From assembly GCA_965242925.1 (NCBI GenBank), contig CBDEUM010000042.1:1-64000 (forward strand): a stretch of 64,000 nt of DNA. Reading direction: 5' to 3'. Below, piece after piece: positions 1 through 64,000 of the stretch. The notes below the pieces were generated by a model. That model was not told the DNA's origin. It was given only the letters and a program-made list of their open reading frames with translations, and searched no databases. Each line of letters opens with the position of its first letter. Within the stretch, counting starts at the first letter, position 1. This stretch comes from Roseibacillus sp. GTDB taxonomy: Bacteria; Verrucomicrobiota; Verrucomicrobiia; Verrucomicrobiales; Akkermansiaceae. A program made the translations under genes and the position numbers.

Positions 1-2
1 CT

Positions 3-1019
3 GGAGTTCCCTACGGACGACACGTAATCTCAACTGGCACAGCCCACGTTGTGCCCCTCACGGCCCCGACTTCCAACGCCGCCAACGCCAACCCGGTGGC
101 CGGTCCACTGGTTATCACCGAGCTGATGTATCATCCGGCCGCCTTCGAACCGGAGTTCATCGAAGTTCAGAACGTCTCCGGGCAGCCGGTCCCCCTCGCC
201 GGGGCCGAGGTCAGTGGCGTGGGCTTCGTCTTCGAGGGCAATGTGCCGGATCTGGGACCCGGTGAAGTCATCGTGCTTACCGAGATCGATCCCGATACCT
301 TCCGCTCAACCTACAATGTTCCGGCCGTAGTGGCGGTCTACGGGCCTTATCCCGGCAAGCTCGACAACGGTGGAGAGCCACTTCGCATCCAGCTCCCCGA
401 AGCCAGCGGGATTCCCAACACCCCTGATCTCCTCGTTGCAGTCGATACCGTGATCTATTCCGATGACACCCCGTGGTCCGCCTCTGCCGACGGCCTCGGA
501 AACTCGCTGGAAAGAACGGTCCCCCGCGGATATGGCGGCGAGCCCCTCCACTGGGGGGCCTCGGCCAACACGGGGGGCACTCCCGGTCTGGCGGGAAACA
601 ACCCTCCCTCCGATTGGCGCTCACAATTCTTTACGCCCGCCGAACTCAACGACCCGGACCTTTCGGGCATCCTGGCGGACGCCGACGGCGACCGACTGGT
701 CAATGCCCTCGAATACCTCCTCGGTTCCGATCTCCACGACAACTCGGACCGCAGCGGTCTCGAAATCTCCCTGGTGGTGGTGGAAGGCCAGCCTTACATT
801 GAACTGTCTCACACGCTGCGTGACGGGGTGAGCGAGTTCACGGCCTTCATCGATCAGTCTTTCGACCTGGAAAACTGGAATGACAGCGGCACCACGATCA
901 GACGGTTCTCCACCATCTCGAACGAAAACGGAACGAGCACGTTGACCTACCGTGGGAACAATCCCGTTGATCCTGCCCTCGATCTCTACTTCCGCATCCG
1001 GGCGGTGACCTTGCCCTGA
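3..1019 (+). CDS. C-terminal part of a large secreted lamin-tail-domain protein (5' end outside window)
   Basis: Frame open from base 3. LVITELMYHP...EFIEVQN and GKLDNGGE lamin-tail-domain motifs, DADGD motif, C-terminal SFDLENW...LYFRIR segment typical of verrucomicrobial exported proteins. Confidence 0.8.
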   Translation, partial: GVPYGRHVISTGTAHVVPLTAPTSNAANANPVAGPLVITELMYHPAAFEPEFIEVQNVSGQPVPLAGAEVSGVGFVFEGNVPDLGPGEVIVLTEIDPDTFRSTYNVPAVVAVYGPYPGKLDNGGEPLRIQLPEASGIPNTPDLLVAVDTVIYSDDTPWSASADGLGNSLERTVPRGYGGEPLHWGASANTGGTPGLAGNNPPSDWRSQFFTPAELNDPDLSGILADADGDRLVNALEYLLGSDLHDNSDRSGLEISLVVVEGQPYIELSHTLRDGVSEFTAFIDQSFDLENWNDSGTTIRRFSTISNENGTSTLTYRGNNPVDPALDLYFRIRAVTLP

Positions 1020-1042
1020 GACCAGGGACTCCCCCGGGACTT

Positions 1043-2092
1043 CTACACTCCCAGCACTTCACCCGCCACCTCCGCTTGGGGTGACCCCGGATCACGCTTG
1101 ATAAAGCGGTGTAAATAGAGCCGGGCGTGGGGGTCTCCGCCTCTGGCCCGTTCCACGGCCTCCTCAAATCCCTTGTCGAGCCATGACAGGTCCCGCGGAA
1201 TGACCGGGTTTTCGATCTTTTCCCAGTAATACTTCAGATCGTCTGATTCCCACTCGCCATAAACGTCCTCCCAGGTCAGTTCATTGAAGATGTCGAGGTG
1301 GGGCAGGAGCATGTGCTCGGCGATTGTATCGCCGATCGCCTGGTAGCGGTTGTCGAGTGACACGCGAAGACGATCGGCGGTCACATTGGGCAGGGCCTTA
1401 TGGATGGTGAGGGCTGGAAAGATCAGGGTGTCGCCAATCTCGTAGTCAGTGGAGTGCCACTCTCGTTTCCGCTCCTCTTCTCCCAGCGCCACATCGAGGG
1501 CCCCCGCCCCGAGCGAGAAATGATGCTCCAGGACGTTGCCTGTCTTGTGTGAACCGGCCAGGATGGCCAGTCCGCCCAGCTCCCGCGGACAATCCCCCAC
1601 CGGGGCCCAACACGTCAGGGTCTGGTAATTTCCCTGGAAATGCACGAAATCCTGGTGCGCCGGGGTGGTGTGCTCGGTGTAGGCCGGGAACCAGAGCCGC
1701 CCGATTTTCTGGGGATGTGGCATGGCGGGCTTTCCGTAGATCTTCTCCACCATCCCGAGGACTTCCGGTTGGTGCGCAATACGGTGAAAGGCCTCCAGCC
1801 TGTAGACTTCATGATACACCTCCGTATAGTCCACATCTCCTTCCGTGCAGCGCGCATCCAGGTTGGCGATCCCATCGACCGGGTCGGTTCCCTCCCTCAC
1901 CCAGCCGCCCTCCTGCATCACCGTCAGCATCTCCCGCCGCAGCGCCTCCAGCAGAGCGGGACGCTGCAACTGCCTGAAGAACAGATAGCCATCCCGGTCC
2001 AGTCGGCGGCGCAGCTCCTCCACGTCATCACAGGCCTCATTGGAGACCTGGAGTTCCCGCCAATTCTCTGGTTCTATCGCCGTTTCCGCCAT
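1043..2092 (-). CDS. Phytanoyl-CoA dioxygenase (PhyH) family Fe(II)/2-oxoglutarate dioxygenase
   Basis: TPAHQD, GGLAILAGSH, GDTLIF..LTIH...N...R.S.D.R motifs. Confidence 0.85.
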   Translation of the reverse strand: MAETAIEPENWRELQVSNEACDDVEELRRRLDRDGYLFFRQLQRPALLEALRREMLTVMQEGGWVREGTDPVDGIANLDARCTEGDVDYTEVYHEVYRLEAFHRIAHQPEVLGMVEKIYGKPAMPHPQKIGRLWFPAYTEHTTPAHQDFVHFQGNYQTLTCWAPVGDCPRELGGLAILAGSHKTGNVLEHHFSLGAGALDVALGEEERKREWHSTDYEIGDTLIFPALTIHKALPNVTADRLRVSLDNRYQAIGDTIAEHMLLPHLDIFNELTWEDVYGEWESDDLKYYWEKIENPVIPRDLSWLDKGFEEAVERARGGDPHARLYLHRFIKRDPGSPQAEVAGEVLGV

Positions 2093-2263
2093 TCTGGACC
2101 CACATTCATGAACTGGCCGGACAGCAAAGACAACCTCTCATCCGCAGATCCAGGAAGCCCACGCCGAGGTTCCCCTTCCCCTGACAGGGGTACCCGCTTT
2201 CTTCCCACTGCCCTGCTTTGGAGTGGCGCGATGCTTGAATGTATATTACGCCCTGTCTCGATA

Positions 2264-5200
2264 ATGCGTATCACCCTCATCGCTCCCGCCGCAGTAGCCA
2301 TGTCCGCTGCTCTCGCCTCAGCGGAGATTGATTTCAACCGCGACATTCGGCCCATCATCTCCGACCGCTGCTTCAAGTGCCACGGCCCGGATGCCAGCAA
2401 CCAGAAGTCGGAGTTCCGTCTCGACTCCCCCAAGAATGCGACGGCAGACCTGGGTGGTTACTTCGGCATCGTGGCGGGCGATCTCGAGGAGAGCGAGCTG
2501 CATCATCGAATCTGGAGCACGGACAGCGAGGAGATGATGCCCCCTCCCAAATCCAAGCTCGCTCTCAACGACACCGAGAAAAAGCTCCTCGATCGCTGGA
2601 TCAAGGAGGGTGCCAAGTATGACCGGCACTGGGCGTTCAAGACTCTCCCGGCCGAGATCCCGATCCCCGATCCGGGGCCTGAGCCCTTCACCTGGGGCCG
2701 CACTCCGGTAGACGCCTTCATCTGGCATGAGCTCAAAGAGACCGGTCTCAGGCCCAGACCGGAAACATCCCGCGAAAGGTGGCTGCGCCGTGTCACTTTC
2801 GACATCACGGGACTTCCCCCGACCTTGCCGGAGCTTGACGCCTTCCTTTCCGACAAGAGAGAGGACGCTTTCGAGAAAGTAGTCGCCCGCCTCCTCGCTA
2901 CCGGGTCCTACGCAGAGCGCATGACCAGCGAGTGGCTCGATGTCGCACGTTATTCGGACACTTACGGCTACCAGGTCGATCGTGATCGTTTCGTCTGGCC
3001 CTGGCGCGACTGGGTGATCAATGCCTTCCGAAAAAACATGCCCTACCACCAGTTCATTACCGAGCAACTGGCTGGCGACCTTCTCCCCGATGCAACCAAG
3101 GACCAGATCCAGGCAACCACCTTCAACCGCCTCCATCCGCAAAAAGTGGAAGGCGGCAGCGTCCCCGAGGAGTTCCGCCTCGAGTATGTTTCCGACCGTC
3201 TCCACACCTTCGGCACAGCCTTTCTGGGACTCACTCTGGAGTGTTCCCGTTGTCACGATCACAAGTACGACCCGATCACGATGAAGGACTACTACAGCCT
3301 GAGCTCCTTCTTCGCCAACGTCGACGAAGCGGGGCTGTATTCCTACTTCACCCCCTCCATTCCCACCCCCACGCTCCTCCTCACCTCCGAAGCGCAGGAC
3401 AAGCAGATCGCGGAGAAGAACGCTGCTATCAAGAGTGCAACGGAAGTCGCGTCCAGGGAGGTCGATAATGCCGGGGAGGCCTTCGGCGTATGGCTCAGGA
3501 ACCGTCCCGCGGAGTTCCAGTGGACGGGTCTGCAGGCCCACGTCCCCTTTGATGACCGCCAGGGCGGCAATCTCCCCGACCGGGCACGCAAGGACAAACC
3601 CACCAAGACAAGTGGCAACAACAAGTCCATTGCTGGTGCACGTGGACAGGGCCTCCAGCTCACCGGGGACGACGCTGTGCACGTGCAGGGTGCGGGAGCT
3701 TTTCGCCGGACCCAGCCCTTCTCCATCGGAATCTGGGTCAACACACCGGAACAATTCGAGCGCACCGTGATCTGGCGGCGATCCAAGGCCTGGACCGACG
3801 CCGGGAGCCGGGGTTACGAACTCCTCCTGCTCGAGGGAAAACTCAGTGTCGCCCTCGTTCACTTCGATCCCGGGAATTCCATCCGCGTGACTGCCCGGGA
3901 CCCTCTTCCCGCCAACGAGTGGCACCATGTAACGGTCACCTACGACGGATCCAGTTCCGCCCGGGGTCTTCGGCTCTGGCTCGACGGCAAGCCGCTCCCC
4001 TCCAGCCTGGTCCGGGATAAACTAACCAAGAACATCGAGGGAGGGGGCGATCCCGACCTGCGCCTTGGCGAACGCTTCCGCGACGTAGGCTTCAAACAGG
4101 GCAAGGTCGATGAGCTGCACATCTTCACTCGTGAGCTCACCGCCATCGAAGTTGCACAACTCCACGATGGCAAGACTCTCATCAATGCCCTCAGGGTGCC
4201 GCTCGATTCAGTGGATGCGGCCACGCAGGAGCAGTTGCGGGAATATTTCGTTTCGGCCCTGCATAAACCCTACGGGGAGGCGGTCGGCAAACTGCAGGCT
4301 GCCCGCGATGCCAAGCGTGGACTGGTGGAGCCCATTCGCGAGATCATGGTCATGCGCAGGATGGAAAAACCTCGGCAATCCTACATTCTCAAACGAGGGA
4401 TCTACAGTTCCCGCGGTGAAACGGTGGGGTTCGACACCCCCGCCATCCTGCCCCCGTTCCCCGGGGACCAGCCCCGCAACCGTCTTGGACTCGCACGCTG
4501 GCTGACTTCACCGGACCATCCCCTCACCGCCCGCGTGACGGTCAACCGCTATTGGCAGATGTTCCTTGGGTACGGCCTCGTGCGCACCCCGGAAGACTTC
4601 GGAAGCCAGGGGCGCCCTCCCAGTCATCCTGAATTGCTGGACTGGCTCGCCCGCGACTTTGTCGCGAGCGGCTGGGATCTGCACCACCTCATCAGGCGTA
4701 TCGTGCTCTCCGCCACCTACCGGCAGAGTTCCGTCACGGACGAGAAGAGCCGCGAACGCGATCCCGGGAATATCTACCTTGCACGTGGATCCGCCACCCG
4801 TCTCTCGGCTGAAATGATCCGGGACAACGCCCTGGCCCTCAGTGGTCTCCTCGTGCACAAGGCAGGCGGCCCTTCCGTCAAACCCTATGAGGTGGCCGTC
4901 TCCTTCAAGCCCACCAGTCCCGGCAAGGGAGATGATCTCTATCGTCGAAGCGTCTACACCTGGTGGAAGCGGACCGGACCGGCTCCCGTCATGATGACAC
5001 TCAATGCCTCCAAGCGCGACGTCTGCCGGGTCCGCCGCGAAGTCACCCCTTCACCCCTGCAGGCCTTTGTCCTGCTCAACGGCCCGCAGTTTATGGAGGC
5101 TTCCCGTATAATGGGTGCGAAGCTATTGCAAAAACACGGGGATTCCCCCGACGCCCTGGTCGTGGAAGCCTACCGCGCCTTTACCAGTCGCCTCCCGGCG

Positions 5201-5398
5201 AATGAGGAACAGAAAGTCCTGCGAACCCTCTACGATGAACAGCTCGCCCACTACCAGGCCCATCCCGAACAGGCCAAGGGCTTTCTCGGCATCGGGGCCT
5301 CCCCGGCAGCAAAAGACCTTCCCGCTCACCAGGTGGCCGCCGCCGCCATCCTTGTTAATGCCATCATGAATCTCGACGAAGCCGTCTCCAAGCGATGA
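2264..5398 (+). CDS. Planctomycete cytochrome c / DUF1549 / LamG / DUF1553 protein
   Basis: Signal peptide then IDFNRDIRPIISDRCFKCHGPD, LRRVTFDITGLPPT, CSRCHDHKYDP, LamG-like WHHVTVTYDGS, HPLTARVTVNRYWQ. Start moved from 1640 to the ATG at 2264. Confidence 0.9.
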   Translation: MRITLIAPAAVAMSAALASAEIDFNRDIRPIISDRCFKCHGPDASNQKSEFRLDSPKNATADLGGYFGIVAGDLEESELHHRIWSTDSEEMMPPPKSKLALNDTEKKLLDRWIKEGAKYDRHWAFKTLPAEIPIPDPGPEPFTWGRTPVDAFIWHELKETGLRPRPETSRERWLRRVTFDITGLPPTLPELDAFLSDKREDAFEKVVARLLATGSYAERMTSEWLDVARYSDTYGYQVDRDRFVWPWRDWVINAFRKNMPYHQFITEQLAGDLLPDATKDQIQATTFNRLHPQKVEGGSVPEEFRLEYVSDRLHTFGTAFLGLTLECSRCHDHKYDPITMKDYYSLSSFFANVDEAGLYSYFTPSIPTPTLLLTSEAQDKQIAEKNAAIKSATEVASREVDNAGEAFGVWLRNRPAEFQWTGLQAHVPFDDRQGGNLPDRARKDKPTKTSGNNKSIAGARGQGLQLTGDDAVHVQGAGAFRRTQPFSIGIWVNTPEQFERTVIWRRSKAWTDAGSRGYELLLLEGKLSVALVHFDPGNSIRVTARDPLPANEWHHVTVTYDGSSSARGLRLWLDGKPLPSSLVRDKLTKNIEGGGDPDLRLGERFRDVGFKQGKVDELHIFTRELTAIEVAQLHDGKTLINALRVPLDSVDAATQEQLREYFVSALHKPYGEAVGKLQAARDAKRGLVEPIREIMVMRRMEKPRQSYILKRGIYSSRGETVGFDTPAILPPFPGDQPRNRLGLARWLTSPDHPLTARVTVNRYWQMFLGYGLVRTPEDFGSQGRPPSHPELLDWLARDFVASGWDLHHLIRRIVLSATYRQSSVTDEKSRERDPGNIYLARGSATRLSAEMIRDNALALSGLLVHKAGGPSVKPYEVAVSFKPTSPGKGDDLYRRSVYTWWKRTGPAPVMMTLNASKRDVCRVRREVTPSPLQAFVLLNGPQFMEASRIMGAKLLQKHGDSPDALVVEAYRAFTSRLPANEEQKVLRTLYDEQLAHYQAHPEQAKGFLGIGASPAAKDLPAHQVAAAAILVNAIMNLDEAVSKR

Positions 5399-6849
5399 AC
5401 ACGACTCCAGCTCCACTCTGTTCCGGATTCGAAAGTCCCATCGGCCTCAGCCGCCGGAAAGCCCTCCAGTCGTTCGGGATGGGCCTCGGCTCCCTCGCCC
5501 TGGCTGATCTCATGGCTGCGGAACAACGCTCTGAAAACCCCGCATCGAAGATCCAGGACCCACCGGCCAGGGCCAAGAGGGTGATCTTCCTCTTCCAGGC
5601 CGGCGGTCCGTCGCAACTCGACCTCTACGACTGGAAGCCCAAACTCAAGGCCGATCAGGGAAAGGAGCTCCCCGCCTCCATCCGCATGGGCCAGCGCCTG
5701 ACCGCCATGTCTGGAAACCAGGCCAGCCTGCCCCTGGTGGGCACGCCCTTCAAAATGGAGCAGCACGGGGACTCCGGGGCCTGGATCAACAGCGACACCC
5801 TTCCCCACATTTCAGGGATCGCGGACGATCTATGCTTCATCAAATCCATGCACACCGAGGCCATCAACCACGGTCCGGGGGTGACCTTCATGCAGACCGG
5901 ATCGCAGTTCCCGGGTCGGCCCAGCATGGGCGCCTGGCTTGACTTCGGCCTCGGCACGATGAACAGAGACCTGCCGTCCTTCGTCGTGATGGTGACCAAG
6001 AACAAGGGTGGCCAGCCGCTGGTCTCCCGTCTCTGGGGCAGCGGCTTCCTTCCCGGCAAGTATGACGGGGTGCGCTTCCGTGCCGACAAGGATGCCATCC
6101 TCTATCTCAATAGCCCTCCCGGCATCAACCGGGCCAATCGCCGCAAGGTTCTGGATCGCCTGCGTGAGCTTCACGAGATGCAATTGGAGGAGACGGGCGA
6201 TCCCGCTCTTGAAACCCGCATCGCCCAGTACGAAATGGCCTTCAACATGCAGCAATCCATCCCTGAAGTGACCGATCTCTCCGACGAACCGGAGAGCACC
6301 TTCAAACTCTACGGAGACGACGCCAAGAAGCCCGGAACCTTCGCTGCCAATTGCCTCCTCGCCCGCCGCCTCGCCGAACGGGATGTCCGCTTCATCCAGC
6401 TCTACCACCAGGGCTGGGACCAGCACGGGGGGCTGCCCGGTGGCATCAGGACCCAGTGCCGCGAAACCGACCAGGCCTCCGCCGCTCTGGTCACCGACCT
6501 CAAGAACCGCGGTCTGCTGGAGGACACCCTCGTGATCTGGGGCGGTGAGTTTGGTCGCACCAGCTACTGCCAGGGCAGGTTTAACAGTGGAAACTTCGGA
6601 CGCGACCACCATGGACGCTGCTTCACCGTATGGATGGCAGGGGGCGGCAGCAAGGCTGGCAGCAGCTACGGTGCCACTGATGATTACAGCTACAACATCG
6701 CTGAGAACCCGGTCCACATCCACGACTTCCACGCCACCATCCTGCACCTCCTCGGCATCGACCACGAACGTCTCACCTTCAAGTACCAGGGCCGCCACTT
6801 CCGCCTCACCGATGTCCATGGCAAGGTCGTGAAGGGCGCGCTGGCATGA
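5395..6849 (+). CDS. DUF1501 family protein with Tat-like leader
   Basis: SRRKAL leader, AKRVIFLFQAGGPSQLD, WDQHG, GEFGRT, GRDHH. ATGA overlap with the DUF1553 gene is the usual pairing. Confidence 0.9.
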   Translation: MNTTPAPLCSGFESPIGLSRRKALQSFGMGLGSLALADLMAAEQRSENPASKIQDPPARAKRVIFLFQAGGPSQLDLYDWKPKLKADQGKELPASIRMGQRLTAMSGNQASLPLVGTPFKMEQHGDSGAWINSDTLPHISGIADDLCFIKSMHTEAINHGPGVTFMQTGSQFPGRPSMGAWLDFGLGTMNRDLPSFVVMVTKNKGGQPLVSRLWGSGFLPGKYDGVRFRADKDAILYLNSPPGINRANRRKVLDRLRELHEMQLEETGDPALETRIAQYEMAFNMQQSIPEVTDLSDEPESTFKLYGDDAKKPGTFAANCLLARRLAERDVRFIQLYHQGWDQHGGLPGGIRTQCRETDQASAALVTDLKNRGLLEDTLVIWGGEFGRTSYCQGRFNSGNFGRDHHGRCFTVWMAGGGSKAGSSYGATDDYSYNIAENPVHIHDFHATILHLLGIDHERLTFKYQGRHFRLTDVHGKVVKGALA

Positions 6850-6920
6850 TACGAACTCCTGACCGCGTAATCCCGACCGGCCTCCTCAGGTCCAAGTCCC
6901 AACCGAAATTTCCCTGCTCC

Positions 6921-7817
6921 ATGAAACGTGCCTCCCTGATCCTCTTCCTTTCTCTCTGCACTTGCATTCTCTCCGCACAGGACAGGATCCGTGTCCTCGT
7001 CTGGGATGAGCAGCAACCGGTCAGGAAAAAGGTCTACGAGAACTTTCCCGGTAACTTCATCGCCGATCACCTCCGCACCAATCCCAGGCTGGAGGTGAGC
7101 ACTGCGAGGCAGGACGACCCGGAACTGGGCCTCGCCAGCGAAGTGCTCGCCAGAACCGACGTCCTCATCTACTGGGCACACGTCAGACAGAGGGATATCC
7201 CGGAGGCCAAGGGCCAGGAAATCGCGAACCTCGTCAAGGCAGGCAAACTCGCCTTCGTGCCCCTGCACTCCGCTCACTGGTCCGTTCCTTTCATGATGTG
7301 CATGCAGGAGAAGGCCGCCCAGGATGCCCTCGCGGCCCTCCCCGAAGGGAAGCGCGCCACCGCCAGGGTGGTCTACGAGGGCAGGATTCAATGGAAAAAG
7401 GCCGGCGAGTTCGACCGCAACTTCGCCCCCTGGCGCTACCAGTTCGACGACAAGGGAAACATCACCGCCTTCGTGCACCGTCCCAACTGCGTCTTCCCGC
7501 GCTGCTGCGGCCCGGGACAACCCGCCGAGGTGCGCATCATTCACAGGCAACATCCCATCTGCCAGGGCGTGCCCGCCCGCTTCACTCTCGATGTCACCGA
7601 GATGTACGACGAACCCTTCGGCGTGCCCGAGCCCGATACCGTTCTCTTCACCGAGAACTGGAAGGGCGGCGAGTTCTTCCGCTCCGGATGCCTTTGGAAT
7701 CTCGGTAAGGGGGTGGTCTTCTACTATCGCCCCGGTGACCAGCAGTATCCCATCTTCGCCAATGCCCACCTGCTGAAGCTGCTGGAGAATGCCGCGGTGT
7801 GGCTGGGAAGCAGGTAG
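6921..7817 (+). CDS. Secreted ThuA (trehalose utilisation)-like protein
   Basis: IRVLVWDE, DVLIYWAH, LHSAHWS, TEMYDEPFGVPEPD, GEFFRSGC..GKG.VFY.RPG. Confidence 0.8.
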   Translation: MKRASLILFLSLCTCILSAQDRIRVLVWDEQQPVRKKVYENFPGNFIADHLRTNPRLEVSTARQDDPELGLASEVLARTDVLIYWAHVRQRDIPEAKGQEIANLVKAGKLAFVPLHSAHWSVPFMMCMQEKAAQDALAALPEGKRATARVVYEGRIQWKKAGEFDRNFAPWRYQFDDKGNITAFVHRPNCVFPRCCGPGQPAEVRIIHRQHPICQGVPARFTLDVTEMYDEPFGVPEPDTVLFTENWKGGEFFRSGCLWNLGKGVVFYYRPGDQQYPIFANAHLLKLLENAAVWLGSR

Positions 7818-7942
7818 CAGACCCGCCCGCCATGGGTTCCCGGAACGATCGGGACCACATCTTTCGCGTGACAAATTTCATTATGGAACCCTGAATAATG
7901 AATAATCCACTGCGCCCAGCTCGTATCTCCACCCCATTATTC

Positions 7943-10900
7943 ATGAAACGCATCACCTTAGTCGTCCCCCTCTTCCTCGCCCTTCTCTGTCCGCTTCTCC
8001 TGTCGGAGAAGAAGAAGGAGGAGATCAAGCACATCGTCTTCATTGCGGGCAACCGCAGCCACGGTCCGGGTGAACACGAATTTTATGCCGGCTGCACGCT
8101 TCTGGCCAAAGCCCTCAACGAACAGAGCGGACTCAAGGTGAAGGCTACCGTCCTGCGCGCCAACTGGCCAAAGGAACACAAACCCATCGTGGAGAGCGCC
8201 GACACCATCGTGATCTACGCCGATCACGTCAGCGGACATGGCGGGCAATGGGAGTTCCTCGACGGTCTCGCCAGGAAGGGAGTGGGAATGGTCTTCATGC
8301 ACTACGCCGTCCACCCCAACAAGGAGATTGGTGAAAAGTACTATCGCCCGTGGATCGGCGGGGCAATGGAGAGCGGCTGGTCGGTTAACCCGCACTGGGT
8401 CGCCGACCTCGAGATCATCAAGGGTCACGAAATCGGCAATGGAGTGCCCGACAAGGTTACCTGCCTCGATGAGTGGTACTACAACATGCGTTTCGTCAAG
8501 GAGCGCGACAAGGTGCTCGATCTCTTCACCGCAGTGCCTGACCGCGAGAACATGCACCGCTATATCAACATGTGGAACCGGAATGGAGTAGATGGCCTGG
8601 GCAAGTCACAGACCCTGATGTGGGGATATGAGCGGCCCACGGGCGGTCGCGGGGTAGGATTCGTGGGCGGCCATTATCATCAAAGCTGGGCGGTCGACGG
8701 CGTGCGCAGGGCGGTCCTCAACGCAATCATTTGGACCGCCGGCATGAAGGTGCCCAAGGACGGGGTTCAATCACGCGCACCCACCGAGGAGGAACTCAAC
8801 GTCAACCTGGACAAGAAGGGCCGGGCGAGACGAATAAAGATTCCAGATCCCGGGGCGTGGAAAAAACTCCCTCCCGCCAAGATCCAGACGGAGCGAGAGG
8901 CGGGTTTTAATCAGGGTGCCGGAGCGAAGGTTCGACCAGCCCCGGCACCCGAAAAGAAAAACCCTGAGGCACCCCGACTCCCGAAGAAGTCGGTGGCCGG
9001 CAGCGGAGACCCCGACCCCCAAGGCGTCCCGGCGGGAGGGATCATCGTGCCCGAGGACCTTGAGCTGACCGTCTGGGCCACCAGCCCGATGCTCTCCAAC
9101 CCTGCCAACATGGATACCGACTCCGCCGGCCGGATCTGGATCGCGGAGGGCGTCAACCAGGGCAACCAGCGTCCAGAAGCCGCCCGTATTGTGGTTCTCG
9201 AGGACAAGGACAAAGACGGGAAGGCGGACAGCTCCCACGTCTTCGTGGAGGATCCCGAACTGGTGGCTCCCATCCGGGTAAGCCTGTTCGACAATCGCGT
9301 GGTGGTATCTCAGCCACCTCATCTTGTCGTTTATACCGACGTCAATCGTGACCTCGTCTTCAATCCCAAGGTCGATAAACGCGAGAACCTCCTCAGTGGA
9401 TTCAATGGAAGGAATCACGATCATGGCCTGCACGCGGTAGTGGGCGGACCGGATGGGAAATGGCACTTCAGCCAAGGCAGTTCAGGGGCCCGGTTTAGCG
9501 ACAGGGATGGAGTTGAGTTCCTCATCGGAGGCCCTCTCGAGGATGAGGGGGCCCGGCCCGCTACCGACCCCCGCACCTTCGCCGGTAAACTGAGCGGCGA
9601 TGGCCGTTACTGGGTTGGCGGCTTCGCAGCCAGAATGAACCCCGACGGCACGCAGGTCCGCATCACCGGCCACGGTTTCCGCGCCAGCCACGGACAAACG
9701 ATCACTTCATTTGGAGATGTGTTCCAGAATGACAGTGCCGATTCCGAATCCTGCCGCGTCACATGGCTGATGGAGGGTGGTTTCCTCGGGTTCTTCTCGC
9801 CTGACGGACAACGCACCTGGCAGGCCGACAAAAGACCAGGCCAGACTGTCCCCGAGGCTCACTGGCGACAATGGGACCCCGGCACCATTCCCCCCGGCGA
9901 CGTCTACGGGCGCGGCTCTCCAACCGGAATCTGCTTCTATGAGAATGGGGCACTGCCAGAAAAATATGCCGGGCTGCTGGCCAGCTGCGATGCGGACCGT
10001 GGAACTGTTCTGGGATATTTCCCTGTGCCGGAAGGATCAAATTTCAAGCTCGAACGCTTCGACTTCATGAAAGCCCGACCCGGAAACCCCTTCCGGCCTT
10101 CTGACATCATGGTGGGTGCGGACGGAGCACTTTACCTTTCTGGACGGGGCGGCCCCGATGCGGAACATCCCCATGGAGGAGATCCCCGTGGGCCGGGAAT
10201 CATTTACCGTCTGGCTCCGAAAGGATTCCGACCCAACCTCCCGGCCTCCTCCACGGATTCAATCGCCGGCGCCCTCGCCATTCTCTCGAATCCTGCCCAG
10301 AACGTGCGGCACCTCGGCTTCGAGGCATTGCGGGCCGCCGGCAAGAAAGCCCTTCCCGCGGTCCGTGGCTTGCTCGGGCACTACAACGGCTACCTCCAGG
10401 CCAGGGCAGTCTGGCTTCTTCCCTCCCTGGGAGATGCAGGTCTGCGACTGACCAGAAGTCTGCTCGACAGCCCTGATGCCCGGACCCGGCTCCTTGCCTT
10501 CAGGTCCCTGCGCAATGCCGGGGAGGCCCAGTTGGAGATGGTCAGCAGAGTTCTACGTCGATGAGCCCAGTCCAGCGGTTCGACGAGAGGTGGCCCTCTC
10601 CCTGCGCGACATTCCCGCCCAACGCAAAGGTCGACCTATCTGAGCTATTTCCTGAGGCGCTGCAGCGCGAGCGATCGTACTTCCCTTGAGGCCTGCGGCC
10701 TCGCTGCAGAGGGAGCAGAGGAACTCGTCTGGAGCAGACTGAAGAGTGTGGCCAGAATCACGGGAGCCCTTGAGTGGACGGAAGCCTTCGCCAGAATCAC
10801 CTGGCGCCTTCACCCCCGGGCAGCCATCCCGGATCTTCAGAAACGAGCCCTCGCAGAGGCCCTTCCCGGTGCCTCACGCCTGCTCGCAGTCGAAACGTTG

Positions 10901-11074
10901 GCATTCGTCAACGACCCGGCGGCCGCACGGGCCCTCGTTGAAATCGCAAAGGTCGACGGTCCGGCAGGGGCGGAAGCCCTCCGCTGGCTCTTGCATCTCG
11001 CCGAAACACGTTGGAAGGATTTCGACATCTTCACGCTCCTGAAAGAACACAGGCTTCTTGGTCTGGAAAACTAA
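7943..11074 (+). pseudogene. ThuA-like + PVC-type membrane-bound dehydrogenase + HEAT-repeat protein, interrupted by frameshifts at about 10550-10636
   Basis: ORF 7943-10564, then the +1 frame gives FYVDEPSPAVRREVALSLRD, then the original frame resumes (DRTSLEACGLAAEG...RITWRLHP) to the stop at 11074. May be an intact gene with sequence errors. Confidence 0.7.
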
Positions 11075-11120
11075 CCGAATCCCTGGTGTGCCCTCCCTAT
11101 CGCTTCGAGGTGTATTCCCA

Positions 11121-12638
11121 ATGAAAATCCTGCTCCTGCTCTTTGTTCCGGGTTTCCTGTGCTGCGCCACTCGCCCGAAGGCTGAAACGCTTCCGCGGCC
11201 CAACATCGTTCTCGTTTACACCGACGACCAGGGCTACGGCGATGCCAGCTGCCTGAACCCGCGGGCAAAATTCAAGACCCCCCACCAGGACCGCCTCGCG
11301 CGGGAGGGAATGACGTTCACCGACGCGCACTGCTCCGACACGGTCTGCACCCCTTCCCGTTACGGACTGCTGACCGGGCGCTACAGCTGGCGCACCAGCT
11401 TGAAGCGGGGGGTCTTCGGGGCCGAACGCCCCTGCCTTATCGAGCAGGGCCGGACCACCCTGGCCTCCTTCCTGCGCACCAACGGCTACCGGACTGCGAT
11501 GGTGGGCAAGTGGCACCTCGGGATGGATTTTCCAGGCACCCTCGGCAATCGCGACTGGTCGCTCCCGGTCAAGGACATGCCGCTCGACAAGGGCTTTGAC
11601 TACTTCTGGGGTATCCCCGCCTCCATGAATTACGGCGTGCTGGCCTGGTTCGAAGGCCGCTTCGCCATGACGCCCCCCACCCGGTGGACCAGGAAGAAAC
11701 CCAATCGGATCGCGCTCTCAGACTATCGGATCACCCCTCCCTATCACCCGGAACAACAGGACGGCCTGATGGAGGTCGCCCCGGACTTCGTGGATTCCGA
11801 ATGCCTGACGCGTTTCACCGACCAGGCCATCAAGTGGATTGCCTCGGTGGCGGATGATGCCCGCAAGGGCGAGCCCTTCTTTCTCTACCTGCCCCTCACC
11901 TCGCCCCACAAACCGGTCATTCCTCTGGAGCAGTTCCGTGGCCAGGGGGAGGCGGGAGCCTACGGGGAGTTCATGATCGAGACGGACTGGCACCTCGGTC
12001 GGTTGCTTTCCCTGCTCGATCGCGAGAATCTGGCGGAGAACACGATCGTCATCTACACTTCCGACAACGGCCCGGAGAACACCTGGCAACAGCGTATCCA
12101 GAAATTTGGACACCACAGCTCCGGGCCCTATCGCGGGGGCAAGCGCTCCATCTATGAAGGAGGTCACCGGGTCCCCTTCTTCCTGCGCTGGCCGGCCAGG
12201 GTCAGGCCGGGCTCCCGGTGGACCGAACCGATCTGCCAGACCGACCTTCTCGCCACCTTCGCCGCCATCCTCGACAAGCCAATCCCGGCCCGGTCCGGCG
12301 AGGACAGCATCAGTTTTCATCGGGCATGGGGCCGTGCCAAGTCCACGCGCCCCTCCCGTCCTCCCGTCATTCACCACGCCGCTAACGGCCGATTCGCAAT
12401 CCGGACCGGAAAGTGGAAGCTGATCATGGAAAGCACGAAAAAGGCCGAGAACCGCGAACTCTACGACCTGCACCTCGACCCGGGGGAGAAGAACAATGTC
12501 CTGGCCAATCATGGCGAAGTGGAGAAGACCCTGCTCACCCGGCTCTCCGGAATCGTAACCAGCGGTGCCACCCGCGATGGGGTGACCTCGCAGAACGATA
12601 CCCCGCTCTGGGCGGATCTCGTCTGGCTTCCCCGATAA
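11121..12638 (+). CDS. Secreted formylglycine-dependent (S1) sulfatase
   Basis: PNIVLVYTDDQGYGD, CTPSRYGLLTGRY, GKWHLG, TSDNG, YEGGHRVPF. Confidence 0.95.
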   Translation: MKILLLLFVPGFLCCATRPKAETLPRPNIVLVYTDDQGYGDASCLNPRAKFKTPHQDRLAREGMTFTDAHCSDTVCTPSRYGLLTGRYSWRTSLKRGVFGAERPCLIEQGRTTLASFLRTNGYRTAMVGKWHLGMDFPGTLGNRDWSLPVKDMPLDKGFDYFWGIPASMNYGVLAWFEGRFAMTPPTRWTRKKPNRIALSDYRITPPYHPEQQDGLMEVAPDFVDSECLTRFTDQAIKWIASVADDARKGEPFFLYLPLTSPHKPVIPLEQFRGQGEAGAYGEFMIETDWHLGRLLSLLDRENLAENTIVIYTSDNGPENTWQQRIQKFGHHSSGPYRGGKRSIYEGGHRVPFFLRWPARVRPGSRWTEPICQTDLLATFAAILDKPIPARSGEDSISFHRAWGRAKSTRPSRPPVIHHAANGRFAIRTGKWKLIMESTKKAENRELYDLHLDPGEKNNVLANHGEVEKTLLTRLSGIVTSGATRDGVTSQNDTPLWADLVWLPR

Positions 12639-12651
12639 CAATCGTCTCCCC

Positions 12652-14064
12652 ATGCGCACCTGCTTCTTCCTCGTCTCCCTGCTTTTGGCAGGTTTTCTCC
12701 CTGAAGCCTCCGGGGCGAAGCTTCCCAATATCCTCGTCATCCTGGTCGATGACATGGGTTACGGTGACCTCAACGCCTACAACCCGGAATCGAAGATTCC
12801 CACTCCCCATCTCGACAAGCTGGCCCGGGACGGGATGCGCTTCACCGATGCCCATGCCCCGGGGCCTCTCTGTCACCTCTCGCGCTACGGTCTCCTGACC
12901 GGGAGGTACCCCTTCCGCGCCAATACGGGCGCGTGGCGCACACAGCCTTCAATCGGGACAGGGCAACTCACCGTGGCCTCCCTTCTCAAGGAGAAGGGCT
13001 ACCACACCGCCATGGTGGGCAAGTGGCACCTGGGATTCAAGGAGAACGGCTATGACAAGCCTCTCCCGGGAGGACCGGTGGATGTCGGGTTCGAGTCCTT
13101 CTTCGGCATCCGGGCCTCCACCGACATCCCTCCCTATTTCTACATCCGCGGAAACCGTGCCGTAGAGCCACCCACCAAGACGATCGCAGCCAACAATACC
13201 CCGGGCTGGTCCCGCATCCAGGGAGCTTTCTGGCGGGGTGGCGGCATCGCTCCTGATCTCAGGCTCGACGACGTCCTGCCCCGCTTCACCAAAGAAGCCC
13301 TGACCGTGATTGCCGACCATGATCCCGAGGAGGGGAACCCTCTCTTCCTCTACCTGGCCTACCCGGCCCCCCACACCCCCTGGTTGCCCTCCCCGCAGTT
13401 CAGGGGAAAAAGCGAAGCAGGGATATACGGTGAATTCTGCAGCATGGTGGATGCCGAAGTCGGCCGGGTGCTGCAAGGGCTGGAAAGCAGGAAGATGGCG
13501 GATGACACCCTCGTCATCTTCACCTCGGATAACGGCCCGGTCTGGTATGACGCGGATGTGCAGCGCTCTGGACATGACTCCGCGGGAGGATTGCGGGGGA
13601 TGAAAGCGGACGCCTGGGAAGCGGGACACCGTATGCCCTTCCTGGTGCGCTGGCCCGGCATGGTGGAAGCCGGATCGGTAACCCATCACCTCGTCTGCTT
13701 TACTGATCTTCTCGCCACCTTCGCCGAACTGATAAACGGTAAATTGACGGGGAAAGGCGCTCTCGACAGCGAAAGTTTCCTCCCTGTCCTGACCGATTCC
13801 TCCGCCAGGCACCACCCAAGAGGACCCATTGTAATGAGGGCTGGAAGCGGTGCCATGATGATCCGGGATCAGGAATGGAAACTGATCAATCAGCTTGGAT
13901 CAGGCGGATTCTCCAATCCCAAGCGGGTCAAGCCCGGACCGGATGATCCCCAGGGACAGCTCTACAATCTCTCCGTGGACCCTTCCGAGAAATCGAATCT
14001 CTGGAAGAGCCATCCCGAACTGGTGCGTAAGCTGACCGCGCGGATGAAGGAAATCGCGAAGTAA
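12652..14064 (+). CDS. Secreted S1 sulfatase with variant CHLSR motif
   Basis: PNILVILVDDMGYGD, CHLSRYGLLTGRY, GKWHLG, TSDNG, WEAGHRMPF. Confidence 0.93.
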   Translation: MRTCFFLVSLLLAGFLPEASGAKLPNILVILVDDMGYGDLNAYNPESKIPTPHLDKLARDGMRFTDAHAPGPLCHLSRYGLLTGRYPFRANTGAWRTQPSIGTGQLTVASLLKEKGYHTAMVGKWHLGFKENGYDKPLPGGPVDVGFESFFGIRASTDIPPYFYIRGNRAVEPPTKTIAANNTPGWSRIQGAFWRGGGIAPDLRLDDVLPRFTKEALTVIADHDPEEGNPLFLYLAYPAPHTPWLPSPQFRGKSEAGIYGEFCSMVDAEVGRVLQGLESRKMADDTLVIFTSDNGPVWYDADVQRSGHDSAGGLRGMKADAWEAGHRMPFLVRWPGMVEAGSVTHHLVCFTDLLATFAELINGKLTGKGALDSESFLPVLTDSSARHHPRGPIVMRAGSGAMMIRDQEWKLINQLGSGGFSNPKRVKPGPDDPQGQLYNLSVDPSEKSNLWKSHPELVRKLTARMKEIAK

Positions 14065-14574
14065 GCGAGGGTTGCTGCTCCCGCCGGTTTCCGGGATCAC
14101 ACGTTTCCCCCGCCACTTCCACTCCCTCAAATTTGATAAGCCACGCGGGAGCAGCGATCAGAAAACCCATAACCGACCGCTAACTCCCACGCCGCTAGAT
14201 AAATCTTCTCACCACAGAACGGGATTATTCTCCAGTTTCGGCGGGCGGTTTCTTTGATGGTAGTTGGATCAACCGTCACGGGCAACTCCCCAGGATGAGC
14301 AAAATTCCCGGGAACCGTGCTGGAACATCCCCCCTTTCGGGTAATTCGATTCTCTGCACCTCTCTTCCTGACGCCCCCGACGCGGAAAACCAAAAACAGA
14401 GCATCCTCCCCTGCAGCTGCCGCAACCTTTCAAACATGCTCTGCGTTGAAATTCGTCGTCCCCTTTAATTGAACAAACGGGGGAGAGCAGAGTTGACCCC
14501 GGGCTCTCTGGATTTGAGGATTCATCCCCGATTCCCCCCGGCACCGTTTCCCCGTGCTGGCATCCCAAAACACC

Positions 14575-15864
14575 ATGAACATCGAAACGCTCTGCCTGCA
14601 CGGTGGCCAGGAACCCGACCCCTCCACCAATGCGCGTGCCGTGCCCGTTCACCGCACGACATCCTATGTCTTTGATAGCACCGAGCACGCCGCAAATCTC
14701 TTCGCCCTGAAAGAGCTCGGGAACATCTATAGCCGGATCGGGAACCCGACCCAGGCGGTGCTTGAATCACGGGTTGCTCTCCTGGAAGGCGCGCATGAAC
14801 TCGGTGCCCTGGCGCTGGGTTCAGGAACGAGCGGAGTATTCTACTCCATAATAAACCTGGCGCAGGCCGGGGACAACATCGTCTCGGCGCGCAATCTGTA
14901 TGGCGGTTCCTACACTCAATTCAACGACATCCTTCCCGCCCTGGGCATCGAAGTGCGCTTCGTGGACTCGCAGGATCCCGACGAGTTTGCCCAGGCCGCG
15001 GACGAGAACACCCGGGCCTTCTTCACTGAAACGGTTTCCAATCCCGCCCTTGAGATCGCCGATCTGGAAGCCATCGCGGCCCACGCCAAGGCCTCTGGCG
15101 TGCCCCTCATCGTGGACTCCACTTTCTCCACCCCTTACCTGACGCGCCCGATTGATCACGGAGCTGATATCGTGGTCCATTCCCTGACAAAATGGTTCGG
15201 CGGTCACGGCACGGGCATCGGTGGGGTGGTGGTGGATTCCGGTCGATTCAAATGGAGCGCTGGGAAGCACCCGCTCTACGATACCCCGGATTCATCATAC
15301 CACGGCCTGCGCTGGGGCCATGATCTCCCCCCCGAGCTTGCTCCCCTGGCCTTCATCCTGCGGATGCGCACGGTCCCCCTGCGCAACCTCGGGGCCTGTA
15401 TTTCTCCCGATAATGCCTGGATCTTCCTGCAGGGCATCGAGACGCTGCCCCTGCGGATGGAACGCCACTGCGAAAACGCCCTCGCGGTAGCCAGGCATCT
15501 GCAGAAGCACGATGCCGTGGAATGGGTGCGGTTCCCCGGCCTGGCGGACAACCCCGAGTACGAGAAGAACAGCAAATACATCAGGGGCAAGGGTGGAGCC
15601 ATTGTCGTCTTCGGGATCAAGGGAGGTGCTGAATCCGGCAAAACCTTCATCGAGTCCCTGCAACTTCATTCTCATCTTGCCAATGTTGGTGATGCCAAGT
15701 CGCTGGCCATTCACCCGGCTACCACCACCCATTCCCAGCTCAACGAAGAACAGCAGGCGGCCGCAGGGATCACGCCGGAGCTGGTGCGCCTCGCGGTAGG
15801 AATTGAGCACATTGGCGATATCCTTGCAGATCTCGACCAGGCTCTGGCGCAGGCCGTAACATAG
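14575..15864 (+). CDS. metY: O-acetylhomoserine aminocarboxypropyltransferase (PLP-dependent)
   Basis: GNIYSRIGNPT, LYGGSY, HSLTKWFGGHG (PLP lysine), HLANVGDAKSLAIHPATTTHSQL, VRLAVGIEH. Confidence 0.92.
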   Translation: MNIETLCLHGGQEPDPSTNARAVPVHRTTSYVFDSTEHAANLFALKELGNIYSRIGNPTQAVLESRVALLEGAHELGALALGSGTSGVFYSIINLAQAGDNIVSARNLYGGSYTQFNDILPALGIEVRFVDSQDPDEFAQAADENTRAFFTETVSNPALEIADLEAIAAHAKASGVPLIVDSTFSTPYLTRPIDHGADIVVHSLTKWFGGHGTGIGGVVVDSGRFKWSAGKHPLYDTPDSSYHGLRWGHDLPPELAPLAFILRMRTVPLRNLGACISPDNAWIFLQGIETLPLRMERHCENALAVARHLQKHDAVEWVRFPGLADNPEYEKNSKYIRGKGGAIVVFGIKGGAESGKTFIESLQLHSHLANVGDAKSLAIHPATTTHSQLNEEQQAAAGITPELVRLAVGIEHIGDILADLDQALAQAVT

Positions 15865-15895
15865 ACTAACCGAGGAATTGCCGGGCTCTGTGAAC

Positions 15896-17296
15896 TCAGG
15901 GGCCGGTGGATTTCTTCGCGGGCTCCTGCGGCTGCCCCCCCCCTGGCGGAGTGGGCGCATCCAGCAGGCGGCAAATGGCTCTCTTGAGAACACTCTCAAC
16001 CTGCGGACTCACCATGGACGAGCGCTCAGCCGCCTCATAACCGCCCTGGGAGTAAGCCACCTCGGTACAAATATAACCGGGCGCGTAGTCGCCATATGCG
16101 GCCATGGCAACCACCAGATCCGGACGAACCGCCTGGGCGTAGAGCTGGTATTCCACGAACAACTCCCCGGGCATGTGCAGGATGCGGGCCTGGCGCAGGG
16201 CAAGGCAGGAAAGCTCCAGGGGCTCCTGGCGCTGACATCGCCGCAACCAGGTCAGAACCTTGGCGGCCAGATAGCGCTTCTCCAGCGGCTCGGTCTCCAC
16301 CTCCACCACGGCTGCAAGGGTTTCTTCCTTCAGGTGAGTTCCTATCGGCAGGAGAACAGGTTCCACTACCCAGTGCACGTCACCACTGCCCAGGGGTTCC
16401 CTGGCGGTGCCCTCCCACGCAGCCTTCATGCCGGCTGCAACCCGGTCGGCAAGAATCTGCCGGTTCTCTTTTGCCCCGTCATTCCACTTGCCTGCCCCGA
16501 TGTTGCCTCCCGCCCCCGTAAAATGGATATGGGGAACCCCGGTCTCCTTCTCGCGCTGGTTCCGGGCCATCCCCGGGAAATCCGGATTAACCAGACCGGT
16601 CCGGTAATAGCTCTGCGGGTGAGTGGCGTAATAGCTCAGCGCTGCCAAAGCCTGTTCGCCATTCCAGAAGGTGACCAGGCACAGACGGGAATCGATTGTG
16701 CCCGCCGGAAAAGCCCGGATGGCAGGGTCGCCCGTTGCCGTGAAACGGACGTGCTGAACCTTCCCGTCCGGTCCCAGGATGCGCCGATTTGAAGCCACCA
16801 TCTGGACCTCGCCTGTCCCTATTCCCAGATGGCTGACCGGCTCCGCCGTCTCAACCGCCTTTCTTACCGCTGCCGCGACACTGGCGATCACCTTGCGGGC
16901 ATGCGCCACGTTGAATTTCTTCCCTCCCATTCCATGTTCTGCCAGCAGGGCCTCGGCCGAGAAATCACACCGGGGGGCATCATGCTGATGAAGGGCGTGC
17001 ATGGCGACCCGTTCCACTCTCGTTGAGGCCCCTTTCGCCAGCGCCTTACGAAATTCCAGATGACCGTCGTTGCTGAGTCCGATCCAATCAATCGCGGCCA
17101 GAACGATGGGATCCCCCGCCCCCAGAAGAACAATCCCCCGACAGCTGAGGGGCAAGTCCACTCCTGTCATGGTATCGTATGCCAGCGGACTCCCCAGGGG
17201 CGGGGTGGCATCAACCTCAAAGGTGCCGAGCCGGACCGGAGCGGCCGACGCCGCGAGACACAGGATCAGGAAGTTGATAACAGCTGCCGTCTTCAT
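15896..17296 (-). CDS. Secreted hypothetical protein, neutral/alkaline ceramidase-like PVC family
   Basis: Signal peptide, VDATPPLG, HALHQHDAP, YATHPQSYY, FTGAGGNIGAGK, PGELFVEYQL, GYI...AY..GGYE. Confidence 0.65.
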   Translation of the reverse strand: MKTAAVINFLILCLAASAAPVRLGTFEVDATPPLGSPLAYDTMTGVDLPLSCRGIVLLGAGDPIVLAAIDWIGLSNDGHLEFRKALAKGASTRVERVAMHALHQHDAPRCDFSAEALLAEHGMGGKKFNVAHARKVIASVAAAVRKAVETAEPVSHLGIGTGEVQMVASNRRILGPDGKVQHVRFTATGDPAIRAFPAGTIDSRLCLVTFWNGEQALAALSYYATHPQSYYRTGLVNPDFPGMARNQREKETGVPHIHFTGAGGNIGAGKWNDGAKENRQILADRVAAGMKAAWEGTAREPLGSGDVHWVVEPVLLPIGTHLKEETLAAVVEVETEPLEKRYLAAKVLTWLRRCQRQEPLELSCLALRQARILHMPGELFVEYQLYAQAVRPDLVVAMAAYGDYAPGYICTEVAYSQGGYEAAERSSMVSPQVESVLKRAICRLLDAPTPPGGGQPQEPAKKSTGP

Positions 17297-17449
17297 GGCC
17301 ATCACTTACACGATTTGGGGTGACAAGCAAAGTCAGGGCCCCGGACCGGTAGCAGCGGTGGGAAGGGAGCCCCTGTGCTTTGCACCCACCTACCACGAAA
17401 AACCGCACGGGAGCCACAATGGTCCCCTGCGGCTCTGAACGCTGCCCGT

Positions 17450-18166
17450 CTAGCGGCGCCGGCGGAGCAGCCCGAGCAGACTCAGCCCGAGTAGTGCCAG
17501 ACCGGAAGGCTCGGGAACGGCAGCGCCAACCAGCGAAATCATGTTCGATCCGCCCGTTCCATTATTGCTCACGGTCACAGAGAGGCTGGGGTCGGAAAGG
17601 GTCCATACCGAGTAGTGCTGGTTGAGCCCGATCCCAGCGCCGGTACCGTCACCCCCTTCATCGACACTGGTGTAGTCGGCTTGCCCGTTGGGGGAGATCC
17701 CGGTGTTAAGCCGCTCCCATCCGCCATCAATCACCCATTGGAACGTCCCCCCCAGAACAGGGTCGGTTGTATTCAAGTTGCCGGCATCACCTGACGGTCC
17801 GTTGATCCGGTTGTCCAGCAACAGATACCATGTCGTGGGGACATCGGCCGTCACCGTAGCGCTGTAACCTCCCTGGTCCCGCGCGTTATTTGCAAAGCGC
17901 ACATAATCATTGCCAACCAAATAGCCAGGCAGGGGAACGATCGTGGTCCCGGTGGGAGTAACGAGGGTTCCGCCCGCATTAAAGGCAGCCCCGTTGTGCT
18001 GGTGGGTCCGGTCCGAGAAGGTGAGGGCTTCCTCGCCGAAGCCTTCCGCGACGATGGCGGCTGCATCACCGCCACGACCAACTTCGCTGACGGAGATGAT
18101 CGCGGCCTGAGCGGCTCCAAAACCTACACCTAGGAACACTGCGGGGAGAATCAACTTGCAATTCAT
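17450..18166 (-). CDS. PEP-CTERM sorting domain protein
   Basis: Signal peptide and C-terminal VPEPSGLALLGLSLLGLLRRRR. Confidence 0.92.
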   Translation of the reverse strand: MNCKLILPAVFLGVGFGAAQAAIISVSEVGRGGDAAAIVAEGFGEEALTFSDRTHQHNGAAFNAGGTLVTPTGTTIVPLPGYLVGNDYVRFANNARDQGGYSATVTADVPTTWYLLLDNRINGPSGDAGNLNTTDPVLGGTFQWVIDGGWERLNTGISPNGQADYTSVDEGGDGTGAGIGLNQHYSVWTLSDPSLSVTVSNNGTGGSNMISLVGAAVPEPSGLALLGLSLLGLLRRRR

Positions 18167-18437
18167 GGGTCTTAATTTGCTTGGGGCCCCTAATAGGAAG
18201 AATTTCTTTGCCGGCTCGCAAGCGCTTTCTCCTAAGGTTTTCATTAATAGTTAGATACAAGAACTTTGTGATCTCCGCCCAGGGATACAGAAGGGGCTCA
18301 GGCCGGGAGTATCCGGCCATCCCAGCGGATCTCAACCGGTTGCCCCCGGCAAAACAGCATCCTGCCTCCTGGAGGGGCTACCTTCCCCGCCCCCGAGGGA
18401 CCGTGACAAACGGCAAAGCAGCTCGCAGGATTCATCC

Positions 18438-19214
18438 ATGGCCTATCCGGGAATCAAACTCTTTGACCTTCACGGGCGGACTGCCCTGATCACCGGCGGT
18501 TCCAAGGGTCTGGGCAAGGTCATCGCAGCCGGCCTGGCTTCCGCTGGCGCGAATGTTGTTCTGGTCAGTCGGCACGGCGCGGAGGCCCAGGCGGCCGCCG
18601 ACGAAATTGCTGCCGACCACGGTCAAGGCGCGCTCGGAATTGAGGCCGACATCACGGTCCCGGCGCAGATCGACGCCATGATCGCCACCAGCCGCGAATT
18701 CTTCGGCACTATCGACATCCTGGTCAACAACGCGGGCATCAACACCCGCGGGCCCATCGAAGCGATCACCCTCGAACAGTTCGAGGAACTCATGAAGATC
18801 AACGTCACGGGCACCTGGCTCTGCTGCAAGACCGTCATCCCGCTCATGAAGAAAGCTGGTTGGGGCCGAATCATCAACCTGTCGAGTGCGATCGGGCTGG
18901 TGGGGGTGCCCGAGCGGACACCCTACGCCTCAAGCAAGGGCGCGGTCACCCAGCTCACGCGCACCCTGGCCCTCGAACTGGCCGGGAGCGGGATCCTGGT
19001 CAACGCCATCTGCCCCGGCCCCTTTCTCACTGAGATGAACACTCCACTTGCCGACTCGGAGGAAGCGAAAAGGTTCATTATCGACCGGACGGCGCTTCGG
19101 CGCTGGGGCGAACTCCCCGAGATCCAGGGCGCAGCTCTTTATCTCGCCAGCGAGGCCGCAAGTTACACCACCGGCAGCATGCTCTGCGTGGACGGAGGAT
19201 GGACCGCGCAGTGA
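18438..19214 (+). CDS. Short-chain dehydrogenase/reductase (SDR)
   Basis: TGGSKGLG, NNAG, YASSK, VNAICPG, VDGG. Confidence 0.95.
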   Translation: MAYPGIKLFDLHGRTALITGGSKGLGKVIAAGLASAGANVVLVSRHGAEAQAAADEIAADHGQGALGIEADITVPAQIDAMIATSREFFGTIDILVNNAGINTRGPIEAITLEQFEELMKINVTGTWLCCKTVIPLMKKAGWGRIINLSSAIGLVGVPERTPYASSKGAVTQLTRTLALELAGSGILVNAICPGPFLTEMNTPLADSEEAKRFIIDRTALRRWGELPEIQGAALYLASEAASYTTGSMLCVDGGWTAQ

Positions 19215-19315
19215 TTCGTCCCGGAGAGCTGAAATCACTCTAAGCTGCGATAAACAACCGTGATTCCCGACTCGACATTCCATGCCCGGAGAGGCGTACT
19301 CGCTGTTGCCTTGCC

Positions 19316-21940
19316 ATGAGATTACCCGTCTCCCTAGCCCTCCTCCTTGGTAGCGTTGGAGCAGCACTCCCCGCTCCCTTCGATTACCACAGTGTGCGCG
19401 GCCGCGAGGCCAGGGGTCCGGTCAATGGCCTGCTGGAAGGAGAGGATCTCCCCAAGCACGGCAAGTCGCGCACACAGGACATGACAGGTTTCGGCGCGGG
19501 CTGGAGCGGTGACACCCACCTCCTCTGGGATGGCGAAATCGGGCAGGAGATGACCACCGAATTCCGCATCGAAGAAGCGGGAATCTACCAGATCTCGGCC
19601 CAGCTGACGCTCGCGCCGAACTATGGCGTGTTCTCGCTGAGTCTCGACGGAAAAGTGCTGCGCCGTGACATTGATCTCTATGACCCGAAGGTCTCCCTCG
19701 CTCCGATGGTGGATCTCGGGAAGCTGCCTCTCACCCGGGGTGAACACAAACTGGCCTTCAAGCTCACCGGGGCGAACCCCCGGGCATCCAAGTTCGGCAA
19801 ATCGGGCTACCTCTTCGGCCTCGATTGCCTGAAGGTGGTCAACCTTGCTCCTCCGAAACCACCGGTCGCCAGGACGCCGGAAACCGAAGAAGCCCCTTCT
19901 GCAAGACTCGCTGTCACCCTGGACGAAATGAAGCCGGTGCTGGCCACCTACTGCTACGGGTGCCATGGCGGAAAAGACAAGGTGAAGGGCAAGGTCAATC
20001 TGAAGGAGCTCACCTCCGGGCAGGATTTTCTCTCCAACATCGAGCTCGTTCGCAAGGCTGCTGAAGCCATCGCCTATCAGGAGATGCCTCCCGAGGACGA
20101 GAACCAGCCCGAGGCGGAGGAACGCCGTAAACTGGCCGCGCTTTTCAACGGATACCTTGAGAAACACCTCAAGGATTCAGGCCGCCTCAAGCCCATCGTG
20201 ATGCGGCGCCTCAACCGTTATGAATACAATAACTCCGTAAAGGATCTCCTGCAGCTCAAGGGCGACCTCTATCCGCTACCCGAGAAGGTGATCCGTGGCC
20301 GGGGATATTTTAATCCGGCCTCAGGCCGTTTCCCCGACACCGTGCAGGTCTCCAACCGCGCCCTCGGCAAGAACCAGATCGAACGGCATATTCTCACCGG
20401 GGTGAGTCCCTTCGCCATCGACCTGCAGGCTGAGCACGGCTTCAACAACCAGGGCGATCAGCTCAGTGTCTCGCCCATCCTGCTGGAGAGCTTTCTCAAA
20501 CTCGGGCGCTCCATCGTGAATGCCCGTGAATTCGATGGCTACTCGGCAATCACCGACACCTTCTATCGTGCCCCCGGGGAGAAGGACCGGAAGCTCTGGC
20601 CCCTCATCACCGAACAACGCCTGCGCCCCTTCCTGGAGCGCGCATTCCGTGCCAGCATCAGTGACGAACTCCTGGCGCGCTATGTGAAGTTCGCCATGCA
20701 CGAAATCGATCGTCACGGCAGCTACCCACAGGCCATGAAAAGCGTGACCGCTGCGGTCCTGGCCTCCCCGCGGTTCCTCTACCTCACCGAGCGCAAGCGG
20801 GACGCAGGCGCAGAGGAGGCCCTGACCCCCTATGAGCTGGCCGCCCGCCTCTCCTTCTTCCTCTGGAGCACACTTCCCGACGAAGAGCTTCTCGCCAGCG
20901 CGCGTAGCGGCGATCTCGTGCAACCTGAGGCCTACGCCGCCCAGGTGACCAGGATGCTCGAGAGCCCGAAGAGCAAGGCCCTTGCCGAGAACTTTGCACG
21001 ACAATGGCTCCGTCTCGATCAGCTCATCACCGCCGTTCCGGACTTTGACCGGTTCCAGGTCTACTATTCCCGCATTGGATGCGAGCAATGGAAGTTCGGC
21101 CTGCAGACCATGGCGGAGCCCCTCCTCCTCTTTGAAAGCATCATGGTGGAGGATCGCTCCATCATGCTGCTGGTGGACTCGAACTACTCCTACCGCTCCG
21201 ACGAAATGCAGTCCTGGTACAAGGACAAGGTTCCCTTCCGGAACAAGGCCAACCGCAACCGCTTCAATACCGGGTCCCAGCGATTCAATCGTCGGAGTCT
21301 CGACACCCGCCGGGAAGGAGGCGTGATCACCTCCGCGGCAGCTCTCACCATGACCTCCGAGCCCCTGCGCACCAGCCCCATCCGGAGGGGCGCGTGGGTC
21401 GCTACCGTTATCCTGAACAAGCCTCCCCCTCCCCCACCCGATGTGATTCCCGAGATCGAACAGGACGATGCGGTCATTGAGGCCCGGGGACAGACCCTGC
21501 GACAACGCCTCGTGGCCCATCAGGAAAATGAGAGTTGCGTCTCCTGCCACCAGAAGATCGATCCCCTCGGCTTTGCCCTGGAGAACTACGATGCCATCGG
21601 ACGCTGGCGCGACACCTACCGCTCCGGTCTTCCCATCGACGCCAGTGGAACGCTCTTCGGCAAGGGCAGGTTCCAGGACGTGATCGGACTGAAGGACGTC
21701 CTGCTTGCCAATCCCGAGTGGTTCGTCCGGGCCTTCAGCGAACACCTCCTGGCCTATGCCCTGGGTCGCGAACTCGATCTCAGTGACAAACCTGCAATAG
21801 ACAGGATCGCGCAAGAGGTCATGGCCAGAAAGGGTCAGTTTTCCACCGTTGTCTCCGAGATCGCCACGAGCTATCCTTTCCTGCACAAAACGAATCAGCT
21901 GGCGCCCCACCCCGCAAGCCCCTCCGAGAACAAGCCATGA
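19316..21940 (+). CDS. Cytochrome c-containing DUF1587/DUF1595/DUF1592/DUF1588/DUF1585 protein with extra N-terminal beta-sandwich domain
   Basis: CYGCH, MRRLNRYEYNN, LASPRFLY, ELAARLSFFLWS..PD, TSPIRRGAWV, CVSCHQKIDPLGFALENYD, YALGR. Confidence 0.9.
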   Translation: MRLPVSLALLLGSVGAALPAPFDYHSVRGREARGPVNGLLEGEDLPKHGKSRTQDMTGFGAGWSGDTHLLWDGEIGQEMTTEFRIEEAGIYQISAQLTLAPNYGVFSLSLDGKVLRRDIDLYDPKVSLAPMVDLGKLPLTRGEHKLAFKLTGANPRASKFGKSGYLFGLDCLKVVNLAPPKPPVARTPETEEAPSARLAVTLDEMKPVLATYCYGCHGGKDKVKGKVNLKELTSGQDFLSNIELVRKAAEAIAYQEMPPEDENQPEAEERRKLAALFNGYLEKHLKDSGRLKPIVMRRLNRYEYNNSVKDLLQLKGDLYPLPEKVIRGRGYFNPASGRFPDTVQVSNRALGKNQIERHILTGVSPFAIDLQAEHGFNNQGDQLSVSPILLESFLKLGRSIVNAREFDGYSAITDTFYRAPGEKDRKLWPLITEQRLRPFLERAFRASISDELLARYVKFAMHEIDRHGSYPQAMKSVTAAVLASPRFLYLTERKRDAGAEEALTPYELAARLSFFLWSTLPDEELLASARSGDLVQPEAYAAQVTRMLESPKSKALAENFARQWLRLDQLITAVPDFDRFQVYYSRIGCEQWKFGLQTMAEPLLLFESIMVEDRSIMLLVDSNYSYRSDEMQSWYKDKVPFRNKANRNRFNTGSQRFNRRSLDTRREGGVITSAAALTMTSEPLRTSPIRRGAWVATVILNKPPPPPPDVIPEIEQDDAVIEARGQTLRQRLVAHQENESCVSCHQKIDPLGFALENYDAIGRWRDTYRSGLPIDASGTLFGKGRFQDVIGLKDVLLANPEWFVRAFSEHLLAYALGRELDLSDKPAIDRIAQEVMARKGQFSTVVSEIATSYPFLHKTNQLAPHPASPSENKP

Positions 21941-23238
21941 TCCTGAAGCGACCCACTCTTTCCCGCCGTGCCGTCCTGCGCGGTGCCGGGGCAACCCTCG
22001 CCCTGCCGCTGCTCGAGATCATGCAGAACCGGAGCTACGCAGCCGGAGCCTCCCAGGCCCGACCGCCCGTCCGGGCCGGATTCTTCTACATCCCCAACGG
22101 CGTGGTCCAGAGGGCCTGGCATCCGGTGGACGAGGGGAAAAACTTCACCCTTTCCCCCAGCCTCCAGCCCCTCACCCCGGTCCGTGAACATATTTCCCTC
22201 TACACCAAGCTCGACCGCGTCAAGGTGGCGGGAACCGACGGACACGCCCAGGCCGGGGCCTGCTGGCTCAGCAGTGCCGCGCCCGACGAACTCTCGCCTG
22301 CTGGCTATCCGCTCAAGAAGACCGTTGACCAAGTCATGGCTGAGGAGGCCGGAAAGCACACCGCCTTCCGCTCCCTTGAGCTCAGTTGCAATCCCTACGA
22401 GGACAATCGCGAATCGGTCTATTTTGACAATATCTCCTGGTATGGGCATGGACACGTGGCGCGCTCCCTGCGCGATCCCCAGGCCGTCTTCAACCGGCTC
22501 TTTGCCGTAAAGGAGCACCAGGAGCATGGAAGCGTGCTCGACCTCGTGCTGGACGATGCCAAGTCATTGGACCGTGACCTCGGAGTGGTTGACCGCGGGA
22601 AACTCGACGAGTACATGGAATCAATCCGCACCGTTGAAAAGCAGATCGAACGGGTGACCAAGCGGCAGGCCGAGATCGACAAGCTCAAGATCGCTCCTCC
22701 CACCAAGCCATGGCAGGCCATGACCCGGGAGGAGTTCATCCAGGTCATGGGCGACCTCATGATCCTGGCCTTCCGCACCGACCTGACCCGCGTGTGCAGC
22801 ATCATGAGCAGCCCGGAACGCTGGGGCTCCCCTCTCACCGTGCACGGCCTCTTCGACAAGCCCGTCGACCACCACGGCATGACCCACGGACAGGGCAATG
22901 CGCACGTCCGCACCAAACTCGAGGCCCTCGATCAGTTCCACATCCAGCAGTTCGCCACCCTCGTGGCCAAGATGGCCACGGTCAAGGAGGGCGAAGGCAC
23001 CCTCCTCGACAATTCCATGTTCCTGCTCGGTTCAGGAATCAGCGACGGCTCCCTCCACGTCTACACCGACCTGCCCACCGTCATCGCCGGCCGCGGGGGC
23101 GGGGCCATTGCGGCCAACCACCATCTCAAGTCAGCGTCGGGCACTCCCATTGCCAACCTGTGGCTCTCCATGATCCAGGTCATGGGCGTGAAAGCCAGCA
23201 AGCTCGGGGACAGCACCGGCGCGCTCAAGCTAGCGTGA
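21937..23238 (+). CDS. DUF1552 family protein
   Basis: LSRRAVLRGAGATLALPLLE Tat leader, FFYIPNG, SVLD, LAFRTDLTRV, ANLWLSM...GDSTG; coupled to the DUF1592 gene. Confidence 0.9.
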   Translation: MILKRPTLSRRAVLRGAGATLALPLLEIMQNRSYAAGASQARPPVRAGFFYIPNGVVQRAWHPVDEGKNFTLSPSLQPLTPVREHISLYTKLDRVKVAGTDGHAQAGACWLSSAAPDELSPAGYPLKKTVDQVMAEEAGKHTAFRSLELSCNPYEDNRESVYFDNISWYGHGHVARSLRDPQAVFNRLFAVKEHQEHGSVLDLVLDDAKSLDRDLGVVDRGKLDEYMESIRTVEKQIERVTKRQAEIDKLKIAPPTKPWQAMTREEFIQVMGDLMILAFRTDLTRVCSIMSSPERWGSPLTVHGLFDKPVDHHGMTHGQGNAHVRTKLEALDQFHIQQFATLVAKMATVKEGEGTLLDNSMFLLGSGISDGSLHVYTDLPTVIAGRGGGAIAANHHLKSASGTPIANLWLSMIQVMGVKASKLGDSTGALKLA

Positions 23239-23299
23239 GGAACACGCTCCAGCCACACGGCCCGGGGCTCTTCTTGCTCCACGATTCCAGACCCACCTG

Positions 23300-24676
23300 A
23301 TGCCCTTCAAGATCAAGTTCGGCGACTACGGGATGGTCCTAGTCCTCCTGACCCTGGTCCTCCTCTTCAGCGCTCTGACCGTCAAGGAAGTCGCCCCCTC
23401 CGACAACCGCAGCGCAAGGAACGTGGCCGAGCGGATCGCAAGGGAAATTCCGGCCGACCAGGCCGTGGTGATCTACGGAAAGGACAAGACCGACTTCGAG
23501 ACCTTCGCCAGAACCCTGGCCCGCCGCCTGGAAACAGAGGGCCGCACTGACGTTCGCCTTGCCATCGGAGCACCCCGGAACCTGCGGGTGAAACTCAACG
23601 AACTGCGCGACGAGGGCCGTCAACTCGGAGCCATCGCCACCGCGGGCCCTGCCGGGATGGAAGTGATCAAGGCTGTGCCTGAGAAATACCCAATGTTCCA
23701 GCAGTTCGCGGTCCTGACTCCTGATTCGCGAAAAAAGTCGACCTTCTTTACCCTCGATAACTTCAAGAACGTCACTCAACGAGTGGTTGTCATCGCGATT
23801 GTGGCAATTGGGATGACCATGGTGATCATCACGGCCGGGATTGATCTCTCGGTCGGCAGCCTGGTGGGCTTCTCCGCCATGGTGGGGGCATGGTTCATCA
23901 AGGAGCGGGTCATCGCGGCCGGGGGCGATCCTGCGACCGCGGGCAACTTCGCGGTCTACTCCGGCTTTGCGGTCGCAATTCTCTGCGCGGGGTTGATCGG
24001 CCTTTTCTCGGGGGCCCTGGTGGCCTACTGCAAGGTCGCCCCCTTCATCGTGACGCTGGGAGTGATGATGATTGCCCGGGGCATGGCCGAGCAGGCCAAT
24101 GGGGGGTTTACGGTCTCCGACACCCAGCTTCCCGCCGGCTTCCGGGAACTCAACCACGGCACCCTGATCGGGATCCCCAATACGGTGGCTCTTCTTGTTC
24201 TCTTCTACCTCGCGGCCCATATCTTCATGTCGAAGACCAAGTACGGTCGCTACATCTACGCGGTCGGCGGCAACATGGAAGCGGCCCGCCTGAGCGGAGT
24301 GCCCGTGGCTGGCATCATCCTCCTCGTCTACACCGTCTGTGGTCTCCTGGCCGGTCTCGGCGGCTGCCTGGAGGCCTCCCGTGTCAATGCGGCCACCACC
24401 GTAATGGGAACTGGTCTCGAACTGGAAGTCATCGCAGCCGTGGTAGTGGGCGGCACGAGTCTCTTCGGCGGCAGTGGCCGGGTCTTTGGCACCCTCATTG
24501 GAGCCTTTATCATCGGGGTGATGCGCAGTGGGATGAACCAACTCAACTTCAAGGACCCCGTTCAGGACATGGTCCTCGGGGCCATCATCATTATTGCGGT
24601 GCTCCTGGATCGCGCCCGCCAGGTGGGCCTCTGGGAGCGGCTCCTCAAGCGCGGGAGCCCAAAAGCGGCCCCCTGA
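23300..24676 (+). CDS. Sugar ABC transporter permease (RbsC-like) with N-terminal extracytoplasmic insertion
   Basis: GMTMVIITAGIDLSVGS, PFIVTLG, GRYIYAVGGNMEAARLSG, ELEVIAAVVVGGTSLFGG. Confidence 0.92.
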   Translation: MPFKIKFGDYGMVLVLLTLVLLFSALTVKEVAPSDNRSARNVAERIAREIPADQAVVIYGKDKTDFETFARTLARRLETEGRTDVRLAIGAPRNLRVKLNELRDEGRQLGAIATAGPAGMEVIKAVPEKYPMFQQFAVLTPDSRKKSTFFTLDNFKNVTQRVVVIAIVAIGMTMVIITAGIDLSVGSLVGFSAMVGAWFIKERVIAAGGDPATAGNFAVYSGFAVAILCAGLIGLFSGALVAYCKVAPFIVTLGVMMIARGMAEQANGGFTVSDTQLPAGFRELNHGTLIGIPNTVALLVLFYLAAHIFMSKTKYGRYIYAVGGNMEAARLSGVPVAGIILLVYTVCGLLAGLGGCLEASRVNAATTVMGTGLELEVIAAVVVGGTSLFGGSGRVFGTLIGAFIIGVMRSGMNQLNFKDPVQDMVLGAIIIIAVLLDRARQVGLWERLLKRGSPKAAP

Positions 24677-24865
24677 TGCGCCGGAATGGCCCGGGAATGG
24701 CAGTATTCTCTGCCAGAAAGGGAGGATTCGGCTGGAGTACGATTAGATCTTTATCAATCCCGAACTATCACGATTTCCCGTTATTTCCCCGGCAGCGGAG
24801 TTCGATTTGGGATTCACAGACGTCTCTCCCGGATTCAATCTCCCCAAGGTCGCATTCTCAAAATC

Positions 24866-25918
24866 ATGAAAAGGAATCACTTTCTCTCCCTCATCCTCTC
24901 CGCCCTCACCCTGAGTCTGACATCCTGTGGCGATAAGGCTGCCAACACGGACAACGATGAGGGCGGCGACGCGTTCACAGGCAGTGTGTTCGAAGGTGCC
25001 GGCGAGTTCATCCCATGCGAACACTACTTCTTTGCAGACGCGGAAAAAGATCCCAATCGGGAATCGTTCACGGGCGCGAGTAGTGGCGACGATGCGGAAA
25101 GCCGCGGAGCGGCATCAGGAGAGAGCAAGGGCACGATCGGGATGACCTGTATGAACCTGAACAATCCTTTTTTCCAACTCATCGCCCAGGAGATGGAAAA
25201 GGCCGCCAAGGCCGCGGGTTATACCCTCAAGGCCATGGACGGCAAGGGAGACGCGGCCCTGCAGAACACCCAGATTGATGAGTTCATTACCCAGAAGTGC
25301 GACGCGATCTTCCTGAACCCCGCCGACTCCAGGGCCACGGGCTCGGGGGTGCGGGCCGCCCATGCTGAGGGCATCCCGGTCTTCACCTTTGACATCCAGA
25401 TGGAAGACCCTGAGGTCCAGAAACTGGTGACCTATCACGTGGGCAGCGACAACTACCAGGGCGGACGCCTCGCCGGAGAGTCCATGATGAAAGCTACCGG
25501 GGGCTCCGGCAAGATCGGCATCATCAACCTGCCCGAGGCCAACTCCTGTAAGAAGCGTGTCGATGGGTTCAAGGACTACCTCAAGGAGAACGACAGCACG
25601 CTTGAGATCGTGATTGAGTTAAACGGAAAAGGCGACCGGGTGAAGGGCGCGGAAGTGGCAGCCGATATGCTCACCGCCCACGGCGACCTCGTCGGCATCT
25701 TCGGCATCAACGACCCCTGCGCCCTCGGAGCCTGGGCCTCGGTCAAGGAGGCGGGCAAACTTGAGCAGATCACCATCATCGGATTCGATGGTTCGCCGGA
25801 TGGGAAAATCGGGGTTTTTGAGAAAAAGCTCTACGACACTCCCATGCAGTTCCCCGGCCAGATGGCGACCAAGACGGTGGAAGCTTTCCTCAAGTACGCC
25901 GCCGGGGACGACTTGTAA
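24866..25918 (+). CDS. Sugar ABC transporter substrate-binding lipoprotein (RbsB-like)
   Basis: Lipobox LTSC, LNNPFF, GIPVFTFD, VGSDNYQGGRLAG, IFGINDPCALGA, IIGFDG. Confidence 0.9.
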   Translation: MKRNHFLSLILSALTLSLTSCGDKAANTDNDEGGDAFTGSVFEGAGEFIPCEHYFFADAEKDPNRESFTGASSGDDAESRGAASGESKGTIGMTCMNLNNPFFQLIAQEMEKAAKAAGYTLKAMDGKGDAALQNTQIDEFITQKCDAIFLNPADSRATGSGVRAAHAEGIPVFTFDIQMEDPEVQKLVTYHVGSDNYQGGRLAGESMMKATGGSGKIGIINLPEANSCKKRVDGFKDYLKENDSTLEIVIELNGKGDRVKGAEVAADMLTAHGDLVGIFGINDPCALGAWASVKEAGKLEQITIIGFDGSPDGKIGVFEKKLYDTPMQFPGQMATKTVEAFLKYAAGDDL

Positions 25919-25993
25919 TCCCTTCCACTGTAAAAGAGCCCCCGGAGGACCACGCTCGACAGGAATGCTCTCCTGTGATGCGGTGCCTGCATT

Positions 25994-26785
25994 GTGCGCG
26001 TCCAGCAGTTTCTGTCCGTTGCCCTGTTCCTGCTCCTCCCCGGCCCTGCCGGAGGGGAAATCGCATCAGGAATCCTTGCCGCGGGCACGCAATGGGAAAC
26101 CCCCTACCATGTGATCGAGGGCTCCCAGCCCGGGCCCACTGTCTTCCTGACCGGCGGACTCCACGGGAATGAACCGGCCGGGGCGCGGGCCGCGGAACAA
26201 ATCCGCCACTGGCCGATTCTCCGTGGTCGCCTCGTGGTCCTGCCGCGGGCGAACCAGCCGGGACTCAGGGCGGGAACGCGCCACCTGCCGGAACTCGCCA
26301 AGTCGGAGGCCGATCTCAATCGCAATTTCCCCCGAACCGGGGCCGATGGCGAGGCCCTGACCGACATCGGGCGGGCCATCTGGAACCTCGTCCGAAAGCA
26401 CGAGCCGGACTGGGTGATCGATCTGCACGAAGGCTATCACTTCCACCAGATCAACTCGAAATCGGTCGGTTCGACCATTCTCGCCTCACGGACCGGGACC
26501 CAGGTGACCAAGCCCGCGGTGCCCAGGATGCTGGCGGTCGTGAATGCTACCATCGAGGACGGCAGGAAGCACTTTGTTCCGCTGCAGGGAACCGCCAACG
26601 GCAGCCTCGCCCGCGCTGCCGCGGAACGTCTCGGGGCCGGCGCCCTGATCCTCGAAACCACCACCCGCGAACAACCCCTTTCGCTCCGCACCCGTCAGCA
26701 TCGGCTGATGGTGCGGGCTCTCTTCCGGCATCTCGGGATGGTGGGGCCGAAGGCTCCCACCATGACCCGCCCCCGGGGGAGATGA
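25994..26785 (+). CDS. Succinylglutamate desuccinylase/aspartoacylase (M14-like) domain, probably the N-terminal half of a frameshifted fusion
   Basis: Signal peptide, GGLHGNEPAG, DLNRNFP, IDLHEG, ILET. Confidence 0.85.
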   Translation: MRVQQFLSVALFLLLPGPAGGEIASGILAAGTQWETPYHVIEGSQPGPTVFLTGGLHGNEPAGARAAEQIRHWPILRGRLVVLPRANQPGLRAGTRHLPELAKSEADLNRNFPRTGADGEALTDIGRAIWNLVRKHEPDWVIDLHEGYHFHQINSKSVGSTILASRTGTQVTKPAVPRMLAVVNATIEDGRKHFVPLQGTANGSLARAAAERLGAGALILETTTREQPLSLRTRQHRLMVRALFRHLGMVGPKAPTMTRPRGR

Positions 26786-27497
26786 CCGCACTCTCCGGGT
26801 GGCCCTCTACGACAGCGGCGGGGTCGGGGGAAGCGGACCCCGCAATGTGCAGGAGGTTATGAAAACAATCCCGCGAAGTCTCACCTGGCGGGTGGGCCCC
26901 TCCGATATCCGGGAAGGAGTCCTCGCCCACTTCGAGGTGGTGATCTTTCCGGGGGGAAGCGGAAGCAAGCAGGCTGCCGCTCTCGGGATCGATGGCCGCA
27001 AGCAGGTCCGGGCGTTTGTCGAGCGGGGCGGGGGTTTCGTTGGCATCTGTGCGGGGGCCTACCTCGCGGCAGCCAACTACAAGTGGTCCCTCAAGATAGG
27101 CGATTACAAAACCTTCTGCGAAGCACGGGAAATCCCGGGGATTGGTCGCAAGAGCATGTGGTACCGGGGACCCTCCTCAACGGTCGAGATGGAACTGACC
27201 AACGAGGGTCGACGGATCCTCGGGGAACGTGTCGGGCCCTTTCCGGTCCGCTATCACAATGGACCCATCGTCTCCCCTGCCAACCTGTCCAATCTTCCAG
27301 ACTACCAGGTTCTCGCCTGGTTCCGCAGCGAAGTAGCCCACTACGACCCCCAAAAGGGAACAATGGTCAATACCCCGGCCATCATCACCGGGACCTTCGG
27401 CAAGGGCAGGGTCCTCAGTATCAGCCCGCACCCTGAATCCTCCAAGGATCTGCGCTCCATGGTGGCCCGCGGAATCAGATGGGTCTCCGGCAACTGA
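26766..27497 (+). CDS. BPL-N / class I glutamine amidotransferase-like domain, probably the C-terminal half of the same gene
   Basis: TLRVALYDSGG, IFPGGSG, GGGFVGICAGAYLA, YHNGP, SPHPE. Frame open from 26766 with no good start of its own. Confidence 0.8.
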   Translation, partial: PAPGGDDRTLRVALYDSGGVGGSGPRNVQEVMKTIPRSLTWRVGPSDIREGVLAHFEVVIFPGGSGSKQAAALGIDGRKQVRAFVERGGGFVGICAGAYLAAANYKWSLKIGDYKTFCEAREIPGIGRKSMWYRGPSSTVEMELTNEGRRILGERVGPFPVRYHNGPIVSPANLSNLPDYQVLAWFRSEVAHYDPQKGTMVNTPAIITGTFGKGRVLSISPHPESSKDLRSMVARGIRWVSGN

Positions 27498-27517
27498 TGC
27501 CGCGCCCTACTCCGGGA

Positions 27518-28913
27518 CTATTTCAGGGGGCCAAGCGACCTCAAATCCTCCACCCCGATCTGCGCCTCCCCCAGTCCCGCCACCTGCAGGACGAGCTTTT
27601 CACCCTGCAGGATCGCCCGCTGGGCCAGCAAGATCGATCCCGCCTGCGTTTCAACCCGGTAGCTTGCTGGCTCCGGTGCCACCTTGCGCAACACCAGACA
27701 ATCGGCCTCATCAAGGATGGAGTGGTCACGCACACCCAGGAGAACCGATCCGAGACGGAGCCTGCCGTCGCTCAGCGAGTCAAAGGCGCCCTCCAAGAAA
27801 TCCCCCGAGCGCAACAGGAGCCCGGCCCGATCACCCTGCACGAGCGCAGCCACTTCGGCGGGAAGGGGTTGAAAGAACTCCAACCGAGCCACCTGCGGGG
27901 CGGTAACGGTCCGTCCCTCCCAGCGTCCACCCAAGTGGAAGGCGGTGCGGTTCGCCTTGAGGACATCCGTCGCCAGACGCGAACCCGCCCGCAGTACCAC
28001 ATGCGGCAACATGGGCTTCCGCCTCCTCGCTGCCCTCACCATTGATGCTCACCCTGTCAATCACCGCCTCGCTCAGGCCATTGAACTTCCCAACCTGCAC
28101 TGCCAGGCCCACATACACCTTCTCATCGCGCATTCTGCCCGCCGAAACCTTCAGCATTCTCCAACGGCGGCCATCCGGCGAGTGATAGGCGGTCACGTCG
28201 TAGCCTTCACGAACCAGCTTGACCCAGTAGGGCAGTTTCAGGGTGGGGAGTTCCCTGCCCGTCGAACTGCCCCCCTGGTAGCCCCACCGCCGGAAATTCA
28301 CCCCCTTTTCTCCGTAGGGATGGACCCCTAGAACCGCCTTGCGATGTTCCGGCGTGGTCCCGTCACAGATCACGATCCCGGCATAGGAGTCCTCCCCTTC
28401 ATTGGCCAGGCTCACCACCCGGGCCTGAATCTCGCAATCACCCTTCACCGGTGCATAGACCAGGTGGAAGGCCGCAAAGCGTTCATCTGCCGCCCGCGGC
28501 GAGGCTGATACAATGAACCGCCCGTCGAGCCAGCGCGCCTTCCCCGGCACCAGCGTCCTTCCGAGGTCCCGGTTCCGCCAGGGGGCGGGAAGGGCCCCGC
28601 TCAGCAGTGTCTCCGGTGGCTCCTGACCCTCGTTCATTCTCCGCTCCACCTCGAGGCTGACAATCTCTCCCAGTGGAGTTGCCACGGGTGTGGCTCCTCC
28701 GGGAGTGATCGTGATCGCATTGTCACCAATGGCGATAACGCCCTCCCATTTCGCGCCCTCCCTCGTTTCAAGAACTCCCACCAGGGAGCTGGAACCCGGA
28801 TTCCCCCCCCCGGGATCGCCGGACTCCGTTGCGGCGGGCTCCGATTCATTCTGGGCGAACCCCTGCCCGAGGACCAGCACGAGACCGGTCAGGATTGCCT
28901 TTGCGGTCCTCAT
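27518..28913 (-). pseudogene. Secreted hypothetical protein with a beta-sandwich (DUF1349-like) domain, split by a frameshift near 28020
   Basis: ORF 27831-28913 (signal peptide, GDCEIQARV, WVKLVREG..VTAYHSPDG..W, VYVGLAV) continues protein-like in the 27518-28042 frame (KPMLPHVVLRAGSRL...LLLRSGDFLEG). Confidence 0.6.
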
Positions 28914-28915
28914 CG

Positions 28916-29938
28916 TTATCGCTGATACAGCGGGACGTACTGGTAGGGCATGGCCAGGATCATGACATTGATCGCCGTCTCATAGGTAGGTCCCACCGAG
29001 GTGTTCTCGAACCAGAGCGAGGTTTCGCCATCGTTGTGCACACGGGAAAGGAGGACTCCCTTGATCTTCGTATACCAGTTCCGCCACGTTTCCCCGCCAA
29101 TCATGTACTGGGCCGGAGCAGCGTAAAAGTTGCCATAGGTGAACCACCTCTGCCGCTCCCCAAAGTTTTCAAAGAGATACTTCGACCCCTCCCTGACCAG
29201 GGGATCATCGTAGTGCCCGCAAACTTGCAGCGAGTAGATGGCGGCAGCCGTCCGGGCAAAGCCCGGTTCGCTTCCCGGTTGATAGGAAAAGCCCCCCTTC
29301 CCCTTATTATAACAACTCCGCACGTACTTCACCGCGTCATCGATGGTGGTCTGCGGCACTTTCAATCCCCCGTTTTTTGCCGCCCGCAGGGCCACCACCT
29401 GCAGGACCGTGACCGAAATGTCCGCGTCCGTGGCCGTGGGCTTGTAGCGCCAGCCGCCATTCTCGTTCTGGCTCGAAACGATGATCTTCACCAGTCGCTC
29501 CAGCTTGGACCGGATCGACGGGTTGCTGGTCTGTCCGTAGAGTTCCGCCAGAGCGATGGTGGAGATCCCGTGGAAGTACATGTACTGTCCGTTGTCCTTG
29601 TCCCCGATCAGGCCCTCGGGGGAAACGGAGTCGAGGAGATACTGCACCCCCAACGTCACCTCCCGGCCATACTCGCCCTCTCCCGGCAAATGCCCGGAGG
29701 CTTGGAAAGCCATGAGCGCATAGGCCGTCATGGCAATGGGATAGTGCCGCTCCTTTTCGTTGCGTCCCTGCCAGGACCCGTTTGGCGACTGATATTTAGC
29801 GAGGTACTTGAGCCCGCGATTGATGATCCGTTCGGTCTCGGCATCCACCTTCACTGCGCTCTCCGTCTGTGCACGTGCCAAACCTGGCACAACGGCCGGA
29901 ACAAAAACAAACAACAGAAGCAGGACGCGCATCGGCAT
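28916..29938 (-). CDS. Prenyltransferase/squalene oxidase repeat protein
   Basis: GLKYLAKYQSPNGSW, QNENGGWRY, DADISVTVLQVVALRAA, GGFSY. Confidence 0.88.
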   Translation of the reverse strand: MPMRVLLLLFVFVPAVVPGLARAQTESAVKVDAETERIINRGLKYLAKYQSPNGSWQGRNEKERHYPIAMTAYALMAFQASGHLPGEGEYGREVTLGVQYLLDSVSPEGLIGDKDNGQYMYFHGISTIALAELYGQTSNPSIRSKLERLVKIIVSSQNENGGWRYKPTATDADISVTVLQVVALRAAKNGGLKVPQTTIDDAVKYVRSCYNKGKGGFSYQPGSEPGFARTAAAIYSLQVCGHYDDPLVREGSKYLFENFGERQRWFTYGNFYAAPAQYMIGGETWRNWYTKIKGVLLSRVHNDGETSLWFENTSVGPTYETAINVMILAMPYQYVPLYQR

Positions 29939-29955
29939 GATTCCGCAAGAGATCG

Positions 29956-32900
29956 TTACTTCTCCCCGGGAGAATCCGCGAGGTTCTTCATGTACTGCTC
30001 AATCATCCGGCCATACTCAGGGGAGTAACGTTCCCCCTGTGACTGCCGCAACGCTCCCCGCGCTCTCTCCGGCAGTCCAATATGCTTGCTCCCCCCTGAA
30101 CGCTTCCGCCGCGGACCATCTGCCCCACCTTTCCCGGTCCAGTTTCCCTCGTTGCCCTCCCCTTTCCCTTTTTCCTGTCCCTGTCCCTGTCCTTCACCCT
30201 GTCCCTGTCCTTCACCCTGTCCCTGTCCTTCACCCTGTCCCTGTCCTTCACCCTGTCCCTGTCCTTCACCCTGTCCCTGTCCTTCACCCTGCCCCTGTCC
30301 TTCACCCTGCCCCTGTCCTTCACCCTGCCCCTGTCCTTCACCTGGACTTAACCCGGCCTGGGCCAGTGAAAGCGCCGCGGCGGCTTGTGAAAGGGATGCC
30401 TGCGCGGCCTGTGATTCCGACTGGGAATTGGAGGGATTACCAGCATTGGCCTGCGCCGCCGCATCGGCCAAGGATTGCTGGGCGGACTGCAGGGCGGATT
30501 GAGCTCCCAGGGGCAACGACCCCTGCGACCCGGAAGCCAGTGGACTGACCTCACTGTTCGCAGCCTGCAAGGGACTGGCTGCTGGCTGCGTGCCGGCGCC
30601 CAGGGCTTCCGCCAATTCCTGAATTTCACCCTGCTCCCGGGCCTGGCCGGCCGTACCTTGCTCCCCACCAAGGGCCTCCCCGGCCTTCTGCATCTCGCCG
30701 ATCGCCCCCGCCAGGTTGCCCTCTCCCAGTTGCTGGGCGGCCTGGGCGGCAGCCGGTTGCGCCTGGCCGGCCGCTTCCGCCGTGGCAGGGCTGCCGGATT
30801 CCTGCGCCGCTTGCTGCAGCGCCTCGGCAAGTGCTTCCTGCCTGGCTTGAAGTTCCTGGAGTGCTCCCGCGTTCGACTCCAGTTGGGCCAGCGCCTCCGA
30901 AACGTGCTCCTGCGCTTCCTCTATTGCCGCCAGCGCCTCTTCCAGCGAAGCCCGGTCCGATCCCGGGGCTTCGCCGAGCTCTTTCTGCAGCTCTGCGATC
31001 TTCTCGTCGAGCTTCTCCCGTGCGGCCTGCAACGACTCCAGCGCTTTGCCCTGCTGGGGCTGGGCGTCCAACGGATTGGTCTGCTCGAGGTTACCCTGTG
31101 CCGCCTCCATCGCTTCTGCGGCCTGGCCAAGGTCCTGGGCCGCCTCGGGCGCCGGACTTTGCGCCTCGTTCTGCAGCTGGTTGGTCTGCTCTCCAAGTTG
31201 ATCCTGACGCTCGGCCAATTTGTCCGATGTCGCTTCCGCAGGCTCGGCCACTTCATCAATGGTGTCTTTCTGGACCTGCTGCTGGCCGGCAATGACCTCA
31301 TCGAGCTTCTCCCGGATCTCCTGTAGAGCCTCCAGATCTTCCCTGGCCTGTTCCAACGCCTCAATCTGCTCCTGCAACTGTTCCTCCGCCTGATCGAGTG
31401 CATCGAGAGCGGCCTGCTGGGCCAGGGGCTCATTCTCCCCCTTCGCCAGAGCCTGCTGTGAAGCTTCCATCTGCTCGGCCGCCTCCCCGATAGATCGCGC
31501 TGCTTCCGGAGCAGGCGACTGGGCCTCCCGTGCAACCTTCCCAGCCTGCTCCTGCAGGTCCTCCTGTGCTGCAGCCTGCTCCTCTTTCAGTTGATTCGTG
31601 TCCCCCGCCTGCTCCGCCTGGGCGCTCTCCGCCTTGATCGTCTTCTCTCCCTCCTTGAGGTCATGGACCTTCTCCAGGAGTTCCTTGAGGTGCTCGAGCT
31701 TGTCGAGGGGAACCTCCTCCACGAATTCTGCCTCCTCGATCTCCGCAAGCAATTCCTCCCGGGCTTTCTCCAGGGCGGCCAGGGCTGCCTTCTCGGGCGG
31801 CAGGGCCGCTTCCTTGCGCGCCTCCGGCGGAGCGCTTCGTCCCAGCGCAACCCGGGCTTCCTGCATCGGCGCAATTGAATCGGACAGAGCATCTGCCACC
31901 CCGGGAACTAGTTCGGAAAGCTCCTGGCGCAGAAAATCCGTGCGGTCCACCAACTCCGCCTGGTTCCGCTGCAACCGCTCCGCTCGGCGCTCATCGCTAA
32001 CCTCCGGCCCGTCCAGCCCCATCCGTTCACGAGCTCTCTCAACCTCCTTCTCCAGACGGCGCTGCACATTCTCAATCAAGTTCGTGATCGGTAACTGCTG
32101 CTCGGGACGGGCGTGTTCCAGGCGCCGCTCCAGGTCGGAGAGCTGTTTCTCCAGGACCTGGACCCGTTCGTTCTTGAGGACCAGTTCCTCTGCCTCGGCC
32201 CGCTCCCGGTTATCCAGATCCCCGGTATTCTCGATGACGTCCTTCTCCCCCCGGATCAGTTCGTCAAGTTTCTCCAGACCGTCGAGGAGCCTGTCGAGCG
32301 GATCGCGATCCGGTTGCAGGATCATGACCAGGCGCCACAGGGTATCGCGCGCGCTCTTCTGGTAGCCGGCCGCGCTCATCAGCCGATCGCTCTTTAGATC
32401 CAGAAACGCCGATTGCAGGGCCGTCGTCAGCTTGTGCTCCGCCACGAAGGCAAGAGCGTCCCCGGGACGGTTCTCCAGCGAGCCCTCGAAGGACTTCTGC
32501 ATGTTCGTCAATGCGGAAAGAACCAGGTTGACCTCCTTCTGCAGGGCTTCCTGTTCCGTTTCCTGCAGGCGCCGCGAAATCGCAAAGTCATTCTGTCGGC
32601 GAGCCGCCGAAGGCTTCCGCGATGCCATGATCAGTGCCACCGTTTCGTGCAGGTTGCTCGATTGGCGATCCCCGAGTGCCTCCACCCGCTCGGCGAGTTG
32701 GTAGAGCGCGAGCTGACGCTGGTACTCCAGAAGGACCTGGCGCATCTGATAGGAGGCTGACTTCTGACCGGCATAGGCATTGAGGGCCTCGGCTCTCCTG
32801 CCAGTCCTGTCCTCCCCGGTGCGGGCGGCCTTGAGCTGGCTGACGATCTCCGGCATGAGTTCACCGGAGACATTGCCCATGACCTTCTGAATGCCCTCCA

Positions 32901-33114
32901 GGATTTCCACGTCGGTGCCTTCCAGCCCGTTGCGCCCGAACTCATCCACCAGTTCCGCGAGCAGGGCTGCGCTATCCGTGGTCGAGTTGCCGATGCGTTG
33001 CTGGCCCTGCTCCTGCCTAAGGAGGGAGGTCTCCGCCAGGACGGCACAGGGAACGAGGAAAACGCAGAACCCCGCGATTACTCGTCTGCTCCATTTGAAA
33101 ATCTTGGTCTCCAT
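29956..33114 (-). CDS. Large Glu/Gln/Ala-rich coiled-coil protein (DUF4175-like) with GEGQGQ-repeat tail
   Basis: Signal/TM at start, long heptad-rich helical body, C-terminal LPERAR...YSPEYGRMIEQYMKNL; GGAGG upstream of ATG 33114. Confidence 0.8.
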   Translation of the reverse strand: METKIFKWSRRVIAGFCVFLVPCAVLAETSLLRQEQGQQRIGNSTTDSAALLAELVDEFGRNGLEGTDVEILEGIQKVMGNVSGELMPEIVSQLKAARTGEDRTGRRAEALNAYAGQKSASYQMRQVLLEYQRQLALYQLAERVEALGDRQSSNLHETVALIMASRKPSAARRQNDFAISRRLQETEQEALQKEVNLVLSALTNMQKSFEGSLENRPGDALAFVAEHKLTTALQSAFLDLKSDRLMSAAGYQKSARDTLWRLVMILQPDRDPLDRLLDGLEKLDELIRGEKDVIENTGDLDNRERAEAEELVLKNERVQVLEKQLSDLERRLEHARPEQQLPITNLIENVQRRLEKEVERARERMGLDGPEVSDERRAERLQRNQAELVDRTDFLRQELSELVPGVADALSDSIAPMQEARVALGRSAPPEARKEAALPPEKAALAALEKAREELLAEIEEAEFVEEVPLDKLEHLKELLEKVHDLKEGEKTIKAESAQAEQAGDTNQLKEEQAAAQEDLQEQAGKVAREAQSPAPEAARSIGEAAEQMEASQQALAKGENEPLAQQAALDALDQAEEQLQEQIEALEQAREDLEALQEIREKLDEVIAGQQQVQKDTIDEVAEPAEATSDKLAERQDQLGEQTNQLQNEAQSPAPEAAQDLGQAAEAMEAAQGNLEQTNPLDAQPQQGKALESLQAAREKLDEKIAELQKELGEAPGSDRASLEEALAAIEEAQEHVSEALAQLESNAGALQELQARQEALAEALQQAAQESGSPATAEAAGQAQPAAAQAAQQLGEGNLAGAIGEMQKAGEALGGEQGTAGQAREQGEIQELAEALGAGTQPAASPLQAANSEVSPLASGSQGSLPLGAQSALQSAQQSLADAAAQANAGNPSNSQSESQAAQASLSQAAAALSLAQAGLSPGEGQGQGEGQGQGEGQGQGEGQGQGEGQGQGEGQGQGEGQGQGEGQGQGEGQGQGQEKGKGEGNEGNWTGKGGADGPRRKRSGGSKHIGLPERARGALRQSQGERYSPEYGRMIEQYMKNLADSPGEK
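30179..30340 (-). repeat. 18-bp tandem repeat x9 encoding (GEGQGQ)n
   Basis: On + strand: CCCTGTCCCTGTCCTTCA x6 then CCCTGCCCCTGTCCTTCA x3. Confidence 0.97.
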
Positions 33115-33130
33115 TCTTCTGGCGTCCTCC

Positions 33131-34852
33131 CTATTCCTTTCTGTTGTCCCCGGAGGCCTCTGGATTCGCCGGGGTACGCTGGGCGCGAATCCACTCGGCG
33201 AGGGCGGCATTGAGGCGTTCCTGGTCATCGGTAGCTCGATCGATCCGCCCAAGCGAATCACCCACCCGGCTTAGCAGATCTTCGCGCTTTTCGCGAGGGG
33301 TAACAACCCTGAGAATCCGGGCAGCACTCTTTCCCTGTTCCGTCGTGTCATTCTGGTCATCGGCCTCGATCCAGAATTCAAGTTCATCGCCCACTTGAAG
33401 AGGCGGTTCAATCTGACCCAGCTCCCACTCGAAGAGTTCGGCCACCTTTCTGGCACCCCGCTCAGCAATGGGCAGGTCCAGGGCTCCCCCCTCGCCCTCC
33501 GCACCAACTTTGTAAGCCAGGACCAGTTTCTCGATCCCAAACCGGTCTTCCGCTTCGTAGCCCACCAGGACCCGGGCCCGGGCCGTGACAAGTTCACGCT
33601 GGCGCGATGGCTTCACAATCCGCACCTTGGGAGGTTCATCACTGAGAACATCAACCCGGTAGACCGTTGCGTCCCGTGAAGCCATCTCCTCGGCATCCAG
33701 AAGTTCAACCGTGAATCCATTCAACCCCGCTTCCACCTCTACCACGGCATGGAGGACGCGAGGGTCCTGCCGGTCCACGGTTGCCTCCACCGCATTCTTC
33801 CCTCCAGCTCCCAGCAGGCGCACCGTCCCCCGCTTGAGCGGTTGACCGGCGGTAACCCTGAGGGAGAGCTCACTGGAGGGATAGAGAAGAAACTCGCCGG
33901 GCCGATGAGTGCTGGGCGGCAGTCTCATGTAAGCGGGATAATTCTGTATCCCCACCAGTTCCTCCACGGATGGTCGCGGAAAGGCGTGCACCGACTCCCG
34001 CCTGCTTCGCCCGTCGTTGATCACGACCTGGAAGGTGAAGGATTCCTGCACGTTCTCCAGAGTGGCCGCATAGCGGTTCTCCCCGCCGCCTCGCTCCATG
34101 CGAACCTTTTGCCGACGACCAGATGCATAGCGGATCCGAAGCAATCCCTCCTCCGGTTCATCCCCCTCCACCCGGGCTTCCACCTTCACGCTGTCACCAA
34201 TCCCGATCCTGAGATCCCGCGAAGTCCAGACCACCCGTGTGGCGCGCGGAACGGGCAAATCGGAAAGGAAGGCCCGCTTCAGCAGATCCTCCGTGATCGT
34301 TCCCCCGGCATAGTAGCCTCCACTCGCCAGACCCACCAGGAGCAGCAGGACCAGGAGGGCGCGTTTCAACGACCGGGTACTCACCACCTCGGTGAGTCTC
34401 ATTGGCCTGGCGAAGTCTTCGGTCTCTTCCACCATGCGCTCCACCATGTCCCGGGCTCCCTCCCCCGGCACGGTTGCCTTGCCCCGGGCAAACTGGACCG
34501 AGGCAATGAGGCGGCTCCGGAAACCCGGTTCGCTTTCCTCCACCATGAGGGCCAGGGTCTCCTCGTCCCGCTGCTGCGTCGACAGTGCTGCCAGGGCCCG
34601 GAGAAGCAACCCCGCCGCCAGAACTCCCAGGCCGATGAGCACTCCCGTTCGCACGTCGAGAGGGAGATCCACCACCCAGTCCACCGCCAGGAACAGACCA
34701 AGTCCCAGAAGGGTTCCGCTGATCGCCACCGCCATCCGCCGCCCGAATTCCACCCGCACCAGCTTCCAGCGCACCGCCGCCAGCTTCCGGCGGATTTTGG
34801 CCCCCAGCTCGTCGGGGAGAGCAGTCGATGATGATGACGGCGGATCGCTCAT
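33131..34852 (-). CDS. Membrane protein with Ig-like domains (DUF4175-like N-terminal type)
   Basis: Three TM segments, P...SRLIASVQF, YPAYM, DEPPKV, AEDRFG, WIEADD motifs of MoxR-operon proteins. Confidence 0.75.
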   Translation of the reverse strand: MSDPPSSSSTALPDELGAKIRRKLAAVRWKLVRVEFGRRMAVAISGTLLGLGLFLAVDWVVDLPLDVRTGVLIGLGVLAAGLLLRALAALSTQQRDEETLALMVEESEPGFRSRLIASVQFARGKATVPGEGARDMVERMVEETEDFARPMRLTEVVSTRSLKRALLVLLLLVGLASGGYYAGGTITEDLLKRAFLSDLPVPRATRVVWTSRDLRIGIGDSVKVEARVEGDEPEEGLLRIRYASGRRQKVRMERGGGENRYAATLENVQESFTFQVVINDGRSRRESVHAFPRPSVEELVGIQNYPAYMRLPPSTHRPGEFLLYPSSELSLRVTAGQPLKRGTVRLLGAGGKNAVEATVDRQDPRVLHAVVEVEAGLNGFTVELLDAEEMASRDATVYRVDVLSDEPPKVRIVKPSRQRELVTARARVLVGYEAEDRFGIEKLVLAYKVGAEGEGGALDLPIAERGARKVAELFEWELGQIEPPLQVGDELEFWIEADDQNDTTEQGKSAARILRVVTPREKREDLLSRVGDSLGRIDRATDDQERLNAALAEWIRAQRTPANPEASGDNRKE

Positions 34853-37138
34853 TTACTTCAATTCGGAAACCTTGCGGACAATCCATTCGATCGTGATGAA
34901 CAGGATGAGAAGTCCAAAGAACAGGGGAGAAGACCAGAGGTCTACTTCCTTGAAACTGGTAAGGCGGGCCGTGCGCCTGGTGAGGGCCGCTGGTAACTCG
35001 TCAAGTTGAGCAAGCGGCAGGTAGGCTCCACCGGTCTGCCTGGCCAGATCGCGAAGGAGTGGCTCGTTCAACGCCGCCCGGGCATACTCCCGGTTATCGT
35101 CAATTACCGTGTAGTCGAGGGTTGCGACCCTGTCTCCGGGCAGGGCCAGACGGTAGTTGCCGGGAGGGCCCGCGGCCAACTCGGCCCGATAGATCCCGGG
35201 CTGGCCCGGGACGGCGCGCAGGATCACCTCCTGGCGCCGGTCCGAATTATCCCCCACCGCCAGCACGGCCTGAACCACTTCCTCCTCCCGGGGCTCCCAG
35301 CTGGCGGTAAAGAGCCGCGCGTAAATCCTGACCCGGTCGCCCTGCCGGAAACGCCGGCCATTGGCTTTCAGATTCACCCGGGGCGCTTCGGTGAGAAGCC
35401 GGGCTCCCGCCATGCGCTGGATGATCTGCCCCCAGAGAATCGTATGGTAACGGTCCCCCACATTGCGACGGAAGCGCCAGAAATTGTCGGTCCCGACGAA
35501 GAGGACTTCTCCTGCCCCATAGCGATGCAGCGCCACCACCGGTGTGGTCCCCGACCCGGAAGCGGGATCGGGCCCGGTGAGCAGGACTTCTGCGGCCGGC
35601 TTTGCCCGCTCCACGCGTGCCGTCCAATAGATCGGCGGGAGGCGCCCCCAGAGCGCTTCGCTCACCCCGGAATCATCCCCAAGGCGCAACATCACACTTT
35701 CCCGGCCCGCCGGGGTGAGACTGAGCCGGAGAGGCCGCACCGCCGACGTCCTGGAGGACCCGATGGTTCTCCCCGCCAGTTCCACCGGAAGCAACTGCTC
35801 CAGTTCTGTCCGTCCGAACGCCGCAGGCATGAAGCGCTTGCCGGCAATCACGACCAGAGCCCCGCCCGCACTGGAGACATAGTCCCCCAGCAGGGAGAGT
35901 CGTCCCTCGGTGAGAAAGCGCGGATCTACGTCCCCCAGCAGGACGAGATCGAAATCGAAGAGGTCTTCCGCGCGCACCGGGAACTCCCCGAGGTACGGGC
36001 TTCCAGGCACGCGGGCGATCTCGCGGTCTCCCTCGAAGAGGAAACAGGATAGCTCCACCCGCTGTTCCCGCAACAACATCGCTTCCAGGTACTTGAACTC
36101 CCAGCGAGGCGCCTGGTCAAGGAGGAGAACCTTGAGTCGGCGGTCCACCACCCGCAGGGCAGCGCGCCCGGTGTTGTTTTCCGCCAGCACTTCCCCCGTG
36201 CCGTCAGCCTCGAATCTCGCTTCCAGGACGTATTCCCCCACCCGCTTGGGCACGAAAAGGGTGGCGATGTCCAGTGGACCGTCCTCCTCAATACTCACTT
36301 CCTCCTCCGCCACGTCCACTCCGCCCAGCGAGAAGATCACGCGACCGCTCCCTCCTTTCATTCCCTGCGTCCGCAACTTCACCGTCACAGGGACGGCATC
36401 GTCTGCCAGCAGAACCTCGCGCACCTCCACCCCTTCGATCGCGACATCGCGAGCCTCGAGATCGCCCACCCCGACGGCATAAACCGGAACTCCGGCTTCC
36501 TTCAATTCCTGCGCGACTGCTCCCAGCGGCATCCCGCTGTTCTGGCCCCCGTCGGTGATCATCACCAATCCGGCCAGGGAGGTTCCGCGGTAACGCTCCA
36601 TGGCCCTGCGGAAGGCATCTCCCAGCGCAGTCTTCTCCCCGGCTGGCGCAAGCGGGAGGGATGCCTCTTCCCGTTCCTGCAACGAATCAGCATCAAACGT
36701 GAGGCGAGGGACGTGCAGGTCCTTCTCCAGGGAATCGAGAAGCGACACGCCGGCCGGGGAGGAGAGGGCTTTCTCCACCTTCTGGAGCCTACTCATGCCA
36801 TCCCCGTCCTTGAACGCCATGCTTCCGGTCCGGTCGAGAAGGAGCGGCAGGGTTCGCGGGACTTCCCGTGCCAGGGTGAGGACAAGAACCGGTTGCAGCA
36901 GGATGGCGAGAAGAAGCGCAAGGAAGGTCAATCGAAGGGCCGTGAGAAGAACCCGACGCCCTCCCGGCAGCTCCTGGGGGCTCCTGCGGTAAAGCCACCA
37001 GCACAACACCGCCAGGATCACCATGAGCACGGCCGCTAGAAGGCCCCACTGCGCTGTCTCCCAGCGCAGGGACCACCCGGCAAGACCGTCCACATCGCCG
37101 ACCTCTACGCCGAGGGCCTTGAGAATCCAGTCGGTCAT
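34853..37138 (-). CDS. vWA + Ig-like + glutamine amidotransferase-like membrane protein
   Basis: LLLDRTGSM MIDAS-like, TALGDA, ITDGGQNSG, PRWEFKYL, FDLVLLGDVD, YGAGEV...WRFR, C-terminal TM EWIVRK. Confidence 0.8.
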   Translation of the reverse strand: MTDWILKALGVEVGDVDGLAGWSLRWETAQWGLLAAVLMVILAVLCWWLYRRSPQELPGGRRVLLTALRLTFLALLLAILLQPVLVLTLAREVPRTLPLLLDRTGSMAFKDGDGMSRLQKVEKALSSPAGVSLLDSLEKDLHVPRLTFDADSLQEREEASLPLAPAGEKTALGDAFRRAMERYRGTSLAGLVMITDGGQNSGMPLGAVAQELKEAGVPVYAVGVGDLEARDVAIEGVEVREVLLADDAVPVTVKLRTQGMKGGSGRVIFSLGGVDVAEEEVSIEEDGPLDIATLFVPKRVGEYVLEARFEADGTGEVLAENNTGRAALRVVDRRLKVLLLDQAPRWEFKYLEAMLLREQRVELSCFLFEGDREIARVPGSPYLGEFPVRAEDLFDFDLVLLGDVDPRFLTEGRLSLLGDYVSSAGGALVVIAGKRFMPAAFGRTELEQLLPVELAGRTIGSSRTSAVRPLRLSLTPAGRESVMLRLGDDSGVSEALWGRLPPIYWTARVERAKPAAEVLLTGPDPASGSGTTPVVALHRYGAGEVLFVGTDNFWRFRRNVGDRYHTILWGQIIQRMAGARLLTEAPRVNLKANGRRFRQGDRVRIYARLFTASWEPREEEVVQAVLAVGDNSDRRQEVILRAVPGQPGIYRAELAAGPPGNYRLALPGDRVATLDYTVIDDNREYARAALNEPLLRDLARQTGGAYLPLAQLDELPAALTRRTARLTSFKEVDLWSSPLFFGLLILFITIEWIVRKVSELK

Positions 37139-37163
37139 GGCGTTCCTTGTCTCCCCCTTTCCA

Positions 37164-39262
37164 TCATTTCGATCGGCTGAACCATTGCGCGAGGACGATT
37201 TCGATCGCGGCAAGGGCGATCACGACAAGGAGCAGCGGCCACCAGAGTTCTGATCCCTTGCGATGAGCGCCAAAGTCAGCCGCGCTGCTCCCCGCTCCCC
37301 ATCCGACTACCGTGGCTGAATCACCCAGGCGGGCCAGCTGTCCCGCCCCCAGGAGAGCGAGGCTTGACTCGCGCACGCTGGGACGCGCCGCGAACAGGAC
37401 CGGATCGGGCTGCCCCTCGATGGTGGCCTGGTAGGCTCCCCCCCGGTGTATCCGGTCAAACTCCAGGACCGAACTCCCCTCCGCATCAGACAACGTGGTC
37501 AGGCGGCCGAGCGCTTCCGGATCCCCGACTTCGTAGACCGTGGCCTCCCTGCCCGCAAGATCCGCATCGAGGCGATGCCGCAGGGCCTCCCCGACCTCGA
37601 TGTTCAGATTGCTCTCGCGGCTCTGCACGATGCCCCCGAGGAGCCGGTTGATGAAGGGCACGAAGACCGGCCGGATCGCAAAGTCGTTCCAGTCCAGATC
37701 CACCGTGCTGGTAAAAACGAAGACCTTGCCCAGCCCATGCTCGCTCTCCACCAGGGCGGGTTGCCCGTCATCGTAGCGCAGGACCAGGCGATGGTCCCGG
37801 TCCCCGGGTTCCAAGCCCAGCACCTGGCGAAACTTCACGCGGGCCAGGAGATCCCCGTCAAGACCGAGGGGGTTGGTCTCGGTCGGAATCATGATGCGGG
37901 GCCGGGGCGCCGCGTTCCCATCGCGGGAAACAAAGGAAACGGGGAGAAGCTGGTGCTTGCCGTGAAGCAGGGTGTTGTAGGATTCCGGCCGGAGGTTCGC
38001 GCCGGGAAACACCATCAACCCGCCACCGGCTTCCACGTAGCGCGCAAGGCGGTCCGCAAAGGGCAGGGGAACGTCGGCAACGTTGGCGAGAACGATTGCG
38101 TGGTAGCGATCCAGCACCTCTCCGGCCAGGTCCGACACCGAAACAACAGACGGCTTCACCGGATAACCGGACCGCATCTCTTCCGGGACCGGGGCCAGGG
38201 CGTGCCGAAGGAAGAAGGTTTCCGATTCACGGTCTTCCGTTCCGGGATCGCCATCAACCAGCAACACGCGCACATCATCCATGGCCTGCATCACCATTGT
38301 GCGCCGGTCATCAAAGGGAACGCCGTCATCCTCCAGGGCCACCGTCACCCGGTGGTAACTAGCACTGGGCAGGGTGGCATACAGCGTCGCGCTCTCACTG
38401 CCCCCGGGCTTCAGTTCCTCAATCATCCACGGCTCGCCCGCCGGTTGTCCGTCCACCAGGAGTTTCACCGGGACATTGAGCGCCGGAGAGGAGCCGTAGT
38501 TGGTAATGTCCACGTCGATCCGGAGGGTTCATTCACGGCGGGAAGTGCGGCCGCCGGGATAAGACGGCTGATCCCCAGATTGGCAGGAGCCGGCGTCCCG
38601 ACCATCACAAGGTGAACCCTGATTCCCGCGGAGATATCGCGCAGGCGGGCCTCCAGGATGGCGAAGGCGCCCCACTCCTCCGCATGTCCGTCGGTAATGA
38701 GGTACAGTTCCTTTTCCGCGGCAGCCTGTCCCTCGAGCGAGCGCACAGCCTCCTCAAGGGCGAGGAGGAGGTCCGCATGGCGGTCGGTCTGCGCTACCTC
38801 GTCGATGCGCGACGAGACCAGATTGTGGTCGTTGCTCGCTTCGTTGGGATGAAAGGCCCCCGAGATCACCACCGGGGACCCTCCAGGCAGACGATCGAGG
38901 ATCGCATGAGCAGCCTCACGCGCGAGATTGAGGCGGGTGCCCTCTCCTTCCCGCGATCCCATGCTGGCCGAGTTGTCCAGCACGATGGCGGCCGCAACCT
39001 TGGAACCCGGCATCCCGGATAAACCCTCCATCACCGGCCGCGCCATCAGGAGAGCGAGGAGGGCGACCAGGGCACAACGCAGGAAGAGCAGAATCCAGTC
39101 CTCCAGTTTCATACGCCGCTGGTTCTGCTCCACGCTGATCTTGAGGAAGCGCATGGCCGCCCAGGGCACCCGCCGGAAGCGCCGCCGGTTGAGAAAGTGG
39201 ATGATGATGGGCACCGAGATCGCCGCGATCCCCCACAACAATGCCTGGTTCAGGAAGTTCAT
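37164..39262 (-). pseudogene. BatA-domain / vWA / CARDB membrane protein split by a single-base deletion at about 38525
   Basis: MNFLNQ...PIIIHFLNRRR...WAAMRFL (BatA), VLDNSASM, ITDG. Adding one base restores EP(L)RIDVDITNYG and joins ORFs 38465-39355 and 37164-38513. Confidence 0.8.
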
Positions 39263-39267
39263 CGGGA

Positions 39268-40167
39268 TCAACTGGAGGTGCTCTTCCTGAAGGCGAGGTA
39301 GTTGGCGAGGGCTTCGTCGAGAGATTGGTCCGTTCGCAGACTCACGAATTGGCATTTGTGGCGCTCACAGGCCGCGCGCAGGCGCTCCTGGAACGCTTCG
39401 AATGCGCGGTGGTAGCTCTTCCTGATCTCGCTGGGTCGCGTCCGGATGAGAGGAATATCCTCCAGTCCGTCGAATTCCACCATCCCGCTGAAGGGGAAGT
39501 CGATTTCGCAGGGATCCAGGACCTGCATCACGATCACTTCGTGTCCATTGAAACGGAGATGCTGGATTCCCTCGAGAACATCTTCCTCGTCATCGAAGAA
39601 GTCGCTGATCACGATCACGATCCCCTTGCGGCGCACCTGGTTGGCAATTCCATGGAGAACCGGGGCGATCCTCGTTCCCCCCACCGGATCGAACCCCGCC
39701 AGCCGGTCCATGATCTTGAAGAGATTGTCCCGGTTGTCACTGCGCGGGAGATACTCCCGAACCTCCTCGTCGAAGATCCCCAGGGCCACCGCGTCCCGCT
39801 GGTGGAGAATGAGGTAGGCCAGGCAGGCCGCCATCATCTTGCCATACTCCAGCTTGCTGATATCAGCAGAAGCGTACTTCATGCTCTCGCTGCCATCCAG
39901 GAGGAGATGGGCCACGAAATTGGTCTCCTGCTCATACTGCTTGATGTAATAGCGTTCGGTCTTGGCCTGGACCTTCCAGTCCAGGTGCCGCACATCATCC
40001 CCGGGCGAGTACTCGCGATGCTGGGCGAATTCGATGGCGAACCCCCGGTAGGGTGATTTGTGTTCCCCCGCCATGTAGCCCTCCACGATGAAACGCGCGT
40101 TCATGCCGAGGGCCTCGGCCCGGGCAATGGTGCGGGGATCCAGGAGCTTGCGGGTTTCAGCGTCCAC
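39268..40167 (-). CDS. DUF58 family protein
   Basis: GEHKSPYRGFAIEFAQHREYSPGDDVRHLDWK, IKQYEQETN, LDGSESM, VISDF. Confidence 0.93.
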   Translation of the reverse strand: MDAETRKLLDPRTIARAEALGMNARFIVEGYMAGEHKSPYRGFAIEFAQHREYSPGDDVRHLDWKVQAKTERYYIKQYEQETNFVAHLLLDGSESMKYASADISKLEYGKMMAACLAYLILHQRDAVALGIFDEEVREYLPRSDNRDNLFKIMDRLAGFDPVGGTRIAPVLHGIANQVRRKGIVIVISDFFDDEEDVLEGIQHLRFNGHEVIVMQVLDPCEIDFPFSGMVEFDGLEDIPLIRTRPSEIRKSYHRAFEAFQERLRAACERHKCQFVSLRTDQSLDEALANYLAFRKSTSS

Positions 40168-40229
40168 TTGGAGAGGTTGTTAACGGAATGTCCGCCGGTG
40201 CGCCATGCACGCACCACATCCACGATCCA

Positions 40230-41243
40230 CTAATCCAGCTTCCTGTCCTTCGGAACGGACTCAAGGATCTTCGCCGTGATGTCGTCCGCAGTCACCCCTT
40301 CACTCTGAGCGCTGAAGTTCGGGATAATGCGGTGACGGAATATGGGCGGAGCAACCGCAGCGACATCTTCACAGCTCACATGGCTCTGGCCGTTGAGAAG
40401 AGCGTTGGCCTTGGCAGCGAGCACGAGGTTCAGCCCTGCGCGCGGTCCCGCCCCCCATGTGAGCCACTTGGAACAGAACTCAAGCGCCTCGTCGGAATCC
40501 GGTCGCGTGACGCGCACCAGTTTCTCCGCGTAGCGGAGGATGTGATCCGCCACCGGCATGTTGCGCACGGCGCGCTGCATCTCAAGAATCTCCTCCGCAC
40601 CCAGCACCGGGTCGGGACGCTGCCCTTCGTTTCCGGTGCAGGTTTTCAGGATCTGGAATTCCTCCTCCTCGTCAGGATAATCCACCTTGATCATGAACAT
40701 GAAGCGGTCGAGCTGCGCTTCCGGGAGCGGATAGGTGCCCTCCTGCTCGATGGGGTTCTGGGTTGCCAGCACGAAGAAGGGCTCCGGGAGCGGATGGTCT
40801 TCTCCCCCCACCGTCACCTTGCGCTCCTGCATGGATTCCAGCATCGCGGCCTGGGTCTTGGGCGGGGTCCGGTTGATCTCATCGGCCAGGATGATATTGG
40901 CAAAAATCGGGCCCGGCAGGAACTTGAACTCGCGCTCGTTGGTGGCCGGGTCGGAGTAGATCACTTCCGTCCCCGTGATATCCGAGGGCATCAGGTCGGG
41001 CGTAAACTGAATGCGCTTGAAGGAAAGGCGGAGCGCTTCCGCCAGACTTGAGATAAGGAGGGTCTTGGCCAGTCCCGGAACACCGACGAGGAGGGCATGA
41101 CTCCGGGTAAGGATCGCTATCATCACTTCCTTGACGACCTGGTCCTGACCGATGATGACTTTCGAAATCTCCGCCCGGACACGCCGGACGGCATCCTGCA
41201 GTTGGGCGGATTCCTGGGAGGCGGCTTCTGCGCTTGTGCTCAT
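40230..41243 (-). CDS. moxR: MoxR family AAA+ ATPase
   Basis: GVPGLAKT, RIQFTPDLMPSDITG, LADEINRTPPKTQAAMLE, ATQNPIEQEGTYPLPEAQLDRF. Confidence 0.95.
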   Translation of the reverse strand: MSTSAEAASQESAQLQDAVRRVRAEISKVIIGQDQVVKEVMIAILTRSHALLVGVPGLAKTLLISSLAEALRLSFKRIQFTPDLMPSDITGTEVIYSDPATNEREFKFLPGPIFANIILADEINRTPPKTQAAMLESMQERKVTVGGEDHPLPEPFFVLATQNPIEQEGTYPLPEAQLDRFMFMIKVDYPDEEEEFQILKTCTGNEGQRPDPVLGAEEILEMQRAVRNMPVADHILRYAEKLVRVTRPDSDEALEFCSKWLTWGAGPRAGLNLVLAAKANALLNGQSHVSCEDVAAVAPPIFRHRIIPNFSAQSEGVTADDITAKILESVPKDRKLD

Positions 41244-41533
41244 GAGTGGGCGTATCTTACGGTCCAAAGGCTGACTCCATTTCAGGCGCGGGGCAATCGT
41301 GGCAAACGATTTCCTGCCCATGCGGCGGGCCCTCACCCCGCCTCATCCGGGAATCTGCACCCGGGAGGCGGAATTCTTCCCCCATTTGCGGTCCGGTCCG
41401 GGACGGATCAGGACGCCTGCCGCAAAGGGGCCAAAATGGCAGTTCACACTGCAACCCAGCATCCCGATCGGACGAACCCGTCCGGTTTCTCCGGGGCCTA
41501 CCCCCGCAGCGCTGACGGCAGGGCCGCCCGAAT

Positions 41534-42511
41534 CTACCTGGACCGGGGAACGGCTTTCTCCGTCTCCCCCTCTTCCGCCTTCTTCCCGTCGTCCACAGGC
41601 TTCGGCACGGCCTTTGGCACGTCCTTTGGCACGTCCCAGGCGGTCATCCACTCCTGCTTGCCCTTCCTGTATCCCCTCTTGAGGAGGCGGGCCTCCAGAT
41701 CCGGGTTATGAGCCGCGCCGTAGAAGATGCCGATATTCCTGCGCCCCTTCTTCTTAACCTGCTTCCGGAGAACCCTGAGGCACTTGGCATTGCGGTCGCC
41801 AATGATGACGCTGTTGCCGGCAAAGGCGGCAATCTGATCATCCCCCTGGCCGAGGCTCTTCATCATCTCAAGCTTGAGGCCGTTTGAATTCCCCGAGAGG
41901 AGCGCCGCGATCAATCGCGCGGGATTCGGTTGTTCCACGCCCTGGTTCTGCGCCTGCTGGGCCGCTGCCAGCGCAAAGTTGAAGAGCGATTCTCCATTCG
42001 CTTCCTGCTTCTGCTGGAATTGTTTCATGGTGAGATCGGCATGAACAAAGTTCTTGGGTGAATAGTCGATCTCCTGCATCTGGCTGGAGAGCTTGAGGAA
42101 GCGTGACATCCCATCAACCATCCCCCGCAGGAAGTTGGTCTGAAAATCGCCTCCTCCCTCTTCCTGCTTGGGAATCCTGCCCTCCACCATGTCTTCGCCC
42201 CCCACCATCTCAAAGAGCAGTGCGTCGTACTTCTCAAAGGACTTGTTGAGGTCCGCGTAGTACTTCTTGTCCCCGATGTGAACCGCTCCGATGAGATCAA
42301 CTGTCACTCCGTCCTTCCCGTATCGGGTCACCGAGGTCTGCAGGCGTGTGGCCTTGTCGTTTTCATCGATCCGGATGAACTCGGTGGCTTCCACAGCCTC
42401 CTTCTTCCCGGGCGCCTCCTCCCTGGCGGACTGATCTTCCTGGGCACCGGCGGTGGGAAGGAGCCAGGCGGCGACGAAGGTGAGGCAGAGGAAAGGACGG
42501 ATTCTCTTCAT
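41534..42511 (-). CDS. Secreted conserved hypothetical protein (TraB/GumN-like fold possible)
   Basis: Signal peptide, VDLIGAVHIGD, LFEMVG, HADL, IIGDRN, IFYGAAH. Confidence 0.7.
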   Translation of the reverse strand: MKRIRPFLCLTFVAAWLLPTAGAQEDQSAREEAPGKKEAVEATEFIRIDENDKATRLQTSVTRYGKDGVTVDLIGAVHIGDKKYYADLNKSFEKYDALLFEMVGGEDMVEGRIPKQEEGGGDFQTNFLRGMVDGMSRFLKLSSQMQEIDYSPKNFVHADLTMKQFQQKQEANGESLFNFALAAAQQAQNQGVEQPNPARLIAALLSGNSNGLKLEMMKSLGQGDDQIAAFAGNSVIIGDRNAKCLRVLRKQVKKKGRRNIGIFYGAAHNPDLEARLLKRGYRKGKQEWMTAWDVPKDVPKAVPKPVDDGKKAEEGETEKAVPRSR

Positions 42512-42641
42512 GGGAAACTACTGGGATTACACTCACAGCGCGACAAGCACAGGAATTTGTGCCCTCCAGACCCATAAAAGCACAAAATCCCCTCGTGCGC
42601 TTGCTGGTCAGCTATCCCGATCCGGGCTATAGATCCAGCAG

Positions 42642-44450
42642 ATGAGCGCTCAATCGCCGCTTCGCTACTGCTCCGATCTCTTCCGTTACCAGCGGAGAAG
42701 CTCCCGCGAAGTGATGATCGGCAAGGTCGGGGTGGGCGGCGGAAACCCGATCCGGATCCAGTCCATGATCACGGCCGACACCCGCGATACCGGGGCCTGC
42801 GTCAAGGAGGTCCTGGAGCTGGCGGAGGTGGGATGCGAGATTGTGCGCATCACCGCCCAGACCCGCAAGTATGCCGGGAACCTGGAGCACATCCGGGACG
42901 GGGTGCGGAGAGCCGGATGCGAGGTGCCCCTCGTCGCCGACATCCATTTCAAGCCCGACGCCGCCCTTGAGGCCGCCAAGTGGGTGGAGAAGGTGCGGGT
43001 CAACCCCGGGAACTACGCCGACAGGAAGAAGTTTGAAGTCCGTGAATACTCGGACTCGGACTACGCCGAAGAACTCACGCGGATCCGCCACAAGTTCGTT
43101 CCTCTCGTGAAGCTCTGCCAGGAACTGGGGCGTGCCATGCGCATTGGAACAAACCACGGTTCGCTTTCCGACCGCATCATGAACCGCTACGGGGACACGC
43201 CACTGGGCATGGTGGAGAGCGCCCTTGAGTTTGTCCGCATTGCCCGCGATCTCGATTACCACGAGATCATTTTCTCGATGAAGGCGTCCAATCCCAAGGT
43301 CATGATCGAGGCCTACCGCCTCCTCATCGCACGACTGGAACAGGAGGGCGGAGACTGGAACTACCCGATCCACCTCGGCGTGACGGAAGCCGGAGATGGC
43401 GAGGACGGTCGAATCAAGTCCGCCATCGGAATCGGCTCTCTCCTTGACGACGGGATCGGCGATACCATCCGCGTTTCCCTGACCGAGAATTCCGTCTCCG
43501 AAATCCCGGTGGCCCGGGCAATGGTGCGAACGCGGGAGGGTGACTCCGGTCGCGAGAAACCGCGGCAGGCTGCCGAGGCCCCCATTCACCCCTGCTGGGA
43601 TCCCTTCTCCTACAAGCGCCGTCCCAGTGAAGTGATCGAGATCGGCGGCCACGAACTCGGCGGAAACCGCGAATTCCGGGTGGTGACCACCCGGAAGAAG
43701 TGGGACGCCCTTGCTCACCAGCTCGGAGAACTCGGCGACTTCCAACCCGAAATCGTCCTGGAAGAGAGCGGAGTGGTGGAGATCGATCCGCGGAATAGTG
43801 CAGAGGTTGAGCAACTCGACTCCCGGACCACTCCCGCCCTGGTGACGGTCGGCAATGGGCTGGACCTGGCGGTCGTTCCCGCCTTCCGACTCCTTGCCTC
43901 CCGGGTGCAGGCCCGCCACCCGATTCTTCTCAAGGACGTCCTCTCCCCGTCTGAAGAAGGGGACGGAAACTTCCCCCTCGAAACCCTGCTGACCGCCGCG
44001 CGCAACATCGGATCCCTGCTTTGCGACGGAATCGGTGACGCCGTCCTCCTCCAGGGGGAAGAAGTCCCGGAACAGAGCCTGCGGGTAAGCTACAACATCC
44101 TGCAGGCGGCCGGCGCACGTATCTTCAAGACCGACTACGTGGCGTGCCCCAGTTGCGGACGCACGCTCTTCAATCTACAGGCTACCACCCGCAGAATCCG
44201 GGAAGCGACTGGCCACCTCAAGGGCCTGCGCATTGCGGTGATGGGCTGTATCGTGAACGGACCAGGCGAAATGGCCGATGCGGATTTCGGTTACGTGGGA
44301 GGGGCCCCGGGCAAGATAAACCTCTACGTGGGCAGGGACGCCGTGAAGTTCAACATCCCGGAAGAGGAAGCCGTGGAACGGCTCGTCGATCTCATCAACG
44401 AACACGGAAAGTGGATCGATCCACCTGCCTTGAAGCCGGTCAGGGTCTAG
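42642..44450 (+). CDS. ispG: (E)-4-hydroxy-3-methylbut-2-enyl-diphosphate synthase, long form
   Basis: PIRIQSM, PLVADIHF, RVNPGN, RIGTNHGSL, HLGVTEAG, GDTIRVSL, CPSCGR, MGCIVNGPGE. Confidence 0.97.
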   Translation: MSAQSPLRYCSDLFRYQRRSSREVMIGKVGVGGGNPIRIQSMITADTRDTGACVKEVLELAEVGCEIVRITAQTRKYAGNLEHIRDGVRRAGCEVPLVADIHFKPDAALEAAKWVEKVRVNPGNYADRKKFEVREYSDSDYAEELTRIRHKFVPLVKLCQELGRAMRIGTNHGSLSDRIMNRYGDTPLGMVESALEFVRIARDLDYHEIIFSMKASNPKVMIEAYRLLIARLEQEGGDWNYPIHLGVTEAGDGEDGRIKSAIGIGSLLDDGIGDTIRVSLTENSVSEIPVARAMVRTREGDSGREKPRQAAEAPIHPCWDPFSYKRRPSEVIEIGGHELGGNREFRVVTTRKKWDALAHQLGELGDFQPEIVLEESGVVEIDPRNSAEVEQLDSRTTPALVTVGNGLDLAVVPAFRLLASRVQARHPILLKDVLSPSEEGDGNFPLETLLTAARNIGSLLCDGIGDAVLLQGEEVPEQSLRVSYNILQAAGARIFKTDYVACPSCGRTLFNLQATTRRIREATGHLKGLRIAVMGCIVNGPGEMADADFGYVGGAPGKINLYVGRDAVKFNIPEEEAVERLVDLINEHGKWIDPPALKPVRV

Positions 44451-44474
44451 TCTCGTTGTCGCCAAGACGGGCGG

Positions 44475-44825
44475 TTGCGCAAACGCCGGGCCCTTGGTAG
44501 CGTCCACCTCAGCGAACTCAGCGTAACCATCACTTCGAAGATCAGGGCCGGAACGATCACGGAAAAGGAAGAAAAGGCCTCCACCGAACTGGCGGGGACT
44601 TGGAACGTGCTGGTCTTCGATGACCCGGTAAACCTGATGGAATATGTGACCAAGGTTTTCCAGAAGGTCTTCGGTTACCCCCGCGAGCGGGCAGAAGATC
44701 TCATGATGACGGTACACATCGCCGGCAAGGCCCTGGTGTGGTCCGGCGCGCGAGAGCCCGCGGAACTCTACGTCCAGCAACTGCACAGCTACCAGTTGCA
44801 CGCCAGCCTCGAGAAAGCGCAGTAG
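44475..44825 (+). CDS. clpS: ATP-dependent Clp protease adaptor ClpS (start uncertain)
   Basis: WNVLVFDDPVNLMEYVTKVFQKVFGY...LMMTVHIAGKA. Confidence 0.9.
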   Translation: MRKRRALGSVHLSELSVTITSKIRAGTITEKEEKASTELAGTWNVLVFDDPVNLMEYVTKVFQKVFGYPRERAEDLMMTVHIAGKALVWSGAREPAELYVQQLHSYQLHASLEKAQ

Positions 44826-44827
44826 AA

Positions 44828-45301
44828 ATGAAAGTGATGCCCACACTGGAGAAAGGCCTGCGAATCGAGGTGGAAACTGCCACCGACTGGCTGGTGCTGG
44901 AACAGATCGCCACCGACGCCCTGGAGGGCGGGATCGAGACCCTGCCTACCCGCCTGAGTGCGCTCATGGATGAAGAGTCCGAGTGGGACGAGATCGTCGT
45001 TCCCGAACTGGAAGATTTCTTCACAGGCCAGCTCCGCGTGGTTCGCGACACCATCCACGCCGCCCAGCAGGAATCGACCGACCCGGCGGAGGGAATGTTT
45101 CTCATCATGCGGGCCGAGGGCGCCCAATGGTATGGTGCACTGAATCAGGCCCGACTCGCGCTGGAAACCCACTACCGGTTCGGCCCCGGCGAGGAAGTGA
45201 ACGAAGTGGAATCCTTTCCCCCGCCCAAGCGATCGGCCTTTATCCGCAGCCAGCTCTACTGCGCCCTGCAGAGTGTTCTGCTGGAGCACGTCCTAGATTG
45301 A
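44828..45301 (+). CDS. DUF2017-like protein
   Basis: Directly follows clpS; W...VVPEL and WYGALNQARLAL resemble DUF2017. Confidence 0.65.
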   Translation: MKVMPTLEKGLRIEVETATDWLVLEQIATDALEGGIETLPTRLSALMDEESEWDEIVVPELEDFFTGQLRVVRDTIHAAQQESTDPAEGMFLIMRAEGAQWYGALNQARLALETHYRFGPGEEVNEVESFPPPKRSAFIRSQLYCALQSVLLEHVLD

Positions 45302-45474
45302 GACCCTGGTGAGCCCGCGGCAGCGGATTCCGGCAAAGTTGAGCGACGGGCGGGGCGGGGTGTCCTTGCTTCCTTGAAAGCGGGACGTCCCTTGCCGGAA
45401 TCAAAGCTGCTCTGAACCCGGGAGAAACCGCAGCCGGGGAACCATTGCGTGTCCCCCGTGATCCCGCGGACTCA

Positions 45475-46044
45475 TCAGCAGGCCACGAGAGAATGCGCGG
45501 AGTAGCGATCCGGGCGATGAAAGTCGGGCTCACCACCACCCAGGCAGACCGCTGTCAGGAACTGCTGGATCGGAGAGTTGAGGATAAAAGTGGCGTTCAT
45601 CCTGGTGTCGCTTCCGAAGTGGAGATGCTCCTTCAGCCACGCCAGGGGCAGATCCGCGCGAGCCTGCCATCCCTCCGGGCCACAGGTAGCGAGGGAAGTC
45701 GCTCCGGTCTCCCTCAGTTCCGCGAGCGGTCTTCGCGGCGAATCGAAAAGGCATGCCCAATGCGCACCATTGGGGGAGAGATTGAACTCCAGGTAATCTC
45801 CGGTAACGGGATCTCTCAGAAAGAACTCGGCCACATCATATTCCCAGAGGTGCTCATGGAAGAGACCGGAGCGCGCCGCAGGGTGGCAGAGGGCCGCAGA
45901 CTGGCGTGAGGAACGGAATACAAAAGCGTCACCCTCAAGGGCGAAACTGAAAAAGACCGGCGGATTCACCTCATTCCCAAACCAGTCCCGCGCGAGGCTG
46001 GTGAGGGGAGGAGGCCCGTTGCCGGAGACCTTATGGATGGTCAT
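45475..46044 (-). CDS. DOMON-like / CBM9-like domain protein
   Basis: LWEYDVAEFF, YLEFNLSPNGAHW, PDFHRP. Confidence 0.7.
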   Translation of the reverse strand: MTIHKVSGNGPPPLTSLARDWFGNEVNPPVFFSFALEGDAFVFRSSRQSAALCHPAARSGLFHEHLWEYDVAEFFLRDPVTGDYLEFNLSPNGAHWACLFDSPRRPLAELRETGATSLATCGPEGWQARADLPLAWLKEHLHFGSDTRMNATFILNSPIQQFLTAVCLGGGEPDFHRPDRYSAHSLVAC

Positions 46045-46161
46045 TTCGTTGGTGTTCAAACGATCTGTTTAAAGGAAATAAATATTTAAGAATTGTGAAC
46101 AATTTGGCTCGCTCAAACTGGGCGACCGAACTACACTGAAACCGTCTTGGAGTCCCGATCC

Positions 46162-46989
46162 ATGTTGAATTTGCAACCAATCGAGTATGTCGGCAAATCT
46201 CCCCGCCATCAACCGCGGAAGAAAAAAGGCCCGAGAGGCTCCGGTTTCTTCGGAGGCTGGTTCCTTCTCATCCTGGTGATCGCAATCGGTTTCTTTTTCC
46301 TGCGGCCGATTATTCCCTTTCTGCAGTCGCAGCGAGCCCAGGCCTCTGCGGTAAACAAGAAGAAGGCGATTGCTGAACTCCGGAGCTCGGAAGAGTTCTC
46401 CAAGAATCTTGCAGCTGCCGCCCTGGAACGCACCCGGGAAACGGTGGACTACGATCCCGCTTACTATGATCTGGCCTATCCGGGGGGCGATCTCCCTACG
46501 CACAAGGGTGTCTGTACCGACCTCGTCGTGCGAAGCTACCGGACCCTGGGGGTCGATCTTCAGCAGCTTGTGCACGAAGACATGTCCGCCCATTTCCGTC
46601 TTTATCCTCAGCTCTGGGAACGCAAAGGTCCGGACAGTAACATCGATCACCGCCGGGTGCCTAATCTTCAGCGTTACTTTTCACGGTTCGGGAAGATTCT
46701 CGAAAAATCCCACTCGCTCGACGACTACGCAGTTGGCGACGTGGTGACCTGGAAACTCCCCTATGGTGCGGCGGAGCAGGCCGGCAGCCATATCGGCATC
46801 GTGGTTCCCGGTCCCGGCGCCCGCGGTAATGAGAAATGGGTTGTCCACAACATCGGCTCCGGACCCGAATGGGAAGACAAGCTCTTTGACTACGAGATCG
46901 TGGGCCACTTCCGCTTCGCCCCGCTCCACGAGACGATGACCGCTTCCGCCAGCAGAAAGGCCGGGGCGCCCCTCCCGACTTCGCCCTGA
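46162..46989 (+). CDS. DUF1287 (YijF-like) protein with N-terminal membrane anchor
   Basis: YDPAY..LAYPGGD, GVCTDLVVRSYR, DSNIDHRRVPNL, HIGIV, VHNIG. Confidence 0.9.
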   Translation: MLNLQPIEYVGKSPRHQPRKKKGPRGSGFFGGWFLLILVIAIGFFFLRPIIPFLQSQRAQASAVNKKKAIAELRSSEEFSKNLAAAALERTRETVDYDPAYYDLAYPGGDLPTHKGVCTDLVVRSYRTLGVDLQQLVHEDMSAHFRLYPQLWERKGPDSNIDHRRVPNLQRYFSRFGKILEKSHSLDDYAVGDVVTWKLPYGAAEQAGSHIGIVVPGPGARGNEKWVVHNIGSGPEWEDKLFDYEIVGHFRFAPLHETMTASASRKAGAPLPTSP

Positions 46990-47124
46990 GCGTCGTCCCT
47001 CCATCTTCCCGGGCCAAGCTGAACCAGGAAGGTCGTGGGATACCCGGGCTCTCTCTCCCCCCTTCCGCCTTCCGGAGGCTGCCGCGTGTGGCGGCCATGT
47101 GCGCATTTGTTTCGTGCATCCCCC

Positions 47125-47268
47125 CTGCGGGTACAGAAACAGGGCAGCTTCACAAAGGAAGTGAGATCGCTAAGCCGTGTTGACTAGTAGTTGATTTATT
47201 TTGGCAGGACTTGGGATCTCACTCCTTCGATTGACTGCCTGTTACAGTCTCAACCGGGTCCGCCGCAG
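47125..47268 (+). ncRNA. Candidate structured non-coding RNA (long imperfect rod)
   Basis: Nested complementary segments 47125-30/47263-68, 47138-47/47235-43, 47155-68/47215-27 in a gap between convergent genes. Confidence 0.4.
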
Positions 47269-47325
47269 ACGATTTTCAGATCTCTGAGATTTTGCCTCCT
47301 CCGGCCGGGAAAGCCCGGCATTGCC

Positions 47326-49854
47326 TTAATTCTCAAATAAATGGTGTTTTGGATCACCGGAGGAGAGGAGGTAGGACAGGAGATCCAGGATATCGTTGTC
47401 AGTCATGATGGAAAGGAGCCCAGGGGGCATCATCGAAATCCCGGAAGGCTCGATGGACAAGATCTCTTCCGCTCTGATCGCCCTGGTTTCGTTCGGTCTC
47501 ATCATGTCCGTGGTGATGCGGTATACATCACCCCCCGTTCCATCCCTTTTCCTATTGAGGTTCATGATCCGCCCCACCACTTTCTCGCCATTCCTGAGGC
47601 TGAAGACGCTGGCGCCGTACTGGTCACTGATCTCCCTGCCAGGGTCGACGATGGATTCGAGGAGGTCGTGTGGACTGAATTTGCCGGAGACCGCAGTGAG
47701 ATCGGGACCTACCGCCCCCCCCTCGTTGCGGAAGCGGTGACAGACATGACAACTGCCCACCCCGAACATCTTCCGACCGTTGGCAAAGTTGCGGCCCCCT
47801 TCCAACCCTGCTCCCAGGAGTCCCTGCAGGTCTTCCATCTTCCAGGACCTGATGAATTTGCGGGGCTTGCTGCTGAACTGGGGCGAGTTCTCCCCGGCCT
47901 TGGTCTTAAGGATCCTCTCCAGTTCCGGGGTCTTTTTATCAGCAGGCAGAGAAGCCATGGCATCTCTCCTGATATCTGCGAGGTAGGCCCTGAAACGGGG
48001 TCCCCCGTGGTAATTATCAGCCCGGGCGAGCCACCGGAAATACTTCACTCGAAGGGCCGGGGTCCATCCCTCCTTCATAAACCGGAGATTCATGGCGTAG
48101 GTGATCTGCTCTTCCTGGCTGGTCGAATTCTCAAGAAGTGCAATGGCCTTGGGCACAACGGAGGGAGCCCCCAGGAAGGCCAGCAGCATAGTTAGCTCAC
48201 GATTTTCCCCTGGCGAAGCTGCGGGGTAGATACCATCAAGCCACACGAGGAGCCGGCCCCCGATCTCCCCCTGCGGGGTTCCCCCCCGTGCCAGGGCCAG
48301 GATAAGAGCGCGCAGGAGGTTGAGTCGGTCCTGCTTCCCTCCGATTTTCAGGTAATCGAACTCGAGCACCTTGCCAATCACTTCTCCTCCCGAGCGCAAT
48401 CCGTCGGCGCGGGCCAGGGCGATCAGCCCAAGCGCCGCACGGTTGCTGTCCTCCTCCCCGAGGACAAGAGCCTTCCACAGTTCCACCGGATGCTTCTCGA
48501 GCACCGCACGCGCGGCATGCCGCAAGCCACGGTCGCTTCCGTCCGCGATATTGGTCCAAAGCCTGGCGAGATCCTCCGGTGTCTGCAGCCTGGCACCCTT
48601 GCGCAGGAGCAATTCCATTTTCTGACGACTCGCCCTGGGAGAGTGCCGCGGCAGAGTGGATTGCTTGGGCAAACCAACGCCTTCCTTCCCACGATAGGTG
48701 ACGCGATAGAGTCCGGACTGCACCCGTCGCCCTCCGATGGTGAAATACATGGCCCGGTCCCTGGGGTTGATCAGGATGTCAGTGAGAGGAAGAGGGGTCG
48801 CACTGGCAAATTCCTCGAAGCTACCGCCATAGGTCGATCCCTTCTCACTGAGGTGCACGGCATAGAGCTTTCCGTAAGACCAGTCGCAGGCGAAGAGGGC
48901 CTCCTGGTACTTTCGCGGGAACTTCGCTCCATAGCCGAAACACACGCCGGTGGGTGATCCCGGCCCGATATCAACCGCCGCACCAAAGGTATCGCGGTAG
49001 TGTTCGGGGAACTTGGCTGATCCTGTTCGCCAGCCAAAGTCAGCCCCGCTGATGACATGGTTGATGCGGGTGGGCCTGTACCAGGGGGTATTCAGATCCC
49101 CCTCCATGTCCGCGTCATAGGTAAAGAGTTCTCCCTCGCGGTTAAAGGCGGCATCATACTGATTGCGGAAGCCGGTCGCGATGATCTCCCAGCTCTCGCC
49201 TTCGGGATCAATCTGCGCGATGTGGCCGACCGGGGCCTTCGCCCCCTTCATGAAGTGCTCCATGGGGGGCAGGAGCTGGTCTTCGCCCCAGAGTTCCGGT
49301 ACCCGGGAATGGGTGTAGTCCCTGGGCAACTGGGTCTGGTTTCCCAGCACCACCATGAGGCTCCTGCCATCGGGGGTGGGAAGAATGGCGTGCGGACCAT
49401 GCTCACCACCGATGACATCCAGCTCCTTGATGCTCACTACCTTGTCGAACTTGTCATCATCGTCTGTATCGAGGAGACGGAAGACGCCCGAACCGGTCCT
49501 GCTGCTGCGCGAGTTAACCACCACATAAAGGCTGCCAAAGGCATGGCAGAGCCCCTGGGCGTGCCCAATGGGAAGATCGATGGTCTCGATGGTGGCCGGG
49601 TCGAGGGCCTTGTTGGCCGGAGGAGCGGGGAAGCGGTAGAGGCTGCCGTACTGATCGCTCACAATGAAGCGCCCCTTGTCGTCCTGGCACATGGCAACCC
49701 ACGATCCCTGCTGGTCCCGCGGGACCGAGTAAAGGAGCTCGACCGCAAAGCCCTCCGGCACCTTGATCTTCTCTCCCGGGGTAGCCGTGCGCTGGGCCGG
49801 GAGAGGGGCCAGAGTCAGCACGTTCAATAGGGCGACGGAAGTGAACCGCTTCAT
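47326..49854 (-). CDS. PVC-type heme-binding protein (beta-propeller dehydrogenase-like domain + HEAT + cytochrome c)
   Basis: VPEGFAVELLY, GEHGPH, GFRNQYD, GPGSPTG, CHVCHRF..EGGAVGPDLT, LLESIVDP, SMMPPGL. Confidence 0.9.
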   Translation of the reverse strand: MKRFTSVALLNVLTLAPLPAQRTATPGEKIKVPEGFAVELLYSVPRDQQGSWVAMCQDDKGRFIVSDQYGSLYRFPAPPANKALDPATIETIDLPIGHAQGLCHAFGSLYVVVNSRSSRTGSGVFRLLDTDDDDKFDKVVSIKELDVIGGEHGPHAILPTPDGRSLMVVLGNQTQLPRDYTHSRVPELWGEDQLLPPMEHFMKGAKAPVGHIAQIDPEGESWEIIATGFRNQYDAAFNREGELFTYDADMEGDLNTPWYRPTRINHVISGADFGWRTGSAKFPEHYRDTFGAAVDIGPGSPTGVCFGYGAKFPRKYQEALFACDWSYGKLYAVHLSEKGSTYGGSFEEFASATPLPLTDILINPRDRAMYFTIGGRRVQSGLYRVTYRGKEGVGLPKQSTLPRHSPRASRQKMELLLRKGARLQTPEDLARLWTNIADGSDRGLRHAARAVLEKHPVELWKALVLGEEDSNRAALGLIALARADGLRSGGEVIGKVLEFDYLKIGGKQDRLNLLRALILALARGGTPQGEIGGRLLVWLDGIYPAASPGENRELTMLLAFLGAPSVVPKAIALLENSTSQEEQITYAMNLRFMKEGWTPALRVKYFRWLARADNYHGGPRFRAYLADIRRDAMASLPADKKTPELERILKTKAGENSPQFSSKPRKFIRSWKMEDLQGLLGAGLEGGRNFANGRKMFGVGSCHVCHRFRNEGGAVGPDLTAVSGKFSPHDLLESIVDPGREISDQYGASVFSLRNGEKVVGRIMNLNRKRDGTGGDVYRITTDMMRPNETRAIRAEEILSIEPSGISMMPPGLLSIMTDNDILDLLSYLLSSGDPKHHLFEN

Positions 49855-50142
49855 CGGAAATTCAAGTCTCAGACTCCAGATTTCCTGCTCCTGTTCCAGT
49901 TCAATCCGCAGCCAGATCTCCGCCAGTTCCTCATTTGTTCAAAAGGGAGGGATTTCGCCTTTCCGGAAGGTGGACAAAAAAACACCCGTCCAGCGGCCCT
50001 GCTGTCACGATTTTCCGGAGCACCGGGTTTCTCGGACGCAGCCCTGCAAGCCCAACCGTAAGATCTCGAAAACCCTCTTCCCCATTTGCCCCTTGCCCAA
50101 CTGTGTTCTGACCGTTCCCCTTGCCACCTGTCCCACCACCGC

Positions 50143-50751
50143 ATGGAAGAGCCGTCTCCAGCGATCACCAACGAGCTCCTCGAGCGCGTCAGGGCAGGTG
50201 ACGAATCGGCCAACCGGGACCTGGTGGAAATCCTCTATCCCACCGTGCGGGCCAATGTCCGCAACCACCTGCGGAGACAGGCTGATCACGACGACGTCTC
50301 CCAGGAAGTCTTCCTCAAGATCTTTCTCAAGATCGACCAGTACAAAGGGCCGCAACCCTTCGAGCACTGGGTTTCCCGCATCGCGGTGACCACCTGCTAC
50401 GACTGGTTGCGCAAACACCGTGCCCGGCCCCTGGTGGCGTATTCGGATCTCACTGAGGCCGAAGTCGAGATCATCGAGAAGAGCCGCCCGGCCACCACCA
50501 CCGGGATTTCCGACACCCACCGGGAGCTCTTTTCGGGTCTCCTCGACAAACTGATCGCCACCCTCAACCCCCGGGAACAAATCGTGATCCGCCTCCTCGA
50601 TCTGGAGGAACACTCTGTCCGGGAGATTTCTGAGCTCACCGGGTGGGGCGCCAGCAAGGTGAAAGTCACCGCCATGCGGGCCCGCCGAAAACTGGCCGAA
50701 CAGCTCCAACGCCTGGAAACCAGCCACGAGCGGGAGGAGGGCGACCGCTGA
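50143..50751 (+). CDS. ECF-type RNA polymerase sigma factor
   Basis: DDVSQEVFLKI, FEHWVSRIAVTTCYDWLRK (region 2), SVREISELTGW..SKVKVTAMRARRKL (region 4). Confidence 0.93.
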   Translation: MEEPSPAITNELLERVRAGDESANRDLVEILYPTVRANVRNHLRRQADHDDVSQEVFLKIFLKIDQYKGPQPFEHWVSRIAVTTCYDWLRKHRARPLVAYSDLTEAEVEIIEKSRPATTTGISDTHRELFSGLLDKLIATLNPREQIVIRLLDLEEHSVREISELTGWGASKVKVTAMRARRKLAEQLQRLETSHEREEGDR

Positions 50752-50777
50752 ACTCCACCCAACTCCACCCAACTCCA
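50751..50777 (+). repeat. 10-bp tandem repeat AACTCCACCC x2.7
   Basis: AACTCCACCC AACTCCACCC AACTCCA fills the sigma/anti-sigma spacer. Confidence 0.85.
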
Positions 50778-50782
50778 AAACC

Positions 50783-51094
50783 ATGTCCGATCCTAACGAA
50801 GACAACCACTGGAACCGCCTGGTCGATGCCGCCAGGGACGCAGGGGCCACCACAGACGATGCCCGGGAGCAAAAGGCTCCCTCCGCCTTCGTCTCCGGGG
50901 TGATCACAATGCGGGAAGGACTATGGAAGTTTGCAACAACCGTACTCTGGCGCCGCTGGTCGCTGTTGGCGGCCCTTCTTGCAATTGCGCTCTACCTCAT
51001 CTTCTACTTTGTCATGAAATCAAATCCACCCGCCCGGGCTCCCACCCCGGCGCCGTCCCAAACTCTTCCCCAACCTCCCGACCCCGAACAATGA
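50783..51094 (+). CDS. Putative single-TM anti-sigma factor
   Basis: Directly downstream of the ECF gene; short cytoplasmic part (W.RLV.AAR...APSAF), one TM, Pro-rich tail. Confidence 0.65.
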   Translation: MSDPNEDNHWNRLVDAARDAGATTDDAREQKAPSAFVSGVITMREGLWKFATTVLWRRWSLLAALLAIALYLIFYFVMKSNPPARAPTPAPSQTLPQPPDPEQ

Positions 51095-51654
51095 AGCCAA
51101 CCTTCAAAGACTACCTGAACATTGTCTTGGCCCTTCTCGCCATTTTCCTCTGTGGCTACGGGATCGGATTCCTGTTGGGCGAACGCAAGGAGCAAGGCAA
51201 TCAACCTCCCCCACCCGCTCCCTCCTCCCAGCCAGCCCCCATCGTCGATTGGGAGTCCTGGGAACGCTCCACATTCCAGACCATTGAGGGGGCCATTGGC
51301 GAACTGACCCCGGAACAACGGCAATCCATCCGGCGCGAGGTCTCCGAGACCGCCAAGCGAATCAGAACCGCCCGGCAATCCGGTCGCAGGGAATTCCAGG
51401 CCCTCCACCAACGTCTGAAGCAACATCTCACCCCGGAACAGCAAACCAGAGCTTCCGGGATCCTCCCCCAATTGAGGGAGAAATGGAATGAATTCACTTC
51501 GTTCACCTCTCTAGGTGTAACCATGGGCAAATCGTCCTCGTCAGCCCTTATATGGAGGCTTTCTGCCCACTCGGTTAATCCCCCCCAGGGCCGGGAGGGC
51601 AGAGAGCTTCCCATTTTTCCGCCTTTTTTCATCAGCTCCTTCACAAATACTTAA
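51091..51654 (+). CDS. Membrane-anchored helical protein with LTPEQ motifs (Spy/CpxP-like); true 3' end uncertain
   Basis: ATGA overlap with previous gene, N-terminal TM, GELTPEQ and HLTPEQQ. Confidence 0.65.
   Translation: MKPTFKDYLNIVLALLAIFLCGYGIGFLLGERKEQGNQPPPPAPSSQPAPIVDWESWERSTFQTIEGAIGELTPEQRQSIRREVSETAKRIRTARQSGRREFQALHQRLKQHLTPEQQTRASGILPQLREKWNEFTSFTSLGVTMGKSSSSALIWRLSAHSVNPPQGREGRELPIFPPFFISSFTNT
51516..51542 (+). promoter_or_regulatory. ECF-type promoter motif, copy 1
   Basis: TGTAACCAT-gggcaaatcgtcct-CGTC. Confidence 0.7.
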
Positions 51655-51711
51655 CGCAACCAGATCTCGACATGGAGGTTCCATTCAGGTGAAGATCAGT
51701 CCCCTAAGCGC

Positions 51712-52470
51712 ATGAGATTCGGTAACCTCATATTCGGTGTCGCCCTCCTTCTGCTGGCTGTCACCCTTGCCCTGACCATCACCTTCCGGAACGATCCCGA
51801 GGGTGCATCGGCTGAACGGCTGCAAAACGACGCGACTTCCCCGGCACGCAGCATCGGAACCGCCGCGCCCCGGGGTTCCACCACTGCCCCCGTCGGTCGC
51901 CGCAATCCTGTCAGATCGCCACGTAAAAAGCTCCCCGACGTGAACGAACTCGAGGTGGTCATGGACAACAGCCCGGCCACCCGGGACCTGAGCCCGACGC
52001 AACGCCAGGACATCGCCAAACGCGTCCCATGGGTTCAGCAAGCTGCCCTCTCCCGGCTTGGGAAGATGGCCGAGCGGCTGGACCTCTCCCCGATACAGCA
52101 GCACAAGGTCTTCCCACAACTGCTCCGGGCCACTACGGGCTATCACCCGGCCATGGTCATCACCTACCCTGCGGGAGCCTCCCTTCCCTCTGAGGAGCTT
52201 GCCGCCAACGAGAAGTCTCCCGATGAGGCCATCCACGACTCCCTCGATCCCGACCAGCAGGAAGACTTCCTTCAGCAGAAACTCGACGATCAGGCCTGGT
52301 GGGAGGAAATCGTTGCCCAGCTGGAGGACGATTTCGATGCCTCTGTTGCCGGCAACAACGGACCCGTGGCCGCCGGTCAGGCTCCCCCCGAGCAGGAAGC
52401 CGTTGCCGAGCCCCAACTCGAGCCCGAGCCACAGCAGGGCGTGAACCTCTTCGACCTCTTAAACGAATAA
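51712..52470 (+). CDS. Membrane-anchored/secreted hypothetical protein
   Basis: N-terminal hydrophobic segment, LSPTQ/LSPIQ/LDPDQ helical motifs, WWEEI, acidic tail. Confidence 0.75.
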   Translation: MRFGNLIFGVALLLLAVTLALTITFRNDPEGASAERLQNDATSPARSIGTAAPRGSTTAPVGRRNPVRSPRKKLPDVNELEVVMDNSPATRDLSPTQRQDIAKRVPWVQQAALSRLGKMAERLDLSPIQQHKVFPQLLRATTGYHPAMVITYPAGASLPSEELAANEKSPDEAIHDSLDPDQQEDFLQQKLDDQAWWEEIVAQLEDDFDASVAGNNGPVAAGQAPPEQEAVAEPQLEPEPQQGVNLFDLLNE

Positions 52471-52483
52471 AATCGACTTTGGG

Positions 52484-52510
52484 TGTAACCATTGTACCTC
52501 CAAGCTCGTC
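52484..52510 (+). promoter_or_regulatory. ECF-type promoter motif, copy 2
   Basis: TGTAACCAT-tgtacctccaagct-CGTC, about 44 bp before ATG 52554. Confidence 0.8.
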
Positions 52511-52553
52511 GATCCCCTTAACCAGAGAACCTTTCCCGAAAGGCCCCAATAAA

Positions 52554-53243
52554 ATGAAGATGAAATACCTCCCTCTGATAACCATCGCTGTCGGCATCGG
52601 TTTCGCCAGTGCCGGACGTGAGCGAACCTTTGGTGACGGGAATCTTCCCGAAATCCTCGAACAGTTCGACCTCAACGACGACGGACAGATCGACGAAGAG
52701 GAGCGTCAGGCCGCCCGCGAAGCCCGCCGGGCTGCCCGGGCTGAACGCCGCGCTGCACACATCGCGGAATTTGACACAGATGCCGATGGCGAACTCTCCG
52801 ACGAAGAGAGGGAAGGCGCCCGCGAAGCCCGCCGGGCCGCCCTTGAAGCCAAGCGCGAGGAAAAATTTGCTGAAATTGCAGGTGATGACGGATGCCTTGA
52901 CTCCGACGAATTTGCCGCCCTTCCCCCGCTCGAAGGCAGAGATCCGGAACGCTTGGCCGCCATCTTTGACCGACTGGATTCTGATGACGACGAATGCGTT
53001 GACCTTGAAGAATTCACCGCTCGCCTTCGTCATGGCCGTAAGCCGGGTGGACATCGTCCGCCGCAGCCGCCCACCCGTCCCGAGCCGCCCACCCGTCCCG
53101 AGCCACCCACCCGTCCCGAGCCACCCACCCGTCCCGAGCCACCCAACCCGCCCGGGCCACCTGAGCGCCCCGACGACAACGATGACGATAATGATGAAGC
53201 TCCGGATCCGCGCACGCCGCCCCGCTTTGGCGGCAGGGGGTAA
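52554..53243 (+). CDS. Secreted EF-hand protein, paralog 1 (Pro-rich tail)
   Basis: Signal peptide; loops DLNDDGQIDEEE, DTDADGELSDEE, IAGDDGCLDSDE, DSDDDECVDLEE. Confidence 0.88.
   Translation: MKMKYLPLITIAVGIGFASAGRERTFGDGNLPEILEQFDLNDDGQIDEEERQAAREARRAARAERRAAHIAEFDTDADGELSDEEREGAREARRAALEAKREEKFAEIAGDDGCLDSDEFAALPPLEGRDPERLAAIFDRLDSDDDECVDLEEFTARLRHGRKPGGHRPPQPPTRPEPPTRPEPPTRPEPPTRPEPPNPPGPPERPDDNDDDNDEAPDPRTPPRFGGRG
53067..53138 (+). repeat. 18-bp tandem repeat x4 encoding PPTRPE
   Basis: CCRCCCACCCGTCCCGAG x4. Confidence 0.95.
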
Positions 53244-53276
53244 ATCTTTTCGGTTCTTTCCCATCCCCATCGCGAG

Positions 53277-53308
53277 GAGGCAACCTGAACCACGGGTTGC
53301 CTCTTTTT
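53277..53308 (+). terminator. Intrinsic terminator after EF-hand paralog 1
   Basis: GAGGCAACC-loop-GGTTGCCTC followed by TTTTT. Confidence 0.8.
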
Positions 53309-53338
53309 CTTGAACAAGGACCGGTTCCTTCCGCCCCC

Positions 53339-54328
53339 ATGGCAAGACCCGTCTCCATTTTGTTATCCCTCCTGCTGCTCTCCGTGCTCGAAATTGCACG
53401 GGCCGAACTGCTTTACTTCACCGATTTCGACGAGTTTCCCGAAGGTGATAACAAATGGGATGACTTTGATGGATGGCAGGCCAGCGACAATACCAGCGGA
53501 GCCCAAGCCATCGTAGCCGACCTCGTGGGGGGGGCCCTGGGAAACACTGCCACCCTGGGCTTCAACAGGCCCAACCGCGCCCTCACTACGGTGGCCAAAT
53601 CGATCAACTACGACCCCATCGCGACCGGCACGCCCCTCGTGTCCTTCAACCTCCTCTTCGGGATTGAGGACTCCACCGACTTCACCAACTACCGGCGCGA
53701 CGATTTCTTCATCACCTTCTACAACAACCAGGGCGCGCCCCTGGCCGCCATCCGCATCTCCAATACCGACACCGACTACGGCTTCTGGTACCGCAATGGC
53801 AGCCCCCAGTCGTCAGGCTACGAGGAAATAGACACCGGCCTGGATTTTATCCAGGGCGAACTCCATGAGCTGACCGGAATCATCGACTTCGAATCCAACC
53901 GCTGGACTGCGGAGATCGACGGCCTTCCGCTCTTTATCGACGTGGCCTTCAATGGCACCAATCAAGCGCTCTACTTCGGATTCATTGCTATCGAGTGGCA
54001 GATCGACGAGGGATCTCCCGGCAGATACGGTGACAACTTCCTCCTGCTCTCCGATCTGCGCATTGAAACAGTGGAAGACCCGCCCCCGCCAGTTGTGATT
54101 GACTCCATTGGCCACGATGCGAGAGGTGATATCCGGATTTCCTGGCAGGCCACTCCCGGGTTCAACTACGCCGTGGAATACTCCGATGACCTCCTGAACT
54201 GGCAGGGCGACCTCCCGTCCTCGACCTTCACTTCCCCTCCTGCCCTTCAGCCGTTCATCTTCACCGATACTACCGTCCTGCAGGCAGGAGGGCGCTATTA
54301 TCGCGTCCGCCAAACCCGGGCCGAATAA
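53339..54328 (+). CDS. Secreted hypothetical protein (lectin-like beta fold possible) with verrucomicrobial C-terminal domain
   Basis: Signal peptide, Asp/Phe-rich body, YAVEYSDDLLNW...FTDT...RYYRVR. Confidence 0.8.
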   Translation: MARPVSILLSLLLLSVLEIARAELLYFTDFDEFPEGDNKWDDFDGWQASDNTSGAQAIVADLVGGALGNTATLGFNRPNRALTTVAKSINYDPIATGTPLVSFNLLFGIEDSTDFTNYRRDDFFITFYNNQGAPLAAIRISNTDTDYGFWYRNGSPQSSGYEEIDTGLDFIQGELHELTGIIDFESNRWTAEIDGLPLFIDVAFNGTNQALYFGFIAIEWQIDEGSPGRYGDNFLLLSDLRIETVEDPPPPVVIDSIGHDARGDIRISWQATPGFNYAVEYSDDLLNWQGDLPSSTFTSPPALQPFIFTDTTVLQAGGRYYRVRQTRAE

Positions 54329-54447
54329 GAACGGAAGGAGCCTCTCCAAATCCCCTAAAAGGGCCATCTCTCGTCCTGGCTCCAACCCCGAAACGGGTTA
54401 TGCGCCAGCGGCAATTCTCCAAAACCCTGGCAAAATCCCTGACAAAA

Positions 54448-54474
54448 TGTAACCATCCCTCCGCCACTCCCGTC
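54448..54474 (+). promoter_or_regulatory. ECF-type promoter motif, copy 3
   Basis: TGTAACCAT-ccctccgccactcc-CGTC, about 64 bp before ATG 54538. Confidence 0.8.
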
Positions 54475-54537
54475 TATCCCCTTGAAAGACACGGCAGCAG
54501 GCCCCGTCTCACTGAAACCTCAAGCACAAAAAGAACC

Positions 54538-55149
54538 ATGAAGATCAAATACCTCCCGATCCTCGCAATTGCCCTGGGCATAGGGATCGCAACCACCATC
54601 GCCGGACATCGCACCTTCGGTGACGGCAAACTCCCCGAAATTCTTGAACAGTTTGACCTCAACGAGGACGGCGTGATTGACGAAGAAGAACGCCAGGCGG
54701 CCAAGGAAGCCCGCCGTGCCGCGCGTAGCGAACGCCGTGCCGAGCACATTGCGGAATTCGATACTGACGGCGACGGCGAACTCTCCGACGAAGAAAAGGA
54801 AGCCGCCAGAGACGCCCGGCGCGCTGCCCTCCAAGCCAAGCGAGAGGAAAAATTTGCCGAGATCGCAGGTGAAGACGGCAGTCTTGATCTTGACGAATTC
54901 GCTGCCCTGGCTCCCTTTGAAGGTGCGGATTCCGAGCGCGTGGCTGGCATCTTTGCCCGCCTGGATGATGACGAAGACGGCGCTGTCACTCTTGAGGAAT
55001 TTGGCTCCCGCCTGCGTCATCATGGACGCCGACCCCGCCACCACGGCCCCCGCCACCACGGCCCCCGCCATCGTCCCCACCACCATCGCCGAGGCGGTGG
55101 CGAAGGCGACGAAGATGACGAAGGCGAAGGCGAAGGCGACGACGCCTGA
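54538..55149 (+). CDS. Secreted EF-hand protein, paralog 2 (His/Arg-rich then acidic tail)
   Basis: Signal peptide; loops DLNEDGVIDEEE, DTDGDGELSDEE, IAGEDGSLDLDE, DDDEDGAVTLEE. Confidence 0.88.
   Translation: MKIKYLPILAIALGIGIATTIAGHRTFGDGKLPEILEQFDLNEDGVIDEEERQAAKEARRAARSERRAEHIAEFDTDGDGELSDEEKEAARDARRAALQAKREEKFAEIAGEDGSLDLDEFAALAPFEGADSERVAGIFARLDDDEDGAVTLEEFGSRLRHHGRRPRHHGPRHHGPRHRPHHHRRGGGEGDEDDEGEGEGDDA
55033..55071 (+). repeat. 15-bp tandem repeat x2.6 encoding PRHHG
   Basis: CCCCGCCACCACGGC x2 plus CCCCGCCAT. Confidence 0.85.
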
Positions 55150-55186
55150 TTCCCGCAGACCGATAGTAGTTCCAGAAAATTTAATC

Positions 55187-55220
55187 AGAGGCGGCCCGAC
55201 AGTGGGCTGCCTCTTTTTTT
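55187..55220 (+). terminator. Intrinsic terminator after EF-hand paralog 2
   Basis: AGAGGCGGCCC-gacagt-GGGCTGCCTCT followed by a T run. Confidence 0.88.
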
Positions 55221-55372
55221 GGACGGCTCCCCCACGGTTTCCGCGCCTGCTTTCGCTGGCCTCCTCTACACTTGGAGGACAATCGGTCCCTCAAGCCTGC
55301 CAATATTCGTGAACCTTCCTCCGCCCGAAGTGTGGCCTTTCCAATCGAAGGGAATTTAGCGAAGAACTGTGT

Positions 55373-56131
55373 GTGCGCCTTAAACTGACCATTGCCTACG
55401 ACGGATACCCGTTCGGCGGCTGGCAGCTTCAACCCAATACCGATACCATCCAGGAACGCTTGGAAACCGCCCTGGCCGAAATCGCCAAGGAGCCCTTGCG
55501 CATCCATGGCTCGGGCCGCACCGACTCAGGGGTGCATGCCGCTGGCCAGGTCGCTCACTTTGACCCTCCTGATGATCTCACCATGAATCCGGTCAACTGG
55601 GTGGCGGCCCTTAATACCAAGCTGCCAGCCACTATCCGGGTTTTGGAGTGCGAGGAAGTGCCGGATGCCTTTCACGCGCGCTTTTCGGCTCTCTCCAAGA
55701 CCTACCACTACGAACTCAGCACCGCTCCCATCCTGCCCCCTTTCCAGGCTGGCCGGGTCTGGCATCTCCCGCGCCAACTCGATCCCGCCACCCTTGAGGA
55801 CTCCCTCGCCCTCTTCCGTGGTCGCCACGATTTCCGGGCCTTTGCCGCCAACCGGGGCAACGAAACGGCAGAAACCGACTTCCAGCGGACTCTCCGTGAG
55901 ACTTCCCTCGCGCCGCTCCCGCAAGGCTACCTCCTCAGCTTCACCGGCGAAGGATTCCTCTACAAGATGGTCCGCCTCCTGACCGGAGCAGCTGTCCGGA
56001 CCGCCCAGGGATCCTTCAGACTCGACGACCTCGCGGCCCTGATCGACCAGTCACCCGATCTTCCCCGGAGCAAGTCGCCGCTTTGTGCTCCGCCCGATGG
56101 TCTGAGCCTGCATGAGGTCCATTACGGATAA
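55373..56131 (+). CDS. truA: tRNA pseudouridine(38-40) synthase
   Basis: IAYDG..F.GWQ, GSGRTDSGVHA..QVAHFD, FHARF, GRHDFRAF, FLYKMVR, APPDGL. Confidence 0.96.
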   Translation: MRLKLTIAYDGYPFGGWQLQPNTDTIQERLETALAEIAKEPLRIHGSGRTDSGVHAAGQVAHFDPPDDLTMNPVNWVAALNTKLPATIRVLECEEVPDAFHARFSALSKTYHYELSTAPILPPFQAGRVWHLPRQLDPATLEDSLALFRGRHDFRAFAANRGNETAETDFQRTLRETSLAPLPQGYLLSFTGEGFLYKMVRLLTGAAVRTAQGSFRLDDLAALIDQSPDLPRSKSPLCAPPDGLSLHEVHYG

Positions 56132-56308
56132 TTCTTCTCCCGGGCACTTTCGGGCTCTCTTCCTTGTTGGCATGCCGCCGAATCCAGGGGGTGCCGGACC
56201 GCTTGATTGCGACGTGAAGCGCTAGCGGCAAATGCGCAAGTTCTCTGCTGTGACATTCCCGGCGCCGAGGTTACCGGCAACTGATAATCTGGAGTGCTGG
56301 CCATGATG

Positions 56309-56336
56309 AAATGGCCCCTCTGAAGAGGGACCATTT
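56309..56336 (-). terminator. Hairpin downstream of the porin, possible terminator
   Basis: AAATGGCCCCTC-tgaa-GAGGGACCATTT; the one mismatch is a G-U pair on the minus strand. Confidence 0.55.
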
Positions 56337-56382
56337 GTTACGAGAACGGATCTGACTAAATCCGCAAATCGGTCCGCGAATC

Positions 56383-57594
56383 CTAGAAGTAGCTCCGGAA
56401 TGCCAACCACAGGGTGAGGGCGTCCACATCGCCTCCCGCCGTATCGAGGCGTTCCCATTCCACGCCGCTCATGATCTTGGCATTGTGGCCGCAGACGAAG
56501 TAGTTCAAACCTGCATAGAGGCTATGGTGCGCGTCCCCGCGCCCTCCGTTGACGTCAGCATCATGTTTGCGGCGAAGATAACGGGAGTTCGTTGCGATTC
56601 CCTCCGCTTCGTCGGATCCCTGATAGGAGTAGCGCACTACCGCCTCAAGCTTGTCCGCGATCAGGTCGCGGGATGCCATCGCAACAAATCCCCAGAAATC
56701 ACCGCCTCGCTCGCCTGTTCCGTCATCACCGTTATCCCCGATCGTTCCCTGAAGGAGGAGGTTCCAGTCATTCCGCTCGGTCAGGTAGGCCAGGGCAAGG
56801 GCCCAGTCATAAAGGCCAACTTCGTTGTCCGCGGTGCCGTAGGCATCGTTGTGCAGGAAATCAGCGATCAGTTTGTCCCCGTTGCCGAGTTCAAGTGCAC
56901 CACTGGCATACAAGGCGAGGCCTCCGGTATCGCGGGCAAGCTCCGGGGTGGACTCCGTGCTGAACACTCCGAATATTCCCGTGAAGTTTCCCTTGGCCTT
57001 CTTAGCCGTGATCCCTGTCAGGCGACTGGGATAAACCTTGTTAGCAACCGCAGAGCGCTCGACGGTCTTGATCTTTTTCGAGGACGTATGAACCTCATGA
57101 CTCATGGTCACCTTGTGGCGGCCTACGCTGACATTGACTCCGTCGAGAGCACCTGCCCCGAGCAGAGCCCCCGCATCAAAGGAGACCAGGGCAACATCCA
57201 GGCTATGATACCCATAATCGCGGGATCCTCCTTTAGGTCTGCTGTCCTTGATGAAATTGGCATTCGCCTTGACCTTGAAGTGCTTCAAGACCTGCAACTG
57301 GGCACCCAGGCGCAGGCGCCGCACCTCGTCGAAGGTCTCGGAGTCGTCAACACCACCGACCCCATCCACATCGGTGGAGGCGAATTGCACCTGGGCCCGG
57401 CCGAAAATCTTCATGGCCTGGATCAGCATGGCGTCATCATTCGAGTAGAGCGGGGCACCCAAATCCTCGGTAAGAAGTCGGCACCAATCTCCGCCACCGT
57501 TGTCCTGGGGATTGTTGTCTCCAGCCAGCACTGCTCCCCCGGCAGCTGTCAGCCCAACCACGGTCATCGCTATTCGCTTATTCTTCTTCATCAT
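56383..57594 (-). CDS. Outer-membrane porin, OprO/OprP (phosphate-selective)-like
   Basis: Signal peptide, GRAQVQF, EVRRLRLG, SSKKIKTVERS, YAGLNYF..GHNAK, terminal Phe (FRSYF). Confidence 0.8.
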   Translation of the reverse strand: MMKKNKRIAMTVVGLTAAGGAVLAGDNNPQDNGGGDWCRLLTEDLGAPLYSNDDAMLIQAMKIFGRAQVQFASTDVDGVGGVDDSETFDEVRRLRLGAQLQVLKHFKVKANANFIKDSRPKGGSRDYGYHSLDVALVSFDAGALLGAGALDGVNVSVGRHKVTMSHEVHTSSKKIKTVERSAVANKVYPSRLTGITAKKAKGNFTGIFGVFSTESTPELARDTGGLALYASGALELGNGDKLIADFLHNDAYGTADNEVGLYDWALALAYLTERNDWNLLLQGTIGDNGDDGTGERGGDFWGFVAMASRDLIADKLEAVVRYSYQGSDEAEGIATNSRYLRRKHDADVNGGRGDAHHSLYAGLNYFVCGHNAKIMSGVEWERLDTAGGDVDALTLWLAFRSYF

Positions 57595-57656
57595 GCTCAA
57601 TCGCTAACGCGGCGCTAACTTAGTTGGCACGTTAAGATATGCTAAGCACAAATCGG

Positions 57657-57680
57657 AAATGTGACGATATCGTAACATTT
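57657..57680. promoter_or_regulatory. 24-bp near-perfect palindrome / Pho-box-like repeat upstream of the porin
   Basis: AAATGTGACGATATCGTAACATTT; minus strand reads GTTAC-gatatc-GTCAC (11-bp period). Confidence 0.6.
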
Positions 57681-57839
57681 TTGACTATTCGCGCGTCGTG
57701 AGTCCCTTCCGCAAGCTGTCCCGGAGATACGCCCTGCCTGAGTCATGGACAGCGTCACTCAGCGCCGATAGATGCAACACACGGATATAAGCGGTTACAG
57801 GTCTCATGTGACCCTCCCTTCACGGCCCTGAAGCAATCC

Positions 57840-60683
57840 CTACTTTACTTCAATCCGGTATGCCCCGGATTTGACCAGGTTGAGAGTAATACGTCCCTTC
57901 TTTTCCCTCTGGACGAATCCGCCCTCAAACCGGTGGTCTTCTCCGGGAGCCTTGCCGTCGATGCGAACGCTGGCCTCGGGGCCCGCTGGAAGCCGGACGG
58001 TAGCCGTGGTCTGGACAGGAATGTCACACTCGTAGAGGAGACTGCCATCCTCCCGGCGTTTCCAGTGAACGTCGATGGGCCCGCGACAGGAGCTGTAATG
58101 AGCCTTGACCCAGCTAATGGAAGCGGCCCCGGCCTGTCGCTCCGGAATCCAGGGCTCCAGGCGAATCCGTTGGAATCCGGGAATGGTCGTATCAATCCCG
58201 GCCACCTTGGACATCAGCCACCCGCTCACCGCACCAAAGCTCTGATCCAGTCCGGGATCCTGGGCCCGGCGTTTTTTCCCGGTTGGCCCCCAGGTGCTCC
58301 GCAACGTTGTTGCCCCCTGGTCGATCCCGTAACCCCAGGAGGGATACTTTGGGGTTTGCAGGAGCCTGAGAGCGACCTTGTGGTTGCCGGTCCAGGTCAG
58401 CACCGGCAGGAGAGATCTCGTTCCGAGGGCCCCGCTCGTCATGCCGCTGCTGGCAGGGCCTTCCTTTGCAGCCAGAAGGGCAAGGAGGTTTTCAATAACC
58501 TTGGTCTTTGACGCGTCGGTCAGCAATCCGAAGCGCAGCGCCATTACCTGAGCGGTCTGGGATTTCACCTTCAGGCTTCCATCCTCATTCACAAAATTCT
58601 TCCGGAACTCTGCCTGCAGTTCGACGAAGGTCCTGTTATAGGTCAGATGATTGATGGGATTGCCCGCCACGCGGGACATTTCCGCCATGAGCCGGAAATC
58701 GAGGGCGAGCATGGCCAGGTCAATGAACCTTGAAGGAGTGGGGTCGTTGAGGTTCAGACGGTCACCTCGACTCGTTCCAAACACTCTCCCGCGTCCCATG
58801 CGATGCGCATCCTGGCGGGCCTGGAGATATTTTTTCATCGCCGTCCAGTTCTCTTTCACCACCTCTTCATCGCCATACATCCACCAATGATCAAAAACCG
58901 CCAGGATCCCGGCATCAGAAAACCCTGCCCCGTAAGAGAGCCGATCCTCAGCAAAGGGGAAAGGGGCATGCCTGCGGTAGTAGCCCTGCCTGTCCCGGGC
59001 TCCCTGTAATTCCCTGAACCACTTCCGCAGGAAGGCTGCGTTGTCCGTGTGATAACAGGCGGATTTCGCAAAGAGCTGGACCGCTCCCAGGTCTCCCATG
59101 CGCTCGTTAACCAGCTCGGAGCTCGCGGGAAGGTCGATCCAGTTGGCACGTTGGGTCCAGACACAGTTTCGAAAAATCCGGTTCACCCGCTCGTCACTGC
59201 ATTCAAACCTGCTGGTAAGAGGCGTGTCGCTGTGGATGACCAGTCCCTGGAGAAGATCCGGCCCAGGCTTTCCGGGGAGTCCCTCCACCTCGGCAAAACG
59301 GAAGGTGTGAATCGTAAAACGCGGGGTCCAGCTCTCGGCAGTAGCACCCTTGCACACGTAGGTGTCGGTGGCGGTGGCATCCCGTTGACGATTCAGGGAA
59401 AGATCACCGGCCTCCACCCCATAGCGAAGGGTGATCTTCCGGCCCTTCTCCATGCCCTTGACCTGCAGCCGGACATTGCCGGTGAAGTTCTGGCCGAAAT
59501 CAAAGAGATAGCACCCGGGCCGGGAATTCGTGACGGTGACCGTGACGGGCTTTCTCTTCTCGACCACCCGGACAGGCGGTGCCGGGTAGCCTTCCAGGGT
59601 CCGTGGTTTCACGAAGCCGATTTCTGCCGTCCGCCGTCCGGTGCGATCCTGGAAAGGAGTCTTCACCGGCTTGCTGGAGGAGGCCTCTATCGCCTGTTCC
59701 CAAGCCTGATCATCGTAGCCGGTCGCCGACCAGCCCTTGAGTTCTTTGTTGGCGTCGTAGCCCTCACCCATGAGCAGATCCGCCTCAAACTCCGGCCCGG
59801 TGGTCACTTTCCAGGTCAGGTCACTGGTCACGATGCTTCCGGTCCCGTCGGCGAACTCAAGGTGGAGCTGCGCCAGAAGGGCCGGCGTCTTGCCATAGAT
59901 GTTGCGCCCGGTTCCGAAAGGACCAAACTTCTTCCGCTTTCCCGATCCGACGTAGCCGGCATACCAGCCGTCCGCCACAATCGCACCGAGACAGTTTTCT
60001 CCCTCCCGTATCTGCGAGGTGACATCGTAGCTGTGATAGTAGGTGCGCTGAGAATAGTCGCTCCACCCGGGCGCCAGATAGCCATCCCCTACCTTTTTCC
60101 CGTTAAGTTGGAGCTCGAAGATTCCCAATGCGCTTACATGAACCTGGGCGCGCACGATCTTCTTCTCCGCCGCAAAGGTCTTCCGATAGTAACGGGGCGG
60201 AGGAAGGTGGAGCTGAAGGGGATTTCGATGCAGAGGTTGTCCATCCTTGAAGGCAATCCACTTGGCCTTCCAGTTCCCGGCGCCAAGAAGGCCCATCGTG
60301 AAATGACCGCTCTCGCTCCAGGGGGAGGCGACATCCTTCTCGTCCCAGACCTGAATCTTCCAGAAGACCCGCTGCCCGGACTGGAGGGGCTTTTCCCCCT
60401 TATAGAAAATGAGGTAGTTGCTGGAACTCCTTGTCTTACCCGTATCCCACAAGTCGCCCTCATGGCGGGCCAGGGTGGCCTCGGAGCTGGCTGCCAGGAT
60501 ACGGTAGGCCTGCTGGGATTTCCCTTTCCCCTCCGTCCTTAAAAGCCAGCTCAAGCGGGGGACCTCCGCGTGCAGACCGGTTGGGTTCACCCGGTGCTCA
60601 CAGGTCAGATTCGTTACGACCAGATTCTCGCCAAGAAGCGGGAGGATCAGCAGGACGTTGAGGAGGAGGATTGGTGCTCTCAT
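57840..60683 (-). CDS. GH78 alpha-L-rhamnosidase-like protein with degenerate catalytic motifs
   Basis: PRLSW, LWDTGK, SALGIFE..LNG, LAPGWSDY, DFGQNFTG, PRFT.H.FRF, SQTA, YPSWGY..QGATT, PGF..I.LEP give the GH78 architecture. Confidence 0.85.
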   Translation of the reverse strand: MRAPILLLNVLLILPLLGENLVVTNLTCEHRVNPTGLHAEVPRLSWLLRTEGKGKSQQAYRILAASSEATLARHEGDLWDTGKTRSSSNYLIFYKGEKPLQSGQRVFWKIQVWDEKDVASPWSESGHFTMGLLGAGNWKAKWIAFKDGQPLHRNPLQLHLPPPRYYRKTFAAEKKIVRAQVHVSALGIFELQLNGKKVGDGYLAPGWSDYSQRTYYHSYDVTSQIREGENCLGAIVADGWYAGYVGSGKRKKFGPFGTGRNIYGKTPALLAQLHLEFADGTGSIVTSDLTWKVTTGPEFEADLLMGEGYDANKELKGWSATGYDDQAWEQAIEASSSKPVKTPFQDRTGRRTAEIGFVKPRTLEGYPAPPVRVVEKRKPVTVTVTNSRPGCYLFDFGQNFTGNVRLQVKGMEKGRKITLRYGVEAGDLSLNRQRDATATDTYVCKGATAESWTPRFTIHTFRFAEVEGLPGKPGPDLLQGLVIHSDTPLTSRFECSDERVNRIFRNCVWTQRANWIDLPASSELVNERMGDLGAVQLFAKSACYHTDNAAFLRKWFRELQGARDRQGYYRRHAPFPFAEDRLSYGAGFSDAGILAVFDHWWMYGDEEVVKENWTAMKKYLQARQDAHRMGRGRVFGTSRGDRLNLNDPTPSRFIDLAMLALDFRLMAEMSRVAGNPINHLTYNRTFVELQAEFRKNFVNEDGSLKVKSQTAQVMALRFGLLTDASKTKVIENLLALLAAKEGPASSGMTSGALGTRSLLPVLTWTGNHKVALRLLQTPKYPSWGYGIDQGATTLRSTWGPTGKKRRAQDPGLDQSFGAVSGWLMSKVAGIDTTIPGFQRIRLEPWIPERQAGAASISWVKAHYSSCRGPIDVHWKRREDGSLLYECDIPVQTTATVRLPAGPEASVRIDGKAPGEDHRFEGGFVQREKKGRITLNLVKSGAYRIEVK

Positions 60684-60796
60684 GCTATGGAGGCAATGAC
60701 GCCGGTGCGCGAGCTAGGGAACAGCAGGTTTCATTGATGGGCAAGAACGTCCTGCCTCCTGAGGCCCGGACCGGATTCTCCCGGTGCCGCCCCGGC

Positions 60797-60829
60797 AAAA
60801 AAAACCTGCCGGTCTTTCGACCGGCAGGT
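60797..60829 (-). terminator. Intrinsic terminator after the PEP-CTERM gene
   Basis: 11-bp perfect stem ACCTGCCGGTC, GAAA loop and U-tract on the minus strand. Confidence 0.92.
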
Positions 60830-60868
60830 AAAAAACGACTAGTATCTGGTTCTGAGAACCTTCGCGCC

Positions 60869-61477
60869 TTAGCGCCTGCGGCGAATCAGGAGCGACAGCC
60901 CAGCGAGGCCAATAAGAAGGCTGCTGGAAGGCTCCGGGACGAGTGGGACAAGGGCAAGGGCCGCATTCTGGCTAGGAATAGGTCCTGGCTGGAGCGTGAA
61001 GGTATCAAAATCGCCAAGAAGAACCTCAGCGGTGTTATTGACGTTCACGGTCTGCACTGCAGGCTCGGAACCGGGAAAGTTCCCAACTCTGAGCACAGCT
61101 GCCTGGGTGGAGCTTGCCAGATCACCACCGTTCCCGAGAACGAGGTAAATAGGAGCTCCGGCCCATGCGGTGCCTGTAATGTCGCTTCCATTGTTGGAGA
61201 TACTGTAGGTCCCGGCGAACGGTGCTGCGGTAATTGCTCCACTGGCACCGTCATAAACGGTGAAAAGGTCGGCAAGGCCGGCCGAAGTGAGAGTGTTGAG
61301 TGCGCTTGCATCGGAAATGCTTCCGATGGCAGCGAACCCGCCGTCAACAGCGGCCCCGGTATTGTCAACGACCGACTGGGTATTCACCGGCCCTGCGTTG
61401 TTTGTCACCGTGACGCTGGCGCCAAAGGCGGAGACAGACGTCAGGGCGATAATAGATACTACGTGCTTCAGTTTCAT
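60869..61477 (-). CDS. PEP-CTERM sorting domain protein
   Basis: Signal peptide MKLKHVVSIIALT..; C-terminal VPEPSSSLLIGLAGLSLLIRRRR. Confidence 0.92.
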   Translation of the reverse strand: MKLKHVVSIIALTSVSAFGASVTVTNNAGPVNTQSVVDNTGAAVDGGFAAIGSISDASALNTLTSAGLADLFTVYDGASGAITAAPFAGTYSISNNGSDITGTAWAGAPIYLVLGNGGDLASSTQAAVLRVGNFPGSEPAVQTVNVNNTAEVLLGDFDTFTLQPGPIPSQNAALALVPLVPEPSSSLLIGLAGLSLLIRRRR

Positions 61478-61565
61478 AGTGGTGTGTAATGAGTGATTGG
61501 TAAGGGAAGGGTTTCCGGTGAGCAGCGGGGGGCAACCCCTCAGTGCTCGCCAGGAAAGTCCCAAA

Positions 61566-62573
61566 TTAAAGATCCTCGTAATACGCCGGCGGGGTAACAG
61601 GTGCATTGAAATCTGCACCAGTGCCATTCTGGCTGATGATGATGCCCGAGGTCAGTTCGACGTCCGTACCACTGGCGAAGGTGGCGGAGTTAAGCCATCC
61701 ATCGAACCCGGCGAGGGTCGAGTAGAAGTACTGGTCATATCCGCTGGCGTCTGCCTTGGGGAGATAAACCGTGTCAGCCTCGGTGGGGTCTGCGGCGGCG
61801 GAACCCGTCACGCTGTTGGCAAGACCACTGTTGCCGAGGGTGGAACCCACGGGGTAGGCGGTGCCAAGGTAGGTGAAGGCCTCGCTGACGGGGAGGTTCG
61901 TGCTCGTGGTCTTGACCATTCCGGTCACGACCAGCGAGATGTCCTGGGCTCCCTTCTCGTTGACGATGATTCCGTCAACATAGTTGAGGGGCAGGCCACT
62001 GGCATCAGCGAAGGTGGATGCATCCAACCAGCCGTCAAAGCCGGCGAGGGTGGAGTAGAAGACCTGGGTGAAGCCCGCTCCGTTCGGAACGTAGATGGTG
62101 CTTGCCTCGGTGGGGTCGGCGGCGGCGGAACCTGTGAGGCCCGCGGAGTTGTCGGCACCGAAGATGTCAGCAATCGTCTTGGCCGCGCGGATGGTGTAAT
62201 CCGTTGCATCGGCAGCCGCGACACCGGCGAGACCGGTCAGGTCGTTGTTGCTCCAGCTGTCCACTTCAATGACGGTGCCTTCGGAAGCCGTGGCGCCGGT
62301 AATCTCGACGAGGTAACGGGCTCCTGCGGTGAGGACGTCGGTAAAGTTGACATCGGCATCGCTCAGGCTTGTCGCGGTCTGGGAATCAAATGTTCCAGAA
62401 ACCACTTGGGGTTCATGGAGACGAATTCCGAGGACATTGAATTTGCCTGCGTTGATCGTGAGGGTTTCGTAACCGCCTGCGCCTGATACTGCCTCCTGCG
62501 AGAGGGCAGTGCCGGAGAGGAAGCTAAGCGAACCGGCAGCGAGTGCCGCTTTCTTTAGTGTCGTTGCTTTCAT
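61566..62573 (-). CDS. Secreted verrucomicrobial TIGR02597-like protein with internal duplication
   Basis: Signal peptide, GGYETLTI, YLVEITG...EG, TIADIFG, YPVGSTL..SGL; repeated TGSAAADPTEA and FYSTLAGFDGWL. Confidence 0.7.
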   Translation of the reverse strand: MKATTLKKAALAAGSLSFLSGTALSQEAVSGAGGYETLTINAGKFNVLGIRLHEPQVVSGTFDSQTATSLSDADVNFTDVLTAGARYLVEITGATASEGTVIEVDSWSNNDLTGLAGVAAADATDYTIRAAKTIADIFGADNSAGLTGSAAADPTEASTIYVPNGAGFTQVFYSTLAGFDGWLDASTFADASGLPLNYVDGIIVNEKGAQDISLVVTGMVKTTSTNLPVSEAFTYLGTAYPVGSTLGNSGLANSVTGSAAADPTEADTVYLPKADASGYDQYFYSTLAGFDGWLNSATFASGTDVELTSGIIISQNGTGADFNAPVTPPAYYEDL

Positions 62574-62913
62574 GGCTATTGGATGACTTTGATATAGGTC
62601 GTTTTTGTTTTTAGGGGTGTGTTCTCAGTTTCCGCAGGCAATCCACCTGCAAAATAGCTACCGTAGGGGTAGCCGGTCAATTTTTTTTTAAGAGATTGGG
62701 GAAAAAACAAATTAGTGAATCCGAAGGATTTTGGCGTCCGTTAATGTCCTCTATTCCAGCCAATTACAACTTATCACGGTCTTAAAAATTTCTTTGGTAA
62801 ATACCCCAAAAGGCAATTTGTCGAACCTGTCACCCCGGATTGAGGCCGGAATGCACCAATTCCGATGGTTTTCTGGCCCATGGAGTGCCTCCCCGAGACC
62901 TCTGCAAACAAGT

Positions 62914-63849
62914 TTACCAGCAGCTCATCTCACGGAATATTTCCAACCGTTCAAGGAGCTCCAACTCAGAGAGCTCTTCGATCCTCCGGGTTGAGAAGGC
63001 CTCACAGGTGAAGGAGGCCATCACGGTGCCCCGCACCACCGCTTCCCGAATCTGCTCGAAGCGGTAGTCGGTGGTCCCGAGGGAGGCGAGATATCCCGCC
63101 ATGGCGCCAAGAAAGGTGTCGCCGGCACCGGTCGGGTCGGCCACCTCAGAGAGAGGGAAGGCCCCGCAGCGAAACAGGCCATGATTACATTCCGGGGGGG
63201 CGAAGAGAATGGCCCCGAACTCGCCCAGTTTGATAACCACGTATTCTGGACCCTTTGCTCGCAGGAGATTCCCTGCGGTCACCAGGTTGGTGGACCCGGC
63301 ATACTCACGGGCTTCGGTTTCGTTGATGACCAGAAGGTCAATTCTGGCGAGAACCTCCTCAAGTTCCTTGCGGGCGATCTCGATCCAGAGGTCCATGGTA
63401 TCTGCCAGCACGAAGCGGCCGGGGCCCGTGCATTGAGCCAGCATTTCCAGCTGGTTGGCCGGCGCCATGTTGGCCAGCACCACTACCGGGGAAGCGGCCA
63501 ACTCGGAAGAGAGGCTGACCTTCCAGTTCTGCAGGACATTGACCGCCACGTTGTGGGTGGTGCGGTCGTTCATGTTCTGGTGATACTCCCCACTCCACGT
63601 GAAAGAGGCGCCGTCGGACCGGTCCACTCCCCCGAGATTGACTCCATGCCGTTCGAGCATGGCGAGATGCTCAGGCGGATAGTCGCTGCCTACGACCCCG
63701 ACAAGATGAACCGGATCGGTAAAGTAACTGGCAGCCAGGGAAGCGTAGGAAGCCGATCCCCCAAGAAGATTTGTCGCTTCATCAGTGGGCGTCTTGACAT
63801 TGTCGATCGCAATGGAGCCACCGACCAGGAGAGGGAGGGTATCGGACAT
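62914..63849 (-). CDS. PfkB family carbohydrate/nucleoside kinase
   Basis: GSIAID, LGGSASY, INETEA, IKLGEFGA, DPTGAGDTFLG. Confidence 0.93.
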   Translation of the reverse strand: MSDTLPLLVGGSIAIDNVKTPTDEATNLLGGSASYASLAASYFTDPVHLVGVVGSDYPPEHLAMLERHGVNLGGVDRSDGASFTWSGEYHQNMNDRTTHNVAVNVLQNWKVSLSSELAASPVVVLANMAPANQLEMLAQCTGPGRFVLADTMDLWIEIARKELEEVLARIDLLVINETEAREYAGSTNLVTAGNLLRAKGPEYVVIKLGEFGAILFAPPECNHGLFRCGAFPLSEVADPTGAGDTFLGAMAGYLASLGTTDYRFEQIREAVVRGTVMASFTCEAFSTRRIEELSELELLERLEIFREMSCW

Positions 63850-64000
63850 GACCACGGAGTTCGGACTCAATCCCGCGAAGATTCAAGCCCGATATTTCCC
63901 GCCGGAACCCCGGGGGTTTGCTCCCCGAGTCGCTCCCGTAGCCCGCGACAGCACTCCGCAATATCGGGCGCCTGCAGGAGACCGGAAACGATGACCACGC

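Follow-up and report, generated by a model that had tools for sequence, protein, structure and literature searches.

The window, a 64,000-nucleotide stretch at the start of contig CBDEUM010000042.1 from a Roseibacillus sp. genome (assembly GCA_965242925.1), carries an ECF sigma factor gene followed by a cassette of genes for anchored or exported proteins, interspersed with three predicted promoters, a conserved hairpin and terminator-like stems. The features are as follows:

50087..50113, + strand: P0 relic, a decayed autoregulatory promoter (TGCCCC-N17-GACC; register anchored on conserved flanks)
50143..50751, + strand: ECF sigma factor, 202 aa, sigma2 and sigma4 domains, without C-terminal extension (PF04542, PF08281 and TIGR02937 above cut-off)
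50783..51094, + strand: ORF2, putative anti-sigma factor, 103 aa, two predicted cytoplasmic helical segments, one hydrophobic helix (about 60-78) and a short Pro-rich tail
51091..51475, + strand: ORF3, ~127 aa in its native form, helical LTPEQ protein with a membrane anchor, Spy/CpxP/Metal_resist-like by alignment and model
51516..51542, + strand: predicted promoter P1, TGTAAC-N17-CGTC, kept in 13/14 same-genus loci covering it
51554..51612, + strand: conserved hairpin RNA, ~22-bp stem and C-rich apical loop, beginning 12 nt after the P1 -10 box
51655..51681, + strand: a further conserved element, upstream of ORF4, (C)GCAAC-N17-GTTC, its spacer containing TCGA, in 13/13 loci examined; single genome copy
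51712..52470, + strand: ORF4, 252 aa, anchored in the membrane by its N terminus, with helical LTPxQ repeats and a conserved YHP motif; unnamed Verrucomicrobiota family
52484..52510, + strand: predicted promoter P2, exact TGTAAC-N17-CGTC in 11/13 same-genus loci
52554..53243, + strand: exported EF-hand protein 1, 229 aa, with three loops of the canonical calcium type (Pfam, loop residues) and a Pro-rich tail
53277..53308, + strand: terminator-like 9-bp stem then T5 after EF-hand gene 1, read from the sequence and not listed by the terminator scanner
53339..54328, + strand: ORF6, 329 aa with a signal peptide, predicted to be beta-rich; unnamed Verrucomicrobiota family
54448..54474, + strand: predicted promoter P3, in 4/4 same-genus loci where another EF-hand gene immediately follows ORF6
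54538..55149, + strand: exported EF-hand protein 2, 203 aa, His-rich and acidic tail, 75% identical to protein 1
55187..55222, + strand: intrinsic terminator-like hairpin closing the cassette (terminator scan)

Genes of the cassette

The first gene product has the sigma2 and sigma4 domains and the length of about 200 aa of an ECF sigma factor; it found a match in 19/19 same-genus genomes and belongs to a family of 7,664 proteins (E<=1e-40). We compared the surroundings of this gene across 80 Verrucomicrobiota ECF loci, some of which overlap the same-genus relatives, so that kin among them are not independent. Homologues of ORF2 and ORF3 were present in 72 and 73 of the 80 loci, those of ORF4 and ORF6 in 50 and 37. 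The ECF gene is followed by a one-helix putative anti-sigma factor at +1 and an LTXXQ/Metal_resist-like protein at +2, the family matches being below cut-off. ORF2 matched no Pfam family, and its search against the PDB gave nothing meaningful, only membrane-helix noise. In the alignment of ORF3 homologues the only invariant columns are G22, G26, L72, Q76, L113 and Q117, which include the two LTxxQ turns (L72..Q76 and L113..Q117) that, together with a helical model, are features of Spy and CpxP. PF07813 (LTXXQ) was matched by 5/18 of the homologues, a fold search returned generic helical matches only (best Z 6.4), and a PDB profile search gave nothing specific, with Spy at E 0.9. The single-sequence model of ORF6 (pLDDT 40) was unusable.

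The EF-hand character of the outputs, proposed in a preliminary description of this DNA, was borne out, each protein having three DxDxDG-type 12-residue loops that end in Glu and a Pfam match above cut-off. Lanmodulins carry a Pro at loop position 2; this residue is absent from both proteins, which score 21-24 bits against an NCBIfam cut-off of 135, and we rejected them as lanmodulins.

The promoter motif and the sigma factor that probably reads it

Three copies of TGTAACCAT-N14-CGTC had been described, and all three are present on the + strand, at 51516, 52484 and 54448, each with a spacer of 14 nt. No other exact copy occurs in the 4,581,007-base genome, where 0.056 would be expected given its 12 TGTAACCAT 9-mers. 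Since the pattern was derived from these same sites, that figure involves some circularity, and the independent test of the motif therefore lies in relatives. The spacers are unrelated, as described (4, 2 and 6 of 14 bases shared), while the CCCTT noted with the motif does follow CGTC at +2, +4 and +4 but is conserved only among close relatives, as is the AT after TGTAACC. Comparison of 116 sites reduced the conserved core to (T)GTAAC(C)-N16/17-CGTC, and one of the four same-genus P3 loci has a 16-nt spacer. Since ATCCCCTT follows CGTC at both P2 and P3 and the genes downstream are 75%-identical paralogues, these two promoters probably arose by a single duplication and hence are not independent.

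P1 had been placed after the operon. The ORF3 frame of the window runs on to 51654 owing to one extra base near 51449-51451, and P1 consequently falls within it (51091-51654); natively, though, P1 is intergenic, as the extra base is absent from the contigs of two public runs and the ORF3 of relatives ends ~40 nt upstream of P1. A sigma-70 promoter scan found none. A weight-matrix scan ranked P1, P2 and P3 first, and was not relied on, some sites in its training set being out of register. A further motif at C29:172111 was rejected as a promoter, since it falls within a coding gene of the opposite strand, and a Pho-box-like CTTAAC-N5-CTTAAC (51639-51655) had three genome matches, none of them before a recognisable phosphate gene.

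In relatives, the motif was found within 200 nt upstream of the ECF orthologue in 42/79 loci (shuffled mean 0.09, maximum 1), at 43-97 nt from the gene, and upstream of 43/49 neighbouring EF-hand genes in the 80 loci, which answers positively the check on conservation and enrichment that had been suggested. It was never found on the minus strand of any of the 80 loci, including before ECF genes, and changing the spacing before ECF orthologues left 0 sites at 18-19 nt and 4 at 14-15 nt. The boxes are conserved with free spacers across the genus, the family and other Verrucomicrobiota families. The sites thus have the make-up of ECF-type promoters: an AAC-type -35 and a CGT-type -10 separated by 16-17 nt, on the coding strand, before targets and the ECF gene alike. 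Because the motif stands before the orthologues of this ECF and their EF-hand neighbours, and never on the opposite strand, P1-P3 are very likely promoters read by the adjacent ECF, in agreement with the preliminary description.

The ECF gene's own copy of the promoter is, judged from the alignment, decayed in the clade that holds this genome. An intact P0 (TGTAAC-N17-CGTC, same register) was found in 3/17 same-genus loci, and the clade of the window's ECF comprises 25 rows (SH-aLRT 99), 24 of them without P0, in a quick tree from which 2 of the 80 loci were left out as short matches. With the own-gene site mostly decayed, the autoregulatory feedback loop is probably broken in this clade. The site is also intact in cultured Verrucomicrobium isolates of this ECF family.

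This decay would also fit a reading in which P1-P3 belong to another ECF encoded elsewhere, the adjacent one having lost contact with them. The genome holds 15 first-look ECF candidates, and motifs predicted for other groups are similar in the parts of the classification available to us (ECF120, TGTAACAAA/TCGTCAT; ECF235, TGTAAC). We nevertheless regard this as very improbable: across the phylum the motif tracks the upstream region and the neighbours of this very ECF family, and of the six ECF-like matches recovered here by profile, none of the other five genes has such a site upstream. Duplication relics or chance would be another account of the three matches, invited by the paralogues behind P2 and P3, by a few flanking bases that these two sites have in common, and by the post hoc definition of the exact pattern. 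This reading is refuted by the motif's recurrence, boxes conserved and spacers free, in the 80-locus comparison.

The regulon had been called self-contained, a description that does not hold, because the motif is kept before two distant genes as well. One site (C14:387864) precedes a Peptidase_M10 (matrixin) gene, which is present in 8/19 genus genomes and has the exact motif with differing spacers in 8/8; the other (C33:72281) precedes a PA14 gene and is kept in 6/6 loci from 5/5 relatives. The Pfam scan of the distal loci covered all but L071 and L079.

A predicted structured RNA behind P1

The hairpin behind P1 is about 60 nt long, with a fold stability z of -4.9 and compensatory changes in 8/18 pairs (0/500 shuffles). 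It was found only in this genus. The P1 copies account for seven of the eight most stable folds downstream of the 116 promoter sites. A search of 51554-51612 against Rfam gave no match even at E 5, with only chance matches elsewhere, and a repeat element was rejected, the hairpin being single copy in the genome. A conserved stem with an exposed C-rich loop behind a sigma-specific promoter is the arrangement of RNAs of the GsrN and 6C type. A search for targets of the loop within the cassette (six genomes) found no common site.

We hold the chances about even between two readings. In one the hairpin is an independent base-pairing small RNA, with ORF4 then served by the element at 51655, which is possibly a second or degenerate ECF-type promoter; in the other it is a cis-acting 5' leader or terminator hairpin. 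Three observations speak for a leader over a free small RNA: the U-rich tail seen in this genome is not conserved in relatives, an RNA contig (51491-51668) crosses the hairpin, and in two relatives a loop-less version stands before a CotH gene.

The hairpin might instead only terminate the ECF-ORF2-ORF3 message or stabilise its 3' end, and have no relation to transcription from P1. It lies 80 nt past the native ORF3 stop with its U-rich tail, and a contig from an RNA library (51392-51623) stops 11 nt behind it, though this library has broad cover of the region and could be DNA. We consider this unlikely, since in 13/13 aligned genomes the predicted P1 transcript reaches the hairpin at about +5, the C-rich loop is its best conserved unpaired part, the U-tail is not conserved, and the hairpin travels together with P1 in a duplicated block.

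Contigs covered EF-hand gene 1 in 7/7 RNA runs. Two of the 14 listed 5'-most contig ends at the EF-hand genes lie at the predicted start (52516 in run X3, and 54481, beside adapter, in run X5) and six start before the -10 box ends, but contigs cannot show starts and may hold DNA. In 5/7 runs the EF-hand genes were contig-covered and the ECF operon was not; missing cover was not counted as evidence.

Related systems and a proposed envelope-stress circuit

A literature search found no description of this system in Verrucomicrobia, in line with the preliminary description, which had not recognised it there. The trio of ECF, one-helix anti-sigma factor and a protein resembling Spy is itself already known outside this phylum, from ECF03 CirYZ-spy, ECF111 and ECF290, and control of an EF-hand gene by an ECF has a precedent in Caulobacter SigV-CaBP; the comparisons that follow refer to those parts of the cited sources available to us. 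In Bacteroidales the trio acts as sigma factor, inhibitor and Spy: CirY/CirZ-spy of Phocaeicola vulgatus (ECF03; PMC13114119) and BT_4647-4649 (bioRxiv 10.64898/2026.08.10.744002) form the same operon and control a small regulon of neighbours plus one distant gene. They differ from the locus studied here in their predicted -35 (TTAAACC, against GTAAC), in being autoregulated where the own-gene site is here decayed, and in their outputs, which are here EF-hand, matrixin and PA14 proteins.

Among the groups of Casas-Pastor et al. 2021 (PMC7826278), ECF290 has a Pfam-less one-helix anti-sigma factor at +1, a membrane-bound Metal_resist protein at +2, an EF-hand neighbour in one subgroup and CGT in its -10, but is confined to Proteobacteria and Planctomycetes, with a -35 of ACGG and a single EF-hand gene at -1. 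ECF111 shares the anti-sigma factor at +1 and an LTXXQ or Metal_resist protein at +2, with a different promoter (TTGAACCT / GTCTAAA), and ECF120 has a promoter near this motif (TGTAACAAA / TCGTCAT), but a DUF4252 neighbour and a link to heme. The portions of the ECF111 and ECF120 entries available to us contain no mention of Verrucomicrobia, and the group motifs of ECF03, ECF111 and ECF290 (TTAAACC; TTGAACCT-GTCTAAA; ACGG-CGT) do not fit the GTAAC-CGTC found here. In Caulobacter vibrioides, SigV switches on the neighbouring gene of a periplasmic protein with three EF-hands, CaBP, upon calcium chelation or depletion and acid (PMC13171946); its promoter is GGAAA / CGTTCA, its anti-sigma factor is not identified there, and it controls one gene instead of a multi-promoter cassette. 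GsrN (PMC5869019) is likewise a non-coding RNA under ECF control; it has a cytosine-rich loop, usually lies beside the sigma locus and is detectable only in a narrow taxon, but has several domains, mapped targets and a place in the SigT general stress response, whereas the candidate here is one long hairpin, without Rfam match and possibly part of the ORF4 message. CnrHYX of Cupriavidus metallidurans (ECF291; PMC7826278) also combines an ECF, a small membrane anti-sigma factor and an anchored helical periplasmic partner; its gene order is reversed, and its metal ligands and efflux outputs were not seen here.

Metal sensing, one of the functions proposed earlier, finds weak backing in these data. 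Under a CnrHYX-like reading, ORF3 would bind Ni, Co or Zn and the outputs would detoxify the metal, which is consistent with weak PF13801 matches in 11/18 ORF3 homologues (best E 1e-4), with the gene order and EF-hand neighbour shared with ECF290, and with the His-rich tail of EF-hand protein 2. The window's own ORF3, however, scores 18-20 bits against PF13801, under the curated cut-off of 29.2 bits. The metal site of CnrX is His/His/Glu/His/Met; the ORF3 alignment has no invariant His, Met or Glu, and neither an efflux pump nor a multicopper oxidase was found among the cassette genes and targets examined. PA14 and matrixin domains are linked to calcium, and the targets are secreted proteins with such calcium-associated domains, all of which makes a heavy-metal sensor quite unlikely.

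With good confidence, we propose instead that the adjacent ECF reads the three conserved GTAAC-N17-CGTC motifs as promoters, in a predicted Verrucomicrobiota envelope-stress circuit. The motif, its strand and position before genes, the gene order, the conservation and the hairpin covariation are observed directly, and from them we infer the following steps. ORF2, as anti-sigma factor, would hold the ECF at the membrane, and the anchored Spy-like ORF3 would work with it as periplasmic partner or chaperone, until the sigma factor is freed by a signal from the envelope, for which calcium shortage or misfolded exported protein is most likely. The freed sigma factor would then transcribe ORF4, the two exported EF-hand calcium-binding proteins and ORF6, together with the distant matrixin protease and PA14-domain protein, both secreted. 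In the ancestral layout the sigma factor would drive its own operon too; some members of the clade holding this genome have a copy of the site before ORF4, and in this genus the P1 transcript would open with the structured C-rich-loop RNA.

Far more tentatively, an unclassified Verrucomicrobiota ECF clade may run a calcium-linked envelope regulon of EF-hand buffers, a secreted matrixin and PA14 proteins, joined in two relatives by CotH proteins, from which marine Roseibacillus-type bacteria may have dropped the feedback loop while gaining a C-rich-loop small RNA that pairs with G-rich mRNA sites; "unclassified" here refers to part of the Casas-Pastor supplement, and other group tables may already classify this ECF. 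If true, the small RNA would be a GsrN-like post-transcriptional arm for the sigma factor, and our literature search found no sigma-linked small RNA in Verrucomicrobiota.

To summarize, the underlying logic of ECF, anti-sigma factor, Spy-like partner and nearby outputs is already familiar. For a phylum in which gene regulation has been poorly mapped, the locus provides a sigma factor together with a promoter consensus and a list of targets, in a circuit that is testable because the family is large and includes the cultured Verrucomicrobium isolates. It also offers a candidate for a regulatory RNA and a case in which the loss, gain and capture of promoters can be traced.

The promoter motif and its conservation

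The preliminary description placed three copies of TGTAACCAT-N14-CGTC at 51516 (P1), 52484 (P2) and 54448 (P3), and these were confirmed, with no further match in the window even when two mismatches were allowed. They lie in the cassette listed below; the nearest relatives bearing a name are metagenome-assembled genomes of Roseibacillus and Akkermansiaceae.

Features of the ECF cassette
50143-50751, plus strand: ECF sigma factor (domain and family profile matches)
ORF2, plus strand: putative anti-sigma factor, 103 aa, one hydrophobic helix
ORF3, plus strand: anchored helical protein, two invariant LTxxQ turns
51554-51612, plus strand: RNA hairpin, beginning 12 bases past the P1 -10 box
51712-52470, plus strand: ORF4, anchored helical protein, unnamed Verrucomicrobiota family
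52554-53243, plus strand: EF-hand protein 1, three canonical calcium-type loops
53339-54328, plus strand: ORF6, secreted, unnamed family
54538-55149, plus strand: EF-hand protein 2, three canonical calcium-type loops

The 4.58-Mb genome holds no exact copy besides these three (0.056 expected, computed from its 12 TGTAACCAT 9-mers), and the relaxed pattern TGTAAC-N17-CGTC occurs six times vs 2.25 expected: three times in the cassette, twice before distant genes and once within a gene. Because the pattern was taken from these very sites, its conservation is the real test of the motif. This ECF was matched in 19/19 same-genus genomes, with P1 kept in 13 of the 14 loci covering it and P2 in 11 of 13, the spacers varying freely. 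We then compared the 80 best of 328 loci confirmed in a scan covering part of the genomes; being kin, these are not independent, but they span several families. Of the 79 whose flank was long enough, 42 had GTAAC-N16/17-CGTC at most 200 nt upstream of the ECF gene; shuffled sequence gave a mean of 0.09 and the reverse strand 0. The motif also preceded 43 of 49 EF-hand genes. Homologues of ORF2 (72), ORF3 (73), ORF4 (50), the EF-hand proteins (42) and ORF6 (37) were found among the same best 80. The GTAAC-N16/17-CGTC core is thus conserved in orthologous loci and stands before most of their EF-hand genes, supporting the proposal that the adjacent ECF reads it; the 'AT' and 'CCCTT' originally included in the motif proved to be local. 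An autoregulated ECF and its targets usually leave this footprint, and the cassette is well supported as a real ECF regulon.

A paralogous ECF clade of the same genus (L050, L051 and L052) carries the same cassette with a 16-nt spacer, TGTAAC-N16-CGTC. At 57600-57860 on the minus strand, upstream of the phosphate-selective porin O/P gene, there is a TGTAACC lacking CGTC, which was not counted as a site. On the minus strand are also a divergent gene for an 842-aa heme-binding PVC-type protein (47326-49854), which keeps its synteny with the ECF across much of the genus, and two secreted-protein genes (60869-62573). Both of these have long leaders, and one of the two genes ends in a PEP-CTERM-like tail.

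Loss of the own-gene site and sites beyond the cassette

The site before the ECF gene itself has decayed to a relic, TGCCCC-N17-GACC (50087-50113); 3/17 same-genus loci have an intact copy in the same register. In a quick tree the ECF falls within a 25-row clade (99% support) in which 24 of 25 lack this site, part of the clade having a site in front of ORF4; outside it, many loci have one site ahead of ECF-ORF2-ORF3-ORF4. We infer that positive feedback was lost in this genome and that control was relocated to the output genes. Overlapping the relic, TTGCCN-N17-TCC(C/T)CT (50093-50121) looks conserved across the aligned same-genus loci and is possibly a housekeeping promoter of the ECF operon.

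The regulon is wider than the self-contained one previously claimed, as the motif also precedes a 1048-aa matrixin gene (C14:387864), found in 8/19 genus genomes with the exact motif in 8/8, and a PA14-domain gene (C33:72281), where it is conserved in 6/6 loci of five relatives. Additional copies before other secreted-protein genes, in L071 (G016:C36), L072 (G004:C6), L075 (G014:C60), L084 (G017:C77) and L079 (G044:C57), suggest lineage-specific members. A ~170-nt block containing P1 and a shortened, loop-less hairpin sits ahead of a CotH/LTD gene in two relatives (L044, G006 main locus; L077:1371-1532, G008:C20), an apparent promoter capture. The divergent gene in L077 also encodes a CotH-like protein, this one containing an EF-hand loop.

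A conserved hairpin downstream of P1

The hairpin, unannotated and missed by the preliminary description, is the most novel part of the locus. It folds at -39.5 kcal/mol (z -4.9). Aligned over 13 genomes, 95% of the cells are paired, with compensatory change in 8 of 18 pairs and G-U exchanges in many; the loop is conserved as CCCC(C/A)C. This covariation was reached by 0/500 shuffles, a test that relatedness of the genomes can inflate, and by no slid control. Rfam gave no match; a covariance model found the hairpin in 16/19 same-genus genomes (12 being training sequences) and in 0/41 others, and a second search in 0/135 genomes of other genera within the family. In design it is similar to GsrN, as described in PMC5869019. 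Three observations speak against a free small RNA: the U-tail is not conserved, one RNA contig crosses the hairpin and the loop-less copies run into a CotH gene. We give the small-RNA reading even odds. A second element, GCAAC-N17-GTT, lies between hairpin and ORF4 in 13/13 loci and could drive ORF4 separately. Just before it is an imperfect 11-bp direct repeat, CTTCAC-N5-CTTAAC (51639-51655), clearer in some relatives, which resembles a response-regulator box.

Expression, inducing cue and relation to known systems

Contigs from 7/7 marine RNA runs examined cover both EF-hand genes. Two contig ends coincide with predicted starts, 52516 and 54481 (the latter beside adapter), 6/14 begin upstream of the -10 box end, and the rest start further downstream; since these are assembled contigs, which may contain DNA, the ends give no more than a weak hint. 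The ORF3 frame appears to overrun P1 only owing to a single extra base near 51450 (51449-51451) that shifts its last codons; in relatives, ORF3 has 124-130 aa. As contigs of two runs lack the extra base, an assembly error or strain variant probably accounts for it. The EF-hand proteins have low-complexity tails (53057-53165, PPTRPE repeats; 55030-55146, HHGPR repeats and acidic runs), whose lengths differ between strains in the RNA runs examined.

The locus presents a motif, synteny, conservation and an RNA structure signal. By analogy with known ECF systems, ORF2 would sequester the sigma factor, and ORF3 may be its periplasmic partner or a chaperone. ORF3 lacks conserved His/Met ligands like those of CnrX, and the output genes encode secreted proteins whose domains are associated with calcium; we therefore lean towards calcium shortage or envelope misfolding as the inducing cue, and a heavy metal, which both observations speak against, is unlikely.

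The PMC7826278 supplement describes the ECF/anti-sigma/Spy-like trio for ECF03, ECF111 and ECF290; the trio was tested in Bacteroidales, and in Caulobacter an ECF is reported to control a gene for a periplasmic EF-hand protein. Of ten passages that name Verrucomicrobia, none pairs this promoter with this context, and our literature searches turned up no description of the system. We take the locus to be a variant of a familiar ECF kind, with precedents for the trio and for ECF-driven EF-hand control.
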